Below, one piece after another: positions 1 to 64,000 of a stretch of 64,000 nt of DNA (positions are counted from its first letter, which is position 1; every line of letters begins with the position of its first letter). The stretch covers positions 134,294,001-134,358,000 of the forward strand of contig NW_024704742.1 of NCBI RefSeq assembly GCF_018977255.1, read 5' to 3'. The notes under the pieces are model-generated. The model was not told where the DNA came from, searched no databases, and was given only the letters and a program-made list of their open reading frames with translations. The position numbers were made by a program, and so were the translations under genes. The stretch comes from Callorhinchus milii (taxonomy: Eukaryota).

Positions 1-1669
1 ACCAATGTTGACTTGTTCATTGGGTCATTACCCCACCAACCTGTCCGCTCCACCATTGGAGGTCGGGCCTTTAGCTTTTCTGCACCCAGCCTCTAGAACT
101 TCATCTCGTAGGTCCTCCGTCTTTGCCTCCTTCAAGGCCCATCTCAAGATCCTCTTCAACCTCTTTGGTGGTCTTCTTACCACCACCCAACTAGACCTCC
201 ATCCTTCATGACTCCAGCCCACAGCTTGAGTGGAAACTCTTGACTGTCAAATGCTTTGGGATGTCCTCTCAATATAAAAGGCGCTTTACAAATGCAATTT
301 TTGATTGTTGAGTCATGATATTTGTGGCTCGTACCTGATTTGGGTTGCATGAGACGCACATTCACTCCCACGTCTATTGGTGAGCCAATACTAGGCTACA
401 AAAACAACAACTTGCATTCATATAGCGTCCCTCACGCAGGGTACCGTCCAAGATGATTTACAGTAGCCGGGGGAGCGAAAGGTGACTGTAGACATGGTTG
501 AATAAGAAGGTCTTCAGGCGCGATCTGCAGATGGGGAAGGAAGGGGCAAGGCGGAGGGATAGAGGAAGAGTGTTCCAGAGTTTCGAGGCATAGTGGCTGA
601 AAGCGCGGCCACCAATGGTGGAACAGAGGGCATGAGGGGCATGCAGACAGCTGGAGCCAGTCGAGCAGAGGCAGCGGGTTGTGGGGTAAGCAGGTCGGAT
701 AGGTAGGGAGGTGCTAGGGCATGAAGGGACGTGAAAAATATCTTTTCAGCGATAGGGAGCCAGTGGAGCCTGGCTAGAACTGGTGTGATGGGGGATGATG
801 TAATGGCTAGCACTGGATCACAGAGAGGCAATCTATTGAATTTCCGGCAGAACAGTCGCCAATGATGAGGAAAGAGATTGACTACATTCCTGAATCAACA
901 AATGACATGAACGTCTCTTCACCGGGAAGTCAGCGACAGGTAAAAAGGAGAAAAGTAAAAAGTTAAAGGAATTACAAAGTCTGTTCTGAAAGTCGAACAA
1001 ATTCTTTCGACAAGGTCCCCTTGAAAATGACTGACATTAGAAACAGGTAATCAAAAGGACGTCCTCGAGGGTCTTGGTTCTGAAAATGGTCGTCTTTCAG
1101 CTGAGAATCTCAATATTGAGAAGAGTCAAGTGCAGAGCAGCACAGGACATCACCAAGAACAGAAAGAGTAGCATAGAGAACAACTACAAAATTATATTTG
1201 TAAAGCGCCTTTCCGGTCGGGAGGACGTCCGAAGGAGCTGAACAGTCAGGGATCAGGACCCGAGCCTGGGGTGGGGGTAGGGGGCGGCATGGTTGGGATG
1301 AGGGAGGGCAGATGGGGGTAGGAGGGCAGCTGAAGGCATGGTCAAAAAGGAGGGTCTTGAGTCATGCCTTGAAGGAGGCAAGAGAGGGAGCAAGGCGAAG
1401 GGATTGTGGGATGGAGTTCCAAAGAGTAGGAGCACAGAAGCTGAAAGTGGGTCGGGCGGGAGACTTGGAGCAGGCTGGAACCTGCTGAGTGGAGGGGGCG
1501 GACAGGTTGATGGGGGGGGGTCACCAGATCAGAGATGACCAAGTCATGAACAAAATAACTATACCTCCTCTAACACCTCAAATTCCTTGACAGCAACTAC
1601 CATCCTGTCCTAGTGACTGTATTTGTAGCCGATCAATGGGTGTCATAAACAGACATGAGGTGAGAGAGT

Positions 1670-1850
1670 AATAAAAACAGAAGTCCCTGGGAAAACTCAG
1701 TAGGTCTATGGAGAGCAGAAAGTCAAGTTAACATTTCAGGTCGATGATCTTTCATCAGAAGAGTTGCGACCTGAAACGTTAAGCCACTTTCCTCTCTCCA
1801 TTAGATGCTGCCTGACCTGCTGAGTGTTCCCAGCGACTTCTGTTTTTATT
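1670..1850. mobile_element. Palindromic Penelope-type terminal-repeat remnant
   Basis: The arm aataaaaacagaagtccctgggaaaactcagtaggtc is the imperfect reverse complement of gacctgctgagtgttcccagcgacttctgtttttatt. Internal gacctgaaacgtt motif. Confidence 0.6.
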
Positions 1851-2661
1851 TCAGATTTCCAGCATCTGCAGTCGTCACCTTTTAGATGACAGAGCAATAT
1901 GCCTTGAGGGGTGTTGGCCAGGGTTCTGTTTCACTTTTCTGATAAGTATGGTGGGATTCTTAACGTTCCCCCTGAACAGGCAGGCAGGAACTCATTTGTA
2001 AAATCTCACCCTGTAGGACGTCATCTCCGACAATGCAGTGCTGTCTTAAGTAGCGTCAGCCTGGTCTATGGGCTTAAATTCCAATGTTCTGGAGCTTTAA
2101 CCAACAACCTGAGGTAAGAATGTACCAGCCTTTGATACCCTTGGGTTACTTAGTTGCATAGGGCTCCTCAAAGCCAACAGCGGGCCGTGGCTGATTGAGA
2201 GAATGATATTAAATGATAGTCTCCTCGAACCTGACCTGCTGAATCGTGCAAACAAATCTGTGTCAGCCTGGCTCTGTCGTTAGCACTCTCACCTGAATCA
2301 GAAGTTTCAGGGGTTCAAGCCCCACATCAGGGCTTTGAGCTCATATAGTCTAGGCTGACACTCCAATACTGTGCTGGGGGAAGCTCAGCATTATGAGATG
2401 TTAAACCGAGGTTCCGTCTACTTGTTTAAAGCTGCCATTCAAAAAAGAGAAGGGGGGTTCTCCCGGTGTCCTGGCCGACAATCCCCCAAAATAGATTCCG
2501 CCATTCATTTCACATATATTCGTGGTATATCACTGTGCACAAATTGGCTGCCGTGTTCGCCCACAAAACACACAGTCACAGTCGATACACATTACAGTAA
2601 TCTACACAGCACTTTGTACCAAATGTAAGGATTGTTCGTGTGTTTGTGTTTGTTTATTCAC

Positions 2662-2786
2662 CTCGACTTGCATCTTGAACCATCGATACTCCACGACGTG
2701 ATGTGCTGCCGCTTGGCATCGTAACCTGACCACCTGGCCGGCCAACACCGCCTGTGGCACCGGCTGAATGATAATCATCAGAGACA
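2662..2786 (-). CDS. MALT1: MALT1 (paracaspase) coding exon 3, first half of Ig-like domain 1
   Basis: Translates (V)SLMIIIQPVPQAVLAGQVVRLRCQAAAHHVVEYRWFKMQVE, resembling MALT1 Ig1 (..AVLAGQFVKLCCRA..YQWFKM). Acceptor tttctttcag, donor GAG|gtgaat, phase 1->0. Downstream exons were not found and presumably lie left of the window. Confidence 0.92.
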
Positions 2787-3119
2787 CTGAAAGAAACAGG
2801 AAGAGGAAGGAGGGTGTCGAGGCCAAAACAGAGAGCTTTAATCCCGTAGGGTAGGGGCTAGCGCGCTCGCCTCGCAAGCGATGGGACTCGAATTCGATTC
2901 CCGGGTGGAGCGAAACCTTAGGCAAGTTTACTCCACATGCCTCTGTTTACCCAGCAGTAAGTAGGAACCCGATGATAAGCCACCCAATGCGAGAGTGGCT
3001 TTTGAGCCCACCCACCTGTGCTTCCACACCCACCCCCTACCTCTGGTCATGAACACCACACACAAACACCCTCTTGGCTAAAGCTGACCCATACTGCTTG
3101 ACTGCCTGCTGAGACTAAC

Positions 3120-3286
3120 CTGCAGACCTGAAGAGCTGAATGGCTTCTGCGTGGTCCAATGCTTGAAGATAACCCGACAAATCTCTAAGAGTCATTCCCC
3201 GGTCAGCCATTAATCGCAGGAAATTCCGGGTGGGGCTGCCTTCGGGAGTCAGGACCTTGAGAGAGCAGTTATTCAGCTCCTCAGAG
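3120..3286 (-). CDS. MALT1: MALT1 coding exon 2, death domain C-terminal half
   Basis: 167 nt, translates (S)SEELNNCSLKVLTPEGSPTRNFLRLMADRGMTLRDLSGYLQALDHAEAIQLFRSA. CSLKVL.PEGSP is the MALT1 death-domain motif. Bounded by ccag| and |gttagt, phase 2->1. Confidence 0.95.
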
Positions 3287-3904
3287 CTGGTCAGGGAACA
3301 AACCCCACAGGATTACAGAGTCACATGGAGTTACATAGAGTCCCACAGGTTACACAGATGGACAGTTATACAAAGTTTCACAGAATTGTACAGATTTACA
3401 TAGTGATGTGATGCAGAGGCCATTTGGCCAAACTAATCGGTGGAGGTGTGCAGATTTATATTCCCCATGAGCCTCTACCTTTCCTATTATTATTATTAAT
3501 TATATTATTGATATTAATAATAATAAAGCAGGGATCCTAGTTTTGAAAAGAACAACTGTCCTAACCAACAAATCTCCAGATAAACTGGTCATGGCTATTT
3601 GAAACATCTTGCTGAGTGAGTAATTTGGCTGCCAGGTTTGCTTTAAGGTATTCTGCGTCTTATATGCAATATAATGAAAATAACTATTTGGAGTTTTGTA
3701 AGATCTCAAGGCGATGGAGTTCTTACATTTAATCCACGTCAGAAGGACATCTCAAAGCCCTTCACAAGATTTATTACTCTAAAGTGTAGTGATTGTCTAT
3801 TTTGTAGCCAATCTGCACACAGAGATGTCCCACAAACAATGAAGTGAGTGACCAATTTTATTGAAGGGAATTGTTGGCCAGGACATCAGGAGAAACTCTT
3901 TGAG

Positions 3905-4188
3905 TAATAATAATAATAATAATCCTTGCACTTCGGGAGGACGTCGGGAGGACGTCCCAAAGCGCTTCACAGAACACACTGTAAAGTGAATTGACTGTAT
4001 ATTTTTGGGCGAACGCGGCAGCCAATTGCGCACAGCAATGTCCCACAAACAGTAATAGATTGAAAATGACCAATTTTATTTTTGTTTTTGGTTTTTTGGA
4101 GGGATTATTATTAGGCGTGTGGAAACTTGCGTAAGGTTTCGCCCTGCCTGAAATTGAACTCAGGTCTCTCACTTGCAAAGCGAGTGCC
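3905..4188 (-). mobile_element. tRNA-derived Deu-type SINE, short young variant (5' truncated)
   Basis: Near-identical to the copies at 9670 and 20554, with an (ATT)n tail. Confidence 0.85.
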
Positions 4189-7100
4189 ATGGCACCTTTA
4201 ATATCCAACTGAACAGGCAGACTGGGTCTTGGTTTAACATCTCATCTGAAGGATGGCACCTTCAACAGTGCAGCACACAATGGAGATTATCTTAGATTAA
4301 GTGATTCCAAGTCTCGACATGGAGCTTCTAACTCTTGTATGTTAGAAGCAAGAGCTCTACCACTGTATTGTATTGCAAACCACAAATCAACACTCCAAAA
4401 AGGCTGGAGGGACAATAATAGACATTCGAAAGTAACATGTTTGGCACATGCCAGCACTCTTACTCTACTTGTGGAAGACAGACAGACAAAGTGGTTTTCC
4501 TGAGTCTAGACTTCATCTGATATCGTGCCATCATCTGCTTACCTTCGCACTGACTGGTTTATTTTCCTCAGCTGCAATTAAAAGTTTCAGTTTCTAGCGC
4601 AAAGAGTGGAGTCAACCAGAGATGTAGAGAAACCAAATTTACACCAGATATTTACAATTATATTCCTCACACTCGATACAGTGCTGGAAGGTTCAAATTT
4701 CTAGACATTAAATCGAGGTCCTGTCTGCCTGTTCAGGTCGACGTGATAGAACCCACGGCACTATTCGAAAAGAGAAGGGAGTTTCTCCGGTGTCCTGGAC
4801 AACACCCCCAAATAAAATTGTTCACGAGTTTCATGGCTGTTTGTGGGACATTGCTTGGTGCAAAATTGGCTGCAGAGTTCACCTACAGATACAGTCACTA
4901 CACTTTACAGTAAATGTATAAAGCGCTTTGGGATGTCTTCTTGACCTGAAAGGCACTATATCAAGCCTTAAGGATTATTATGAATATAATACAATTTACA
5001 TTTATATTTATAGTGTTTTTTTCATGTTATCAATCCAAGTTGTTGTTGTCATCTGCCTGAAAGGTGACCCCACTAGATTGCACAGGTTAAGGTAGGGACT
5101 TTCTGGGTGGAATTTTCCCCAAACTTACTCACCTGCACAATCAATGAGATAAAGGGCTTCACGCCCACTTTCAGGGCTTTCCATCATCACGTCATGTGCA
5201 CAAACAGGAGTAACATCAAAGAGCTGCATGTAATTGGGAGCTCAGTGGATTAAAAACCCATTCACCACCTTTCATTCATCAGCCCCAGGTACCAATTTAT
5301 TATTTGTCAGATTAGAGAGAATGAGACTGAAATACTGATACACACAATTCGCTCACGCCTGGAGGACACAGACATGGGCGAACAAGAGGAACTAGTCACA
5401 AGGGTCAAATTTTTAATCCAAGGCCAAATTTCAAACACGTCACATAGACCCTTAGCAGCAGCGATGAGGGGAGGCTTCTGTCACTCAGGTGTATGGTTTG
5501 GTGGACCTGGGTCCCAATGCTAGCAGATCAATATATTAATTAAATGCACCAACTTCCATTATTAATAACCTTTATATTTGACGCGGCGCCTTTCATGTCA
5601 GAAGGTCGTCTCAAAATGCTTCACAGGATTTACTGTGAAGGGTACTGACTGTATATTGCAGCCGAACGCAGCTGCTAATTTGTGCACAGCAACGTCCCAC
5701 AAACAATCAAGCAGTGTATGACCCAGCCAGAGGGCAGGGCGAGGGACGTGAAGCAGATCGGGGCACGCCGATCAGAGAGCGCGGGCGAGTTGTTGGGGTT
5801 TTACAAGATCACAGAGCTAAGGTGGAGCGAGGTAAAGGAGTTTCTCCTTGTGTTCTGTCCAGCAATCCTCCAGATAAGTGAGTCATTCACCTGATATCTG
5901 TGTGAGGGGCCCTGCAGCCAAATCGTATGTTTTATTGAATAATCCCCGTTTCCCACACCTCTGCGCTTTGTATTTCAGACTAAACTTCGATCTCAGATTT
6001 CTTTTTTTTAATCCATGCTTTCTCTGTGGTATTTAAATGACTCTCGTGAACAGTCTTTCGCGTATTGAAAAATTTTCACTTGCTGTTCTGCTCTCCACTT
6101 CACAGGAGTTACTTTCTTCTATTTCATTCCAGTTTTATAAATAATATAATAATAATAATCCTTGCATTTGATACAGCGCCTTATTATGACGTCTTAAAGC
6201 GCCTCACAGAAAATACTGTAAAGTGGATTGACTGCGTATTTTGTCAGACAAACGTGGCAGTTATTTGCATACATTATCTCCCACAAACAGTCATGAATTG
6301 AGTGACCAATTTATCATTTTTTTTTAGAGAGGACCTGGGTTCGATTCTCAGGCAGAGCGAAACCGTAAGCAAATTTTCTTGCTTTGCAAAGCTTCACTCC
6401 GCCAGAGAATCAAACCCAGGTAAACTCTCTAAAAAATAATAAATTGGTCACTCAATCCGTGACTGTTTGTGGGACACCACTGTGCGCAATTGGCTGCCAC
6501 GTTTCGCCCACAAAGTATACAGTCAATTCACTTTACAGTATATTCTGTGAAGCACTTTGAGACGTCTCAAAGATGTGATTAGGCGCTGTATCAAATGCAT
6601 TATTATTATGGAGTCAAGACTGTCCTCTTCGACTGTGCCTTTGATCACCATTTTACTCCTACCTCTCCTAATCCCAAGCCCCAACTTGGGTGACTGTTCA
6701 GCACCTTGGGATGTCCTCCCGATGTGAAAGATTCAAAACAAATGTAATTTGTTGTTGTTGTTGTCTCGTTCCCCAATCTTCCTGTGGAGTCTTGCTCTCC
6801 TCTTGCCAGGGTTTACACTCCCCCCCACCCCCTCACCCACCATTTCACTCCCTGCTCTCTCAAGCTTTCCATTCTGGTGTGATTTAACTGATTTAATCGA
6901 GTTCTGTAGAACGATTCCGTGACAGAAAAAAACAAAGGCAAACTGCTCAAACTGCTGTATGAATAACTACAGTCAGTAACTGTCAAACTGATTGATAGGA
7001 ATACATAGCAGCCAATTTGCACAAAGCTAAGGTTCCACAAACAACTATCTGTATGGTAGGAGGTGCCGTCATTCCAATGAGACGTCAAATCTATCTGCTC

Positions 7101-7784
7101 AGATGCCATTAAAGATCCCAAGGCATTAATCTGAAAACAAGAAAGTGATCTGGTTTTGGGCCCACAGATCCCTGAATCCCACCCTGGATCTGTTCACTTC
7201 AAGGCTGGTCGCGGGACATTGCCATGAGTAAATCGGCTGCGCATTCCCCAACAAAACACACAATCTCCGCACTTTACAGTCAACGCTTTGCAGCAGCTTG
7301 AAAGGCGCTGTATGTAATAATGATAATCCTTGCATTTGATACAGCGCCTTATCACGCCGTCAAGACGTCTCAAAGCGCTTCACAGAAGAGGATTGACTGT
7401 GAATTTTGTTGGCGAAGCGCGGCAGACGATTTTTCTGCACAGCAGTGTCCCGCAAACAGTCATGGAGTGAGCGACCGAATTTATCTGGGGGATTGTTGGC
7501 CAGGACACCGGGAGAGAGAAAATCCATTCTCTTTTCGAATAGTACCATTGGATCTTTAAAGTCAACTTGAACAAGATGACCTCGGTTTAGTATCTTATCC
7601 GTAGGATGGCACCTCCACTAATGCAAACCACCCCACCCCCACCCCCCAACCCACCCATCGCTGCCCTGGAGCTCGTTATCTTAAGACTATGAAACTCCGC
7701 TGACTCTGCTGACTCGGAAGTGATAGTGCTACCTCTCGAGCCGAGACTGACAGGCAAAATGCAAAGAAGCGTGAGGAAAGTTAC

Positions 7785-7927
7785 CTGATTTTGAAACGCT
7801 TGTCAGCGCTCGCCATCTCCGCCAGCTTCCTCCACCCGCTTTGGTCCAGCAAGTGGCTTAGCTTGTTCAGCAGGGGCTCGTTCAGGTGGCTGATGTTCAG
7901 CGATGGTACGTGTGGGATCTCTGCCAT
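7785..7927 (-). CDS. MALT1: MALT1 first coding exon, death domain N-terminal half (exon including UTR probably 7785-7996)
   Basis: ATG at 7927 gives MAEIPHVPSLNISHLNEPLLNKLSHLLDQSGWRKLAEMASADKRFKI(S), resembling MALT1 L..L.EPLL..LS.LLDQ..GWR.LAE. Donor AG|gtaac, upstream acceptor tgtcatttcag at 7997. Confidence 0.93.
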
Positions 7928-8521
7928 CCTCAGCCCTGGATCGAACAGTCACTGGGGCAGGCGGGAGGGGAACAAGCTTCTGGTCTTCACTCTCAACTGA
8001 AATGACAAGAAGTCTCAACTCAGGTCAGAACCACCTACACAGAGGAATAAAAATATTAATAATAATCCTTGCATTTGAGATAATAATAATCCTTCCATTT
8101 GATTTAGCGCCTCATCAAGTCGTTGAGATGTTTCAAAGCGCTTCGTAGAATATACCGTAAAATGTAGTGACTGTGCGTTTTGGGGTGAAACGCAGCAGCC
8201 AATTGCACGCAGCAATGTCCCACAAATAGCTGTGGATCGAGTGACCAAGTTATAATTTTTTTTGAGAGAGGGAAACAGAGAGAGTGTGTGTGAATTAGTT
8301 TCCGTGTTTAATATTAAGCAGACTTTAAACCGTAAAAAAAATGTGCTACCCTTAGCTCACAATGTCTTTCTCTCTCTCGCTCTGAAACAACAAAGAACCG
8401 TAAAGTGAAATAATTTGAATACCTGTTTTTCTTTTGTCTAATTTAAGCAGAAAACTATGAATAGCGTCACTTACAGGAACCCTACAGCCACCCACTTAAA
8501 CCCACACCCACACACACTCAC

Positions 8522-8800
8522 CTCGCGGATTCCAAGAAATGCCAATTTCGCAACCATAACTTTTTACAAGATTTGAGGAAGTCACATCTCATTCGATCTG
8601 TCTCGGTCCAAGTGGCCGGCAACAAGATATAGGAGGTGACGGCATTATCTCACTGGGTTTTGGGACATCTTCGCTCTGCGTTCTTTGGGTTAACCTAACT
8701 CGGGAACAAAGGAGGACGCCCAGAATCGTCTATATGAGTGTGTAGCACCGCCACCCACCAATTCAACGTAGATCTCTTCTTCCTGGTGTTTCTGCTCTGG
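8522..8800 (-). other. MALT1: Putative non-coding first exon of MALT1 (5' boundary approximate)
   Basis: Consensus donor GAG|gtgagt at 8521/8522 in unique, CpG-containing sequence just downstream of a promoter motif cluster. Confidence 0.55.
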
Positions 8801-8870
8801 ATTGAAACAGGAAGCCCCGAGCCAATCACGGCCCAGGCCAGGTAGCTCTGGGAGTTGTAGTCTCTACGAC
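8800..8870. promoter_or_regulatory. Promoter motif cluster: ETS core (CAGGAAG), CCAAT box and ZNF143/THAP11-type ACTACAnnTCCCA motif
   Basis: caggaag at ~8809-8815, gccaatc at 8821-8827, ctgggagttgtagtc at 8848-8862 (GACTACAACTCCCAG on minus). Confidence 0.7.
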
Positions 8871-9669
8871 GAGTGACTTTGGTGAAGTTTGGGTACCGTT
8901 TCGCCCACAAAATATGCAGTCACTTCACTTTACAGTATATTCTGTGAAGCACTTTGAGGGGTCTCGAAGATGTGATAAGATGCTATATCAAATGCGAGGA
9001 TTATTATCCACGCGACTTACCTTTGAGTTCTGACGAAGGGTTGTGGACCCGAAATATTGACTCACTTTCCTTTCTCCATAGATACACGTGAGTGTAGTGA
9101 CTGTTTATTTGTAAGTGAACGTGGCAGCTACATATAGCAATATTCCCCCCTCCACACGCAAACAAACACAAACAGACCCCCCCCCCCCCTCCCCCCAAAC
9201 TACCACGGAACAACAACTTGCATTTATATAGCACCCTTCACGCGGGGCTGCATCTCGGAGCGCTTAACAGTGGCGGAGTCTGACCCCGAGCTGGAGAGAG
9301 GAACGAGGTGACGCAAACAGCCGCGAAGTGAATGGACAATACTATCTGGCAAGGACACTGGGACTTTCTCAGAGTGAGTTAGATAACAAGTTATTTAGAT
9401 AGACTCAGTTGGTAGGAATCTTACCTCGAGTCAGAGGGTTTTGGGTTCAAGCCCCAGATTGGGATTTGAGCTCACACTCGAGGCTGATTCTCCAGTGCAG
9501 TGCTGGGGGGGTGGGGCAGAGCTGCATTCAATGGTGGACTGGTTTCCCCGAAAGATCTTAGGATTTTCATGGGAAAAAGGGGTGGGGGTTGCCGATTTGT
9601 GGGGTCACCAGCGCCAAAAAGAATACACCAATGCACAAAGGCACGGTAGCGCCCTCCTATAATTGGTAT

Positions 9670-9996
9670 ATAATAATAATAATAATAATAATAATCCTTG
9701 CATTTGATATAGCGCTTTTCACGTCGGGAGGACGTCCCAAAGCGCTTCACAGAACACACTGTAAAGTGAATTGACTGTATATTTGTGGGCGAACGCGGCA
9801 GCCAATTACGCACAGCAATGTCCCACAAACAGTCATATGGATTGAAAATGACCAATTTATTATTGTTTTTTTTTTTTGGAGGGATTATTAGGCGTGTGGA
9901 GTAAGGAAACTTGCCCAAGGTTTCGCCCTGCCTGGAATTGAACTCAGGTCTCTCACTTACAAAGCGAGTGCTCTAACCACTGAGCCACAGGACTCC
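9670..9996 (-). mobile_element. tRNA-derived Deu-type SINE, short young variant, full length
   Basis: Head GGAGTCCTGTGGCTCAGTGGTTAGAGC...GAGTTCAATTCC (A/B boxes), central ctgtttgtgggacattgctgtgcg.aattggctgccgcgtt, L2-like tail and (ATT)n. Confidence 0.9.
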
Positions 9997-10102
9997 ATCC
10001 GAACCCTGGCACTACAACAAACACTTGTAGCACCCGGGCTTGGGGTGAGGGCAAGGGGATGGTGGTGGATCGCTGGCACATAACCATTATGTCAGATATA
10101 AT

Positions 10103-10275
10103 GGAGTCCTGTAGCTCAGTGGTTAGAGCGCTCGTCTCACAAGCGAGAGGAACTGGGTTCGATTCCCGGGCAGGGCGAGATGTTGGGCAAGTTTCCTTAC
10201 TCCACACGTCTCTGATTACCTGTCAGTAAGTTGGAACCCGATTGTTAATCGATTAGCGGATCGCTTTTCTGGGGT
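10103..10275 (+). mobile_element. 5' half of the long-variant tRNA-derived SINE, head-to-head with the 9670-9996 copy
   Basis: ggagtcctgtagctcagtggttagagcg...gggttcgattcccggg followed by ttgggcaagtttccttactccacac. Confidence 0.8.
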
Positions 10276-13200
10276 TTGAGCCCCCTCTAGCCCTAGCCAC
10301 CCACCACCTATATATTTTTTTAAAAATCAGGTGTGCATTGGAGATTGCTAGATTAGCACTGAGCTCTCAGTTCAGATAGTCCATTGCTCTGGCTCTGCAT
10401 GTTGGGGCTGCCCTCTACCACTCATTGGTGGGGTGGGGGGTGGGGAGAGGGGGAAAGATTCAGTTTAATTTTTTAGAGACTGCTTTCACTACACAACTGT
10501 GTAATTGCAAACTCTGAACCAAGCGCTAACTAGTGCTAAACCCTACTTACATGGCAATACTGGCGTCAAGTGACAGTATTAGGTTGCAGCTTGGCTCACC
10601 TCCGAGTCAGAGGGCTGTGGGTTTGAGCCCAACATCGGGATTGACACTCCAGCTCTGTGGTGTTGGAGGTGCCGTTCTTTGGGTGAGACATTAAATTGTG
10701 ATCCCATCTACGTGTTCAGTGCACCTTAAAGATCCCACGAGCAAGATTCTTCTGTTGTCCTGGACAAAATCTCCGCAGATAAAATCGGCCATTCACATTT
10801 TGGCTGTTTGTGGGACACTCTTAGATCAAGTCATCTGTTGTGTTTGCCTGAAAATTACACAATAAATCCTGTGAAGTGTTTCGAGCCATTTTCCCAAAGT
10901 GAAAGGAGCTTTACCAATGCAAGGGTTATTTATTAATTCTATACAATATGGAATTCAGCTCTTTTAAGAACTAAAGTAAAACAGGTTCAATAGATTAAAT
11001 TTAAGGATTTTCCAATGAATTCTGTAAAATTTATACTCTCGGGGAGTGTAAAAAAAAATTTGGTCACTCAATCTATGACTGTTTGTGGGACACTGCTGTA
11101 TGTAATTGGCTGCCGCGTTTCACCCACAAAATACACAGTCAATTCATATATTCTGTCAAGCACTTTGGGACGTCACAACGAGGTGATGAAGTGCTAAATC
11201 AAATGCAAGGATTATTATTTATTATTATTGCTAAGTGTCAGTTTGGCTCAATAGTAAAACTTTTATCTCCAAGTCAGAAGGTTGTGGGTTCGAGCACAAC
11301 ATTGGGATTTTTAGTTCAGAGTCTAGGCTGACATTGCAATATTGGGGGAGGGCTGCATCGTTAGACGTGCCATCCTTTGGATGAGGCGTTAAAAGAAGTT
11401 CTTGTCTGCCGGTTTAGATGGACATTAAAGATCCCATGGCGCTATTCAACAAAGAAAAGGGAGTTTCTCCAAGTGTCTTGGCCAACAATCCCCCAGATAA
11501 AACTGCTCATTCACTCCATGGCTGTTTGTGGGTCATGACTGTGTGGAAATTGGAGTTTGCCTACAAAATACACAGTCACTACACCTCACAGTAAAATCTT
11601 ATGAAGCGCTTTGAGGCATCTCAATTACATGATAAGGCACTATATCAAATACAGGAATTATTACCTTAAATTTCAAAGTCGCATAGGCTTGCGGTGGTGC
11701 AATACAATTTATAATTTCTGTTTTTTTAGTGCTTATCATGTCGGAAGGAAATCTCAAAGCATTTGACATTGCTGGCTGGGGGGAGGGAATGGGGAATCTA
11801 ATGGTGTGCTTACAGCCTAAGAATTGGTGAAATTTAGGATCCTTGTGCTCTTTCTTTGTGAAGTAACACTATAGAAAAATAATGTCTTTTGTCAGTGCGT
11901 GGTTGCATTTCACACTACATTTTACGTTTCCTTCACAAAATAGTTACTTACCCAGTGTATCCTGTGAAGCGCTTTAAGACATCTTGATGACATGATAAGG
12001 CGCTAGATCAAATTCAAGGCTTATTATTATTATTATTACACTGTGGGGGGGAGGAGGGAGGGGGAAAGACGATATCAATTACAAGCACCTGATCCGATAC
12101 AGAGCATTACTGAAACCTATCATTACGTCGGACAGCTCTGGGTCAAGATTCACCTCACTGTTTTGCCTGACTGGCATAAGTGTCAGAAGAGATCCTTAAG
12201 AACATTCCCAGAATAGATAGCGCTTGTGCAAGAGGTGTGAATTACACGTTACTGTGGAGGGGAATTGAGCCACGCAAATAGATCATTGCACTGAAGGACA
12301 TGGGGACTGATTGAGGTGTCTGTGATCAGTGATATTTCTTTTCAACGCTCAGACAGTAACTACAAGGTACGTACCAAGCTGGGGATTAGCAGGCATGCTG
12401 ATTTAACAGTACAGTTAGATGATTCTGTTGTATAATACATTCACATTCTTTATTTTTTTTTCCTTCATTTGTAGAAATTGAAAGCGCGATTTTTCAAAAC
12501 AATATATAGACTTCAAGTTTAACCGCTTGGATGATATTATTAATAATAAGAATCCTCGCATTTGATATAGCACCATATCGCTTAGTTGAGACATCTCAAC
12601 AACAACAACAGCAACATTACATTTATAGAGTGCCTTTCATGTCGGGAGGATGTCCCAAAGCCCTGAACCGTCAGGTGTCGGGGTCCGAGCATGGGGGAGA
12701 AGGCAGAGAGGTGGGAGGGAGACCGAAGACACGATCGAAGAGAAGGGTCTTGAGACCGGCCTTGAAGGAGTGTTTCAGAGAATAGAATGTGAAGTTTGTG
12801 GGCGAAATGCAGCAGCCAGTTGCTTTGCGCACAGCAATGTCCCACAAACAGTCGTGGATTGAGTGACCATGTTGAATGTTATTCAGAAACGAGTATTGGA
12901 AAAAAAAGGAATTTACAATTATAGGTTTGTAATTGGTCACTCAATCCATGGCTGTTGGTGGGACGCTGCTGTGCGCAATTGGCTGCTGCGTTTCGTCCAC
13001 AAAATATACAGTCAATTCACTTTACAATATACTCTGTGATGCGCTTTGAGCCGTCTCAATGACAAGATAAGGCGCTATATCAAATGCAAGGATTATTATA
13101 ATAATATAAGCGTAGAGAGGGTGCGAGTGAGGAGAAAGTGTGTAAGTGTGAGGGTGGAGGGAATATGTTTGTAGAGACAGGGTGTGTGTAGAGAAAGTGT

Positions 13201-13721
13201 ATGTATGTCTGTGTGTCTGAGTGTGGAACGTGTATGAATTTGTAGTGCTGGTGTGGGGCACAGCCTTCTGCCCCTGAGCCAGGCTGACGCACTTTATGAT
13301 TTTATGATCAGAAAGTTGTAAATTCTCTAATAGCAGACAGATTGCTAATTCATTTACTACACTTCAGGGAGCAATCAGGAGCCAGACTTCATGTCACGAT
13401 GTAATAAAGGATCTAGCTCTATGCCAAAAGTACTTACCGTGCTTTCAAATATAATTATAGTGGGGTTGAAGGAGATGCGTGCTGTTGACAATTCCCCTTC
13501 AGCCTGGCTCGGTCATTACCACTGTTACCTCTGACTCAGAAGATTGTGGGACCTAGCCCCACGTCAGCAGTCTGAGCTCACAGTCTTGGGTGACACTCCA
13601 ACCCAGCTTTGGGGGGCGCTGCATTGTCAGAGGTGCTGTTCTTTGAATGAGATATTGAACCATGGCGCTATTCGAAAGGAGCTTCTGCTCTGTGTCCTGG
13701 CTAAAAAATTCCCAGGTATAA

Positions 13722-14548
13722 TCAGGGGCAGAGTGCCAGAAGGCCCACCCGCCAAAGGTGGGGGCCGGCGAGGTGGAGTACATGAATCAGGCCGGAGACC
13801 GCTGAGCGGAGGGAACTGGCAGGTTGGTAGGGGCTTAGGAGGTCGCAGAGGTAGGGGGAAGCAAGACCATGGAGGGCTCTGAAGCTGAGGACCAGGATTT
13901 TGAACTGTATCCTCTGTGTGATGGGAAGCCAGAGGAGTCGGGCGAGGATGGGGGATCGGAGCTGGTATCGGAGCTGAACCATGTTGCGGAGGTGGGGGAA
14001 GGCAGAGTGGATCATGGTACAGATGTGGGGTAAAAAGGATAGCTTTTTCAAACAAGTTGCCAAAGTTCCGGAACGGCTTAGTAAGGTGGAGTGTGCAACC
14101 ACGGATGGTGATCCTGTCAGCGCCTGAGGTGAGGAGGCGCTGACGGGAGCCAATCAGGAGAGCCTCGGTCTTATTGACATTCAACTGTAGAAAGTTAGCT
14201 CTCATCCAGGATAGATATCTGACAGACATTCTGTCAGCACAGCAGTGGTCCTGGAGTCCAGGGTGGAGGCAGAGAGGTACAGTTGGGTGTCACCCGCGTA
14301 CATGTGGAAATTGACCCCATTTCTGCGGATGATGTCACCAAGAGGGAGCATATAGACATTGAAAAGGAGGGGACCAAGGACAGAGCCGTGAGGAACGCCG
14401 CACAAGACGGTGCGGGGGATAGAGGAGGAGGAGCCGTTTGTGGAGATGAAGTGGAGACAGTGTGAGAGGTAGGATCTGAACCAATCAAGGACAGAACCAC
14501 AAAGGTTGAGGTGAGAGGAGAGACGGTGGAGGAGGGTAGAGTGGTCAA
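13722..14548 (-). mobile_element. L2-type LINE reverse-transcriptase fragment (degenerate)
   Basis: [43 protein letters not shown] and NFLQLNVNKTEALLIG, broken by frameshifts. Confidence 0.92.
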
Positions 14549-15289
14549 CTATTTAAATATTTCTGCATTCGCCTGGAAAATACACAGTGGCTTCACAGTA
14601 AATCCTTTGAAAGCTGTAGCAAATACAAGGATGATTATTTTGTGTACAGTTTCAAGGTCAGACTTTATAATTGGCAGCTCATCCAGAGCACCGAATGTGT
14701 CTGTCGCTCTCCCCTGTTAGTACTGAGTTAGTTCATCGGTGGGTTGCTGTTAGGCTATTAAGCAAACCTAGATAAATCAGCTGTGGTTACAGATCCTGAT
14801 CAGTAAACCAGTAATTACTTACCTTAGACTTACTGTATACCTACAATGCCTCCAATAATCAAGCTTGGCTTTTCCGCCAAAGCATTCCTCGCTCCTCTCC
14901 TGCCTCGACAGCATGTAAATGATAACGTTCATTTTGGCTTGTACCTATCCTTGTAAGTCAATAGACAAACAAAGAAGCACGTACGTAAATGATAACAATA
15001 ATAAATAAGTAATGATCATTGCATCTGATACAGCAGCCAATCATGTCATCAAAACGCCTCAAACCACTTCACAGGATTTAATGTCAAGTGTTTTGTAAGA
15101 TAACACTGGTAGCTCGCGGAAACAGCCATGAGGTGAATGACTTGCATTATCTGGGGGAATATTGGCCAGGAGAAACTCCCTTATAAGTAAAAGAACAAAT
15201 AAATAAATAATCCTTGTGTTTAATAAAATATCTCAAAATATTTCATAAAGTTGTTGTAAAGTGTAACAACTATATGTATAGGCCATACA

Positions 15290-15800
15290 ACAGCACAACA
15301 AGAATTTGCATTTCTATTACTCCGTTCACGCTTCTTGGAACGCTTGACAGTGGCAGAGTCTGACCCCGAACCAGGGGGAGTGGAAGGGCGGAGGTGACTG
15401 TAAGAACGATCAAAAGGAAAGTCTTTATGTGGGATTTGGAAGTAGGGAGGGAGGGGGCAAGGCGGAGGGATTGAGGGAGAGAATTCCAGAGTTTCGGGAC
15501 GTAGTGGCTGAACACACGGCCATCGACAGTGGAGCGGAGGACACGAGGGATGAATAGGAGGCCATAACCAGCCCGAGGACAGCCAGCGGGTAGTGGATTG
15601 GGTCTAAGCAGATCGGAGAGGTAGGGAGGTGCGAGGGCATGAAGGGATTTGAGAACAAGTGAGAGGCTCTTGAAATTGATCTGTTCAGTGATTGGGAGCC
15701 AGTGGAGCCTGGCAAGGACTGGTGTGATGGGGGTACGGAGTTTTGTGGGGTCAGAATCTGGGCGGCGGAGTTCTGAATGGGTTGTGTACGGTGGAGCTGG
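15290..15800 (-). mobile_element. L2-type LINE 3' end (related pieces at ~1-300, 400-830, 21360-21770 and 37215-37575)
   Basis: [36 protein letters not shown] motif. Confidence 0.85.
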
Positions 15801-17009
15801 GGAGACCAGAGAGGAGGGCAATGGAATAGTCCAATATGGCAACAACTACAATAATTTGCATTTATAGAGCCTCTCACATCAGGAAGATGTCCCAAAGTGG
15901 TGGACATTCGTAGGTTTGCACCCGAGCTGGGGGTTGGTTTGGGGAGAGGTGGAGCCAAGGTGTGTGAAGGGGGGAAAATGACCAAAAGTGGTGTCAAAGA
16001 GGAAGGTTTTGAGACACACCTTGAAGGAGGCAAGGGAAGTGGCAAGGTGAAGGGACTCTGGGATGGAGTTCCGCAGCGTGGGGGCAGAAAGTCTGAAAGC
16101 TTGACAGGTTATTTTGGGGTGGGCAGGGCGGGAGATGTGAAGCAGAGGAAGCGGTCAGGTTGGTAGGGTTTAAGAAATTCACAGAAGCAGGGGGAGGCAA
16201 GACTGGGGGATGGGGTGCCATTTGGAGTTGGGTGAGGTTGGGGGTGATAGGATTGTGAAGCCTAGTGCTGGAGCGGACTCAAGTTATAGAGTTCTGAATG
16301 GTCTGCAGCTTGTGGAGGGAAGAATTGGGAAGTCCAGTGAGCAGAGTTGGCGTAGTCTAGCCTGGACATGATGGATGCATGGATTAGGGCCTTGGCAGTC
16401 CACGAGGAGAGGGAGTGCCAGCAGCCAATTTGTGCACAGCAATGTCCCACAAACAGTCCAAAACAAGCGACTGAGTAATTGAATAATTTTCCAATATCTT
16501 GCATAATCTTAAATTTTAACTTGATAGTCTCAAGGCTGAGGCAATGGGAAATTTCAGGCCTCTGGTCATAACTGCTAAATTTAAGCAGTGTAAATGTCAG
16601 AGTCAGAACAGAAGATTAATTATCTGTGGTCACACTGTTTATTGAGAGTTTATTGACCACAGTATTTATAGTTATACAGGTTTTCAAGGAAGGTACAGAT
16701 GAAGAAGACCCTTTGGTCCATTTGATCTCACCTTCCTGAACACCCTTCAGTCCTCCACAGCATTAAACTGTTTTTTAAGTGAGTGCCAGCCCTGGTCTGA
16801 ACCACCTTTTCTCTCTGTGTAAAGGAATACTTCCTGGTGTCTGTCCTGAAATTGCCCTTTACAACCCCGAGCCTCTGTTATTCTGCTGTCTTGTTTTGCT
16901 TTGTTAGACATGAGGTTAGTGGCTGTTCTAGACAAGCTGATTGTTAATAAGTGTAGGCAGATTTGGCAGCCAATTTACTCACAACAATATCCCACAAACA
17001 GTAATTACA

Positions 17010-17675
17010 ACTATCCTTTCTACCACACATCTGTGCCATGACCCGTTCTGCCTTCCCCCACCTCTGCAACATTGCCCGGCTCCACTGTCTCAGACCGCAG
17101 GCCGCTGAAACCCTCATACACACTTTCAATACATCAAGGCTCGACTATGCAAACTCATTGCTTGTCGGCCTCCCCAACTCCTCCCTCCACAGGCTGCAGA
17201 TCATCCAGAACTCTGCAGCATGGGTCCTCTCCCGCACCAGGCTCCATGACGCTATCATCCTATCCTTGCCCAACTCCATCGGCTTCCCATCACACAGAGG
17301 TTACAGTTCAAGATCCTGGTCCTCACCTTCAAAGCCCTCCATGTCCTCGCTCCCCCCTATCTCTGCAACCACCTAACCCCCTACCATGCTGCTCGCTCCA
17401 TCCGCTCAGTGGGCTCCGGCCTGCTTCACATCCCCCGCCTCGCTCGCCCCACTATTGGTGAGCAGTCCCTCTATCTCACACCCTCCCATTCCACCTTCAA
17501 GACCCATCTCAAGACTCTCCTCTTCGATTGTGGTTTCGATCTCCCTGCTTCCCCCACTGCCCTCCATCCTTCTCTACCCAACCCTCATCTCTAGTCCATA
17601 ACGCTGTCTGTCCAGAGCCTTGAGACGTCCTCCTGACATGAAAGGTGCTTTCCAAATATAATTTTGTTGTTGTTC
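17010..17675 (+). mobile_element. L2-type LINE 3' end
   Basis: SRLDYANSLLVGLPNSSLHRLQIIQNSAA and the same tail as 26590-27873. Confidence 0.9.
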
Positions 17676-18619
17676 ATGAATTGCCTATTTTTCTAGGGGA
17701 TTGTTGGTCACGACACTGGAAGAAACTCTTTTCTCTTTTCAATTAGTGCCATTAGATCTTTAAAGTCCACCCGAACAGGCAGACCGTTTTAATATCTTAT
17801 CTGCGGACGGCCCCTCAAACAATGCAGCGCTCCCCCACCCCCATACACCCAGCACTGCGTTGAACTGTTAGCCTAGACGATGTGAGCTCAAAGTATTAAT
17901 GTGGGGCTTGTACCCACAGATCTCTGATCCCGAATGTTACCACCTAAGCCAAATTGACAATTTATGGCACAAAATAATCCTAAAACCAAAAGCTTTACAA
18001 GCCAATGCAGTGGTTCCAAGGTTAAGAGACACACCTCTACTTGGGGGACACTGTCACCTAGTGGTCGTTCAGGCTTTCAGTTTAAACATCGCAAATTGCA
18101 CTTGACAACCACTTTACAAAGATTTACAAAGAATAAATAGCTCAGAAACAGGCCGCTCAGCCCAACCAGTTCATGTCGGTGTGTTTATATTCTATACAAG
18201 TCTTCACTCACTCCTTATTCCATCCCATACCCTTCTATTCCCTCCCTCCCTCATATAATGTTTCACCCACAAAATACACAGTCAATCTACTTTACAGTAT
18301 ATCCTGTAAAGCACTTTGGGACATCTCAACAACATACAGGTGCTATATAAGGCAATTCCCGGGCAGGCTGACACCTTAGGCAAGTTTCCTTACTCCTCAT
18401 GCCTCTGTTTACCTAGCAGTAAGTAGGAAGTTGGTTGTTAGTTGATTGGTGGATCACTTGGGGGTAATAATTCCTAAAAAAACTCGATCCACGATTGTTT
18501 GTGGGATACTACTGAGCGCAATTGGCTGCCGTACTTTAAGACATCTCAACTAAGTGATAAGGCCCTATATAAAATGCAAGGATTATTATGATTATTAATA
18601 ATATTATTATTAAATGCGG

Positions 18620-19370
18620 GGATTATTATCATAAAGGTCTAGCTTCCTCTCGAATACCATCTAATTATCTGATTCAACCACAGCTTCACGCAGCGAGTTC
18701 CACAAGTTCACTACCTCCTCATGAAGGGGTTCCTCTGTAATTCTCTTTTAGATCTTCTAGTCACTATCTTATACTTGTGTCCCCTGGTTATGGACTCCTC
18801 AGCCAGAGGAAACAGCCTATTTATGTGAACCGTTTTATAATCCTAAATACCTCCATTGGATCTCCCCTTAAACGTCTCTTCTCTGGTAAAAAAAAAAGGC
18901 TAGTCTATCCTGATAGCAGTAACCTGCCAGCCCTTGTAAACCTACGCTGTACTCTTTCCATCACTGCTATGTCCTTCTAATAATGTGGAGACAAGAAATG
19001 ATCATAATCCTCTAAATGTGGTCTTACCAAGTTTTGTATGAATTCAACGTCACTTTCTCACTTTTCTCTTCTATCCCATTCGTTATAAATCCAAAACCCT
19101 ATTGGTCCTTGTTATAGCCGTATCTACCTGTGGAGCTACTTTTAGAGATTTGTGGATCTGAATCTCCAGATCTCTTTGCTGTTCTACTCCTCTTAGGTTC
19201 CTATCATCTAAACAGTTGATTTATATTTTCCTGCTAAAGTGAATTTCTTTGCATTTTCCTACATTAAACTTCATTTGCCACTACCTGCCCAATTCGGCTA
19301 ACCTATTTATGTCTTCCTGCATTCTTCTTCACTGTAAACCATACCCCCAGTTTGTTGTCATCTGATGCTC
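18620..19370 (-). mobile_element. CR1-type LINE fragment (degenerate)
   Basis: Sequence resembles the CR1 element at 62930-64000 and 61690-61965 (aaatgtggtc..accaa, cattaaacttcat.tgccac). Confidence 0.6.
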
Positions 19371-19383
19371 AGTGGTGTCCTGT

Positions 19384-19705
19384 GGACTCCTGTAGCTCAG
19401 TGGTTAGAACGTTCGCCTCGCAAGCAGGAGACCTGGGTTCGATTCCCGGTAGGGCAAAATGTTGGGGAAGTTTCCTTACTCTGCACTCCTCTGTTTACCT
19501 GGCAGTAAGTAGGAACCTCATTGTTAGTTGATTGGCTCGTTGCTTTTCCAGGGGTAATAATCCCTTTTTAAAAAAATTGGTCACTCAATCCACGACCTTT
19601 TGTGGGACACTGCTGTGCGCGTTTCGCCCACAAAATATACAGTCAATTCACTTTAGTGTATTCTGTGAAGCTCTTTGTGACATCTTGAAGACGTGGCAAG
19701 GTGCT
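19384..19705 (+). mobile_element. tRNA-derived SINE, long variant
   Basis: Same head, plus an extra segment ctctgtttacctggcagtaagtaggaacc...ggggtaataatccc before the Deu-like body. Confidence 0.85.
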
Positions 19706-20553
19706 TTCCTCTTTCCAAGGTTTGCTACATTCACCCAAACCTCTCTTTTTTTTTCAATTTTTACTCGCATCTCTTCCCTGACTATTTCAATTCTGAATCG
19801 CAGTGTCTAACGTGTCAATTTAATGCAGTGCTGAGAGAGCTGCATTGTCAGAGATGCCATCCTTTGGACGAGACATTAAACCGAGGTCTTGTTTGCCTGA
19901 TCAGGTGGAGGTTAAAGATCCCACTGCACAATTCTAAAAGAGACAGGAGTTTCTCCCAGCGTCCTGGCCAATAATCCCCCAAATAAACTTGGTCACGTGT
20001 GCAAACTGGCTGCCCTGTTTCGCATATAAAATACAGTCAATCCATTTCACAGCAAATCCTGCGAAGCGCTTTGAGGTGTCTTTTTGACGTAATAAGGAGC
20101 TATACCAAATGCAAGTATTATTATTATCCAAAGGCGGCACCTCTGACAATGCAATGCTCTGAGCCTCAGTTCTGCGTAAGCCTAGTCTTGTGAGCTCAAA
20201 GTCCCAATGACATGAGGCTTGAACGAACAACTGAGCCAGCCTGATACCTCGTTGGGTCTTTCGAAGGGATTTGAAAACAGGAGCGGGGAGGAGAAGGGAA
20301 TTTAAGAGGACTTTCCTGAGAGCAGTGGCATGATGGTAAATTAATTTATATTGTGAATATTCATATTGAAATATATCAAATGATGACCAGACAGGTGAGT
20401 TGCCTGGAAATGCAAGTGAAATACAGATTCATTCACAAAAAAAGAATTTTACAACTGTATTGGTGGAAACTGCTTGTATTATTTCCTGGGAAGTAAATAC
20501 ATCATAATAGCAATAATCCTTACATTTGTTATAGCATCTTTCACATCAGGAGG

Positions 20554-20878
20554 ATAATAATAATAATAATAATAATCCTTGCATTTGATATAGCGCTTTT
20601 CACGTCGGGAGGACGTCCCAAAGCGCTTCACAGAACACACTGTAAAGTGAATTGACTGTATATTTGTGGGCGAACGCGGCAGCCAATTGTGCACAGCAAT
20701 GTCCCACAAACAGTCGTAATTGAAAATGACCAATTTAATTATTGTTTTTGGTTTTTTGGAGGGATTATTATTAGGCGTGTGGAGTAAGGAAACTTGCCCA
20801 AGGTTTCGCCCTGCCTGGAATTGAACTCAGGTCTCTAGCTTGCAAAGCGAGTGCTCAACCACTGAGCTACAGGACTCC
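20554..20878 (-). mobile_element. tRNA-derived Deu-type SINE, short young variant, nested in an older element tail
   Basis: Near-identical to 9670-9996, and interrupts an older tcacatcaggagga..cccaaagcacttc tail. Confidence 0.9.
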
Positions 20879-21214
20879 ACAAAGGATGGCCCAAAGCACT
20901 TCAAAGGAAAGTGCAGTGACTGTTTGTTTACATGATAATTATCACAGTGAATCCACTTTACAATATATTCTGTGAAGCGATTTGAGATGTCTCAACGACG
21001 TGATAAGGCGCTGTATCAAATGCAAGGATTAATATCATATCTCTGGGTCAAGCTAGTGATCTGATCATGAGAATCAGGTTGTTATAGTAAAGTATTATTG
21101 GATTATTATTATTATCACAGCCCTTACTTCCTCCCCTCTTCCCACTCCCTATACTCTCTTGATAGTAACATATTGTTTTTATTCTCCTCCTGTTTGTTTT
21201 AGACACTTACCAGA

Positions 21215-21320
21215 ATGTCGGCGGAGTTTCCCACAGAATCACCCCCTCGCTTTGTGGCTTCACTCAAGTCTCAGCGAGTCTCAGAGAATGTTGACGTCCA
21301 ATTCTCCTGTACAATATCTG
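21215..21320 (+). CDS. ALPK2: ALPK2 first coding exon (exon starts at 21203), start of Ig-like domain 1
   Basis: MSAEFPTESPPRFVASLKSQRVSENVDVQFSCTIS(G). Acceptor tgttttag at 21202, donor G|gtaaat. Confidence 0.88.
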
Positions 21321-22265
21321 GTAAATAATGCAGATTGCTACTTGTACCTGTGCACCAACAACAACAATAAAATTACGGTTGTACAGAGCCTTTCGCGTCG
21401 GGAGGACATCCTAAGGCGCTGGACGGTTTTGGACTCGAGCTGAGGTGGTCAAGATTGGGGAGGGTAAAGAGCAGGGGGGGAAAGCAGGGTGATCGAAAGT
21501 ATGGTTGAAGAGGAGGGTCTTGACATGAATCTTGAAGGAGGCAAGGGAGGGTGCGAGGTTGTGGGTCTGCAAGATGGAGTTCCAGAGGGTGGGGGCAGAG
21601 TGACAGAAGACCCGCGCCCCCAATGGTGGGGAGGGCGAGACGGGGGACATGAAGCAGGCCGCAGCTCACTGAGCGGAGGGAGTGGGCAGGATTGCAGGTG
21701 TTTAGGAGGTTGCAGATGCAGGGGGAGCAAGGTCATGAAGGACTTTGAAGGTGAGGACCAGGAACTTGAACTGTATCTGTGTCTGTGCACGTCTGTGTCT
21801 GTATCTACGCACAACACTGTATCTGCATCCGTGCTCTTCTACGTCTATATCTGTGCGCATCTGTATCTTTCTCTGTCTCTCAAAGACAGTCTGTTTCTCT
21901 TCCTTTGTCTCTCTCGCTTTCTCTCACTGAAGTCTATTTTTCTCTCTACCTCGGTATCGCCCAGTGGCAATCCATTTCTCTATCAGTCAGCTGTCAGTGT
22001 TTTGCTCTCCCTCTCTCTGTCTCTCTGTCTGTGTGTCACTCGATAGTTCCTTTCGCTTTTTGTCAGTGTGCCTCCACTCATACTCTCTTCATGCAGAGGG
22101 TGGTGAAAATGTGGAGCTTGCTGCCAGAAGCAGTGGATTGAGACAAATAGCACCAACGGATTCAAGAGAAAATGTGTTGTTTACAAGAGAATAGAAGGTA
22201 TAGGAGCGGGGACTAGAAGAGGTGGAGGCTCATGGCCAAATCTATTTTCGGGCTGTAATATTGTG

Positions 22266-22680
22266 TGTCAGCCTGGCTCAGTGGTAGCTCTCGCGCCTGA
22301 GTCAAAAGGTTGTGGGTTCAAAACCCTCACATAGTCTAAGCTGAAGCTCCAATACAATGCTGGGGGTGGGGGGGTGTTACAATGTTGGAGGGGCCGTCCT
22401 TTGGATGAGAATTTAACCGAGGTCCCATCTGCCTGTTCAGGTGGATGTTAAAGATCCCATGGCACTATTCGAAAAGAAAAGGGAGTTTCTCCCTGCCAGT
22501 GAACTGGCCAACAATCCCCCAAATAAGATTGGTGACTCCATGGCTGTTTGCGGGACATTGCTGTGCGCAACTGGCTGCCGTTTTTCGTCCACAAAATACA
22601 CAGTCACTCCACTTTACAACAACTTGATAAAGTGCTATAGCAAATGCAAGATGTATCATTATTATTATTATTATTATGAT
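22266..22680 (+). mobile_element. Older Deu-type SINE family with a different head (SacSINE1-like); similar copies at ~2265-2640, 11237-11665, 49677-50015 and 7320-7750 (minus)
   Basis: cagcctggctcagtggtagc..ggttgtgggttcaa head, gaggtccc.tctgcctgttcaggtggatgttaaagatcccatggcactattcgaa middle, and the shared Deu-like body and tail. Confidence 0.75.
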
Positions 22681-22712
22681 TTTCACTCATACTTTTTTAC
22701 CCTGATCTACAG

Positions 22713-22830
22713 GTAACCCAGAACCAGAAATAACCTGGTACAGAGGAGACAAAGAGCTTCCTAAATCTCTCGGACTCCCTAAATACGAAATACTAAAGAA
22801 TGGCACGATTCACACACTGAAACTGTACAG
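22713..22830 (+). CDS. ALPK2: ALPK2 coding exon 2, Ig-like domain 1
   Basis: 118 nt, (G)NPEPEITWYRGDKELPKSLGLPKYEILKNGTIHTLKLY(R). Carries the I-set Ig G.P.P.ITWY motif, with canonical ag/gt boundaries and phase 1->2. Confidence 0.92.
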
Positions 22831-24134
22831 GTAAAGTGACTGTGTGCATTACGCTCCACCCACTTATCCTTTTGGGAATTTAGAGAACACACAGGAGTTC
22901 ATTCAGCCTATCGTGCTTTACTCTATGAAAGACCTATCACTCCTCCGCCCTTCCATGCACCCTTTAATACAGAATTTTTCTTTATCAAGTATTTGTTCCA
23001 AGTGTCTCAAAACAGAGGCTTTCTGACTGTGCTTTTGGTCATTTTTCACCTCTCCTTCCCACCTTGGTTCCTACACCCCAATTTGAGTGCTCATCCAGCA
23101 CTATGAAGTGCTTTGAGACGGTTTCCTGATGTGAATGGCGCTGTGTAAATGTAAACTGTGTTGGATTGTATTTAATTGCCTTTAAATACAAGTTTGCCTA
23201 CAAAACCCACAGTCACTACACTTTCCAGTGGTATCCTGTGAAGCCCTTTTAGATGCCCTCCAGACTCAGGAAAGTTCCACGTCAAATATTGTTATTGCGT
23301 ACATAGCGCCTTTCAAGGCGTGAGGATGTCTTAAATTCTTTTCACACGAGTGACTGGGAAGCCGAGCTGGCGAGAGGGGGCGAGAGGAGGACTTGACGTA
23401 AAATGTACCGGTCAATTGCAAGGATTATTATTATTAATTGATTGAGATTTGCTCTGCAATGTCTGGAGCCAACACTAGTTGGAACTTTCTCACCTGTATA
23501 AGTCCCCTCAGTTACTATGAACTGTGATCCACAAACTTTTGACTCAGGGTAAGGGCACCACCTATTGGCCAAATGGATACCTCCTTGCAATTGCTGATTT
23601 TTTTTAAATAGCAAAATAAAAATAATCCTTGCATTTAATATGTGACCTGGTTCCACTTTACAATGTGATAAGATGCTATATAATAATAATAATCCTTGCG
23701 TTTGAGATAGCCCCTTATGATGTCTTCAAAATGTCTCAAAGTGCTTCACAGAATATACTTTAGAGAGAATTAATTGTCTATTTTGTGGGAAAAACTCGGT
23801 AGCCAACTGTGCACAGCAGCGTCCCACAAACAGTCGTGTTTTTTTTAATTCAATTTATTTATTTGAAGGGATTATTACTCCCGGAAAGCGATCCAAGAAT
23901 CGATTAAAACCAGGTTCCTACTTACTGCCAAGTGTACAGAGGTATGTGAAGTAAGGAAACTTCAACACAAGGATTATTATTATTATTAATAATAAAATAG
24001 CCAGTCTCACAGTCTGTTCATTTACCAATCAGTTGAGTTAACTAGTACAGAGCCTGGTGTTTCGAGGTCACCCAGGGATATATTGACACAGTGTAAGACT
24101 GGATCTATTTTTTCACACATCCCTCGGCTTTGCA

Positions 24135-24535
24135 AACGGAACATTCCTCAGACGACAGCAGCAACCTTCCTTATAAATGCATTAAGGACCACATCTATCT
24201 CCCTGCCTTCTGTGCGCACAACGACTGGAACGAGTGGTGCAAGCCATAGTCATGACTCAAGCATGCAGCTAAAAATAACCCACCTGCCATCTTCTGACTC
24301 TTCAGTCTTTTCGTAATCCACCGCTGTTCTGACATGTGTTCGCCTTAAGCTCTCCATAGGTCACCTTAAAAATGAAAGGTGGCGAAAGACACGTTATCCT
24401 CTTCTGAATGACTATATTTAGTGCAGCCACCTCTGCTCTGAAGGAGGAGAGGACAGTAATAATGTGACAAGTTGTTTTCCACTTCTAAGAGCTACCGCCA
24501 CTGATCTGAGGCCCGAGATTCCACACTTGCGTCAA
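24135..24535. promoter_or_regulatory. Candidate muscle/cardiac enhancer in an ALPK2 intron
   Basis: MEF2 consensus sites ctaaaaataa (24269-24278) and ctatatttag (24412-24421), MCAT cattcct (24142), AP-1 tgactca (24253), E-box cacctg (24281), GATA cores (24195, 24394) and cacttg (24524), all in repeat-free DNA. Confidence 0.5.
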
Positions 24536-26589
24536 GTTCCGGTCACCGCCACATTACGGACGCCGGCCTCTGTCTCAGAGGCCTTGCAGAGTACAGCAAC
24601 GAGGATAATCCCCATTAGAGGAATGAGCTGTGAGCGATGATTAGACAAGCTATGGGCTCTTCAGTTCTCAAAGAGAACACATCCCTGAGGGGACCTTAAC
24701 GAGGTGTATAAAATTTAAATGGGATTGAAAACGTAAACCCAGAACAACACTTTAGCTGTACCAAGTGAGTGGAACAAGACATAATGATAAAAAATAACAA
24801 TAATGCTTGCGATTGATATTGTGCCTCATTGCTTCTTCGAGACATCCCAAAGCCCTTCACAGAATATACTGTAAAGTGCAGTGACTATATATTTTGTGGA
24901 CATAGGTTTAGAGTTGCAAAGGGCAATTTCAGGGCAGACACCAGGAAGTTTTTTTTTAATCAGAGGGTAATTAATGACTGTCACAGATTGCCAGGAAGAG
25001 GGTTTGAGGCCACGACAGTGGATTCATTTACCAAACAGGTTGAAACTGTGATGGGAAGATGGGAAGATTCATATTCAGAAAGAATAAGTTAAAATGGGCC
25101 ATCTTCAACCAAACCAATCTTGTGAACTTAGTTTGTTAAGCCAGAGAACCGTAGAAATTTACAGCAGAGAAGAAGGCCATTCGGCCCGTCGTGTCTGTGT
25201 TGACTCTTTGAAATAACAATCCTTTCAGGCCCATTTAATTGTCTTTTCCAGGATACCTTGAAAAATAACTCCTATTTATATATCGATCTAGTTCCCTCTT
25301 GAAAACGTATGTGGATTAATAGTTCGGGTGAGGCATTAAACCGAGGTCCCGTCTGCTTCTTCAAGTGGATGTTAAAGATCCTGTGGCACGATTTGAAAAA
25401 GTGAAAGGAGCTTCTCCCTTTGCCCTGGCCAAAAATCGCCTCAGATAAAATTGGTCATTCACTTTATGGGTGTGCAAATTGGCTGCTGCAATTTGTAATA
25501 TGTTGTTGTTGTTCCTCTACAAAATAAACAGTTATTGCATTTTACAGTAAAATCCTGTGAAGCATGAAATGAAAGGCACTATATCAAATGCAAGGATTAT
25601 TGTTGTTTTCTATCTGATCCCTACCTACATTTGTCCAGCACCTTGGGACGTCCTTCTGACATGAAAGGCACTAAAAAGATGTAATTTGTTGTTATTGCTA
25701 CAATTGCCTACAAAATATACGGTTGCTAGACTTTACAAAAAATACTGTGAAGCCCTTTGAGATGTCCTCCAGACATGAAAGGCACTACATGAAAAGTAAG
25801 GATTATTATTGTTATCTAAGGCATCTTTCTGATCCCTATCTACTCTCGGCTGCTGTGATCTTAAGGTAATCCCTGAATCTCAGATTGCTGTCTCGACCCT
25901 CACTACTTATGACTCACTGGGAATTTGTGATCAGCACTCAGTGGCAATTCAGCTCTGACTCATTCCTCACCAGTGTCCCAGCTACCTCTAATCATTCCTC
26001 TTATGGTCATCTAGCTCCAAGTGAACTTTACAGAATCAGAATGCTAAGCACAGAAAAAAAAAACATTCAGTCCATCAAATCTGCACTGTTAGTTTTGTCC
26101 ACACAAGCTCCCTCATCTAATCCCACTCTCTTGCTCCAGTTATCCCCAGATATCCTTCAAACCTATATCCGACTCTCTCTAGCTCTGATTTCCCTTCACC
26201 TCACCCTTTTCCTTGTCTCCTTGAAGACCCATCTCAAGATCCTCTTCTTCGACTGCGCCTTCGTTCACATTCCTACCCACACCCTCCCTGCCCTCCAGCC
26301 CTCCTGATCCCAATTCCCAGCATGGGTGCAAATCCTTGACTGTCCAGCGCCTTGGGACGTCTTCCCGATGTGAAAGGCGCTATACAAAAGTAATTTGTTT
26401 TTGTTGAGACTCCCACTCACATCGTCATCATCTACAGGTCTGCTTGTCAGACTCCTGACTCCTCCCTACACAAGCTGCAGACCATCCAGAACTCTGCTGC
26501 CCGTGTCTTCTCCTGCACTAGGCTCGCTCTCCATTCCCCAGTGGATCAAATTCAAGATCCTCCTCCTCACACCGAATCCTTCCACGCCA

Positions 26590-27873
26590 GTGGAGCAGGG
26601 CGAGGATGAGGGTAATGGGTTCACAGAGCTCATCCTCCTTGACCTCTCTGCTGCTTTCGACAGCGTCGACCACTCTATCCTCATCCACTGCCTCTCCTCT
26701 CACCACAACCTCCACGGCTCTATCCTTGACTGGTTCAGATCGTACCTCTCACACCCCCTGACTTCATCTCCACAAACGACCTCTCCTCTTGGCCCCGGAC
26801 AGTCCCGTGCGGCGTTCCTCAGGGCTTTATCCTTGGTCCCCTCCTCTTCAATATCTATTTGCTCCCTCTTAGTGACATCATCCGCAGACATGCGGTCAAC
26901 TTCACATGTATGCGGATGACAGTCAACTGTACCTCTCTGCCTCAACCCTCAACTCCAGGACCACTGCTGCCCTGACAAAATGTCTGTCAGACATCAAGTC
27001 CTGGATGAGAGCTAACTTTCTTTAGTTGAACGTCAACAAGACCGAGGCTCTCCTGATTGGCTCCCTTCAGCGCCTACTCACCTCAGGCGCTGACAGTATC
27101 ACCATCCATGGTTGCACACTCCACCTCATTAAGTCAGTCCAGAACCTTGGGGTCTTGTTTGACCCTCAACTATCCTTTCTACCCCACATCTGTGCCATGA
27201 CCCGCTCTGCCTTCCCCCACCTCCGCAACGTCGCCCGGCTCCACCACTGTCTCACACCAGAGGCCGCCGAAACTCTCATACATGCCTTTATTACATCGAG
27301 GCTCGACTATGCAAACTCATTGCTTGTCGGCCTCCCCAACTCTGCCCTCCACAGGCTACAGATCATCCAGAACTCTGCAGCCCATGTCCTCTCCTGCACC
27401 AGGCTCCGCAACCCTATCACCGCCATCCTTGCACAATTCCAGTGGCTTCCCATCACACAGAAGATACAGTTCAAGGTCCTGGTCCTCACCTTCAAAGCCC
27501 TCCACCCTTGCTCCCTCTGCGACCTCCTACCATCCTGTTCACTTTCTCCACTCAGTGGGCTCCGGCCTGCTTCACGTCCCCCACCTCGCTCACTCCACTA
27601 TTGGCAGGCAGGCCTTCTACCACTCTGCCCCACCCTCTGGAACTCCATCACACAGTCCCTCCGCTTTGCCTCCTCCCTTGCTACCTTTCAAGACCCATCT
27701 CAAGACCCTCCTCTTTGACCATGCCTTCTATCTCCTGCTTCCTCCCCTGCCCTCCATCCTTCCCCACCCCAACCCCCAGCTCGGGTCCATAACTCTGTCT
27801 GTCCAGCGCCTTGGGACATCCTCCCGACTTGAAAGGCGCTTTACAAATGTAATTTTATTTCTGTTGTTGTTGT
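26590..27873 (+). mobile_element. L2-type LINE 3' portion (RT to tail)
   Basis: [51 protein letters not shown]...LQIIQNSAA..WLPI, then a (TGT)n tail. Confidence 0.93.
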
Positions 27874-28423
27874 TAAAGCCATCTAAGATGAGGGCTGGAG
27901 CTGAATAGGAAGAATCTCAGCTCTCACTTGGGGTGATAAACCAGTGATTGAAATGGTCAGTTGCTTTTTAATAATAAGAATCATCGTTGCATGTGATACA
28001 GTGCCTTGGCACATCTTCGAGACGTCTCAAAGCTCTTCACAAGTTATACTGCAAAGCGAATTGCCTGTATATTTTGTCGGCAAAACCAGCAGCCATTTAC
28101 GCACAGCAGTGTCCTACAAAGAGTCACAAAATTATTATTTTGGCGGGGAAGCATTATTAGCCCCTGGAAAGAGCTCCGCCAATCGACTAACAATTGGGTT
28201 CCTATGTACTGCTAGGCAAGCAGAAGGCATCCGGAGCAAGGAAACTTGCCAAAGATTTTGCCTGGGCTGGGAATCGAACAAGTGTCCTCTCGCTTGTGAG
28301 ACGAGTGCTCTGTTGTCTTTTGAAGCGCTCTGAGACTCTACCCTGCATGGAGGGTGCTAGATCAGTGCAAGTTGTTGATGTGTTCCCCATTACCTCTCCT
28401 CCTCTCCCTTCCTTCCTCCCTCC

Positions 28424-28447
28424 ATCTCTCTCTCTCTCTCTCTCTCT
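28424..28447 (+). repeat. (TC)n microsatellite forming the polypyrimidine tract of ALPK2 coding exon 3
   Basis: tctctc run directly before ttag|ATGCAG. Confidence 0.9.
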
Positions 28448-28450
28448 TAG

Positions 28451-29896
28451 ATGCAGTGAGGACGATGCCACCATTTACCAAGCCTCAGCTAGAAGCAAAA
28501 AGGGGATCGCCATCTGCTCTGCACATCTGAGGGTGGGCTCTGTCACTGAAGCTCAGATCAGACAGAGAATGATGGACAGACTAAAGTTGAGACATCAAGC
28601 CAAAGACACAAGCCCAAACTCCATTGGCTCGGGGTCTGGGTGTGGGTGTGTGTCTGGGTCGGGTGGGCAGAAAGTAGGAGAAGTTCTGCACAGTGCTTGC
28701 AGTTCTCCACAAGAAGTGAGTGATAGCAAAGCACATTCTCCAGCTGTCAGTCGCTTCCCAAATAGAGATAAGGAGGCAGACCAGCTGGGAGTTAGATTGG
28801 AGCCTGTGAACCCAACGCTTCCTGAAGCAAGAGGGTCTCTGGGACTAGATCCCAGCCTTAACCCTGAGTTGGCTGCTGCAGATCGGAGCTGGAGCCTGGC
28901 TGGGTCTCCTGGGAAGCGCCTTGGAGCACTGGTTGAATCAGAGTCACAATTGCAACGTGTGAAAAACCAACCCATTACTGAAATTGCTATGCAACCTCAC
29001 AGCCCATATCCCGACCCCTCCCGGCGCCCGGGGAGATGGGTAGGGGTTGGGGCTTTCCCTCTGTGGGAGGAGGAGGACTTTCTGGATGAGCTGATGTGCT
29101 CTGATGTGATGAGTGAGACCGAGCAAGCTGTCTGGACCAAGGCTTTGAGCTGCCAGGATCCTCTCAGTCATGTTGTGAAATGGACAAGTTCCCTGGACAA
29201 CAAGCTGGTGATATGGACACAACCAGCAGAAGTGACCCTGGCCTCTCCTCTCCTCATCCAAGCGAGATCTACCATCCCACAGGTGAGGACACCTCCCCCT
29301 CCCAGTGGTGAGCACACCCCTTCTGGGCTTGTTGAACCCCATTCTGCACTTGTTGACCCCCATTCAGGGATCCTCGCCCTGCACCAATGCACCCAACGCC
29401 AAGCACAAGGCACCTGGTTGGGTAAACTTGGTAGAACATCACCCATTCTTCCTCCAGAAGGTCCTCACTTAGGGCGGGTGGATGCCAGAGTGGATCTGGG
29501 GGTGGGTGCCACTGGAGTGGGCCAGTTGGAAGAAAGCAGAGGGGGTGAGGTCTCAAGGGAGGAGTTGACACTCAAAGAGGCGTGTGTCCCAATCCTGGAT
29601 GACTCAAACTCCGCTGAAGTTCAGCAGAACCAGTCAGAAGAGACAACTATCGCTGCTCTGAGAGGGTTGGTCCTTCCACCAGGGAGCAAACCCAGGGGCA
29701 TTTGGGAAAGGTCTACAGTCAGGCTGATGGTGGGAGACACCGAGGAGAAGCCAGCAGACACCACAGCCCAGATCCTCTCCACAGTGGAGAGGAGCCAGGG
29801 AGCTCCCCATGCCTCACTCCAAGTGGAATTGACTAGGAAGAAAGCGGGGAACCGGAAGCAAGTTTTGGAGAGGAAAAGCACTGTGGGATCGATATG
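28451..29896 (+). CDS. ALPK2: ALPK2 coding exon 3: end of Ig1 plus low-complexity region (3' boundary and phase uncertain)
   Basis: After a (TC)n-tag acceptor it reads (R)CSEDDATIYQASARSKKGIAICSAHLRVG. Contains EEEDFLDELMCSDVMSETEQAVW, resembling the ALPK2 ..LEYLECSDVMTDYSNAVW motif. Strong donor G|gtaagc at 29896; alternative in-phase donor CAG|gtgagg at 29282. Confidence 0.85.
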
Positions 29897-30994
29897 GTAA
29901 GCCCACAACCTCTTTGTCATAACCTATCTGTTATGGTGAGTAGCATAGTGATTAGCACTCGCCTCGCAAGCGAGAGGACCTGGGTTCAATTCCCGGGCAG
30001 GGTGAAACCTTAAGCAAGTTTCCTTACTCCACACACTTCGGTTTACCTAGCAGTGAGTAGGAACCCTGTTGACAGACAAGCGCTCTGGGACGCTGCCCTG
30101 TGTGAAGGAGGGGCACATATAAATGCAAGTTGTTGTTGTTAGTCGATTGGCGAAGCGCTTTCCGGGGTAATGATCCTTCCAAAAAAAAGTTTGATCACTC
30201 AATCTATGACCGTTTATGAGACACTGCTGTGCGTAATTGACTGCCATGTTTCGTCCACAAAATACAGTCAATCCACAATCCACTACAGTACATCCTCTGA
30301 AGGAAGCGATAATCCTGGCATTCGATAAAGCCCCTTAGCCTGTCGTCAAGACGTCTCAAAGGGCTTCACAGGACTGTAAAAGTGACTGTGTGTATTTTGC
30401 GGGCAGTCAATTGCACACTGTAATGTCCCATTATTCTCACGCCCTCTCCTGCAGCCTGCTATTCTCTTCTCCTTCAAGTATGGATTGAGTTAGTCCTTAA
30501 ATACATTGGTGCTTTTTTGCTTCAACCACAGCTCTCGGGAGCGAGTTCTATATTCTCACCAGAAGTTCCTCCTATAAACTTACTGTCTTATATTTATGAC
30601 CAACAAGTGGAAAGAGACCACCAGCAGCCAGTTTATTGAATCCTAGAGTTAAAGAGCAGGTGGGGAGTTGCTAAAGAAATCGGCTTCCAAATGACAACAC
30701 CAACTTGTATTTATATGGCGCGCTTCATGTTTTGGAACACTTAACATAGTTGGGGTTGAACAAGGTAGGGGGAGAAGGGGAAAAGAAGACATGGTGAAAA
30801 AGGTAGGTTTTAAGGGGGGAGTTAAAGACAAAAAGAGAGGGATAGAAGCAGGGAGATCCGGAGATTAGGGATGTAGAATCCAAAGGCTCGGCCACCAAAT
30901 GTGGATCGGAGAGGGATTGGAGAGCGGAGGAGGGACGAGTAAGATTAGGAATAGATTCCACAATTCTCCGCAATCTTAAATTTCACATAATATA

Positions 30995-31367
30995 TAATAT
31001 AATAATCCTTGCATTTGAGATAGCACCTTATCTGCTATCTAAGGTGATAGCGCTTCACAGAATATACTGCAAAGTACAATGTATATTATGTGGGTGAAAC
31101 ACGGCAGCCAATTGCGCACAGCTGTGTCACACGGACAGTCGTGGATTGAGTGACCAAATTATTATTTTTTATAACAATTTTTAAAGGAATTATTACCCCT
31201 GGAAAAGTAGTCCGTCAATTGACTAACAACTGGGTTCTTACTTACTGCTAGGTAAACAGAGGCATGTGGAATAAGGAAACTTTCCTAAAGTTTCGCCCTG
31301 CCCAGGTCAAACCCAGGTCCTCTCGCTTGCAATAGCAGGCGCTCTAACCAATACACTACAGGAATCC
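30995..31367 (-). mobile_element. tRNA-derived SINE, long variant
   Basis: Reverse complement of the 19384/49017 type. Confidence 0.85.
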
Positions 31368-33569
31368 AAGGCTCCAGCAGTTAGGGGCATAGAACCAAAC
31401 TTGGAGCAGAGAGGATGGTGGAGAGCGCAACAAGCCTGCGTTAGACGAGCGGAGGAAGACAAGATTAGGACTGGGCTCCACAATTCTGCGCAATCTTAAA
31501 TGTTAAGACAAAATAGAGAGAAGGTGGAATTTCAAGCTGCACATTAGGAAAGAATGAGTTTGTGTTTCTCCACTACCAGCTGTTGAACCCAGTGCCTTTG
31601 CAATCTGAAGCGCAAGTGTGCATTGACTGACGGCTACTGCTGCTGAAATGAAAGATTTGAAAAAAAAGTACCCTATTAATAGAGTTAACACATCAAATAA
31701 TGTAGCGTACACTAACTAAAGGCGTATTTGATTCAAGCACCACTTTTAATACAAGACATAACCACAATGCAATCCACGACTGTTTGTGGGGCACTGCTGT
31801 GTGCAATTGGCTGCCGTGTTTCGCCCATAAATATACAGTGAATCCACTTTACAATATATTCTGTGAAGTGCTTTAGGACATCTCAACAACGTGAAAAGCT
31901 GCTGTAACAAATGCAAGTATTATTATTATAATGTGTAAATTTTCATTGTTCATTCCTGCTGTAAAGGACTAGACATAAACTTACATAAATGCAAGTTGTA
32001 GTTGAAATATGGATTTACATGAAGGGCAATATACACAACAAAAACTTACAATTATATAGCACCCTTCATGTAGGGTAAAGTCTCGGAGCACTTAACAATT
32101 GTGGAGCCTGAAGCCGAACCAGGGAGAAGTGGCCGTAAGCACAGTTGATGAAGAAGGTCTTCAGGCGTGATCTGTAAATGCGAAAACAGGGTGTAAGACG
32201 GAGGGATTGCGTGAGAGAGTTCTAAAGTTTCGGGGTGCAGTGGCTGAAGGCATGATGGTGGAACAGAGGGGACGAGGGGCAAGCAGGAGGCCAGAGCCAG
32301 TCGAGCAGAAGCAGCGGTGGTGGAGTGGGGAGGTGCCAAGGCATGAAGGCAAGTTGTTGTTGGGTCCCACCCAGGTCTAGATTTACTCTGTTTTCTTAGG
32401 ATTTCAGAGCGCCCGAAAGTTTTCAAATCCTGAAATGCGGCTTTAATTTTCAGAATGTTTTCCTCCAAGTTCTTTTGGAAACAATAGCTTTAAAATTAAG
32501 ACTGATTACAACAATATGGCACATTCTGCATGCTCTGAAATACTACATTGATAGAGTAAATCCAGACCCTGGGGAATTTCTCGTCAGTGGTAGTTTCTGT
32601 TTATGTATTGTAGAGTGGAGTCCTGTAGTGTATTAGTTATAGCTCTTGCCTCGCAAGCGAGAGCACCTGGGTTCGATTCCCAGGCAGTGTGAAACCTTAG
32701 GCAAGTTTCCTCACTCCACATGTCTCTATTTACACTTAATAGGAACCCGATTGTCGGATCACTTTTCCGGGGGTAATAATCCCTTCAAATAATAATAATA
32801 ATTTGGTCACTCAAACCGTGCGCAATTGGCCATGGCATTTCGCCCACAAAATACAATTCATTTCGTAATATATTCTGTGACGTGCTTTGAGACGTCTCAA
32901 GAACATAAGGCGCTATATCAAATGTTTGTGGGACACTGCTGTGCGCGATTGGCTGCTGCATTTCACCAACAAAAACAGTCAATCCACTTTACAGTATATT
33001 CTGTGAAGTGCTATGAGACATCTCAACAATGTGATAAGGCGCAGTATCAAATGAAATTATTATTATTATATATGTGTGTATATATAAAGCTTGTTAAACA
33101 TGGTCAATGTATTGCAACATTTCATTTGGAAATACTAGAGCATTTTAGGAGTTGGATTGCCTTATGTCCCAGTAGTACACAAGGTGCCCAAAGTGATCTC
33201 AGTTACGCCTTACTTTCCAATACAGCGAATACCAGGCTCAGCTGACCTAACGGAGAGATGACAAGCGAAGCCGGAGAGGTTACTAGGACATGGAAAACGC
33301 TGCTGAAAGCAGAACCCACAACGGCTTTTGAAAAGGGAACCGTGCAAACACTTAAAAAAAGAAAACATAGTAAGGGAAAGGAGCAGGAGAGTGGGAGTTA
33401 ATGGATAACTTTTTCACAGAGAAGGAGAAATACTATAAAATACTATGAGCTTTTGATTACCGTAGCATAGACAAAAAAAAGTACTGTTCCACCACTGCTC
33501 AAGATCTCCCAGTGATTTACATTGGCTGGTCTCATAGTCAGCACCATGTTTCACTGTGTTTTTTGGGGG

Positions 33570-33990
33570 CCAGCTGGGTGTCTGACACATGCAGAAACCC
33601 ATCAAGAGTATCCAAATCAAACTGAGAATTCCATGCATCCCACCTACATTTGGAAATCCCAGAGATAGATTGTTGGAATGGAATGCGCTCTCTCTCCCTG
33701 GAGGGACATATCCTGCTTACCTAATTCTGGAAAGTATTAGGCACAGGTTGGCAAGAGCCAAAGCATGGGGACCCCACAGTGCGCATTGGGGTAACTACTG
33801 GAGTCTAACCAGCTAAAACCGCACGCCCGTGCCATTGATAACATTGTCTGGCAAGCTTTCCCGTTGCTTGTCGAGCTAGGACCACCCTACCCGTTAGGGC
33901 TTTAGCTTGCAGGATTAACAGGAGCTGAGTGGGAGGATTCCCTGCCCCCAGTGACTGGTCTGCCCTCCGAGTCCTGCTGATGAGCCAGTC
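33570..33990 (+). repeat. Unclassified dispersed repeat (other copies at ~56310-56655 plus and ~50900-51235 minus)
   Basis: Shared blocks gtctgacacatgc, aaga.tatccaa, ggaatg..ctctct..gggac, gagt.taaccag.taa and gtc.agctagga..gtta.ggctt. Confidence 0.7.
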
Positions 33991-36171
33991 TGGCTGTGGT
34001 GCCACCAGCAGTGCGCTACAGGGGCTTATAGTAATGGAAAGGCTCTGACCTAAAATTGGAAACCAGAGAGTCTGATCCCTTCTTTTTCAAATGTATGTGT
34101 TTACTGCCCTTGTGTTTTCAGTCTTCCCAGTACTAACTAAGGATATAGTCTAAAGATTTGCCAACAAGTTATTTTTGTCCTAGAGCTTTCAGTACATTGA
34201 TCAAATGAAATATTTACTGGCAAAGCAGTTGTACATTTAGAGGGGGGGTCTGAGCACTCTGGGACACTACCCCGCGTGAAGGGCACTATATAAATGCAAG
34301 CTGTTGTATTGTTTTTGTTGTTGACGGAGGTTACATTATTGAAGAGCAATTTCATCTGGAATATATTTTATTTATGTCTAGATTTTACTTTATTTATGTA
34401 CGTTTAGTGCGTCCAGTTGTTGACAAGGTGTTGAACTTGTTTCTTAAAATAACTTACAACTTAGAAGCACTTTGGGATGTTTTCCTGACGTGAAAGGTGC
34501 TGCACCAAATGTAAGGATTATTATTATTATTATTATTATTAATATAATTTATTACCATTAACATTGCAAGCATGGACCCAAAGGGAGTCAAAGAGATGAA
34601 TAGTGCTAACAAGAAAGACCGTTTCCATTGAAATGTAATTCAGTATCTTTAAGAGGAGATAAACTGAGAATTATCACTAGAAAAGGGAGGTTCGATTTTT
34701 TTTTTGCCTGGCGGGTCATTAGAATATAGAATGCCTACCACAAATAGCTATTGAAACTGAGTCTGTAAAAACAGTTAAAGGGGACCTTGGTAATAGTAAT
34801 CATCCTTGCAATTTGATATAGCGCCTTGTCAATCTCTCAAGATGTCTCAAAGTGCTTCACAGAATTTTCCTCCGAAGTGGAGTGACTGAGGATATTGTAG
34901 GTGAACCTCGCAGCCATATGCATGCAGCAATGCCCCACAAACAGCCCTGAAAGTGAATGGCCCTCTTTATTTGATAGATTGTTGGCCAGGACACTGGGAG
35001 AAAGATTCAAAGAAAAAAAATATTATTGGGTATAGAGAAATACCACAAATGGCCATTGAAGCTGAATCCATAGCAGGATGTAATAATGCAGTCATATTAA
35101 ATTCTTGGATTTGACATAAGTGTCTTAACACTTCAAAATGTATCACATTGCTTTGTGGAAAGTAAAAGTGTAGTAACTATGTATTTGTGGGCGAACGACA
35201 CAATCTGAACATAGATAGAGATGTCCCACAAACAGGTGAATGACGAAATTAACTAAAAGGGATCCTTGAGGAAATCTAATATTGAAGGGTATGGAGAAAG
35301 GGTAAGAGAGTGGGATTAGGGGAGATGCTCTGGCGAGGGAGCGAGCACCAGCAGACATGAACATTCTAAGATCGCAGGACAGCTGACTAGAAAGCTGATA
35401 CCTGATCAGATTCCACAGCTCTCCAAGATCTTTGGCATCTGTTAATGTCAAGTGTAAACCAATGCTTTTCTGTTTTGTCTCTTGGCACTGCGTACAATAG
35501 CAGTGCTCAGTGACGTACGAAAGGCAGAATGAACTTGTGTTTTTACAGCGCCTATTCAGGTTGAAACTTCCCAACAACAACTTGCATTTTGACCAGCCTG
35601 AAAGGGCGGTGGAAGCAGGTTCAACAATAACTTTCAAAAGGGAACTGGATATATACAACACAACAACAACAAAATCGGGAGGACATCCCAGGACTCTGAA
35701 TAGTCAGAGATCAGGACCCGAGTGTAGTGGGCCAGGATTGGGATTAGGGTATATATACATGTAAAGAAACAATTCGCAAGGCTATTGGGAAAGAGCGGGG
35801 GAGTGGGACTAGTAGGATAATGCTTTCAAAGAAGCCGCTACAGGCAAGATGTGCCGAATTGCCTTCTTCTGGACTGTAGAATTTTTATGATTCTATATAG
35901 TGCCCTTCATGCAGTAAACGTCTTGGGAGTGCTTTACAGGAATGGGATTGGATACCGAGCAAGGGAGAGGTACCCCCTTAAGATGATTTGGGCCAGGACT
36001 TAAAGACAGAAAGCAAGTGGTGAAGCGGAGTGGTAGAGGGAGGGAGTTCCAGAAGTTAGGGGCAAAGGAACCGATGACCCTTGGGACATCCTCCTAACGT
36101 GCAAAATGCTATTATGGAATGTAAGAATTATTATCATTTCTTCCCATTGTTATTGTAAATATCGATAACTA

Positions 36172-36486
36172 AAATAATAATAATCCTTGCATTTGATATA
36201 GCGCTTTACACATCTTCTCGACGTCTCAAAGAGCTTCACAGAATAGACTGTAAAGTGAATTGACCGTATATCTGTGGGCGAAACGCGGCAGCCAATTGTG
36301 CACAGCATTGTCCCACAAACAGTCGTGGATTGAAAATGACCAATTTATTATTGTTTTGTTTTTTGGAGGGATTATTATTAGGTGTGTGGAGTAAGGAAAC
36401 TTGCCCAAGGTTTCTCCCTGCCTGGAATTGAACCCAGGTATCTCGCTTGCAAGGCGAGCGCTCTAACCACTGAGCTACAGGACTCC
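36172..36486 (-). mobile_element. tRNA-derived Deu-type SINE, short variant
   Basis: Same head, body and tail as 9670-9996. Confidence 0.88.
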
Positions 36487-37897
36487 GCAGGATGAAAGAG
36501 AGTTAAAATTATGTGGTGGTGGGGAGAGAGCAGGGGATTTGCAGTAAACCCAAGTTAGCTGAAATTCTCACAGTGATTCAAAAGTAATTACTGTCCAACA
36601 TAGTGACTTTTCTATAGACAGCCGTTTACATAATTAGATGCACCTACTCTCTGTAGCTCAGTTCACACCTAATTATTTCAACCTGAAGGTCTCTAACTCC
36701 AAGAGTGCTCCCGAAACGAAAATGATCAAACTAAATCAACAAACAAAAATATCTTAAGATTGAAGCTATGTTGGTTAAGAAGTGAATTCAGAAAAAAAAA
36801 TCACAGAGGGTTGTGGATTTGTGGAATTCACTGGCACAGAAGGCGATGAACATGTTTACAAGATAAGTATTTGGGAAAGATTTTAAGCAAAATGGAGAAG
36901 AGAAAGGGGAAATAGGAGATCTGCCATTACCTAATACACTGGAGAGAGAGGCTCGATAAGCAGAATGATGCCTTCCTGTTTCCATAATCCAATGATAGCC
37001 CTGTTCTTGCCAAGCGGTTGTTTGAAGTGTTGCTAGCTCAGAAACCTTAATATAGCTGAATCCTCTAGGGGCAAGGCATCGGGAATTCCAGAGAATGGGG
37101 ACAGAAGATCTAAATGCAATGTTTATATTGTTCCCGGGCAGGGTAAAACTTCAGGCAAATTCCTTAGTTCCACACCCTTCTGTTTACCTAGCAGCAAGTC
37201 GGAACCAGGTTGTTACAAAACCCCCATTCTTACCTTCAAGGCCCTCCACAGTCTTGCTCCACCCTACCTCTCCGACCTCATAACCCCATATCAGCCTGTC
37301 CGCTCCCTCTGCTCGGCCGACACCGGCCTGCTTCATGTCCCCCACATTTACTGTCCCACCATTGGCGGTCAAACATTTAGTATCTCTGCCCCCACACTCT
37401 GGAACTCTATCCCGCAATCCCTCTGTTTCAACGCCTCTCTTGCCTCCTTCAAGTCCCGTCTGAAGGCCTTCATCTTCGACCGTGCCTTCGGCCAAAAGCC
37501 CTGATTGTCCAGCGCGCTGCGACATCTTTCCGACGTGAAGGACGCTATACAAGTGTAATTTGTTGTTGTTGTTAGTCAATGGCAGATCGCTTTGCAGGGA
37601 TAGTAATCCCTTTAAAAAAAAGAATAAATTGGTCACTCAATCCACAATTTGTGAGACACTGCTGTGCACAATTGGAAGCCCACAAAACATACAGTCAATT
37701 CACTTTACATATTCTGTGAAGCGCTTTGAAATGTCTCAAGGATGTGATGAGGCGTCATATTAAATGCAAGGGTTATCATTATTATTATATTCTGGGAAGA
37801 TCTTTGAGACGCCTTGAAGACGTAATAAGGCGATATATCAAATGGAAGGATTATATCAAATGGAAAGATGTTTAATACTCATGTTTCTTTTTGACAG

Positions 37898-40800
37898 GCC
37901 GAAATACAACCTTTGCTTTTAGAAGCTGGGGAAAGATGTTTTCCTGAAAATACTATCAGCTCAATGAGCAAAGTAGATGATCACAGTAACTGCAGGACGT
38001 GTGATGACAAGCAGACACCAGACCCCGATATTATATCCTTGTCACAGCAGGAGGATTGCAGTTGTCAATCTGACAGCACAAGGCTCGAGACAAAGTGTGA
38101 AATGCAAACAAATGTCTTGTTCACAAAGAGCATGACTTCAGAAAGCAGTGACTTCAAAGACAAAGGTGTTGAGCACAAGCCGGATGAACTATTGCTGTTG
38201 TCTCTGAGTGGTGAAAGGGATGAATTGGATCCGGCTTTAGGTGTGACGGAATGCAGATCATTCAGTCCTGTGACACAACCAACAAATTTTCTTAACACCT
38301 TGCATGATCGCACAGTGCAATCTTTGGAGGGTCTAGAAGAGAAAGTTTGTGAAGAACACAAGGACACTCAGGCTTCAGTGCAGTGTATGGGGGCAGATGC
38401 TGGCACCGCTAATGTGAGTTCTCCAAACCGTAGCGAAACGTTGAGTTTTCGAGCATCTGCATTAACTCCAGTTTGGCATCTGGATAAAGAACAGTCAGTG
38501 GTTGAGCACAGGTTGGCTGAACCAGTACTGTTATCTGTCAGTGGTGAAAGGGATGAATTGGATCTGGCTTTGGATGTGATGGAAAACAGAACGTTCAGTC
38601 CTGTAACTGAATCAACAGTAGCTTCTGCACAGTCAGTGGACTCATTACTGATTACGATTACTGATGATAAAGTGATGGCAAGAGAGGAAATGATAGATCG
38701 GAATGCTGGAGAAAATGAGACTGAAAGCATCAATCAAAAAGACACGTCAATCAGTGAATATCAGGGGCCTTACACAGTGCAGGATGTCATAAGTGGTGAC
38801 CATCAAGTGTGTGCCATCAATGAAAAAGTGGGTGAACAATCTGCTTACCCCACAGAGATATCCAAGTCTCCTGTTAAGGATGGAGGATGTGTTGGGGAAA
38901 AAGGTGAATTTGGTCAAAACATTGCAAGTTCAATTCGTGAAGGTGATGACCTCACATGTATGTCTGCACAACCTCAAGGAAGTGAAGCTGATTGCGGGAT
39001 GGAAAGCGGACATATGGCTGACCTTCTTATGCCTCTAATAACAGCAGATTGTGACCTAGAAATGGAGATTCCTTGCGATAATCTTTCCATTCGTGATATA
39101 GACATGGAACCCTTTAGACCATGGGTAGAATTGCACCTTCAAAACACGGATCCATCATCCGTTCATCACAAAGGGTCTGAGTCCAACGTATCAAAGGCAG
39201 AAGACCAATATGGAAGAGTGGATATACTCCGAGATAGTCAGACATCTGTGGCCATGTCCGTACACATTTCAAATGTCGCAGACACTTGTTCCACCATCGG
39301 TTTGACCGATAGTCAATGTTTGGATGAAGAACTGAAATCCTCTTTGGATGTTTATAATGATAATGCAGCTGGGCTCAAAAATAACAAAGCCAATTTGCCG
39401 GTTACGAAAAGTTCTCAAGTTGAGTCCAGCCCAATAGTTGCATGTGGACGCAAAATTGTACCCATTGTGCCACTTTCTCACTCCAGTGTTGGTCTTGTAG
39501 AAGGCTTTACTCCAATGCCAGTGCCTCAGATCAGTGCTGTGCACAAAGTAATAACCAGTGAACTGGAAAAATCTGCTTATGGATTACAAAACATCACTGA
39601 AAATATTCTTCTCAACACCACTGCAGAAGAGCATGACCAAACTGTTCAGCCTTTGGAGGGTCTACAAGAGAATGTTTGTGAAGAACACAAGGACACTCAG
39701 GCTTCAGTGCAATCCATGGGGTCACAGACTGGCACAGCTAACGTGACTTTTCCAAACAGTAGCAAAGCATTAAGTTTCCCAACAACTTTGGTTCCTCCAG
39801 TTTTGCATTTGGATAAACAACAGTCAGTAGCTGAGCACAAGTTGGCTGAACCGGTGCTGCTTTCTGTCAGTGGTGAAAGGGATGAATTGGATCTGGCTTT
39901 GGGTGTGATGGGAAACAGAACGTTCACTCCTGTGATAGAAGCAGCAGTAGCTGATGCACAGCCGGTGGACTCAATACTGATTGTAGATTGTGAGGTGATG
40001 GCAAGAGAGAAGGTGTCTCTCTCCAAAATGACAAATTGTAACTCCGGAGAAAATGAGACTGAAAGGGTCAATCAAGAGGACACATCCACCACTGAATGTC
40101 AGGGGCGTTGTACAGTGCAGGATGTTATAAACGGTGACCATCACACATGTGCTATCAACGAACAACTGGGTGAGCAATCTACTTATCCTACTGTGTTGTC
40201 CATGTCTCCTGTTACATGTCCACCATTTATAAATGCTAAGCCCAACATTCAGACAATATCAGGCCAAGTTCTGAATTCTGAACCTGTGCTGGATTTGGAA
40301 GACAATTTCCAAACACTGCAAAACCTGGGAGAACCTGACATTAAAGTGGACACCTCAGGATCGCCCATGCCATCCTTAACAAAAATGAACAAAAGTGATG
40401 GGTCTCTATTAGCAACAGCACAACTTCAACCAGCCTTGGTTAGCAATACAAGTGACAATGCAATGAGCATCATGGAGTTTATTGTGGCAAATAAGCAAGA
40501 ATCTTCTACCGCATGCTTCGCCATAATAGAGACATCTGTTCATCCTCAAATGATACATGAGTGTGCAGTGGAGAAGGCTACCAAGGTTGTTTTAGTGGAA
40601 GATCACGAGAGAGTGCAGTTTGAGCATGATATCCTGCCGACCGATCCAGAGTCTCTGGAACCTTTGTTCGTCAAGGTATCAAACAGGGATAAGATGGATA
40701 TAATTCAGCCCATGCTTCAAGATCAGGTCCACTCGGTGATACCCGTCACAGAGATCCTTGGGGCTACTGAGCTTATCGCGGCTGTGAATTGTAAATGTTC

Positions 40801-43800
40801 GGAAGAGTCTTCACCACGTACAGACCAGTTTGTATTGCTTCAGGGGGAAGCTGGTCAATTCACCAAGGATTCTGGAATCAGTGTCACCCCATCGGCAGAA
40901 GATAAGCACACATCAGATCAGAGCCAAAGTGGGAAAGAGGAGTCTGGGAATGTCTCCGCTAGTCTAAAACTGGGCACTCCACCAGTAAGGCTCAAGAGTT
41001 TAATTGTGAGGTCAGTTGCTTTGGATGTGAACAACATTTCCCAAAAATTGGGACACCGAGGCAATTGGACAGGGTCAGAAGAACATTCTTCGTTGAATGC
41101 AGGTCAAGTGGCTGGCCAGTTACGGACAAAAACAGAACCAGGAAAGAGCTGCAGCGGAAACAAACCTGTATCCATCACTGGAGAAAACACAGACACCAAT
41201 GATGGCAAAAGTCATGAGCTGCCCAACGTTCTCAGGAGCCCAGAACCTGACACAATCCCCCACCCGGTTGTAAACTCAGTCACAAAGGCTGAACCAGAGA
41301 TGCAGATGGAACATGGCAAAGGGTTCCCAAGAGGGGATCTTAACAAATGCAGTGCTCCAGCTGCCTTGAGCTGCTTTCCATCGGACGTCAATGCCAGGAC
41401 TTCAAGGCAAAACGCGGATGCTGAACGTAAGGAAACGGTTTGCCAGACACTGGAGCCACCCAGCAACAAGACCTCCATATTGCTGGCTCAGCTGGATGTG
41501 ACAAATGTCGCACAAAGAAATAAGGACCACACTGAACTCCTGTGCGCTCAGCAAGCATCGAAAATCTCAGTGCAAGATGGGCAGAGAAAGGCTATTGGCA
41601 CTGTCTCCTCTATACCATCAAAGCCTTTAGCCAAGGGGAATGTTGCCTTTGTGCCATATATCACAAAATCCTTGGGGCTACTGAGCTTACAGCAACCATG
41701 AATTCTATGAGCTCGGAAGGGTCGTCACCATGTGTAGACCATGCTTCTGCCTTGTTTCAAGGAGAAGCCGGCCAACTCACTAAGGGCTCTGAAACCAGTG
41801 TTGCCCTTTCCGCAGAGGATGGTGACGCATCAAATCAAAGCCAAGGTGGGACAGAGGAGTCTGCTAATGTTTCCGCTGGTCTAAGACTGGGCGCTCCACA
41901 ACTAAATGAACAGCTCAAGAGCTTAATGGTGAGATCAGCTGCCTCAAGTGTGAACATCAGTTTCCAAACGTTGGGAAGCCAAGGTGATTGCAAGTCAGGA
42001 TCAGTTGAACATTCTGCGTTGGATGCAGGCCAAGTGGCTGGGCAGTTACAGCCAAAAACAGAGCCAGGGAAAAGCTGCAGTGGAAACAAACCTGCGTCCA
42101 TCACTGGAGAAAACACAGAAACCAATAAAGGCAAAAATCATGACCTACCCACAGCTCTCAAGAGCCCAGAATCTGAAACGGTCGCCCATCTGATTGTACA
42201 CTCAGTCACAAACTCTGATACCATAGAACCAGAGATCCAGATGGAACTTGGCAAAGGGTTCCCAGGAGGGGATCTGAACAAGTCAAGTACACCAGTTGTC
42301 TTTCATTGTTTTCCATCAGACAGCAAGATGACAAAGGCAAACGCTGAACGTAAGGAAGCGATCTGCGATACACAAAAGCCGCCCAACAAGCTCAAACTTT
42401 CTGGCCGGAGGAATAAGGACAACGACTGTCAAAGAGATAAGGATGGCATCGAGCTCCCACATGCTCAGAAAGTATCTAAAGTCTTAGTGAAAGATAGACA
42501 GAGGAGCATTGTTGGCTCGGTCTCCTCTACGCCATCAAAGCCTTTAGCCAAGGAGAGCCTTGCATTTGTACCATGTATCTCAGAGAACCTTGGGGCTACT
42601 GAGCTTACTGCAACCATGAATTCTAGGTTCTCGGAAAAGTCTTCAACATGTGTAGACCAGTCTGCTTTGTTTCGGGGTGAAGCCAGTCAACTCAAGAAGG
42701 ACTTGGGAACCACTGTTACCCTATCTGCAGAGAGTGCTAACACATCAGTTCAAAGCCAAGGTGGGACAGAGGAGTCTGCGAATGTCTCCGCTAGTCTAAG
42801 ACTGGGCGCTCCTCCAGTAAGCGAACGGCTCAAGAGTTTAATTGTGAGGTCAGCTGCTTTGGATGTGAACAACAGTTCCCAAACATTGGGATACCGAGGC
42901 ATTTGGACAGGGTCAGGAGAACATTCTGCATTGAATGCGGGTCAAGTGGCTGGGCGATTACGGGCAAAAACAGAACCAGGGAAGAGCTGCAGTGGAAACA
43001 AATCTATATCCGTCACTGGAGAAAACACAGAAACCACTGAAGGCAAAAATCATGACCTGCCCAATATTCTCAGGAGCCCAGAACCTGACACAATCCCCCA
43101 CCCGATTGTAAACTCAGTCACAAAGGCTGATACCATAGAACCAGAGATGCAGGTGGAACTTGGCAAAGGGTTCCCAAGAGGGGATCTCAATAAGTCCAGT
43201 GCTCCAGCTGCCTTGAGCTGTTTTCCACCAGAATTCAAGGCCAGGACTTCAAGGCAAAACACGGATGCTGAACGTAAGCAAATGGTTTGCCAGACAATGA
43301 ATCCATCCAGCAACAAGACCTCCATATTTCCTGCTCAGCTGAACGTGGCGAATGTCTCACAAAGAAATAAGGACTACACTGAGCTCCTGTGTGCTCAGAA
43401 AGTGTCGAAAATCTCAGTGCAAGATGGGCAGAGAAAGGCTGTTGGCACGGTCTCCTCTATACCATCAAAGCCTTTAGCCAAGGGGCATATTGCCTTTGCA
43501 CCATGTGTCACAGAGATCCTTGGGGCTACTGAGCTTACTGCAACCATGAATTCTAAGTGCTCGGAAAAATCTTCACCATGTGTAGATCATGCATCTGCCT
43601 TATTTCAAGGAGAAGCCGGCCAACTCACTAAGGGTTCGGGAACCATTGTCGCCCTTTCCGCAGAGGATGAAGACACATCAGATCAAAGCCAAGGTGGGAC
43701 AGAGGAGTCTGCTAATGTAAGACTGGGTGCTCCACCAGTAAGTGAACGGCTCAAGAGCTTAATGGTGAGGTCAGCTGTCTCAGGTGTGAACAACAGTTCC

Positions 43801-46800
43801 CAAACACTGCAAACCCGAAGCAATTGCAAGACGGTAGCAGGAGAACATTCTGCGTTGAATGCAGGTCAAGTAGCTGGGAAGTTACAGCCAAAAACAAAAC
43901 CAGGGAAGAGCTGCAGGGGAAACAAACCTGCGTCCACCACCAGAGAAAGCACAGAAACTAATAAAGGCAAAAATCATGACCTGTCCACAGATCTAAAGAG
44001 CCCAAAATCTGATACATTCACCCACCAGATTGTACACTCAGTGACAAATACTGATACCATAGAACCAGAGATCCATATGAAACTTGGCAAAGGGTTCCCA
44101 GTAGTGAATCTCAACAAGTCAAGTGCACCAGATATCTTGGACTATCTTCCATCAGACAGCAAGGTGACGAACACGGATGCTGAACGTAAGGAAACGGTTT
44201 GCAAGACACCAAAGCCACCCAACAACAAGACCCCCAAATTTTCTGCTCAGCTGAATGTGGAGAACGACACACAAAGAAATAAGGACAGCATTGAGTTACT
44301 GGCTAATCAGAAAGTATCTAAAGTCTCAGTGCAAGAAGGGCAGAGTGGGGTTGATGGCTCAGTCTCCTCTATGCTATCAAAGCCTTTTGCCAAGGGGAGC
44401 ATTGCCTTTGTACCATGTATCACAGAGATCCTTAGGGCTACTGAGCTTACCACAGCTGTGAATTGTAAGAACGCGGAAGCGTCGTCACCACTTGTATACC
44501 AGTCTGACTTATTTCAGGGGGAAGCCGATCAACTCACCAAGGACTCGGGAATCAGTGTCACCCTTTCTGCAGAGGATGATCACACATCAGTTCAAAGCCA
44601 AGGTGAGACAGAAGAGTCTGCTAATGTCTCCGTTGGTCTAAGATTGGACGTTCCACCAATAAGCGAACGGCTCCATAGCTTAATGGTGAGGTCAGCTGCC
44701 TTGGGGGTGGACAATAGTTCCCAAAGGTTGGGACACCGAGGCGTTTGCAAGATGGTGGCAGGAGAACATTCTGTATTGAATGCAGGTCAAGTGGCTGGGC
44801 GATTATGGCCAAAAACAGAACCAGGGAAGAGCTGCAGGGGAAACAAAACTGTGTCCGTTACCGGAGAAAAAACCCAAACCAATGAAAATTATGACCTGCC
44901 CAATGCTCTCAAGAGCCTAGAATCTGACCCAGTCGCCCACCCGGTTGTACACTCAGTCACAAACACCAATACCATAGAACCAGAGATACAGATAGAACTT
45001 GGTAAGCAGATCCCAGAAAGGGATATCAACAAGTCCAGTCCTCCGGCTTCAATGCCCTATTTTACACAGGCCTTCAAGACGACGACCACAGATACTGAAC
45101 ACAAGAAAACGGTTTGCCAGACACTGAAGCAGTCTGACAACAAGACCCCAAAATTTTATGCTCAACTGAATGCAGAGAATGCCTTACGACTTACGGGGTG
45201 TGAAAGAGATAAGGACCATGTTGAGCTCCCATGTGCTCAGAAAGTATCTAAATTCTCATTGAAAGATAGGCAGAGGAGGGTTGTTGGCTCAGTCTCCTCT
45301 ATGCCTTCAAAGCCTTTAGCCAAGGGGAGTGTTGCCTTTGTACCATGTATCACAGAGATCCTGGGGGCTACTGAGCTAACTGCAACTATGAATTCTAAAT
45401 GCCCGGAAGAGTCTTCACCACGTGTAGATAAGTCTGCCTTGCTTCAGGGAGAAGCCAGTCAACTCACCAAGGACTTGGGAAGTCCGCCCAGTTGCGTAAT
45501 TTCCGCAGGAGACAACCACACATTGGATCAAAGCCTCGGTGAGACAGAGGAGTCTGTTAATGTCTCCACTAGTCTAAGACCAGGCACTCCACCAGGAAGT
45601 GAACGGCTCAAGAACTTAAAGTCGAGGTTAGCTGCCTTGGGGGTAGGCAACAGTTCCCAAACATTAGGATGCCGTGGTGGTTGCAAGACAGTCTCAGTTG
45701 AACCTTCTGCTATGAATGCAGGCTATGTAGCTGGCCGATTACGGCCAAAAACAGAACCAAAGAAGACCTGCAGGGGAAATGTACCTGCATCCGTCACCAG
45801 AGAAAACAACAAAATCAATGAAGACAAAAATCATGACCTGTTCAACGCTCTTAAGAGTCCAGAATCTGACACAGTCGCCCACCAGGTTGTGCACATGGTC
45901 ACAAACGCCAATACCATAGAACCAGAGATGCAGATGGAACTTGGCAAGGAGTTCCCAACAGGGGTTCTTAACAAGTCTGGGGCTCCAGATGCTTTGCGCT
46001 GCTTTCCACTGGGCTTCAAGGCGAGGACTTCAAGGCAAAACAAGGAAGCTGAATGTAAGAAAATGGTATGCCAGACACAGAAGCTGCCCAGTAACAAGAC
46101 CCCCAAGCTTCCTGCTCGGCTGAATATGAAGAACGACTCACAGGAGCATGAAAGAGATAAGGATGGCAATGAGCTCCCAGGTGCTCCAAAAGTATCTAAA
46201 GTCTCAGTGCAAGATGGACAGGGGAGTATTGTTGGCTCGGTCTCCTCTACAGAGATCCTTGGGGCTAGTGAGCTTACTGCAGCCGTGAATAGTCAACGCT
46301 CGGAAGAGTCTTCACCACGTGTAGACCAGTCTGCCTTGTTTCAGGGAGAAGTCGGACAACTCACCAGGGTCTCGGAATGTCTGCCCAGTGTCTCCCTTTC
46401 CACAGAAGATGGCCACGCATCAGATCAAAGTGAAGGTGGGACAGAGGAGTCTACGAATGTCTCTGCTGGTCTAAGACTGGGCCCTCCACCAGTAAGTGAA
46501 CGGCTCAAGAGCTTAAAGTTGAGGTCAGCTGCCTCAGGTGTGGACAATAGTTCCCAAATACTGCAAAACCGAGGCGATTCTGCATTGAATGCAGATCAAG
46601 AGGCTGGGCGATTACAGCTAAAAACAGAACCAGGGAAGAGCTGCAGGGGAACCAAACCTGTGTCCGTCACCGGAGAAAACGCAGAAACCAACGAAGGTAA
46701 AAATCATGACCTGCCCAACGCTCTCAAGAGGCCAGAATCTGACACAGTCGCCCACTCAGTTGTACACTCAGTCACTAACTCTGATACTATAGAACCAGAG

Positions 46801-47515
46801 ATCCAGATGGAAATTGATAAGGGGTTCCCAAAAGGGAATCTCAACAAGTCCAGTGCTCCAGCTGGCTTGTATTGTTTTCCACCGGACTTGAAGGCAATAA
46901 GTAAGGATATTGAATGTAAGAAAATGGTTTGTCAGTCACTGAAGCCACCCAGCAACAAAATCCCCAAATTTCCTGCTCAACTGAATCCGGAGAATGATTC
47001 ATGGGAATACGAAAGAGATAAGGACATCATCGAGCTCCCACATGCTCAGACAGTATCTAAAGTCTCAGTGCAAGATGAACAAAGGAGTGCCGTTGGTTCG
47101 GCCTCCCCTCTGCCATCAAAATCTTTAGCCCAGGGGAACGTTGCCTTTGTACCATTCCACTGCATGACAACTTTAGCAGCCGCGACTACCAAAGAGCTGA
47201 TGTTGGGAGCCAGGAAGAAGGTTCATCTGCTGAAGCCACCTAGTGAGATCTCAGGTGCTGCCCCCGAGCCGGTCAGCCTCGTTGTGAAGGTAGATGATCA
47301 TCCCAAGAAGGAAGCTGTGAAGCGCTTATGTTTGTCCCCCGTCAGACAGGGGACAGTCCTGTCGGAGACGTGTTCCTCAGCAGAGAAAGAAAATTTCACT
47401 GAAGACATCACGGCAACTAAAAGGATTTGTCAGAAGGCCGGTGAGGAGGCTACTCAACACAACGATTACCAGGAGCTCAGAAAAGCACTGCAGCCTCAGC
47501 AGGAAGTGCAGAAAG
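37898..47515 (+). CDS. ALPK2: ALPK2 giant exon (~9.6 kb) containing internal repeats and one apparent frameshift at ~41665
   Basis: Acceptor tttctttttgacag at 37897. Overlapping ORFs 37913-41701 and 41542-47532 join if one A is added at 41665-41668. Donor AAAG|gtaaa at 47515 is in phase with the kinase exon. Confidence 0.85.
38168..40213 (+). repeat. Second coding repeat family: ~575 bp duplication (38303-38875 vs 39632-40213) plus a partial third copy (38168-38278)
   Basis: HD.TVQ.LEGL.E.VCEEHKDTQASVQ.MG...SPV occurs twice, and LLS.SGERDELD.AL.V occurs three times. Confidence 0.9.
40751..47155 (+). repeat. Seven tandem coding repeats of ~900-930 bp (~305 aa)
   Basis: The unit marker E[I/N]L[G/R]A[T/S]EL recurs at ~40751, 41666, 42583, 43513, 44425, 45355 and 46252. 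The last unit ends at AFVP, ~47155. Confidence 0.95.
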
Positions 47516-47996
47516 GTAAAAGTTTTCATTAAAGACTTAAACTCAATTTATACAGACTAGCATCCCGGAGCCCTTGGCAGTGGCGGAGTCCGCCCCCGAG
47601 CCACGGGGAGAGGGGGGTGGGAGGAGACTGGAAGCACGATCAAAAAGGAAAGTCTTTAGGTGGGATTGAAAGTGGGGAGGGAGGGGGCAAGGAGGAGGGA
47701 TTGAGGGAGAGTGTTCCAGAGTTTTGGGGCATAGTGGCTGAAGGTACGGCCACCGATGGTGGAACGGATTGGACGAGGGCTGAATTGGAGGCCGGAGCCA
47801 GATTTTATTATTATTATTATTAAGTGTAATCACAGTGTGGTTACCGGCATTGTACTTGCATGAATCCTGCGAGCAGAAAATAGAGACTCGGTGCCACAGA
47901 GGTCCTTATAGAAATGCAAGTTGCTGTTGTAGCCATACAGAGGGGTGGAGGGCACGGAATTCATGGTAGCATTCCTCCTTTTGTCATTCTTTCCAG

Positions 47997-48271
47997 GCGG
48001 GGAGGAGATTGAGCTGCTGCAACTCACAGTTGAAAAGGAGCTCACAACCCAATGTAACTTTGGTGGCCAGATGTGGGGTAGGATTGCGACAGACGAAGTC
48101 CATTTTGGTGAAGGTTTGCACCGCAAGGCATTTCGGACTACAGTTATCTGTGGCCTTTTACCTCTGTTTGATTCCGGGCACAGCTGTGTGTTAAAAATTC
48201 ACAACACCATTGCATACGGGACCAAATCAAACAACGATCTCATCGAGCTGAACTATAAGTTAGCAGTACAG
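47997..48271 (+). CDS. ALPK2: ALPK2 alpha-kinase domain exon 1
   Basis: 275 nt, GGEEIELLQL...GRIATDEVHFGEGLHRKAFRTTVICGLLPLFDSGHSCVLKIHNTIAYGTKSNNDLIELNYKLAVQ. HFGEG.HRKAF and IAYGT are ALPK2-type. Canonical splice sites. Confidence 0.96.
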
Positions 48272-49016
48272 GTAAAACTTGTTAACAGAAAATGGGAAGC
48301 TCCTTGGCATTAACCCATTATTGGGGATTAACCTTTGGAATCATTGTAAAGACACACAGTTAATACATATCGCTGCTAAAATCCTGTCCAGCGCTTTGAG
48401 ATGGCTCGACAACACAATAAGGCACTACATCAAATACAAGGATTATAATTACTTGTTGGTTGAATGGATGTTCCAGGAAATTGACTTTGATCAATTAACA
48501 CGGGGCGAGCATTGAGTGAGAAATTAGTTTTGAAAAAGGATAAGTGATAAGTTATTTAATGAGTTAAGTGCTGTGTGAAACCGCCTTCCTGCAACTATGG
48601 TTGAGTTTTCAGGTTTCAGGTTTAATCTCTGATGCTATCCCAGAGACCCTTCACCTCACCCCCTTACTCTCCACCACCAATCCCTGCCTTAAGACCGAAC
48701 TCTACAACCTTGTTTTAGGCACCTCTAACTCTTCCCCTTTCCTTCTCAGCTCCCCGCCCACCAGGCTCCCATCAGCTGTGTTAAGCTCTTTGAAAAGTCT
48801 TGCCAACAGGAAAGGCGTTGTATAAATGTGAATTTTTGTTGTTGCCTTTTAACAATGTTGTGGCGCAATTGAAAAGAGGAGGCAGCTTTTCCCCGTGTCC
48901 TGGCCAACAATTCTCCAGGGCAAGAGCTGATCTTTTAATTCATAGCTGTTTGAGCGACTTTTGCTAAGCATATAAACATTCGCTGTGTTCAGCAGGAAAC
49001 AACGGTAGTTTACTGT

Positions 49017-49386
49017 GGAGTAGTCCAATGGTTAGCGCGCTCGACTCTCAAGCAAGAGGACCTGGGTTCGATTCGCGGGCAGGGTGAAACCTTAGGCAAG
49101 TTTCCTTACTCCACACGCCTATTTACCTAGCAATAAGTAGGAACCCGGTTGTTAGTTCATTGGGAGATCGCTTTTCAGGGGTAATAATCCCTCCCCAATA
49201 AAACAGGTTCACTCAATTCACGCCTGTTTTGGGGACATTGTTGTGTGCAATTCGCTGCCACTTTCGGCCCCCCCCAAAAAATTCAGTCAATCCACTTTAT
49301 AGTATATTCTGTGAAGCGCTTTGAGACATCTTACCGACATGATCAGGCACTATATCAAATGCAAAGATTATTTATTATGATTATTA
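49017..49386 (+). mobile_element. tRNA-derived SINE, long variant
   Basis: Head, extra segment, Deu-like body and (TTA)n tail, ending just before the kinase exon 2 acceptor. Confidence 0.85.
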
Positions 49387-49416
49387 GTTACTGTGATCGC
49401 CGTCTTTCATTGCCAG

Positions 49417-49505
49417 GAGTGCCAAGTGCAGAACACTGCTCGGGAATACGCCTGTGGATTTGCAGCAGAGGGGATGTTACTAGATAACTTTGGAGATGGT
49501 CCTGA
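49417..49505 (+). CDS. ALPK2: ALPK2 alpha-kinase domain exon 2
   Basis: 89 nt, ECQVQNTAREYACGFAAEGMLLDNFGDGP(E). Bounded by ccag| and |gtgagt. Confidence 0.95.
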
Positions 49506-50390
49506 GTGAGTAAAAACTGTTAAGCAGTTAAGCGATAAATTGTTTAATTAGTTAAGCGCTGTGTGATACTTCCTTTGAAGATTGAGTTTCTCTGTGACAA
49601 TTTGACAGATTTTTGGCCATCTTCTCTGGTGCTGATCAGCTCAAATGACCAGATTTTCCTTGCAGGAAACTCAGTTTGCCTGGCTCAGTTGGTAGCATTC
49701 TCACCTCTGGGTCAGCAGGTCGTGGGTTCAAGCCACACGTTGGGGCTTTGAGCTCACTTAGTCTAGGCTGGCACGCCAATGCAGTGCTGGGGGGAGCGCG
49801 CAGAATGGTCAGAGATGCTGTACTTTGGATGAGCCGTTAAACTGAGGTCCTGTCTGTGTCTGTTCAGGTGGATGGTAAAGATCCCATGGAACTATTTGAA
49901 AAGAGAAGAGACCTGGCCATCATTCTGCCCCAAAATACAATCGACCGTTCACTTCACCGCTGTGTGCTAACTGGCTGCTGCGTTCACCCACAAAAATACA
50001 GTCGCTGTACTTTACAGCACATTCTTGTGCCTCGACCTCTTCACCGTACCATCACCGGCCGTGCTTTTAGCCACTACAACTTGAAGTTTTAGAATTCTTT
50101 CCCCCAATCCCTCCGATTTGCCCCCACTTTTCCCTCTTTTAGATCACGATTGAAGACTTTCCTCTTCGACTGTGCTTACGGTCACCTCCTCCCTTCCCCC
50201 CCAGCTCGGTGTCAGACTCCACCACTGTTAAGCGCTCCGAGATGCTCCGAGGTGAAGCAACTTGCAGACATGCCAGAGCTATATCAAGACCAAAGCCCTT
50301 ACTGATAGACCACTAAAGGCAGCAAGCCACCCCTCCTTAATCCCCGAGCATCTGCTGTTCCTAATCTGCCGGCTGGCATTCCTTCCTCAG

Positions 50391-50608
50391 GGTCATTCCC
50401 ATCTATCTGATCCACCGGACGGCCAACATCATTCCCTATGCCACGGTGGAGGAGGAGCTGATCGGGGACTTTGTGAAGTATTCGGTGAGGGACGGCAGGG
50501 AGCTGAACGTGGGCAGAAAGGTGTCTGAGGCCGGTCAGAAATGCTGCACCTTCCAGCACTGGGTGTATCAGAGGACTGATGGAAACCTCCTTGTGACTGA
50601 TATGCAAG
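50391..50608 (+). CDS. ALPK2: ALPK2 alpha-kinase domain exon 3
   Basis: 218 nt, [72 protein letters not shown](G). Confidence 0.97.
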
Positions 50609-51572
50609 GTCTGTCTGTCTACCTGTTTTGCTCACAAAATATGTAGTCAATCTAATTAACAATATATGCTGCGAAGCACTTTGAGACATCTCAACAATGC
50701 GATAAGCCGCTATATCAAATGCAAGGATTATTATTATTACCATCCTCCTAGGGGGAAGGGGGAGTTAAGCAGGTTCTCCTTGTTGCTGAAGGTTTCAAAG
50801 TGACTTGCTTAGCACCAGATTGTCGAAATCGGTTCACTCCCCGGTCTAATTAGTCAGGTCCTGAGCCAGGCAGGTCGGCAGTAGTCCAGGGCACTGCTGA
50901 CGACAGACCAGCCCAGCATGGCCTATTGGCAGGATTTCGAGGAACAGGGACTCTTCCCACTCAACTCCTATCAAGCCTGCAAGCTCCAAAGCCTTAACAG
51001 GTCGGGTGATCCTAGCTGGACAGCTCTCAATGACAAGCTATGCGGTGTTAGCTGGTTAAACTCTGGGGCCTAATGCTCACCAAAATTTAGTAAGCAGTGT
51101 GTGTCCCTCTGGGGAGAGAGTGTACATTCCCTTTCAGATACAGAGGAATTTTCATGTGTGAAACTCTCAGTCTGGGTTGGATACTCTTAAGCACGGTGAT
51201 GGGTTTCCGCACCAGTCGGACACCTAGCTCACCAAAGCCATTTTAGAAGCGTGTATTTTTGACGGCGCCTTTGGTCAATACCTTTAAATTTTTCCTCCTT
51301 CTCCAACATCCCAGTTGTCTTTGTTGTGAAATGTTTTGAGACATTCCTCCTATGTGATTGTCATTGTATGCAATTTACGTGCAGGTTACTATCCTGTTAT
51401 TTTATGGCTGACTTTATTTACAATAATCCACTTTACAACATATCACTTTAAGTTAATCCACTTGACAGTATATTCTGTGGAGCTCTTTGAGACATCTAAA
51501 TATTATTATTGCTTGTAATCTATTGTGACATGTTCATCAAATGAACCACCTTCTGTGATTGTTCCTCTGCAG

Positions 51573-51621
51573 GTGTGGGGATGAAGTTAACCGACATTGG
51601 GATTGCAACGTGTAGCAAAGG
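51573..51621 (+). CDS. ALPK2: ALPK2 alpha-kinase domain exon 4
   Basis: 49 nt, (G)VGMKLTDIGIATCSK(G). Bounded by tgcag| and |gtaagt. Confidence 0.95.
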
Positions 51622-53751
51622 GTAAGTGGAGAAGCTCAGACACATACCTTGCTGCGGCAGCTCCTTTTGTCGCTCAACTGATATAATATGCTTCCATTTT
51701 AAAAAATAAAAGCAAATTAAGTTCTAAGTTTTGCACCTGGGGTGTGTGTGGGGAGGGGAAAGAATAGTGCTCATTGGAACATAAACTATAGCTTAACCGA
51801 TATCCAGGTGCTGGACAATCAGTGTCAGACTTGAGCTGGGCGTCAGGATTGGGGAGGGTGGAGAGCAGGAGGGGAAGGAGGGTGACCGAAGGCATGGTCG
51901 AAGAGAAGGATCTTGAAGGAGGCAAGGGAGGGGGGGGGGGCGAGGCGGAGGGACTGCAAGACGGGGGCAGAGTGGCTGAAGACCCGCCCGTCAATGGTGG
52001 TGTGGGCGAGGCGGGGGACACGAAGCAGGACGGAGCCCGGTGAGCGGAGGGAGCGGGCAGGTTGGTAGAGGCTAGGACATGACAGTCACTACACTTCTCA
52101 GTAAAAATCGTGCGAAACATTTTGTTGATGTGATAAGGCAGCATATCAAATGGAAGGATTATTATTGTGATGAAGATCAAACTAAATCATTTTGCAAAGT
52201 GTGACAGCAGTCAACATGTACTGCACCAACAGAATCAAACGGACATGAAACAAAGAGATTCTTTGTGTAATGCTTGCATTATTACAACACCCAAAACATC
52301 AGAACATCTCAAAGCACTTCATGTGTAATTGCTATCAGGTGTAGTGGTCTTATTTTTTTCAGGCAAAATCAGCAGACAATTTGTGCAGAGCAAAGTCCAA
52401 AAAACAGTGAGGAGGTGAATGATCAATCAATTCGGAGAATTTGGGGCCTTAACTTACAAACACAGAAATAAACAGCGAGCAGAAAGCCATTTGGCCTATC
52501 CATGTGTGCTGCCTCTTTTAAAGAGCAATCCTTTTAGTCCCATTTACCTGACCTTCCCCCACATCCCTGCAGTTTACGTCACCTCCAATTGATTCAACAA
52601 CAACAACAACAACAAGAAGATTCCATTTATAAAGCGCCTTTCACGTCAGGAGGACGTCCCAAGGCGCTGCACAGTTGGGTCATGACCCGAGCAGGGGGGA
52701 AATGGTCAGGGTGAGGGGAGGGGAGGGAGCGAGGAGGGGGGAAATGGTCAGGGTGAGGGGAGGGATGGGAGGGAGCGAGAAGGGGGAAGAGAGTCGAGAG
52801 GGGAGCTGAAGGCTCGGTCAAAGAGAAAATTTCACAACGTAACTTATGGCTTGAGAAACACTTTGAGATGTTTCGGCGTGATAAAGCACCAGATCAAAAT
52901 CCAAATTGTCATTACCATTAGTTGGGGAAGAGGCAGGTCAATGGAACAGCCTGGGTTCTTGTCTCAAAACAATCAGATGTGATGGGCTGAATGGCCTTTT
53001 TTTGTACTGAAAAATCTCAATGGATTTTTGGCTCTTGTATAGGCCTCCTACCACCACCTTCACCTCGGATAATGTCACAGAGCACTTAATAATGACAGGG
53101 TCAGCGCTCAGCAAAGGAGAGTAAAGGGGGAGGTGATAGACCAAGAGGTAGGTTTTTAGCTGTGATTTAATGACAGATGGGGGCAGGGGAGGGCAAGATG
53201 GAGAAGTAGATGGAGGGGTTTTCAGAGGATAGCGGTATATTGTTGGAAGTTTGACCACAGATGGTGAGCATGGGAGCGGGGCACACAGCAGATTAGCCTA
53301 AGCAAGATATGCGAGCAGAGGAGTGGGATAGGAGAAGGGACCACAGAGATAAGGAGATGCTGGGCCATAAAGTTTAATGAAAGGCATCACATTTCAGGTT
53401 ACTATTCTAACCAGTGGTTGTGGAGTCCCATCGTGTAATGGTTAGTGCACGTAAGCTTCCTTACTCCACACATCTCTGTTTACCGAGCAATAAGTAGGAA
53501 CCTGGTTGTTAATCAATTGGCGGATCACTTTCCATGGTTAATAAACCCTTTAAAAAAACACTCAATCCACGCCTGTTTGTGGGACACTGCTGTGCGCAAT
53601 TGGCTGCCACATTTTGCCCACAAAATACATAATCAATTCACTTTGCAATTTATTCTATGAAGAGCTTTGAGATGTCTCAACAATGTGATACAACTATCAA
53701 AATTTAAGGATTATTCTTAGTAGTCTTCTTATCATTATTATTTATTTCTAG

Positions 53752-53947
53752 GTACAAAGGATTTAAAGGGAACTGTTACATCTCCTTCATTGAGCAGTTC
53801 AAAGCTCTCCACCAGTGTAATCAGTATTGCAACATGATGGGTTTGAAGTCTCTGAAAACCAGCCAGCAGAAACCCAAAAGGACAGGCTCAGTGAAGACCC
53901 ACCTGACTCACAACCAATCCCGCACTCAACAGAGAAAATACCGCTGA
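53752..53947 (+). CDS. ALPK2: ALPK2 last coding exon (zinc-binding tail of the alpha-kinase, stop TGA)
   Basis: [64 protein letters not shown]. Confidence 0.95.
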
Positions 53948-54504
53948 CCCTACAGTCTACATACAGACTTAAAAAAATCTCAGCCCTCGGACACAGAGAG
54001 AAACCTTCTAAGAGAAGAACTGGCAGGAACATCTATAAGTCTTTTCAGCCTCCGTGAACTGGAACTACGTGAGCAGAGTGCTACACTCACAAGGTCTTAT
54101 TGTGTCCCGAGATCCTTAGCGTCATTTTTGGAGAGTGGTTTGTCTTCATTTACATTACGTGTGAAACTATTAGTTCTGCAGTTCAGGGCTTCCAGCATGG
54201 AGATCTGTAATGTCATTTCAAACCCAGAAGGGAGAAACTGCCTGACAGGGTGGTGGAAGCAGATTCGATTGTAGGTTTCAAAAGGGAATTGGAAATATAC
54301 TTGAAAAGGAAAAAAACTTGCAGGGCTATGGGGTAAGAGCAAGAGAGTGGGACTAGTTGGATTGCTCTTTCAAAGAGATGGCACAGGCACGATGGGCTGA
54401 ATGGCCTCCTTCTGTGCTGTAAGATTCTATCATTCTATCAAACTCCTCTGTTGCCTTCTTGTATCCCCTCTTCATGTGGAACACAGTGACAGGAGTAGAA
54501 AAGT

Positions 54505-54807
54505 GGAGTTCTGTAGCTCAGTGGTTAGAGCACTAGCCTTGCAAGCGAGAGATCTAGGTTCGATTCCTGGCAGGGTGAAACCTTCAGCAAGTCTCCTTAC
54601 TCTACATGCCTTATAATAATCCCTCAAGAAAAAAACCAATAACAATTTGGTTACTCAATCCACGACTGCTTGTGGGACACTGCTGTGCGCAATTGGCTGC
54701 CGCGTTTTGCCCACAAATTCACTTTACAGTCTATTCTGTGAAGCACTTTGAGAAGTCTAGAAGACGTGAAAAGCGCTACATCAAATGCAAGGATTATTAT
54801 TATTATT
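54505..54807 (+). mobile_element. tRNA-derived Deu-type SINE, short variant, downstream of the ALPK2 stop codon
   Basis: ggagttctgtagctcagtggttagagc head and ggattattattattatt tail. Confidence 0.85.
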
Positions 54808-57800
54808 GGACCATTCAGCCCCTCAAGCCTGTTCCACCATTCTATTAGATCATGGCTGATCTGTACCCCAACTCTACTTACCTGCCTCTGCTCCATATCG
54901 CTTGACACCCTGACCTAACAAGAGAAGATCATCTGGACTCATTCAGGAAACAGCCACATGCTGTGATGTGCAGGTATTCTGGAAGGATGAGATCAAGTGG
55001 GCTGTATATCCACCTCTCTCTATGGCTTCAAACTAAATAAATGTCAATCCACTTGTGAAGTTCTCTCTCCATTGACATCCTAGAAGGTTGAAGTGGAGCT
55101 AAGTGGGTTTGCTTTCACTGCCCCGTGTTTTCTAATCTGCATTGTGACAATAGCACTAAGAGACTGTCAATGTTTATGGTTTTGTGCAATTCTGAGCATG
55201 AGAATATAGTTAAATCGGATCTCTAGTAGCACGTTACAACACAGGAGCAGTAGGAGGCCATTCAGCCCATCAAGCCTGTTCCACCCAGATGAGCCTAACC
55301 TCATTTGAATCTGTTTTCAATGGTTCTGTTTGAAATCCTAATAAAAAACTTGATCTTCTTACTTTTGGTGAGCTGGGGAGAGGAGAACCACATGAATTTA
55401 TTTATACAAGGGAAGTCCATCTGGCCCAGAGAAATATTGACCATTATTCTCAGCTACAGCAGGAGATGCAGTGATGGAGAACTGATTATTTTAGATACGT
55501 TGCAATTAATTGTCAACATAAAGCACTCTTAATAAAAAAAGTAATATTTTGGTCACTCAATCCACGACTGTTTGTGAGACATTGCTAAGTGCAATTGGCT
55601 GCTGTGTTCGCCCACAAAACACACAGTCACTCCACTTTATATTTTATTCTGTGAAGCACTTTGGGATTTCCTTTTGACATGCTATATCAAATGCAAGAAT
55701 TATTACTGTAATTACGATTATTATTAATAGGTGTTTTGTTTTCTATACGTTGGTGATTTTCAATAACTTTGAATGGAAGGGTGACTGAATGGATGGAGCA
55801 ATTATTTCAATTTTTTTAAAAATAATTTTCATAATTTCAAAAAAAATTCACAAAATAAACTCAATTTGGGGAAAATACACATAAAAGTGTTTTTTAATAA
55901 AACAAATCCTTTGATGTCAATTGCATATGAGATGTTGTGGTCATTATTTCCCAGGAACCTATTCTTGCACTGATTAGATCGTCTTATAGCAAAGGTTAAA
56001 TAGAATACAGAAATGTACACAGTGTGGAGAAAGGGCAGGTAAATGGGACTGAAAGTATTGCTCTTTAAAAGAGCTGGCACAGGCACGATGGGCTGAATAG
56101 CTTTCTTCTCTGCTTTAAATTTCTATGTTTCTAAAGAAAATAAATCGGCCGTTCAACCCATCCTAGCATGTTTCTTTACTTATTCCGCATGCCTTTCTTT
56201 ACCCAGCAGTAAGTAGGAACCCGGTTGTTAGTCGATTGGCGGATCGCTTTCCAGGGGTAATAATCCTTTATAAAAAAANCTGACAGGCCCCCACCACCCC
56301 ACTATCAGCATGTCTGACACATGCTTATATCCATCACCATGTTAAGATTATCCAAACCACACCAAGTGTTCCATCCATACATGTCACTTACACATGGAGA
56401 TTTCCCTGTGTCTGGAATGGGATGCACACTCTCTTCCCAAGGGACGTGTCCGGCTTATTACCTAATTCCAGAAAATATGAGGTGCAAGTTGTCAAGAGCC
56501 AAGGTTTGGGGAGCGTTTTCTGCGGTAATTACTGGAGTTTAACCAGATAAAAATACATAGATTCCCATTGAGAGCACTATCTGGCAAACTTCCCCACTGC
56601 TTGTCCAGCTAGGACTAGCCTAGTCCTGTTAGGGCTTCAGGTTGCGGGTTAACAGTTTTCACTATTATTGATGATATCGCACACTGAACAGACGACAGGG
56701 GTTTGTATCTTTAGCAGTAAGAAATTTGACAGAATTACATAGAACACTCCAGCACAGAAACAAACCTTGTTTTAGTTTTATTTACTTTTATATCTTCAAT
56801 ATAATTAAACACTTAAGCAGAAAACATGTCCATTACAACAATAAGGTTACATTTATATAGCGCCTTTCAACAACAACAGCAACAAGAAATTACATTTGTA
56901 TAGCGCCTTCACATCGGTAGGACATCCCAAGGCACTGAATAAAAGTGCTGTTATCAGAATCTCAGAGCGCTCGACAGTGGTGTGGTTTGAACAGTGAGCT
57001 GGAAAGAGAGGGGAAATGGCTGAAGACAAGGTCAAAGAGGAAAGTCATCAGGTGTGATTTGAAGATGGGCAAAGAGGAGGCAAGTCAGAGGGATTGAGGC
57101 TGGGAGTTCCAGAGATTTGGGACACAGTGGCTGAAACCACGGCCAACGGAGGTGGAGTGGAGGGGACGAGGGACATGCAGAAGACCTGAGCCAGTTGAGC
57201 GAAAGCGGTGGGTAGTGAGTGTTGTATAAGGTAAATAACCCTACAATGCAACTAACCATACACATCAATAAAATGAGGCTAAGACCAGGATATAAAACCT
57301 CGGGCTCTGTGATCTAACAATATATATGTTAACACGTTTTCATTATGTATATTATACATTAATGTTTCTAGTCAGAGTCCTGCAGCACATTTTATCAAAC
57401 TGTATTCAAAGACTTGAATAGGCAAAACGTATTCCTAAATAAACACGTTAAAGCATAGATAGCAATTACACATCTGTACGTCAGATCTATAACCATAACA
57501 TAATCTTTGCTGGAATGGCAACAACAACAACTTGGATTTATATAGCGCCCTCCACGCCGGACAGCATCTCAGAGCGCTTTACAGAAACGCAGCTTTCATG
57601 TAAGGCGGATGTTCTAAAGTGCTTCACAGGATACACTGTGAAGTGGAATGACTGTGATTGTGGGTGAATCCAGCAGCCCGATTACCCCCGTTTCACTAAA
57701 GAAATACAATAACACCAAATTCTAGACTCTGAGGCCATTTTGCTACATTTTGAGCTGGTTGAGCTCCAGCGGTTATCTCCAATGCACATACAGGAGACCC

Positions 57801-58889
57801 CAAGCCTTGGTTCTTTCCAACCTGCGCATAACACTCTGCAGAATTAGATGAGTACAGTGTAATCTTACATTTGAACCTGGGTCCTCTCACTTGCGAGATG
57901 AGTGCTCAAACCAATACACTACGGGATTTAAGTAACAGTGATAGGTCAGACACCCCGCTGACCAAAAAGGAAATGCGTCGGTCACAAATTTGCTTTAGGC
58001 TCTTCTAGAATTATCTGTTCACAGTCGTCCAATTTTATTGATAAGAATTTGGCTTTAAATCGTTCAGTTTTTTCTCGGAAGTTTCGCGAGGGCCTAGGAT
58101 GATGCAAGGCTTCTTTTTAAATATACATCATATATAAAAGAACAATAATAATCAACAACAACTTGCATTTATATAACGCCCTTCACACATGGTAGCGTCC
58201 CGGAGTGCTTCACAGTGGTGGAGTCTGACAATGAGCCAGTGGGAGAGGGAGGGGGAAGGTGATCATAAGCAAGGTCTTAAGGCGGGATTTGAGGGTGGGG
58301 AGGGAAAGGACAAGGCATAGGGATTGAGGGAGAACGTTCCAAAAATTTCAGGGTGTAGTGGCTGAAAGCGCGACTTCCAATGGTGGAACTGAGGGTGCTA
58401 GCGACAATCCTTTCACTTTGGGGAGGGCGTCTGAAAGCACTTCATAGAGGACACTGTGTATTTTGCAATAATAAAACTTTTTGTTGTTGTTGTATTTGTT
58501 ATAGCGCCTTATCACGTTGCTAAGATGATTCAAAGCGCTTCACAGGGTTTTACTGTGAAGTGGTATTTGTGGGTGAACGTGGCAGCCAATTTGCGCACAG
58601 CGATGTCCCATAAACAGTTTTATCTGGGGGATTGTTGAAATCGGACACCGGGAGAAACCCCCCTTCCCTTTTTCAAATAGTACTGCAGGATCTTTAACGT
58701 CCGCTTGAAACAGACAGACATAGGTCTCAGTTTAACATCTCAATCATAGGACAGCACCTCGTACAATGCAGCACTCACACCCTTTACAACACTGGAGCAT
58801 CAGCCTCAACTATATGAGTCCCAAGTACACTACTATACAGTATATATATAGAAATAAAAGTTGTGTTGAGAAATGATCTGTGCAGAATC

Positions 58890-58975
58890 CTGCGGCCGTG
58901 TTTATTTAGTGTGATAATGGCGTTTGATGTCAGTGATTACAAACACCATTGTCACACTCCATAGTCACTGGTAGC
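58890..58975 (-). ncRNA. MIR122: pre-miR-122 hairpin
   Basis: 58940-58961 on minus reads UGGAGUGUGACAAUGGUGUUUG (miR-122-5p) and 58903-58924 reads AACGCCAUUAUCACACUAAAUA (miR-122-3p), with a 15-nt spacer. It lies 3' of ALPK2 on the opposite strand, as in mammals. Confidence 0.98.
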
Positions 58976-59065
58976 ATCAAGTCTTAGAGAAAACAGCTGT
59001 CAGCGGAGAATGGACAAGTATAAATTCCACCATCTTCCTTCAATTCGCTCCACAATAGAACAGAC

Positions 59066-60015
59066 CTGATAAAAAGAAGTTGAACGGTTTGTAACATAAC
59101 CTCTGAACTGATATAAATACTATTTCCCGTCAACTCTTTATACATATATTATATAATTTTTAAAACACCAGATTTAAATAATGAATAATATATATTATTT
59201 AACTATTCGTAAATACTTAATTATTTAATAATTTATATTATTATTAACAATAAAATAATAGACCTTGGATTTGATACAGCGCCTTATCATGTCTGCGAGA
59301 GATCTCAATGCGCTTCACAGAATGTAATGTAAAATGAATTGACTGTATATTTTGTGTGCTATTTAAATAAGTCATTTTATTAATATTAGAGAGAGAGAGA
59401 GAAAAAAATCAAATTAAAACGTTTGCAACTGGAACAACTACCACTTTGAATAGCAGTTGCAAGTGTTTTCATTTTCTCTATATAGAACTATAATTTTAAA
59501 TCACAAACGTGTTTAATCCCCCTAAAAATTATTGTTCTTTTGTCAAGCATCAACTTTAAAAAAAATTAAATAAAATGAATAATAGATACATTTACAAGTA
59601 ATTACAAATGTTTGGTGATTGTAAATATACAGTATTTTAAAATCACAAAACTAACAATTGGGTAACAATCCACCTATTATTATTTTTAAAATAAAAGCTA
59701 TTCTATTGTATGCGTTAAATAGAAAATATACTTTTAAATGGGCTTGTAATTTTTGTGGACCCACAATGTTACAGCGTTAGCTTTCATCAGGAAGCAAATT
59801 CAATCAGCAATTAGACCACATTTGATTCTTAGAAGCAATGAACAGTGAGTGAATGAGCAACACTGGTAAAAAGGGTAAGATCATTGCTCACTCTTAAACA
59901 GGACAATTTAAATACATGATCTAACAGAGGTTATGGAAGAACAGCACTCACTTAAAGAGTTTTAATTATGTTCTTATTTTTAAAGAAATGTATGCTGATA
60001 TATTTAGACACTCAC
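59066..60015 (-). other. Putative intron of the pri-miR-122 host transcript
   Basis: Donor CAG|gtgagt at 60015 and acceptor cttctttttatcag| at 59066, about 100 nt upstream of the hairpin. Confidence 0.55.
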
Positions 60016-60189
60016 CTGAAGAGTAGGGTCTGATATCTGCAATTACAGGTACATTTCCATTTACACGTTCAAACTAACTGTGTATGGATCAGTGCTTAAT
60101 TACATGTGTTAAACCTGCAACTCGTGTCTGGAGCCTGGCGATAAGAGTCTGTTTCTTGCTGTTTAGCAGTCTGGAATCCTCCCTCCCCT

Positions 60190-60360
60190 TTTCTCTTCTC
60201 TTTATGCATTTGTCTGGTTTTAAAACAAACAAATGTGATCCTTCTACTATACGTCACCTGGCAGTATTGATCTGTTCGCCTTGTCACTGTTTGAGTTGCC
60301 TTTTTTTTTCATTCAGTCCCAATCCAGAGGCTAAAACAAACATCGAGCAGTATTGCTATT
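60190..60360 (-). promoter_or_regulatory. Putative pri-miR-122 promoter (FOXA-type, ONECUT-type, CRE-like and CATAAA motifs)
   Basis: Minus strand: TGTTTGT at 60336-60342 and 60225-60231, ATCAATA at 60265-60271, TGACGTA at 60250-60256, CATAAAG at 60200-60206. Confidence 0.6.
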
Positions 60361-61689
60361 CCGTTTGAAAAGGTTGAAAACTCCCCCTCAACTTTTTTTT
60401 CCCAACAAAATCAAAAGTTTAAAAGTTTTTGGAACTACTGTTTATTCCCCCCACTCTTACTACTACCTCTCTCTCTCTCTCTCTCTCTACCCAGCCTCCA
60501 AAAAGAAAGGTAATAATTCCTTCAAAAACAATAATAATAGTTTGGCCGCTCAATCCACGACTGTTTGTGGGACACTGCTGTGCGCAATTTGCTGCTGCGT
60601 TGCGCCCACAAAATATACAGTCAATTCATTTTGCAGTATACTCTGTGAAGCACTTTGAGATGTCTCAACAACGTGATAAGGTGCTACATCAAATGCAAGG
60701 ATTATTATTGTTATTTTTGTTGGAATTTTGCTGCAATGATAATAATCCTTACATTGCAATCCTTACAATGCAAAATTACATTTGTAAAGTGCCCTTCACC
60801 TCAGGAGGCCGCCACACCGGATTTTACTGTAAAGCGTAGTGACTGTGCATTTGTGATATCCTTGGGATGTCATCCAGACGTGAAAGATGCCTCAAATGTA
60901 ATCTTGTATTGTAATTTGTAGGTGAAACGCAGCAGCCAATTTGCACACAGCATTGTCTAACAAACAGCCATGGAGTCAGTGGTCAATTTTATTTGGGGGG
61001 ATTGTCGGCTCGGACACTGGGAGAGAGCCTTGGTTTAACGTCTCATCCAAAAGATGGTATCTTAAACAATGTGTTGCTACCCTCCCAGCACTGCACTGGA
61101 GTATCAGCCTGAACTATGTGAGATTGTATTCGGGGCGGGGGGTTGTAGGGGGAATAAGACCTGCCCAAATATTAAGAAATTGGATTTGGGAATGATTTAA
61201 TTTAGGAATAAATTGATTTAAAATTCAAATTATAACATGAATCAATTGTACGAATTTGTGTTAATGACAATGATAATCCTTGCATTTGGTTATAGCGTCT
61301 TATCACGTCATTGAGATATCTCAAAGTGCTTCACAGGATATACTGTAAAGTGCAATGACTGGATATTTTGTGGGTGAAACGTGGCAGCGGTGTCCCACAA
61401 ACAGTCGTAGCGTGAGTGACCCAATGCTTTACACACACTTATGGACCTGCGTAAAAGGTTGTAAACACAACCTTGTAAAAGAGGGGTAGATGGGACTCTG
61501 AACTTATCAGTTTTGATTACTCTAAAACTGTTGGGTCACTAATCAAATCTAACAAACTATGCTGGAGAAATTCCACTGATATCCACCTAATCCACTTCCT
61601 GAGACTTTGGAATGTCCTGAATTTGGCAAATTGTTAAATACAAGTCTTAATTTTGAAGCAAATCTTCTGCAAATAATTATCAACTTCTC

Positions 61690-64000
61690 TCGTAAAAGCT
61701 GTTATCGAATCGGCTTCCACCACCCTTTCAGGCAATGCATTCCAGATCCAAACAACTCACTGTGTGAACAGTTTCTCCACACCTCCCCTGTTTCTTTTAA
61801 CAACTATTTTAAATCGGTGTCCTCGGGTTACCGACCCACCCGCCAGTGGAAATAGTTTCTCCTTGTTCACCCTATCGATTCTCCTCATAATTGCGAACAT
61901 TTCTATTGAGTCTCCTCTTGATCTTCTCTGCTCCAAGGAGAATAATCCTGGCTTCTCTAGCTTCTCATCCGCAGACATGGGGTACACTTCCACATGTGTG
62001 AAGATGACACCCAACTCTATTTTTCCACCTCACTTTGCGACCCTCCAGTCCCCTGATGTTCTGTCTGGATGAGCGCAAATTTCCTTCAGCTGAACGTTGA
62101 CAAGACGGAAGCCATACTCTTTGACTCTCGTCAACGTCTAAAGTCTCACGGCTCTCACCTCCTCCACCTACCTGCTCCCCCCTAAAACTCTCCAAACCCA
62201 TAGGCAACCTAGGCATCAGGTTCGACCCCCAATTATCCTTCCTCCCCACATCTGGTCCCTCACCAGCACCTCTTTCTTCCACCTCCGACACATCTCCCAT
62301 CTCCACCAATAACTCTCCCCAAAAGCCGCTGAAACCCTGGTTTCACACCTCCATGCCTTTGTCACCTCTCGGCTGGACTACTCAAATGCCCTCCTCACCG
62401 GTCTCCCATCCACCACCATCCATAAAATCCAAATCATTCAAAACTCTGCGTCCGCATTCTCACCCGCACAAAACTCCGCTCCCCGATCATCCCAGTCCTT
62501 GCCAGACTGCACTGGCTGCCTATCCCAGAGAGGATCGACTTCAAGCTCCTCACCTTAGTATTCAAGTCGCTGCACTCCTCTGCACCCCCCTACCTCTCTG
62601 ACCTCCTCTCTCCTCAAAACAGTACCCGTTGTCTTCGTTCCTCTGGGTCTGGCCTCCTCCTCGTCCCCCGAGTCCTCCACTCCACCCTCGGCGGCCGTAC
62701 CTTCAGCCACTATGCCCCGAGACTCTGGTACTGCCTTCCGCACTCCCTTTACCTCACCCCCTCCCTTCCTATTTTCAGGTCTCTGCTGAAGACCTTACTT
62801 TTCGACCGCGCCTTTGCTCACCTTCCTCCCCCTCTCCCTGACTCGGTCCCGGGATTCGTTACTGTGAAGCGCTCTGAGATGCCGTCCGGCGTGGAGGGCG
62901 CTATATAAATCCAAATTGTTGTTCTCTCCTGATAACTGAAGTCCCTCATTCCTGGTACCATCCTGGTAAATCTCCATTGCACCCTCTCCAATGCCTTGCC
63001 ATCCTTCCTAAAGTGTGGTGCCCAGAACTGACCACAGTCTCTCGCTGAGGCCTAACCAGTTTTTATAAAGGTTCATCATAACTTTCTGACTTTTGTATTC
63101 TATGCCCCTATTTATAAAGCCTAATTTCCGTATGCGTTTTTTTAACAGCTTTATCTACCTGTCCGGCCACCTTCAAAGATTTACTTATATGAACCGTTCA
63201 GGTCTCTCTGTTCCTTCACCCACTTTAAGACTGTACCATCAGCTTATATTGCCTCTCCTCATTCTTCCTCTAAAAATGCATCACTTCGCATTTCTCCACA
63301 TTAAACTTCATCTGCCACGTGTCTGCCCATTTTACCAGTCTGTCTACGTCCATTTACAGTCTGCTACTATCCTCCTCACTGGTTACTACTTTTCCCAGCT
63401 TAGTATCATCTGCAATCTTAGAAATTGTACTCCCTATACCCAAGTCCAGGTCATTTATATAGATAAAAGGAACAGCAATGGTCCCAATACTGAGCCCTGG
63501 GGGACACCACTACACACTTCCCTCCAGTCAGAAAAATAACCGTTCACCACCACTCTCTATTTTCTGTCTCCCAGCCAGTTCTGTATCCATGCCACCACTG
63601 TTGCTTTAATACTGTGGGCTTTTATTTTGCTTTCAAGTCTCTTATGTGATACTTTGTCAAACGTCTTTTGAAAATCCATATAAACTACAACAACTGCACT
63701 TCCTTCATCCACCTTCCCTGTTACTTCATCAAAATCTCTATCAGGTTTGTTAGACATGATTTGCCTTTAACAAATCCGTGTTGGCTGGCCTTCATTAACA
63801 AATATTTTTCTTGAAAAATGAAAATTTATTTTGTCCCTGATTATAGTCTCTAGAAGTTTCTCCACTACTGACATTAGGCTGACTGGTCTGTTGTTCCCGG
63901 GTTTATCCTTCTGCCCTTTTTTATACATGGGAGTAAAATTCGCAACCCTCCAGTCCTCTGGCACCACCCCGGTGTCCAATGAGGATTGAAAGATTGTGGC
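61690..64000 (-). mobile_element. CR1-type LINE, split by an L2 insertion and running off the window end
   Basis: VPEDWRVANFTPMYKKGQKDKPGNNRPVSL, VYMDFQKTFDKVSHKRL and LFSLEQRRSRGD..TRGHRFK motifs. Confidence 0.92.
61966..62923 (+). mobile_element. L2-type LINE 3' portion inserted within the CR1
   Basis: Matches the L2 at 26870-27870 (catccgcagacatg.., ctgaacgttgacaagac.., ctggactactcaaatgcc) and ends in a ttgttgtt tail. Confidence 0.88.

What the first reader, a model, noticed from the sequence alone, without database searches (positions are those of the whole stretch)
40751..47155. Seven ~305-aa tandem repeats expand this ALPK2 to ~4,040 aa
Seen: seven units of ~900-930 bp lie inside one 9.6 kb exon. 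They are visibly diverged, yet contain no in-frame stop, and their length differences preserve frame apart from one homopolymer site. The units are S/T/E/K-rich with recurring Cys and motifs (EILGATEL, TEPGKSC.G.K, IEPE.QMELGKGFP). Summing the exons with two 1-bp corrections gives 12,117 nt, or 4,038 aa plus stop. Known: human ALPK2 is about 2,170 aa, and I do not recognise this unit in it. Inference: a lineage-specific repeat module kept open by selection, possibly a spacer, ruler or multivalent docking array in a cardiac alpha-kinase.
Basis: partly seen in the sequence, partly recalled or inferred. Interest (0 to 1): 0.8.

Follow-up and report, generated by a model that had tools for sequence, protein, structure and literature searches.

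The report
Seven-fold linker repeat in chimaera ALPK2
The elephant-shark gene for the kinase ALPK2 carries seven old, diverged copies of a ~305-residue linker segment that sharks and rays have once, and it lacks the immunoglobulin domain next to the kinase; the copies change almost freely, so this is likely a tolerated lengthening of a probably floppy linker rather than a new functional module.

Summary
Confirmed. The window holds Callorhinchus milii ALPK2. Seven 897-930 bp units (77-87% DNA identity, no stops) lie in one 9.6-kb exon. Database models from an older annotation hold the same seven, and RNA-like contigs of two studies cover the array and appear spliced at both exon ends. Predicted length is 4,038 aa after two 1-bp fixes; the first is well supported, the second less so. 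The unit is not a transposon or known domain: it is a native ALPK2 linker segment, present once in 14 of 14 elasmobranch species. Between copies dN/dS is 0.86-0.89, not distinguishable from 1, while stops and frameshifts are purged. The open frame therefore most likely protects the downstream kinase and does not show that the repeats do anything. Astyanax ALPK2 has an unrelated repeat expansion in its linker. No description found in my searches. The scan had no earlier ALPK2 finding, but noted similar in-gene expansions (anillin, CENP-E) in this genome. Real and unusually large, most likely a tolerated expansion.

The parts
21215..21320 (+). ALPK2 coding exon a, ATG and start of N-terminal Ig domain (Ig1)
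   Evidence: 68% identity to Heptranchias ALPK2 aa 4-40
22713..22830 (+). exon b, middle of Ig1
   Evidence: 75% identity to Heptranchias aa 40-79; partial I-set match, E 0.0027, below the curated cut-off
28451..29896 (+). exon c, end of Ig1 and first linker part; window lacks one base after 29852
   Evidence: added base in X6, X1, X2; length of X6 record 25 fits this exon joined to 37898 (inferred)
37898..47515 (+). giant exon d, 9,618 bp (3,206 codons after one added base; 836-1,186 aa in 11 elasmobranch models)
   Evidence: matches P0007 with 7 substitutions and one 6-aa indel over 3,205 aa
38303..38875 (+). second, separate repeat, copy A (~190 aa); a partial third copy lies at about 38168-38284
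   Evidence: 79% DNA identity to copy B; 70% aa identity; one copy in Pristiophorus
39632..40213 (+). second repeat, copy B
40754..41667 (+). unit 1 (304 aa); the window's reading frame shifts at its end (one base missing after 41665)
41668..42585 (+). unit 2 (306 aa)
42586..43515 (+). unit 3 (310 aa), sister to unit 1 (87% DNA)
43516..44427 (+). unit 4 (304 aa), sister to unit 2 (84% DNA)
44428..45357 (+). unit 5 (310 aa)
45358..46254 (+). unit 6 (299 aa; 51-bp in-frame deletion at its end)
46255..47157 (+). unit 7 (301 aa)
47516..47996 (+). 481-bp intron where elasmobranchs have the exons for the second Ig domain and a short linker (123 aa); here about half is an interspersed repeat and no Ig2 is found
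   Evidence: tblastn of shark Ig2 against the window, best E 0.59; X4 record 24 leaves no room for Ig2 (inferred)
47997..48271 (+). kinase exon e (P-loop, catalytic Lys)
49417..49505 (+). kinase exon f
50391..50608 (+). kinase exon g (first catalytic Asp, first Zn-binding His)
51573..51621 (+). kinase exon h (second catalytic Asp)
53752..53947 (+). last coding exon i (Zn-binding His, Cys, Cys; stop)

Best explanation
Elephant-shark ALPK2 has seven tandem copies of one ancestral ~305-residue linker segment inside a single large exon, likely made by repeated unequal crossing-over and likely tolerated because this probably disordered linker is only weakly constrained, with the frame likely kept open for the sake of the kinase encoded downstream. 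Shown: seven copies here and one in elasmobranchs; near-neutral amino-acid change; purged stops and frameshifts; no second Ig domain in the gene; catalytic and zinc residues present. Inferred: at least one step copied a two-unit block (units 1+2 to 3+4); the copies are of the order of 100-230 million years old; the product is a ~4,040-aa protein (Ig1, ~3,600-residue linker, alpha-kinase) in which the repeats act only as a longer passive tether; the linker is disordered; the kinase is active.
For: Origin: a profile of the unit finds 7 copies in P0001 and P0007 and one colinear copy in 14 of 14 elasmobranch species (two stingrays give it in two colinear pieces, one of them partial), and none in 3 of 3 bony vertebrates. 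The unit aligns end to end with that segment. Weak constraint: omega 0.86-0.89 in four codon models, p = 0.08-0.18 against omega = 1; identity by codon position 0.80, 0.80, 0.77; of the 38 exon-d variants that one search showed (73 further rows of that table were hidden), 25 are missense, 13 silent and 0 stops; the shark segment is 44-73% identical to Heptranchias, like its flanks (37-80%) and unlike the kinase (78-93%); unit and shark conservation are uncorrelated, rho 0.03, p 0.67. Frame kept: 0 of 2,000 neutral runs stop-free; 13 of 13 alignment gaps and both polymorphic multi-base indels shown in the exon (6 and 18 bp) are in frame. Recurrence: a second duplication upstream in the same exon; unrelated repeats in the Astyanax ALPK2 linker (5-mer offsets 309 and 222) and a weak two-copy repeat in Rhinatrema. 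History: units 1/3 and 2/4 are sisters with bootstrap 100. General pattern: insertions fall mostly in long unconstrained exons and encode disordered regions (PMC9825244, abstract and one results section).
Against: Omega is below 1 in every model, and 69 of 267 columns are invariant against 48-50 +/- 6 in uniform simulations. The excess disappears with CpG or gamma rate variation (P 0.21-0.47), but third positions are less invariant (0.43) than first and second (0.51, 0.52), which those models do not reproduce, so mild purifying selection is likely. dN/dS cannot see selection on length or composition. About 2,100 extra residues have been kept for a long time without whole units being visibly lost. 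Disorder is not shown: FoldIndex values are borderline positive (0.01-0.07, against 0.17 for the kinase and 0.22 for Ig2). No single contig spans the exon, and protein was not seen. Two DNA runs show no insertion row at 41665.
Confidence: 0.66

Rival explanations
1. Length-selected spacer: the sequence is free but the extra ~2,100 residues are kept because they set the reach between the N-terminal Ig anchor and the kinase, perhaps compensating for the lost second Ig domain.
For: Near-neutral sequence with a purged frame is also what an entropic tether would show. Two separate duplications lengthened the same exon about threefold. ALPK3, the closest paralogue, sits at the sarcomere M-band as a scaffold (PMC11358020, PMC12132735; passages).
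Against: Unit length varies (299-310 aa) and in-frame indels segregate. Stingray and white-shark models lack Ig2 without any repeat expansion, and Astyanax has an expansion with Ig2 kept, so the two changes are not coupled. The linker exon already varies from 836 to 1,186 aa among elasmobranch models.
Confidence: 0.16
2. Multivalent array: each unit carries a short docking motif or a Ser/Thr autophosphorylation patch, as the Ser/Thr-rich region next to the TRPM6/7 alpha-kinases does, so seven copies raise avidity or substrate recognition.
For: Ser plus Thr make up 19% of the units. [quoted passage not shown] There is a mild excess of invariant columns, and 9 of 274 columns are invariant in all 7 units and 9 sharks.
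Against: No local block of conservation: the best 20-column window has 10 invariant sites, P 0.07-0.08. No correlation with shark conservation. No Pfam family or solved structure (best E 0.28). The segment is not detectable in 3 of 3 bony vertebrates.
Confidence: 0.1
3. The long form hardly matters: the gene is decaying or is used mainly as a short kinase-only product (like the 380-aa model P0005), and the frameshift at 41665 is a real allele.
For: [quoted passage not shown]
Against: Stops are absent from all seven units where about 22 are expected, which needs translation through the array. RNA-like X6 carries the added base at 41665, and P0001 and P0007 read through it. RNA-like contigs cover the array. 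Ig1 exons and kinase residues are intact.
Confidence: 0.07
4. Assembly over-expansion or a transposon insertion.
For: The window does carry 1-bp errors.
Against: Copies are 13-23% diverged; P0007 has the same seven with 1 substitution in units 2-7; four runs hold unit-specific contigs at 95% or more, some bridging unit borders; the array matches nothing else in the window; the unit is orthologous to a shark ALPK2 segment.
Confidence: 0.01

Closest known systems
ALPK2 (heart alpha-kinase) of elasmobranchs, e.g. Heptranchias perlo XP_067840114.1 (P0010, 1,883 aa) and Pristiophorus (P0026, 2,240 aa)
   Same: Colinear Ig1, linker and alpha-kinase; same linker segment (one copy, about 28% identical to a unit); kinase 75% identical to Cetorhinus.
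   Different: Seven copies of the segment plus a second two-copy repeat; large-exon part 3,206 aa against 836-1,186 aa; no Ig2, which 10 of 13 elasmobranch species with kinase-reaching models have in at least one model.
Database models of this gene: UniRef A0A4W3HFX0 (P0001, 3,505 aa), XP_007901315.1 (P0007, 3,698 aa), XP_042191861.1 (P0005, 380 aa)
   Same: P0001 and P0007 already contain all seven units and the direct join to the kinase, so the sequence is in public databases.
   Different: None of the three has Ig1 or the full 4,038-aa form; their names do not mention repeats; P0005 starts after the array.
Astyanax mexicanus ALPK2 (P0037, 2,658 aa; a 3,005-aa cluster member)
   Same: Tandem repeats of 200-300 aa in the long linker.
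   Different: Unrelated unit sequence (best blastp E 0.10), fewer and less regular copies, Ig2 kept.
Elongation of long unconstrained internal exons that encode disordered regions (Fukuchi et al. 2022, PMC9825244; abstract and one results section read)
   Same: Growth inside a long internal exon by sequence repetition, between structural domains.
   Different: Scale: here about 5.5 kb added in 0.9-kb units; disorder is inferred here, not shown.
Mammalian ALPK2 and ALPK3 (PMC11599786 abstract and section 3.4; PMC5993047, PMC9698156, PMC11358020, PMC12132735 passages)
   Same: C-terminal alpha-kinase. Mouse and human ALPK2 is cardiac and linked to tropomyosin-1 Ser283 phosphorylation; zebrafish alpk2 is needed for heart development.
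   Different: ALPK3 is described with two Ig domains, and its Ig-plus-pseudokinase pair is proposed as a MuRF docking site; the chimaera ALPK2 has no Ig next to the kinase. No function is reported for the linker in the passages I read.

Membership tests
ALPK2 orthologue (vertebrate alpha-kinase 2) | C-terminal alpha-kinase domain | tested here: met
   PF02816 over its full length, E 5e-42; match to the TRPM7 kinase 1ia9, E 9e-15
ALPK2 orthologue (vertebrate alpha-kinase 2) | Catalytic Lys and two Asp, and zinc ligands His, His, Cys, Cys | tested here: met
   K172, D297, D307, H283, H336, C338, C342 of P0005 align with the TRPM7 residues (Lys, Asp and Cys roles from PMC2827801; the His ligands are recalled)
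ALPK2 orthologue (vertebrate alpha-kinase 2) | N-terminal Ig domain | tested here: met
   three exons match Heptranchias aa 4-145 at 60-75%
ALPK2 orthologue (vertebrate alpha-kinase 2) | Colinear homology with named ALPK2 proteins across linker and kinase | tested here: met
   no tree with ALPK3 was built
ALPK2 orthologue (vertebrate alpha-kinase 2) | Conserved gene neighbourhood | not tested
   no genome is held for this window
ALPK2 orthologue (vertebrate alpha-kinase 2) | Kinase activity and heart-enriched expression | not testable with these tools
   run tissues are not given; no assay
Canonical two-Ig ALPK2/ALPK3 architecture | Second Ig domain directly before the kinase | tested here: not met
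   absent from the window and from P0001, P0005, P0007; no room in X4 record 24. So it is filed as an ALPK2 orthologue with a variant architecture, not as a canonical two-Ig member
Known protein repeat or domain family | Match of the unit to a curated profile or solved structure | tested here: not met
   Pfam 0 families; PDB best E 0.28; Atlas best 0.80 to BRCA1 fragments, a level that shuffled proteins often reach
Transposon-derived repeat | Similarity to interspersed repeats and absence from orthologues | tested here: not met
   array matches only itself in the window; one orthologous copy in 14 of 14 elasmobranch species; no transposon library was available
Intrinsically disordered linker | No stable fold | tested here: inconclusive
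   aromatic residues 2-3.5% against 9.5% in the kinase, FoldIndex 0.01-0.07; AlphaFold pLDDT 39.7 is uninformative because the kinase control also scored 32.7
Functional multivalent repeat array | Purifying selection on a shared motif across copies | tested here: not met
   omega 0.86-0.89; no conserved window, no link to shark conservation; mild diffuse constraint remains possible

The most novel reading that the evidence does not exclude
Chimaeras rebuilt ALPK2: they lost the Ig domain beside the kinase and tripled the linker exon into a ~2,100-residue repeat tether whose length, or number of Ser/Thr patches, is selected and changes where or how the kinase acts in muscle. With one-copy sharks, Ig2-less stingrays and the independent Astyanax expansion, this would be a natural series for asking what the unstudied linker and Ig2 of ALPK2/3 do.
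Probability: 0.2. Interest if true: 0.65.

Novelty: new variant of a known kind. Interest (0 to 1): 0.4.

Why it matters
It is the longest ALPK2 that my searches found (4 alpha-kinase hits among 384 candidates of 2,311-5,000 aa; the next are 2,315-2,658 aa, with one 3,005-aa cluster member), and none of the three database models seen gives the full gene. It shows that the ALPK2 linker takes a threefold expansion of its main exon and that the Ig domain beside the kinase can be lost, apparently more than once in cartilaginous fishes. That bears on how to read linker and Ig2 variants in ALPK2 and, by analogy, in the cardiomyopathy gene ALPK3. As a repeat it is most likely an ordinary process at an unusual scale: an open frame upstream of a kinase is not evidence that the repeats have a function.

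Tried and rejected
Whole-genome search: no genome held, so no synteny and no search for displaced Ig2 exons outside the window. Word-based homologue search with one unit, 544-2,000 aa: 0 of 6,186 candidates, although relatives of that length exist; the profile searches found them, so this blank means nothing. P0003 and P0004 are repetitive microbial proteins, taken as composition hits. AlphaFold: unit pLDDT 39.7, pTM 0.13, but the folded kinase control gave 32.7, so neither was used and no fold search was run. ESM Atlas: only BRCA1 fragments at 0.77-0.80, not used. The self-comparison failed its own control (no repeats even in C. milii) and was redone: no comparable internal repeat in 11 of 11 elasmobranch proteins. 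No RNA holder is on record as RNA; X4 and X6 are guesses, supported only by contigs whose lengths fit exon joins. Runs with next to no shared words (X10-X24) were not used for tissue claims. The joint table was filled by interspersed repeats (4,335 rows hidden), so no splice joint was displayed directly. Contig depth was not used as copy number or expression level. DNA contigs listed leave 47660-47736, inside the intronic repeat, unbridged, so a collapse there is not excluded by DNA alone. No chimaera other than C. milii appeared in any search. No shark DNA was available, so no dN/dS against orthologues. Literature: C. milii + ALPK2, 1 paper, on TRPM evolution, passages read, nothing on the repeat; ALPK2 + tandem repeat, 19 of 20 listed, listing only, none on this; elephant shark + alpha-protein kinase, 0; ALPK3 + Ig2, 1 unrelated; ALPK2 + positive selection, 12 of 18 listed, listing only; general repeat-expansion search, 3 listed, listing only. 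The mouse knockout paper PMC7311700 is not held. No supplements were read, and subscription papers are not covered.
Full report
What the window is. The best relative of one unit among 1.84 billion representatives is P0001, which carries seven matching stretches and is named Callorhinchus milii alpha-kinase; its cluster holds C. milii ALPK2 models of 3,505, 3,698, 380 and 295 aa. Exon d of the window differs from P0007 by 7 substitutions and one 6-aa indel over 3,205 residues. The gene has nine coding exons on the + strand from 21215 to 53947, all with GT-AG introns, summing to 12,115 nt.

The observation. Seven units start at 40754, 41668, 42586, 43516, 44428, 45358 and 46255; they are 299-310 aa, 77-87% identical in DNA, and none has an in-frame stop. 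All 13 internal gaps of the DNA multiple alignment are multiples of three; pairwise alignments give 95 of 113. Neutral evolution on the unit tree gives 22 stops on average, and none of 2,000 runs was stop-free. The window needs two added bases. The one after 29852 is present in 3 of 3 runs with cover and P0007 reads that way. The one after 41665 is present in X6, and P0001 and P0007 read through, but X1 and X2 cover the place without an insertion row; the tool says not all differences were counted in those runs, so a real frameshift allele is not excluded. With both, the protein is 4,038 aa, or 4,044 with the 18-bp allele seen in X4 and X1.

Not an artefact, and likely transcribed. The copies are too diverged for an assembly duplication, a second annotation holds the same seven, and four runs give unit-specific contigs, some across unit borders. 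X4 and X6, from two studies, are only guessed to be RNA. X6 record 25 has 1,447 letters before 37897, the length of exon c with the added base, and a contig of the same depth shows at 29719 and 29852. X4 record 24 runs from 46622 to 47513 and has 367 more letters, which equal 2 + 275 + 89 + 1 (exon end, exon e, exon f, one base), and a contig of the same depth covers 48088. I infer splicing at both ends of the giant exon from these lengths; the joint rows themselves were hidden. Both runs have depth in every bin of the array. No contig spans the whole exon, and the tissue is unknown.

Where the unit comes from. A profile of the seven units found one copy in 9 of 11 elasmobranch ALPK2 proteins; a broader profile found it in the other two, and over all models seen there is one copy in 14 of 14 elasmobranch species and none in 3 of 3 bony vertebrates. 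The alignment is colinear from end to end. So the unit is a piece of the ancestral linker, not a transposon or new domain; Pfam, PDB and the Atlas give nothing usable. Units 1/3 and 2/4 are sister pairs (bootstrap 100), which points to one two-unit duplication, with mosaic 5' ends. The protein distance between units (0.53) is a quarter of the unit-to-shark distance (2.13) and close to that from Heptranchias and Pristiophorus to the other sharks (0.59). With recalled split dates of about 420 and 250 million years this gives roughly 100-230 million years; the clock is rough. It predicts that other chimaeras may share the array.

Selection. Omega between units is 0.86-0.89, and omega = 1 is not rejected (p = 0.08-0.18). 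Of the 38 exon-d variants shown, 25 are missense, 13 silent and none a stop (73 rows of that table were hidden, and one kinase-exon variant was left out). In sharks the segment is as variable as its flanks and far more so than the kinase or Ig2. Conservation among units is unrelated to conservation among sharks (rho 0.03), only 2 of 8 Cys-rich columns are fixed, and no window stands out. Against this, 69 of 267 columns are invariant, more than uniform neutral models give; CpG or gamma rate variation removes the excess, but the lower invariance of third positions suggests mild, diffuse purifying selection. The key point is that a stop anywhere in this exon would delete the kinase, so the open frame shows that the array is translated, not that it has a function.

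A second change. Where elasmobranchs have 123 aa holding the second Ig domain, the window has a 481-bp intron, about half of it an interspersed repeat, with no Ig2 match. All three C. milii models checked join exon d to the kinase, and X4 record 24 is too short to hold Ig2. Ig2 is present in at least one model of 10 of 13 elasmobranch species with kinase-reaching models; it is missing from both Hemitrygon isoforms, Hypanus and the one Carcharodon model, and Mustelus has isoforms with and without it. These are automatic models, so loss or skipping there is a lead. It does show that Ig2 absence and repeat expansion are not coupled. The kinase keeps its catalytic and zinc residues.

How it most likely works. 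A long internal exon encoding a weakly constrained linker was lengthened by in-frame unequal crossing-over, at least twice (a separate ~190-aa two-copy repeat lies upstream). Frame-breaking changes were removed because the kinase follows; most amino-acid changes were not. The product would be Ig1, a ~3,600-residue tether and an alpha-kinase. Disorder is inferred from composition, indel tolerance and rate; the AlphaFold test failed its control and FoldIndex is borderline. Astyanax ALPK2 has an unrelated expansion in its linker and Rhinatrema a weak two-copy repeat, so this linker expands repeatedly. This matches the general finding that insertions fall in long unconstrained exons and mostly encode disordered regions (PMC9825244, abstract and one section). 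Rivals are a spacer selected for length (0.16), a docking or autophosphorylation array like the Ser/Thr-rich region of TRPM6/7 (0.10; PMC2827801, passages), a decaying or short-form gene (0.07) and artefact (0.01).

Novelty. The sequence is already in public protein models, but I found no description of the repeat or of the Ig2 loss in the searches, which cover open-access full text only; no supplements were read. The scan had no ALPK2 finding; its notes on anillin and CENP-E in this genome describe similar in-gene expansions, which I did not check. Verdict: a real, large, lineage-specific variant of a known protein made by a known process; interest 0.4.

Noticed in passing
window 47516-47996: The exons for the second Ig domain of ALPK2 are missing; the giant exon joins the kinase exon in phase.
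   Followed up: yes
window 38303-38875, 39632-40213 and about 38168-38284: A second, separate in-exon duplication (~190 aa, two copies, 70% aa identity, plus a partial third); one copy in Pristiophorus.
   Followed up: partly
window 41665: Frameshift in the window; one RNA-like run and two database proteins restore the frame, two DNA runs show no insertion row. A real allele is not excluded.
   Followed up: partly
window 47170 and 46072: In-frame length polymorphisms: 18 bp present in X4, X1 and P0007; 6 bp missing in X6.
   Followed up: partly
P0035, P0041 (Hemitrygon), P0040 (Hypanus), P0030 (Carcharodon), P0028 (Mustelus X2): ALPK2 models without Ig2; possible independent loss in stingrays and exon skipping in sharks. 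Genomes not checked.
   Followed up: partly
P0037 aa ~325-1270 (Astyanax mexicanus): An unrelated tandem repeat expansion (offsets 309 and 222 aa) in the ALPK2 linker; a cluster member reaches 3,005 aa.
   Followed up: partly
P0036 aa ~800-1030 (Rhinatrema): Weak two-copy repeat, offset about 145 aa, in the ALPK2 linker.
   Followed up: no
P0010 (Heptranchias): The large-exon part is 836 aa against about 1,120-1,190 in most other elasmobranch models: an internal deletion or an internal splice.
   Followed up: no
P0008, P0011 (Heptranchias), P0048, P0049 (Stegostoma): Annotated ALPK2 isoforms that end in or after Ig2 and lack the kinase.
   Followed up: no
P0005: One database model of this gene is only 380 aa and starts after the array; the older long models lack Ig1. 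None of the three C. milii models checked gives the whole gene.
   Followed up: partly
window, introns and flanks; 56279: About half of the window is covered by repeated sequence, mostly dispersed families; one N at 56279.
   Followed up: no

Follow-up and report, generated by a model that had tools for sequence, protein, structure and literature searches.

The second Ig-like domain of the alpha-kinase ALPK2 has very probably been lost in Callorhinchus milii

The heart alpha-kinase ALPK2 and the muscle alpha-kinase ALPK3 share an architecture with two Ig-like domains, the second of which (Ig2) lies directly before the alpha-kinase domain. In the 64,000-nucleotide stretch of Callorhinchus milii DNA analyzed here (the window), an alpha-kinase gene has no Ig-like domain 2 directly before its kinase. 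This raises the questions of whether the domain is missing from the genome or hidden by the assembly, how the junction between the giant exon and the kinase arose, and why such a loss could be tolerated.

Judged by sequence comparison, this is a holocephalan ALPK2 gene and the only orthologue in its genome. ALPK2 in the window is 98-100% identical to C. milii proteins, with a C. milii protein matching the giant exon at 98%, and the top match of the first kinase exon is shark ALPK2 (74% identity to Heptranchias; 34 matches from 69 candidates). Shark ALPK2 was mapped by tblastn to nine coding exons, in order, from 21215 to 53947 (Table 1). The N-terminal Ig-like domain 1 (Ig1) and the large low-complexity exons are present; residues 4-145 of the shark protein find their counterparts, at 60-75%, in three exons, and the first coding exon has a weak I-set match (E 0.037). 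At the 3' end, the translation of the giant-exon tail and the five kinase exons is letter for letter that of RefSeq XP_042191861.1 (P0036), stop included, and this protein matches PF02816 over 1-185 of 185 positions (E 5e-42). A search of the whole genome with the kinase exon returned two matches, ALPK2 in the window and ALPK3 on contig C22, and no second copy of ALPK2. In a phylogenetic tree, the window protein is sister to elasmobranch ALPK2 (support 89/96), with ALPK3 as a separate clade (100/99), and a wider survey tree likewise groups the window kinase with ALPK2, not ALPK3. The number of genome matches and this grouping contradict the idea, raised in an initial annotation of the window, that the gene might be a paralogue. 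The ALPK3 paralogue of this genome (L002 and L003; G000:C22:9021181-9023238, minus strand) has its two Ig2 exons and helix exon intact. A single N at position 56279, downstream of ALPK2, possibly marks a sequence join.

Table 1. Coordinates of the ALPK2 features in the window
Feature	Position	Strand	Evidence or comment
First coding exon (from ATG), start of Ig-like domain 1	21215..21320	+	tblastn to shark residues 4-40, 68%; splice context
Second coding exon, middle of Ig1	22713..22830	+	Shark residues 40-79, 75%; I-set E 0.002
Third coding exon, end of Ig1 and low-complexity region	28451..29896	+	Shark homology, public models
Giant exon, 9.6 kb	37898..47515	+	ORFs, self-alignment, homology to shark giant-exon end, RNA-type contigs
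Apparent frameshift in giant exon	41664..41665	+	One base more in three other runs
Phase-1 GT-AG intron, 481 bp	47516..47996	+	Site of the three Ig2 exons of relatives (plus linker exon in elasmobranchs)
Truncated dispersed repeat, LINE 3' end	47560..47802	-	Repeat matches
First alpha-kinase exon (GEEIEL...), ancestral phase-1 acceptor	47997..48271	+	74% to Heptranchias; RNA joints on both sides
Kinase exon 2	49417..49505	+	RNA joint 48268 to 49414, skip 1145, GT..AG; RefSeq translation
Kinase exon 3	50391..50608	+	Shark tblastn and RefSeq translation
Kinase exon 4	51573..51621	+	Shark tblastn and RefSeq translation
Last coding exon, through stop codon	53752..53947	+	Shark tblastn and RefSeq translation

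The product predicted from these exons consists of Ig1, a very long repetitive spacer and an alpha-kinase, about 4,040 residues as counted from exon lengths, and it probably still works as a muscle alpha-kinase. Between 40745 and 47155, self-alignment of the giant exon revealed seven diverged tandem units of about 920 bp each (73-79% identical), and one stretch of shark ALPK2 matches every unit. Because of these units, together with an additional duplication (38302-38876 and 39631-40214), the protein is about twice the length of its shark counterpart. Compared to the ALPK2 genes of sharks and a ray (Heptranchias perlo XP_067840122.1, Scyliorhinus, Mobula), the window gene has the same Ig1 exons, a homologous giant-exon 3' end and the same five kinase exons, and it belongs to the same clade with 74-79% kinase identity. 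Unlike them, it lacks Ig2, the helix exon that follows Ig2 and the elasmobranch linker exon, and its giant exon, unlike that of shark ALPK2, is expanded by the seven tandem units.

The giant exon is spliced straight into the kinase. The last base of the exon, 47515, is followed by GT at 47516-47517, and AG at 47995-47996 precedes the next exon, so that the phase-1 intron joins ...ELRKALQPQQEVQK-G-GEEIELLQ in frame. Four of the eight sequencing runs containing the stretch were aligned to 41300-49700: X1 and X2, of DNA type, and X5 and X6, of RNA type, a type inferred by the program and recorded for none of them; both RNA-type runs skip GT-AG introns, which the two DNA-type runs do not. Contigs of both RNA-type runs, which come from two studies, carry a joint from 47513 to 47995 (skip 481, GT..AG), which with a cut of +2 corresponds to 47515 and 47997; this joint was not seen in the two DNA-type runs. 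The junction contigs, one per run, have depths of 87.5 and 16.1 and at least 255 letters on either side, and both continue from the kinase exon into the next exon. The same junction is found in three public C. milii models, two of them (P0035 and P0038, which are about 99% identical and have an 18-nt insertion) from a different haplotype; all three are predicted gene models, and that of RefSeq may have been built on this assembly. The translation and the contigs from both RNA-type runs thus bear out the initial proposal that the phase-1 donor at 47515 and the acceptor at 47997 are joined in frame. Of the intron, which the same annotation described as mostly an L2-type remnant, 302 of 481 bases match dispersed repeats from elsewhere in the window, mainly through one element at 47560-47802. 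The terminal peptide motif of this element suggests an L2; Pfam names no family for any of four fragments of this kind.

Searches at two scales found no Ig2 exon belonging to this gene. A profile of 36 Ig2 sequences, run against 3672 six-frame segments of the window and the ALPK3 locus L003, detected no Ig2 coding in the intron; nothing in the window scored better than E 0.9, and the weak matches all lay outside the intron. The same profile recovers both ALPK3 Ig2 exons of this genome (E 1e-17 and 5e-14). When shark Ig2 was searched against the whole assembly (1762 contigs), 44 matches were obtained at E<=10 from 46 candidates. The best two were the ALPK3 Ig2 exons (52-53% identity, E 3.5e-10 and 4.5e-5), and the remainder were generic Ig sequences (E>=0.001), none of them on contig C1. 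An ALPK2 Ig2 exon was found with this query on none of the 1762 contigs. Together with the RNA-type contigs, the assembly search and the profile agree with the initial annotation that the Ig2 exons are absent and the giant exon is spliced directly to the kinase. We conclude that the block of small exons for the second Ig-like domain has very probably been lost from the C. milii genome.

The assembly could in principle mislead here, if copies of the intronic repeat had been merged and the real intron were longer, with Ig2 exons that the main transcript skips. DNA contigs of X1 cover 46622-47659 and 47737-48435, and no listed DNA contig spans the 77 bases between them (47660-47736), the sole unspanned part of the intron, which lies within a very high-copy repeat; hidden sequence there would be compatible with the independent DNA. 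The assembly also contains at least one single-base error in ALPK2, and contigs drop rare isoforms. We nevertheless consider a collapsed intron quite improbable. None of the 1762 contigs carries an ALPK2 Ig2 exon, yet the more distant ALPK3 exons were found; both RNA-type contigs run unbroken over the junction, with no second path seen; and the models P0035 and P0038, from a different haplotype, also lack Ig2. For the repeat at 47560-47802, one other copy can be aligned along 236 bases with just two gaps of one base each, and this alignment crosses the unspanned stretch, as would fit a single element, although it would also fit a merge at homologous positions.

How the junction arose can be read from the relatives. 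Their giant exon has ...K at its end, and downstream of it come the Ig2 exons and a short helix exon, to which elasmobranchs add a further linker. Alignment identifies the exon end QELRKALQPQQEVQK as the ancestral end of the giant exon. In all six Ig2-bearing elasmobranchs compared, the end of the giant exon aligns ungapped with the last 32 residues of the window's giant exon (9-14 of 32 identical, z 4.7-8.2). The last 13 residues, by contrast, have 0-2 of 13 identities to the post-Ig2 (helix) exon of 12 species, with z below 0. The initial annotation had instead proposed a deletion by which the giant exon acquired the tail of the last Ig2 exon. Although ELRKALQPQQEVQK superficially resembles the helix that follows Ig2, and both end in phase 1, the collinearity of the tail with the giant-exon ends of sharks and its lack of likeness to the post-Ig2 exon leave this version with next to no chance of being correct. 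Since the exon end in the window is homologous to the giant-exon ends of relatives, the ancestral donor and acceptor have been reused.

In C. milii ALPK3, phase-1 junctions connect the second Ig2 exon to the helix exon and the helix exon to the kinase exon. For the 5' end of the Ig2 block, phase 1 is deduced from the phase-1 donor in the window and the K-A-P junction of relatives. In the predicted structure of the frog protein, helix residues 102-113 precede an exon boundary at 116 and the first kinase strand occupies 118-127; because this strand follows the boundary, the kinase fold would lie entirely within the kinase exons. The block may have been deleted in a single step, as recombination between repeats could do, or its exons may have been skipped and then have decayed; either route could have been taken.

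Two frame breaks in the window sequence, at 41664-41665 and near 29855, could suggest that the gene is a decaying duplicate or pseudogene of ALPK2. The first was rejected as grounds for this interpretation: all three runs that cover the site have the base (an extra A in X1, an extra G in X2 and X6; X5 has no cover), and P0035 and P0038 read through it. It is most likely a one-base assembly deletion, which probably explains why the RefSeq model of this species has only 380 residues, about a tenth of the real length. The second, a one-base break at 29853-29856 in the third coding exon, was identified relative to the public model XP_007901315.1, and neither break is present in the public models. 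The genome has no second ALPK2, spliced contigs exist and the kinase motifs, as far as alignment can tell, are intact, leaving only a very slight chance that this is a pseudogene. Conservation was measured on 125 ALPK2 rows with Ig2, among which birds and isoforms are numerous. Of the 150 kinase columns kept in 90% or more of these rows, 8 are changed in the window, compared to 5-8 in the seven Ig2-bearing elasmobranchs shown. None of these eight departures falls in what we take to be the P-loop, catalytic and zinc-binding motifs. The first kinase strand, encoded within 47997-48080, reads EEIELLQ..EKEL in all chondrichthyans examined, compared to EEIEF.QL.FREDF in bony vertebrates. In-frame length polymorphisms occur in the giant exon at 47170 and 46072 (18 bases extra in X1 and X5; 6 missing in X2 and X6).

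Loss of Ig2 does not appear to be unique to C. milii. A survey gathered 284 proteins, of which 252 were scorable after exclusion of 22 without the first kinase exon, 7 without upstream sequence, 2 short kinases and 1 that aligned poorly (P0234); its rows include isoforms and are redundant, not independent. Among the 184 ALPK2 rows, Ig2 is intact in 165, absent in 15 and decayed in 4, counting as intact eighteen teleost-type rows (62-80 bits) that keep the Ig core residues. ALPK3, a cardiomyopathy gene, has Ig2 in 68 of 68 rows, one of them partly. The 15 rows without Ig2 come from C. milii (3), crocodilians (6, from four species), dasyatid rays (3, from two species), the white shark (1) and teleost-clade proteins (2). 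They fall in six separate places on both trees, each with Ig2-bearing sisters. Counted from the drawn kinase tree and the survey tree, with P0003, which splits off only through an alternative C-terminus, placed with the dasyatid rows, this pattern suggests six complete losses, four of them in C. milii, crocodilians, dasyatid rays and the white shark, the evidence in lineages other than C. milii being protein models. The claim of a new architecture in the initial annotation does not survive this comparison, given the same or similar loss in models of several other vertebrate lineages. In other chondrichthyans, where the annotation suggested looking for the same structure, the dasyatid-ray and white-shark models lack Ig2 and keep the linker exon. 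No other named holocephalan is among the protein-search matches.

The crocodilian case most resembles that of C. milii. Gavialis (XP_019373846.1), Crocodylus (XP_019387219.1), Alligator sinensis (XP_014373198.1) and A. mississippiensis (KYO28940.1) have the same direct junction, with a giant exon ending in K followed by G and the first kinase exon, and the four species have ...RKDSK/GSEEIEF in common (the slash marks the junction). In one unspliced crocodilian ORF, the exon sequence stops at this K-G as well and is followed by an apparent intron, consistent with use of the same donor. According to these protein models, the crocodilian loss is independent of that in C. milii, as crocodilians are placed among turtles and birds that keep Ig2. 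The dasyatids Hemitrygon akajei and Hypanus sabinus and the white shark Carcharodon carcharias also lack Ig2 and keep the ancestral giant-exon end; unlike C. milii, they retain the elasmobranch linker exon between the giant exon and the kinase. Individual cases could be due to gaps in annotation or to exon skipping, particularly that of the white shark, which is represented by one model and whose close relative Cetorhinus keeps Ig2; four crocodilian species would hardly be explained in this way. Three salamander genera keep exon-length Ig2 sequence that has lost the core Ig residues; salamander ALPK2 (P0052, P0087, P0099, P0282) scores 27-33 bits, compared to 128-171 for other full-length copies in the set.

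The connection between Ig2 and the kinase also varies, with a linker of 2-3 to 51 residues among models. In elasmobranch ALPK2 (P0002, P0006, P0007, P0011, P0043), about 23-39 additional linker residues separate Ig2 from the kinase; neither bony vertebrates nor the window have them. The helix exon is skipped in frog, shark, bird and dolphin models (P0021, P0046, P0050, P0056, P0105, P0131, P0136), leaving 2-3 residues between Ig2 and the kinase, and the shark isoform models P0041, P0044, P0141 and P0142 end within or just after Ig2, without the kinase. At conserved kinase columns, crocodilians depart at 7-8, compared to 1-3 in the turtle and bird shown, and the dasyatid and white-shark kinases at 6, compared to 5 in their Ig2-bearing sisters. 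Among the conserved positions, crocodilians have changes at D15 and F22, and both C. milii and salamanders at P132 and N135; A71T occurs in C. milii and crocodilians alike.

Background on the function of these proteins comes from several papers. ALPK3 is described as an M-band pseudokinase without kinase activity (PMC12132735), whose Ig-plus-pseudokinase arrangement may dock MuRF proteins (PMC12132735, PMC9698156); ALPK3-dependent phosphorylation has been reported instead (PMC11358020). ALPK2 is reported to phosphorylate tropomyosin 1, as observed with a "catalytic domain" construct of human residues 1800-2169, and mouse Alpk2 knockouts have normal systolic function (PMC11599786). In zebrafish, alpk2 is needed (PMC5993047; also cited in PMC11599786). 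A test of Ig-domain function beside the ALPK2 or ALPK3 alpha-kinase was not encountered in the literature covered. The human construct presumably still includes most of Ig2. None of 27 sequence matches is a solved structure of ALPK2 or ALPK3. The best structural match of the predicted ALPK2 kinase is the TRPM6/TRPM7 kinase domain (1ia9, E 1.4e-17), which, unlike ALPK2, is fused to an ion channel and has about 22% identity. The TRPM6/TRPM7 kinase is thought to derive from an ALPK2/3 ancestor, with intron positions in common (PMC13143021), and by analogy may represent an older case of this kinase exon block being used without Ig2. The best-ranked full-text matches, which do not extend to subscription literature, contained no report of Ig loss in ALPK2 or of ALPK2 in cartilaginous fish. 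The junction itself is already public in gene models, and the recurrent loss in ALPK2 is without mention in the literature covered.

Relaxed constraint on a frame-neutral module is our best reading of these observations, and we consider this explanation as a whole very likely. The process, loss of a symmetric exon block, is an ordinary one. Because the Ig2 block has phase 1 at both ends and the kinase fold would begin no more than three residues from the acceptor, skipping or deletion of the block should immediately leave a kinase that is in frame and able to fold. In ALPK2, Ig2 may be a loosely tethered module under weak constraint, which would account for several independent losses; the frame-neutral block, the fold at the acceptor, the variable linker and the salamander decay fit such a module. 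A single-chain AlphaFold2 model of frog Ig2 plus kinase has both domains confident with a dip at the linker, and its pTM of 0.63 and 0.65 is near the value to be expected from the kinase by itself (250 of 397 residues), compatible with either a docked or a free Ig2. ALPK3, possibly a pseudokinase scaffold in which Ig2 takes part in docking, retains the domain; that ALPK3 needs Ig2 and ALPK2 does not is what this contrast suggests. Some observations weigh against relaxed constraint. Ig2 is well conserved in 165 of the 184 ALPK2 rows, implying real constraint in most lineages; the crocodilian departures and the P132 and N135 changes are a weak hint that Ig2 touches the kinase; and loss of alpk2 in zebrafish leads to severe heart defects (cited in PMC11599786).

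A rival reading is adaptive rewiring, in which Ig2 would normally bind the kinase or a sarcomeric partner and selection favoured its removal, which would free or relocate the kinase. Loss of one module in at least four named lineages, alteration of conserved kinase positions (D15, F22, P132, N135, A71T) in some lineages with absent or decayed Ig2, and the docking role proposed for ALPK3 (PMC12132735) are in keeping with it. Slow decay in place in three salamander genera is instead what relaxed selection predicts, the dasyatid and white-shark kinases depart no more than those of their Ig2-bearing sisters, and the lineages have, in our judgement, no obvious physiology in common; we therefore regard selection for removal as unlikely. 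A proposal that all chondrichthyans first lost a docking surface was discarded, as the crocodilian and salamander cases do not require it and the conserved columns have too few departures to bear on it.

Relaxed constraint thus remains our preferred explanation, and Ig2 looks dispensable in ALPK2, although it is kept in the sister gene ALPK3. The more interesting point is this recurrent loss in one gene compared to full retention in the other. The natural Ig2-less ALPK2 proteins are ready-made constructs and offer a clear contrast between paralogues. More speculatively, and with a doubtful chance of being right, Ig2 could have been a sarcomere-docking or kinase-gating module of the ALPK2/ALPK3 ancestor that ALPK3 kept as a scaffold and ALPK2 shed, frame-neutrally, at least 5-7 times (holocephalan, dasyatid rays, white shark, crocodilians, salamanders by decay, and two teleost-clade cases), each time giving an untethered or differently regulated heart kinase. 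If this were true, the natural variants would show the role of Ig2, and it could explain why loss of ALPK2 is severe in zebrafish and mild in mice.
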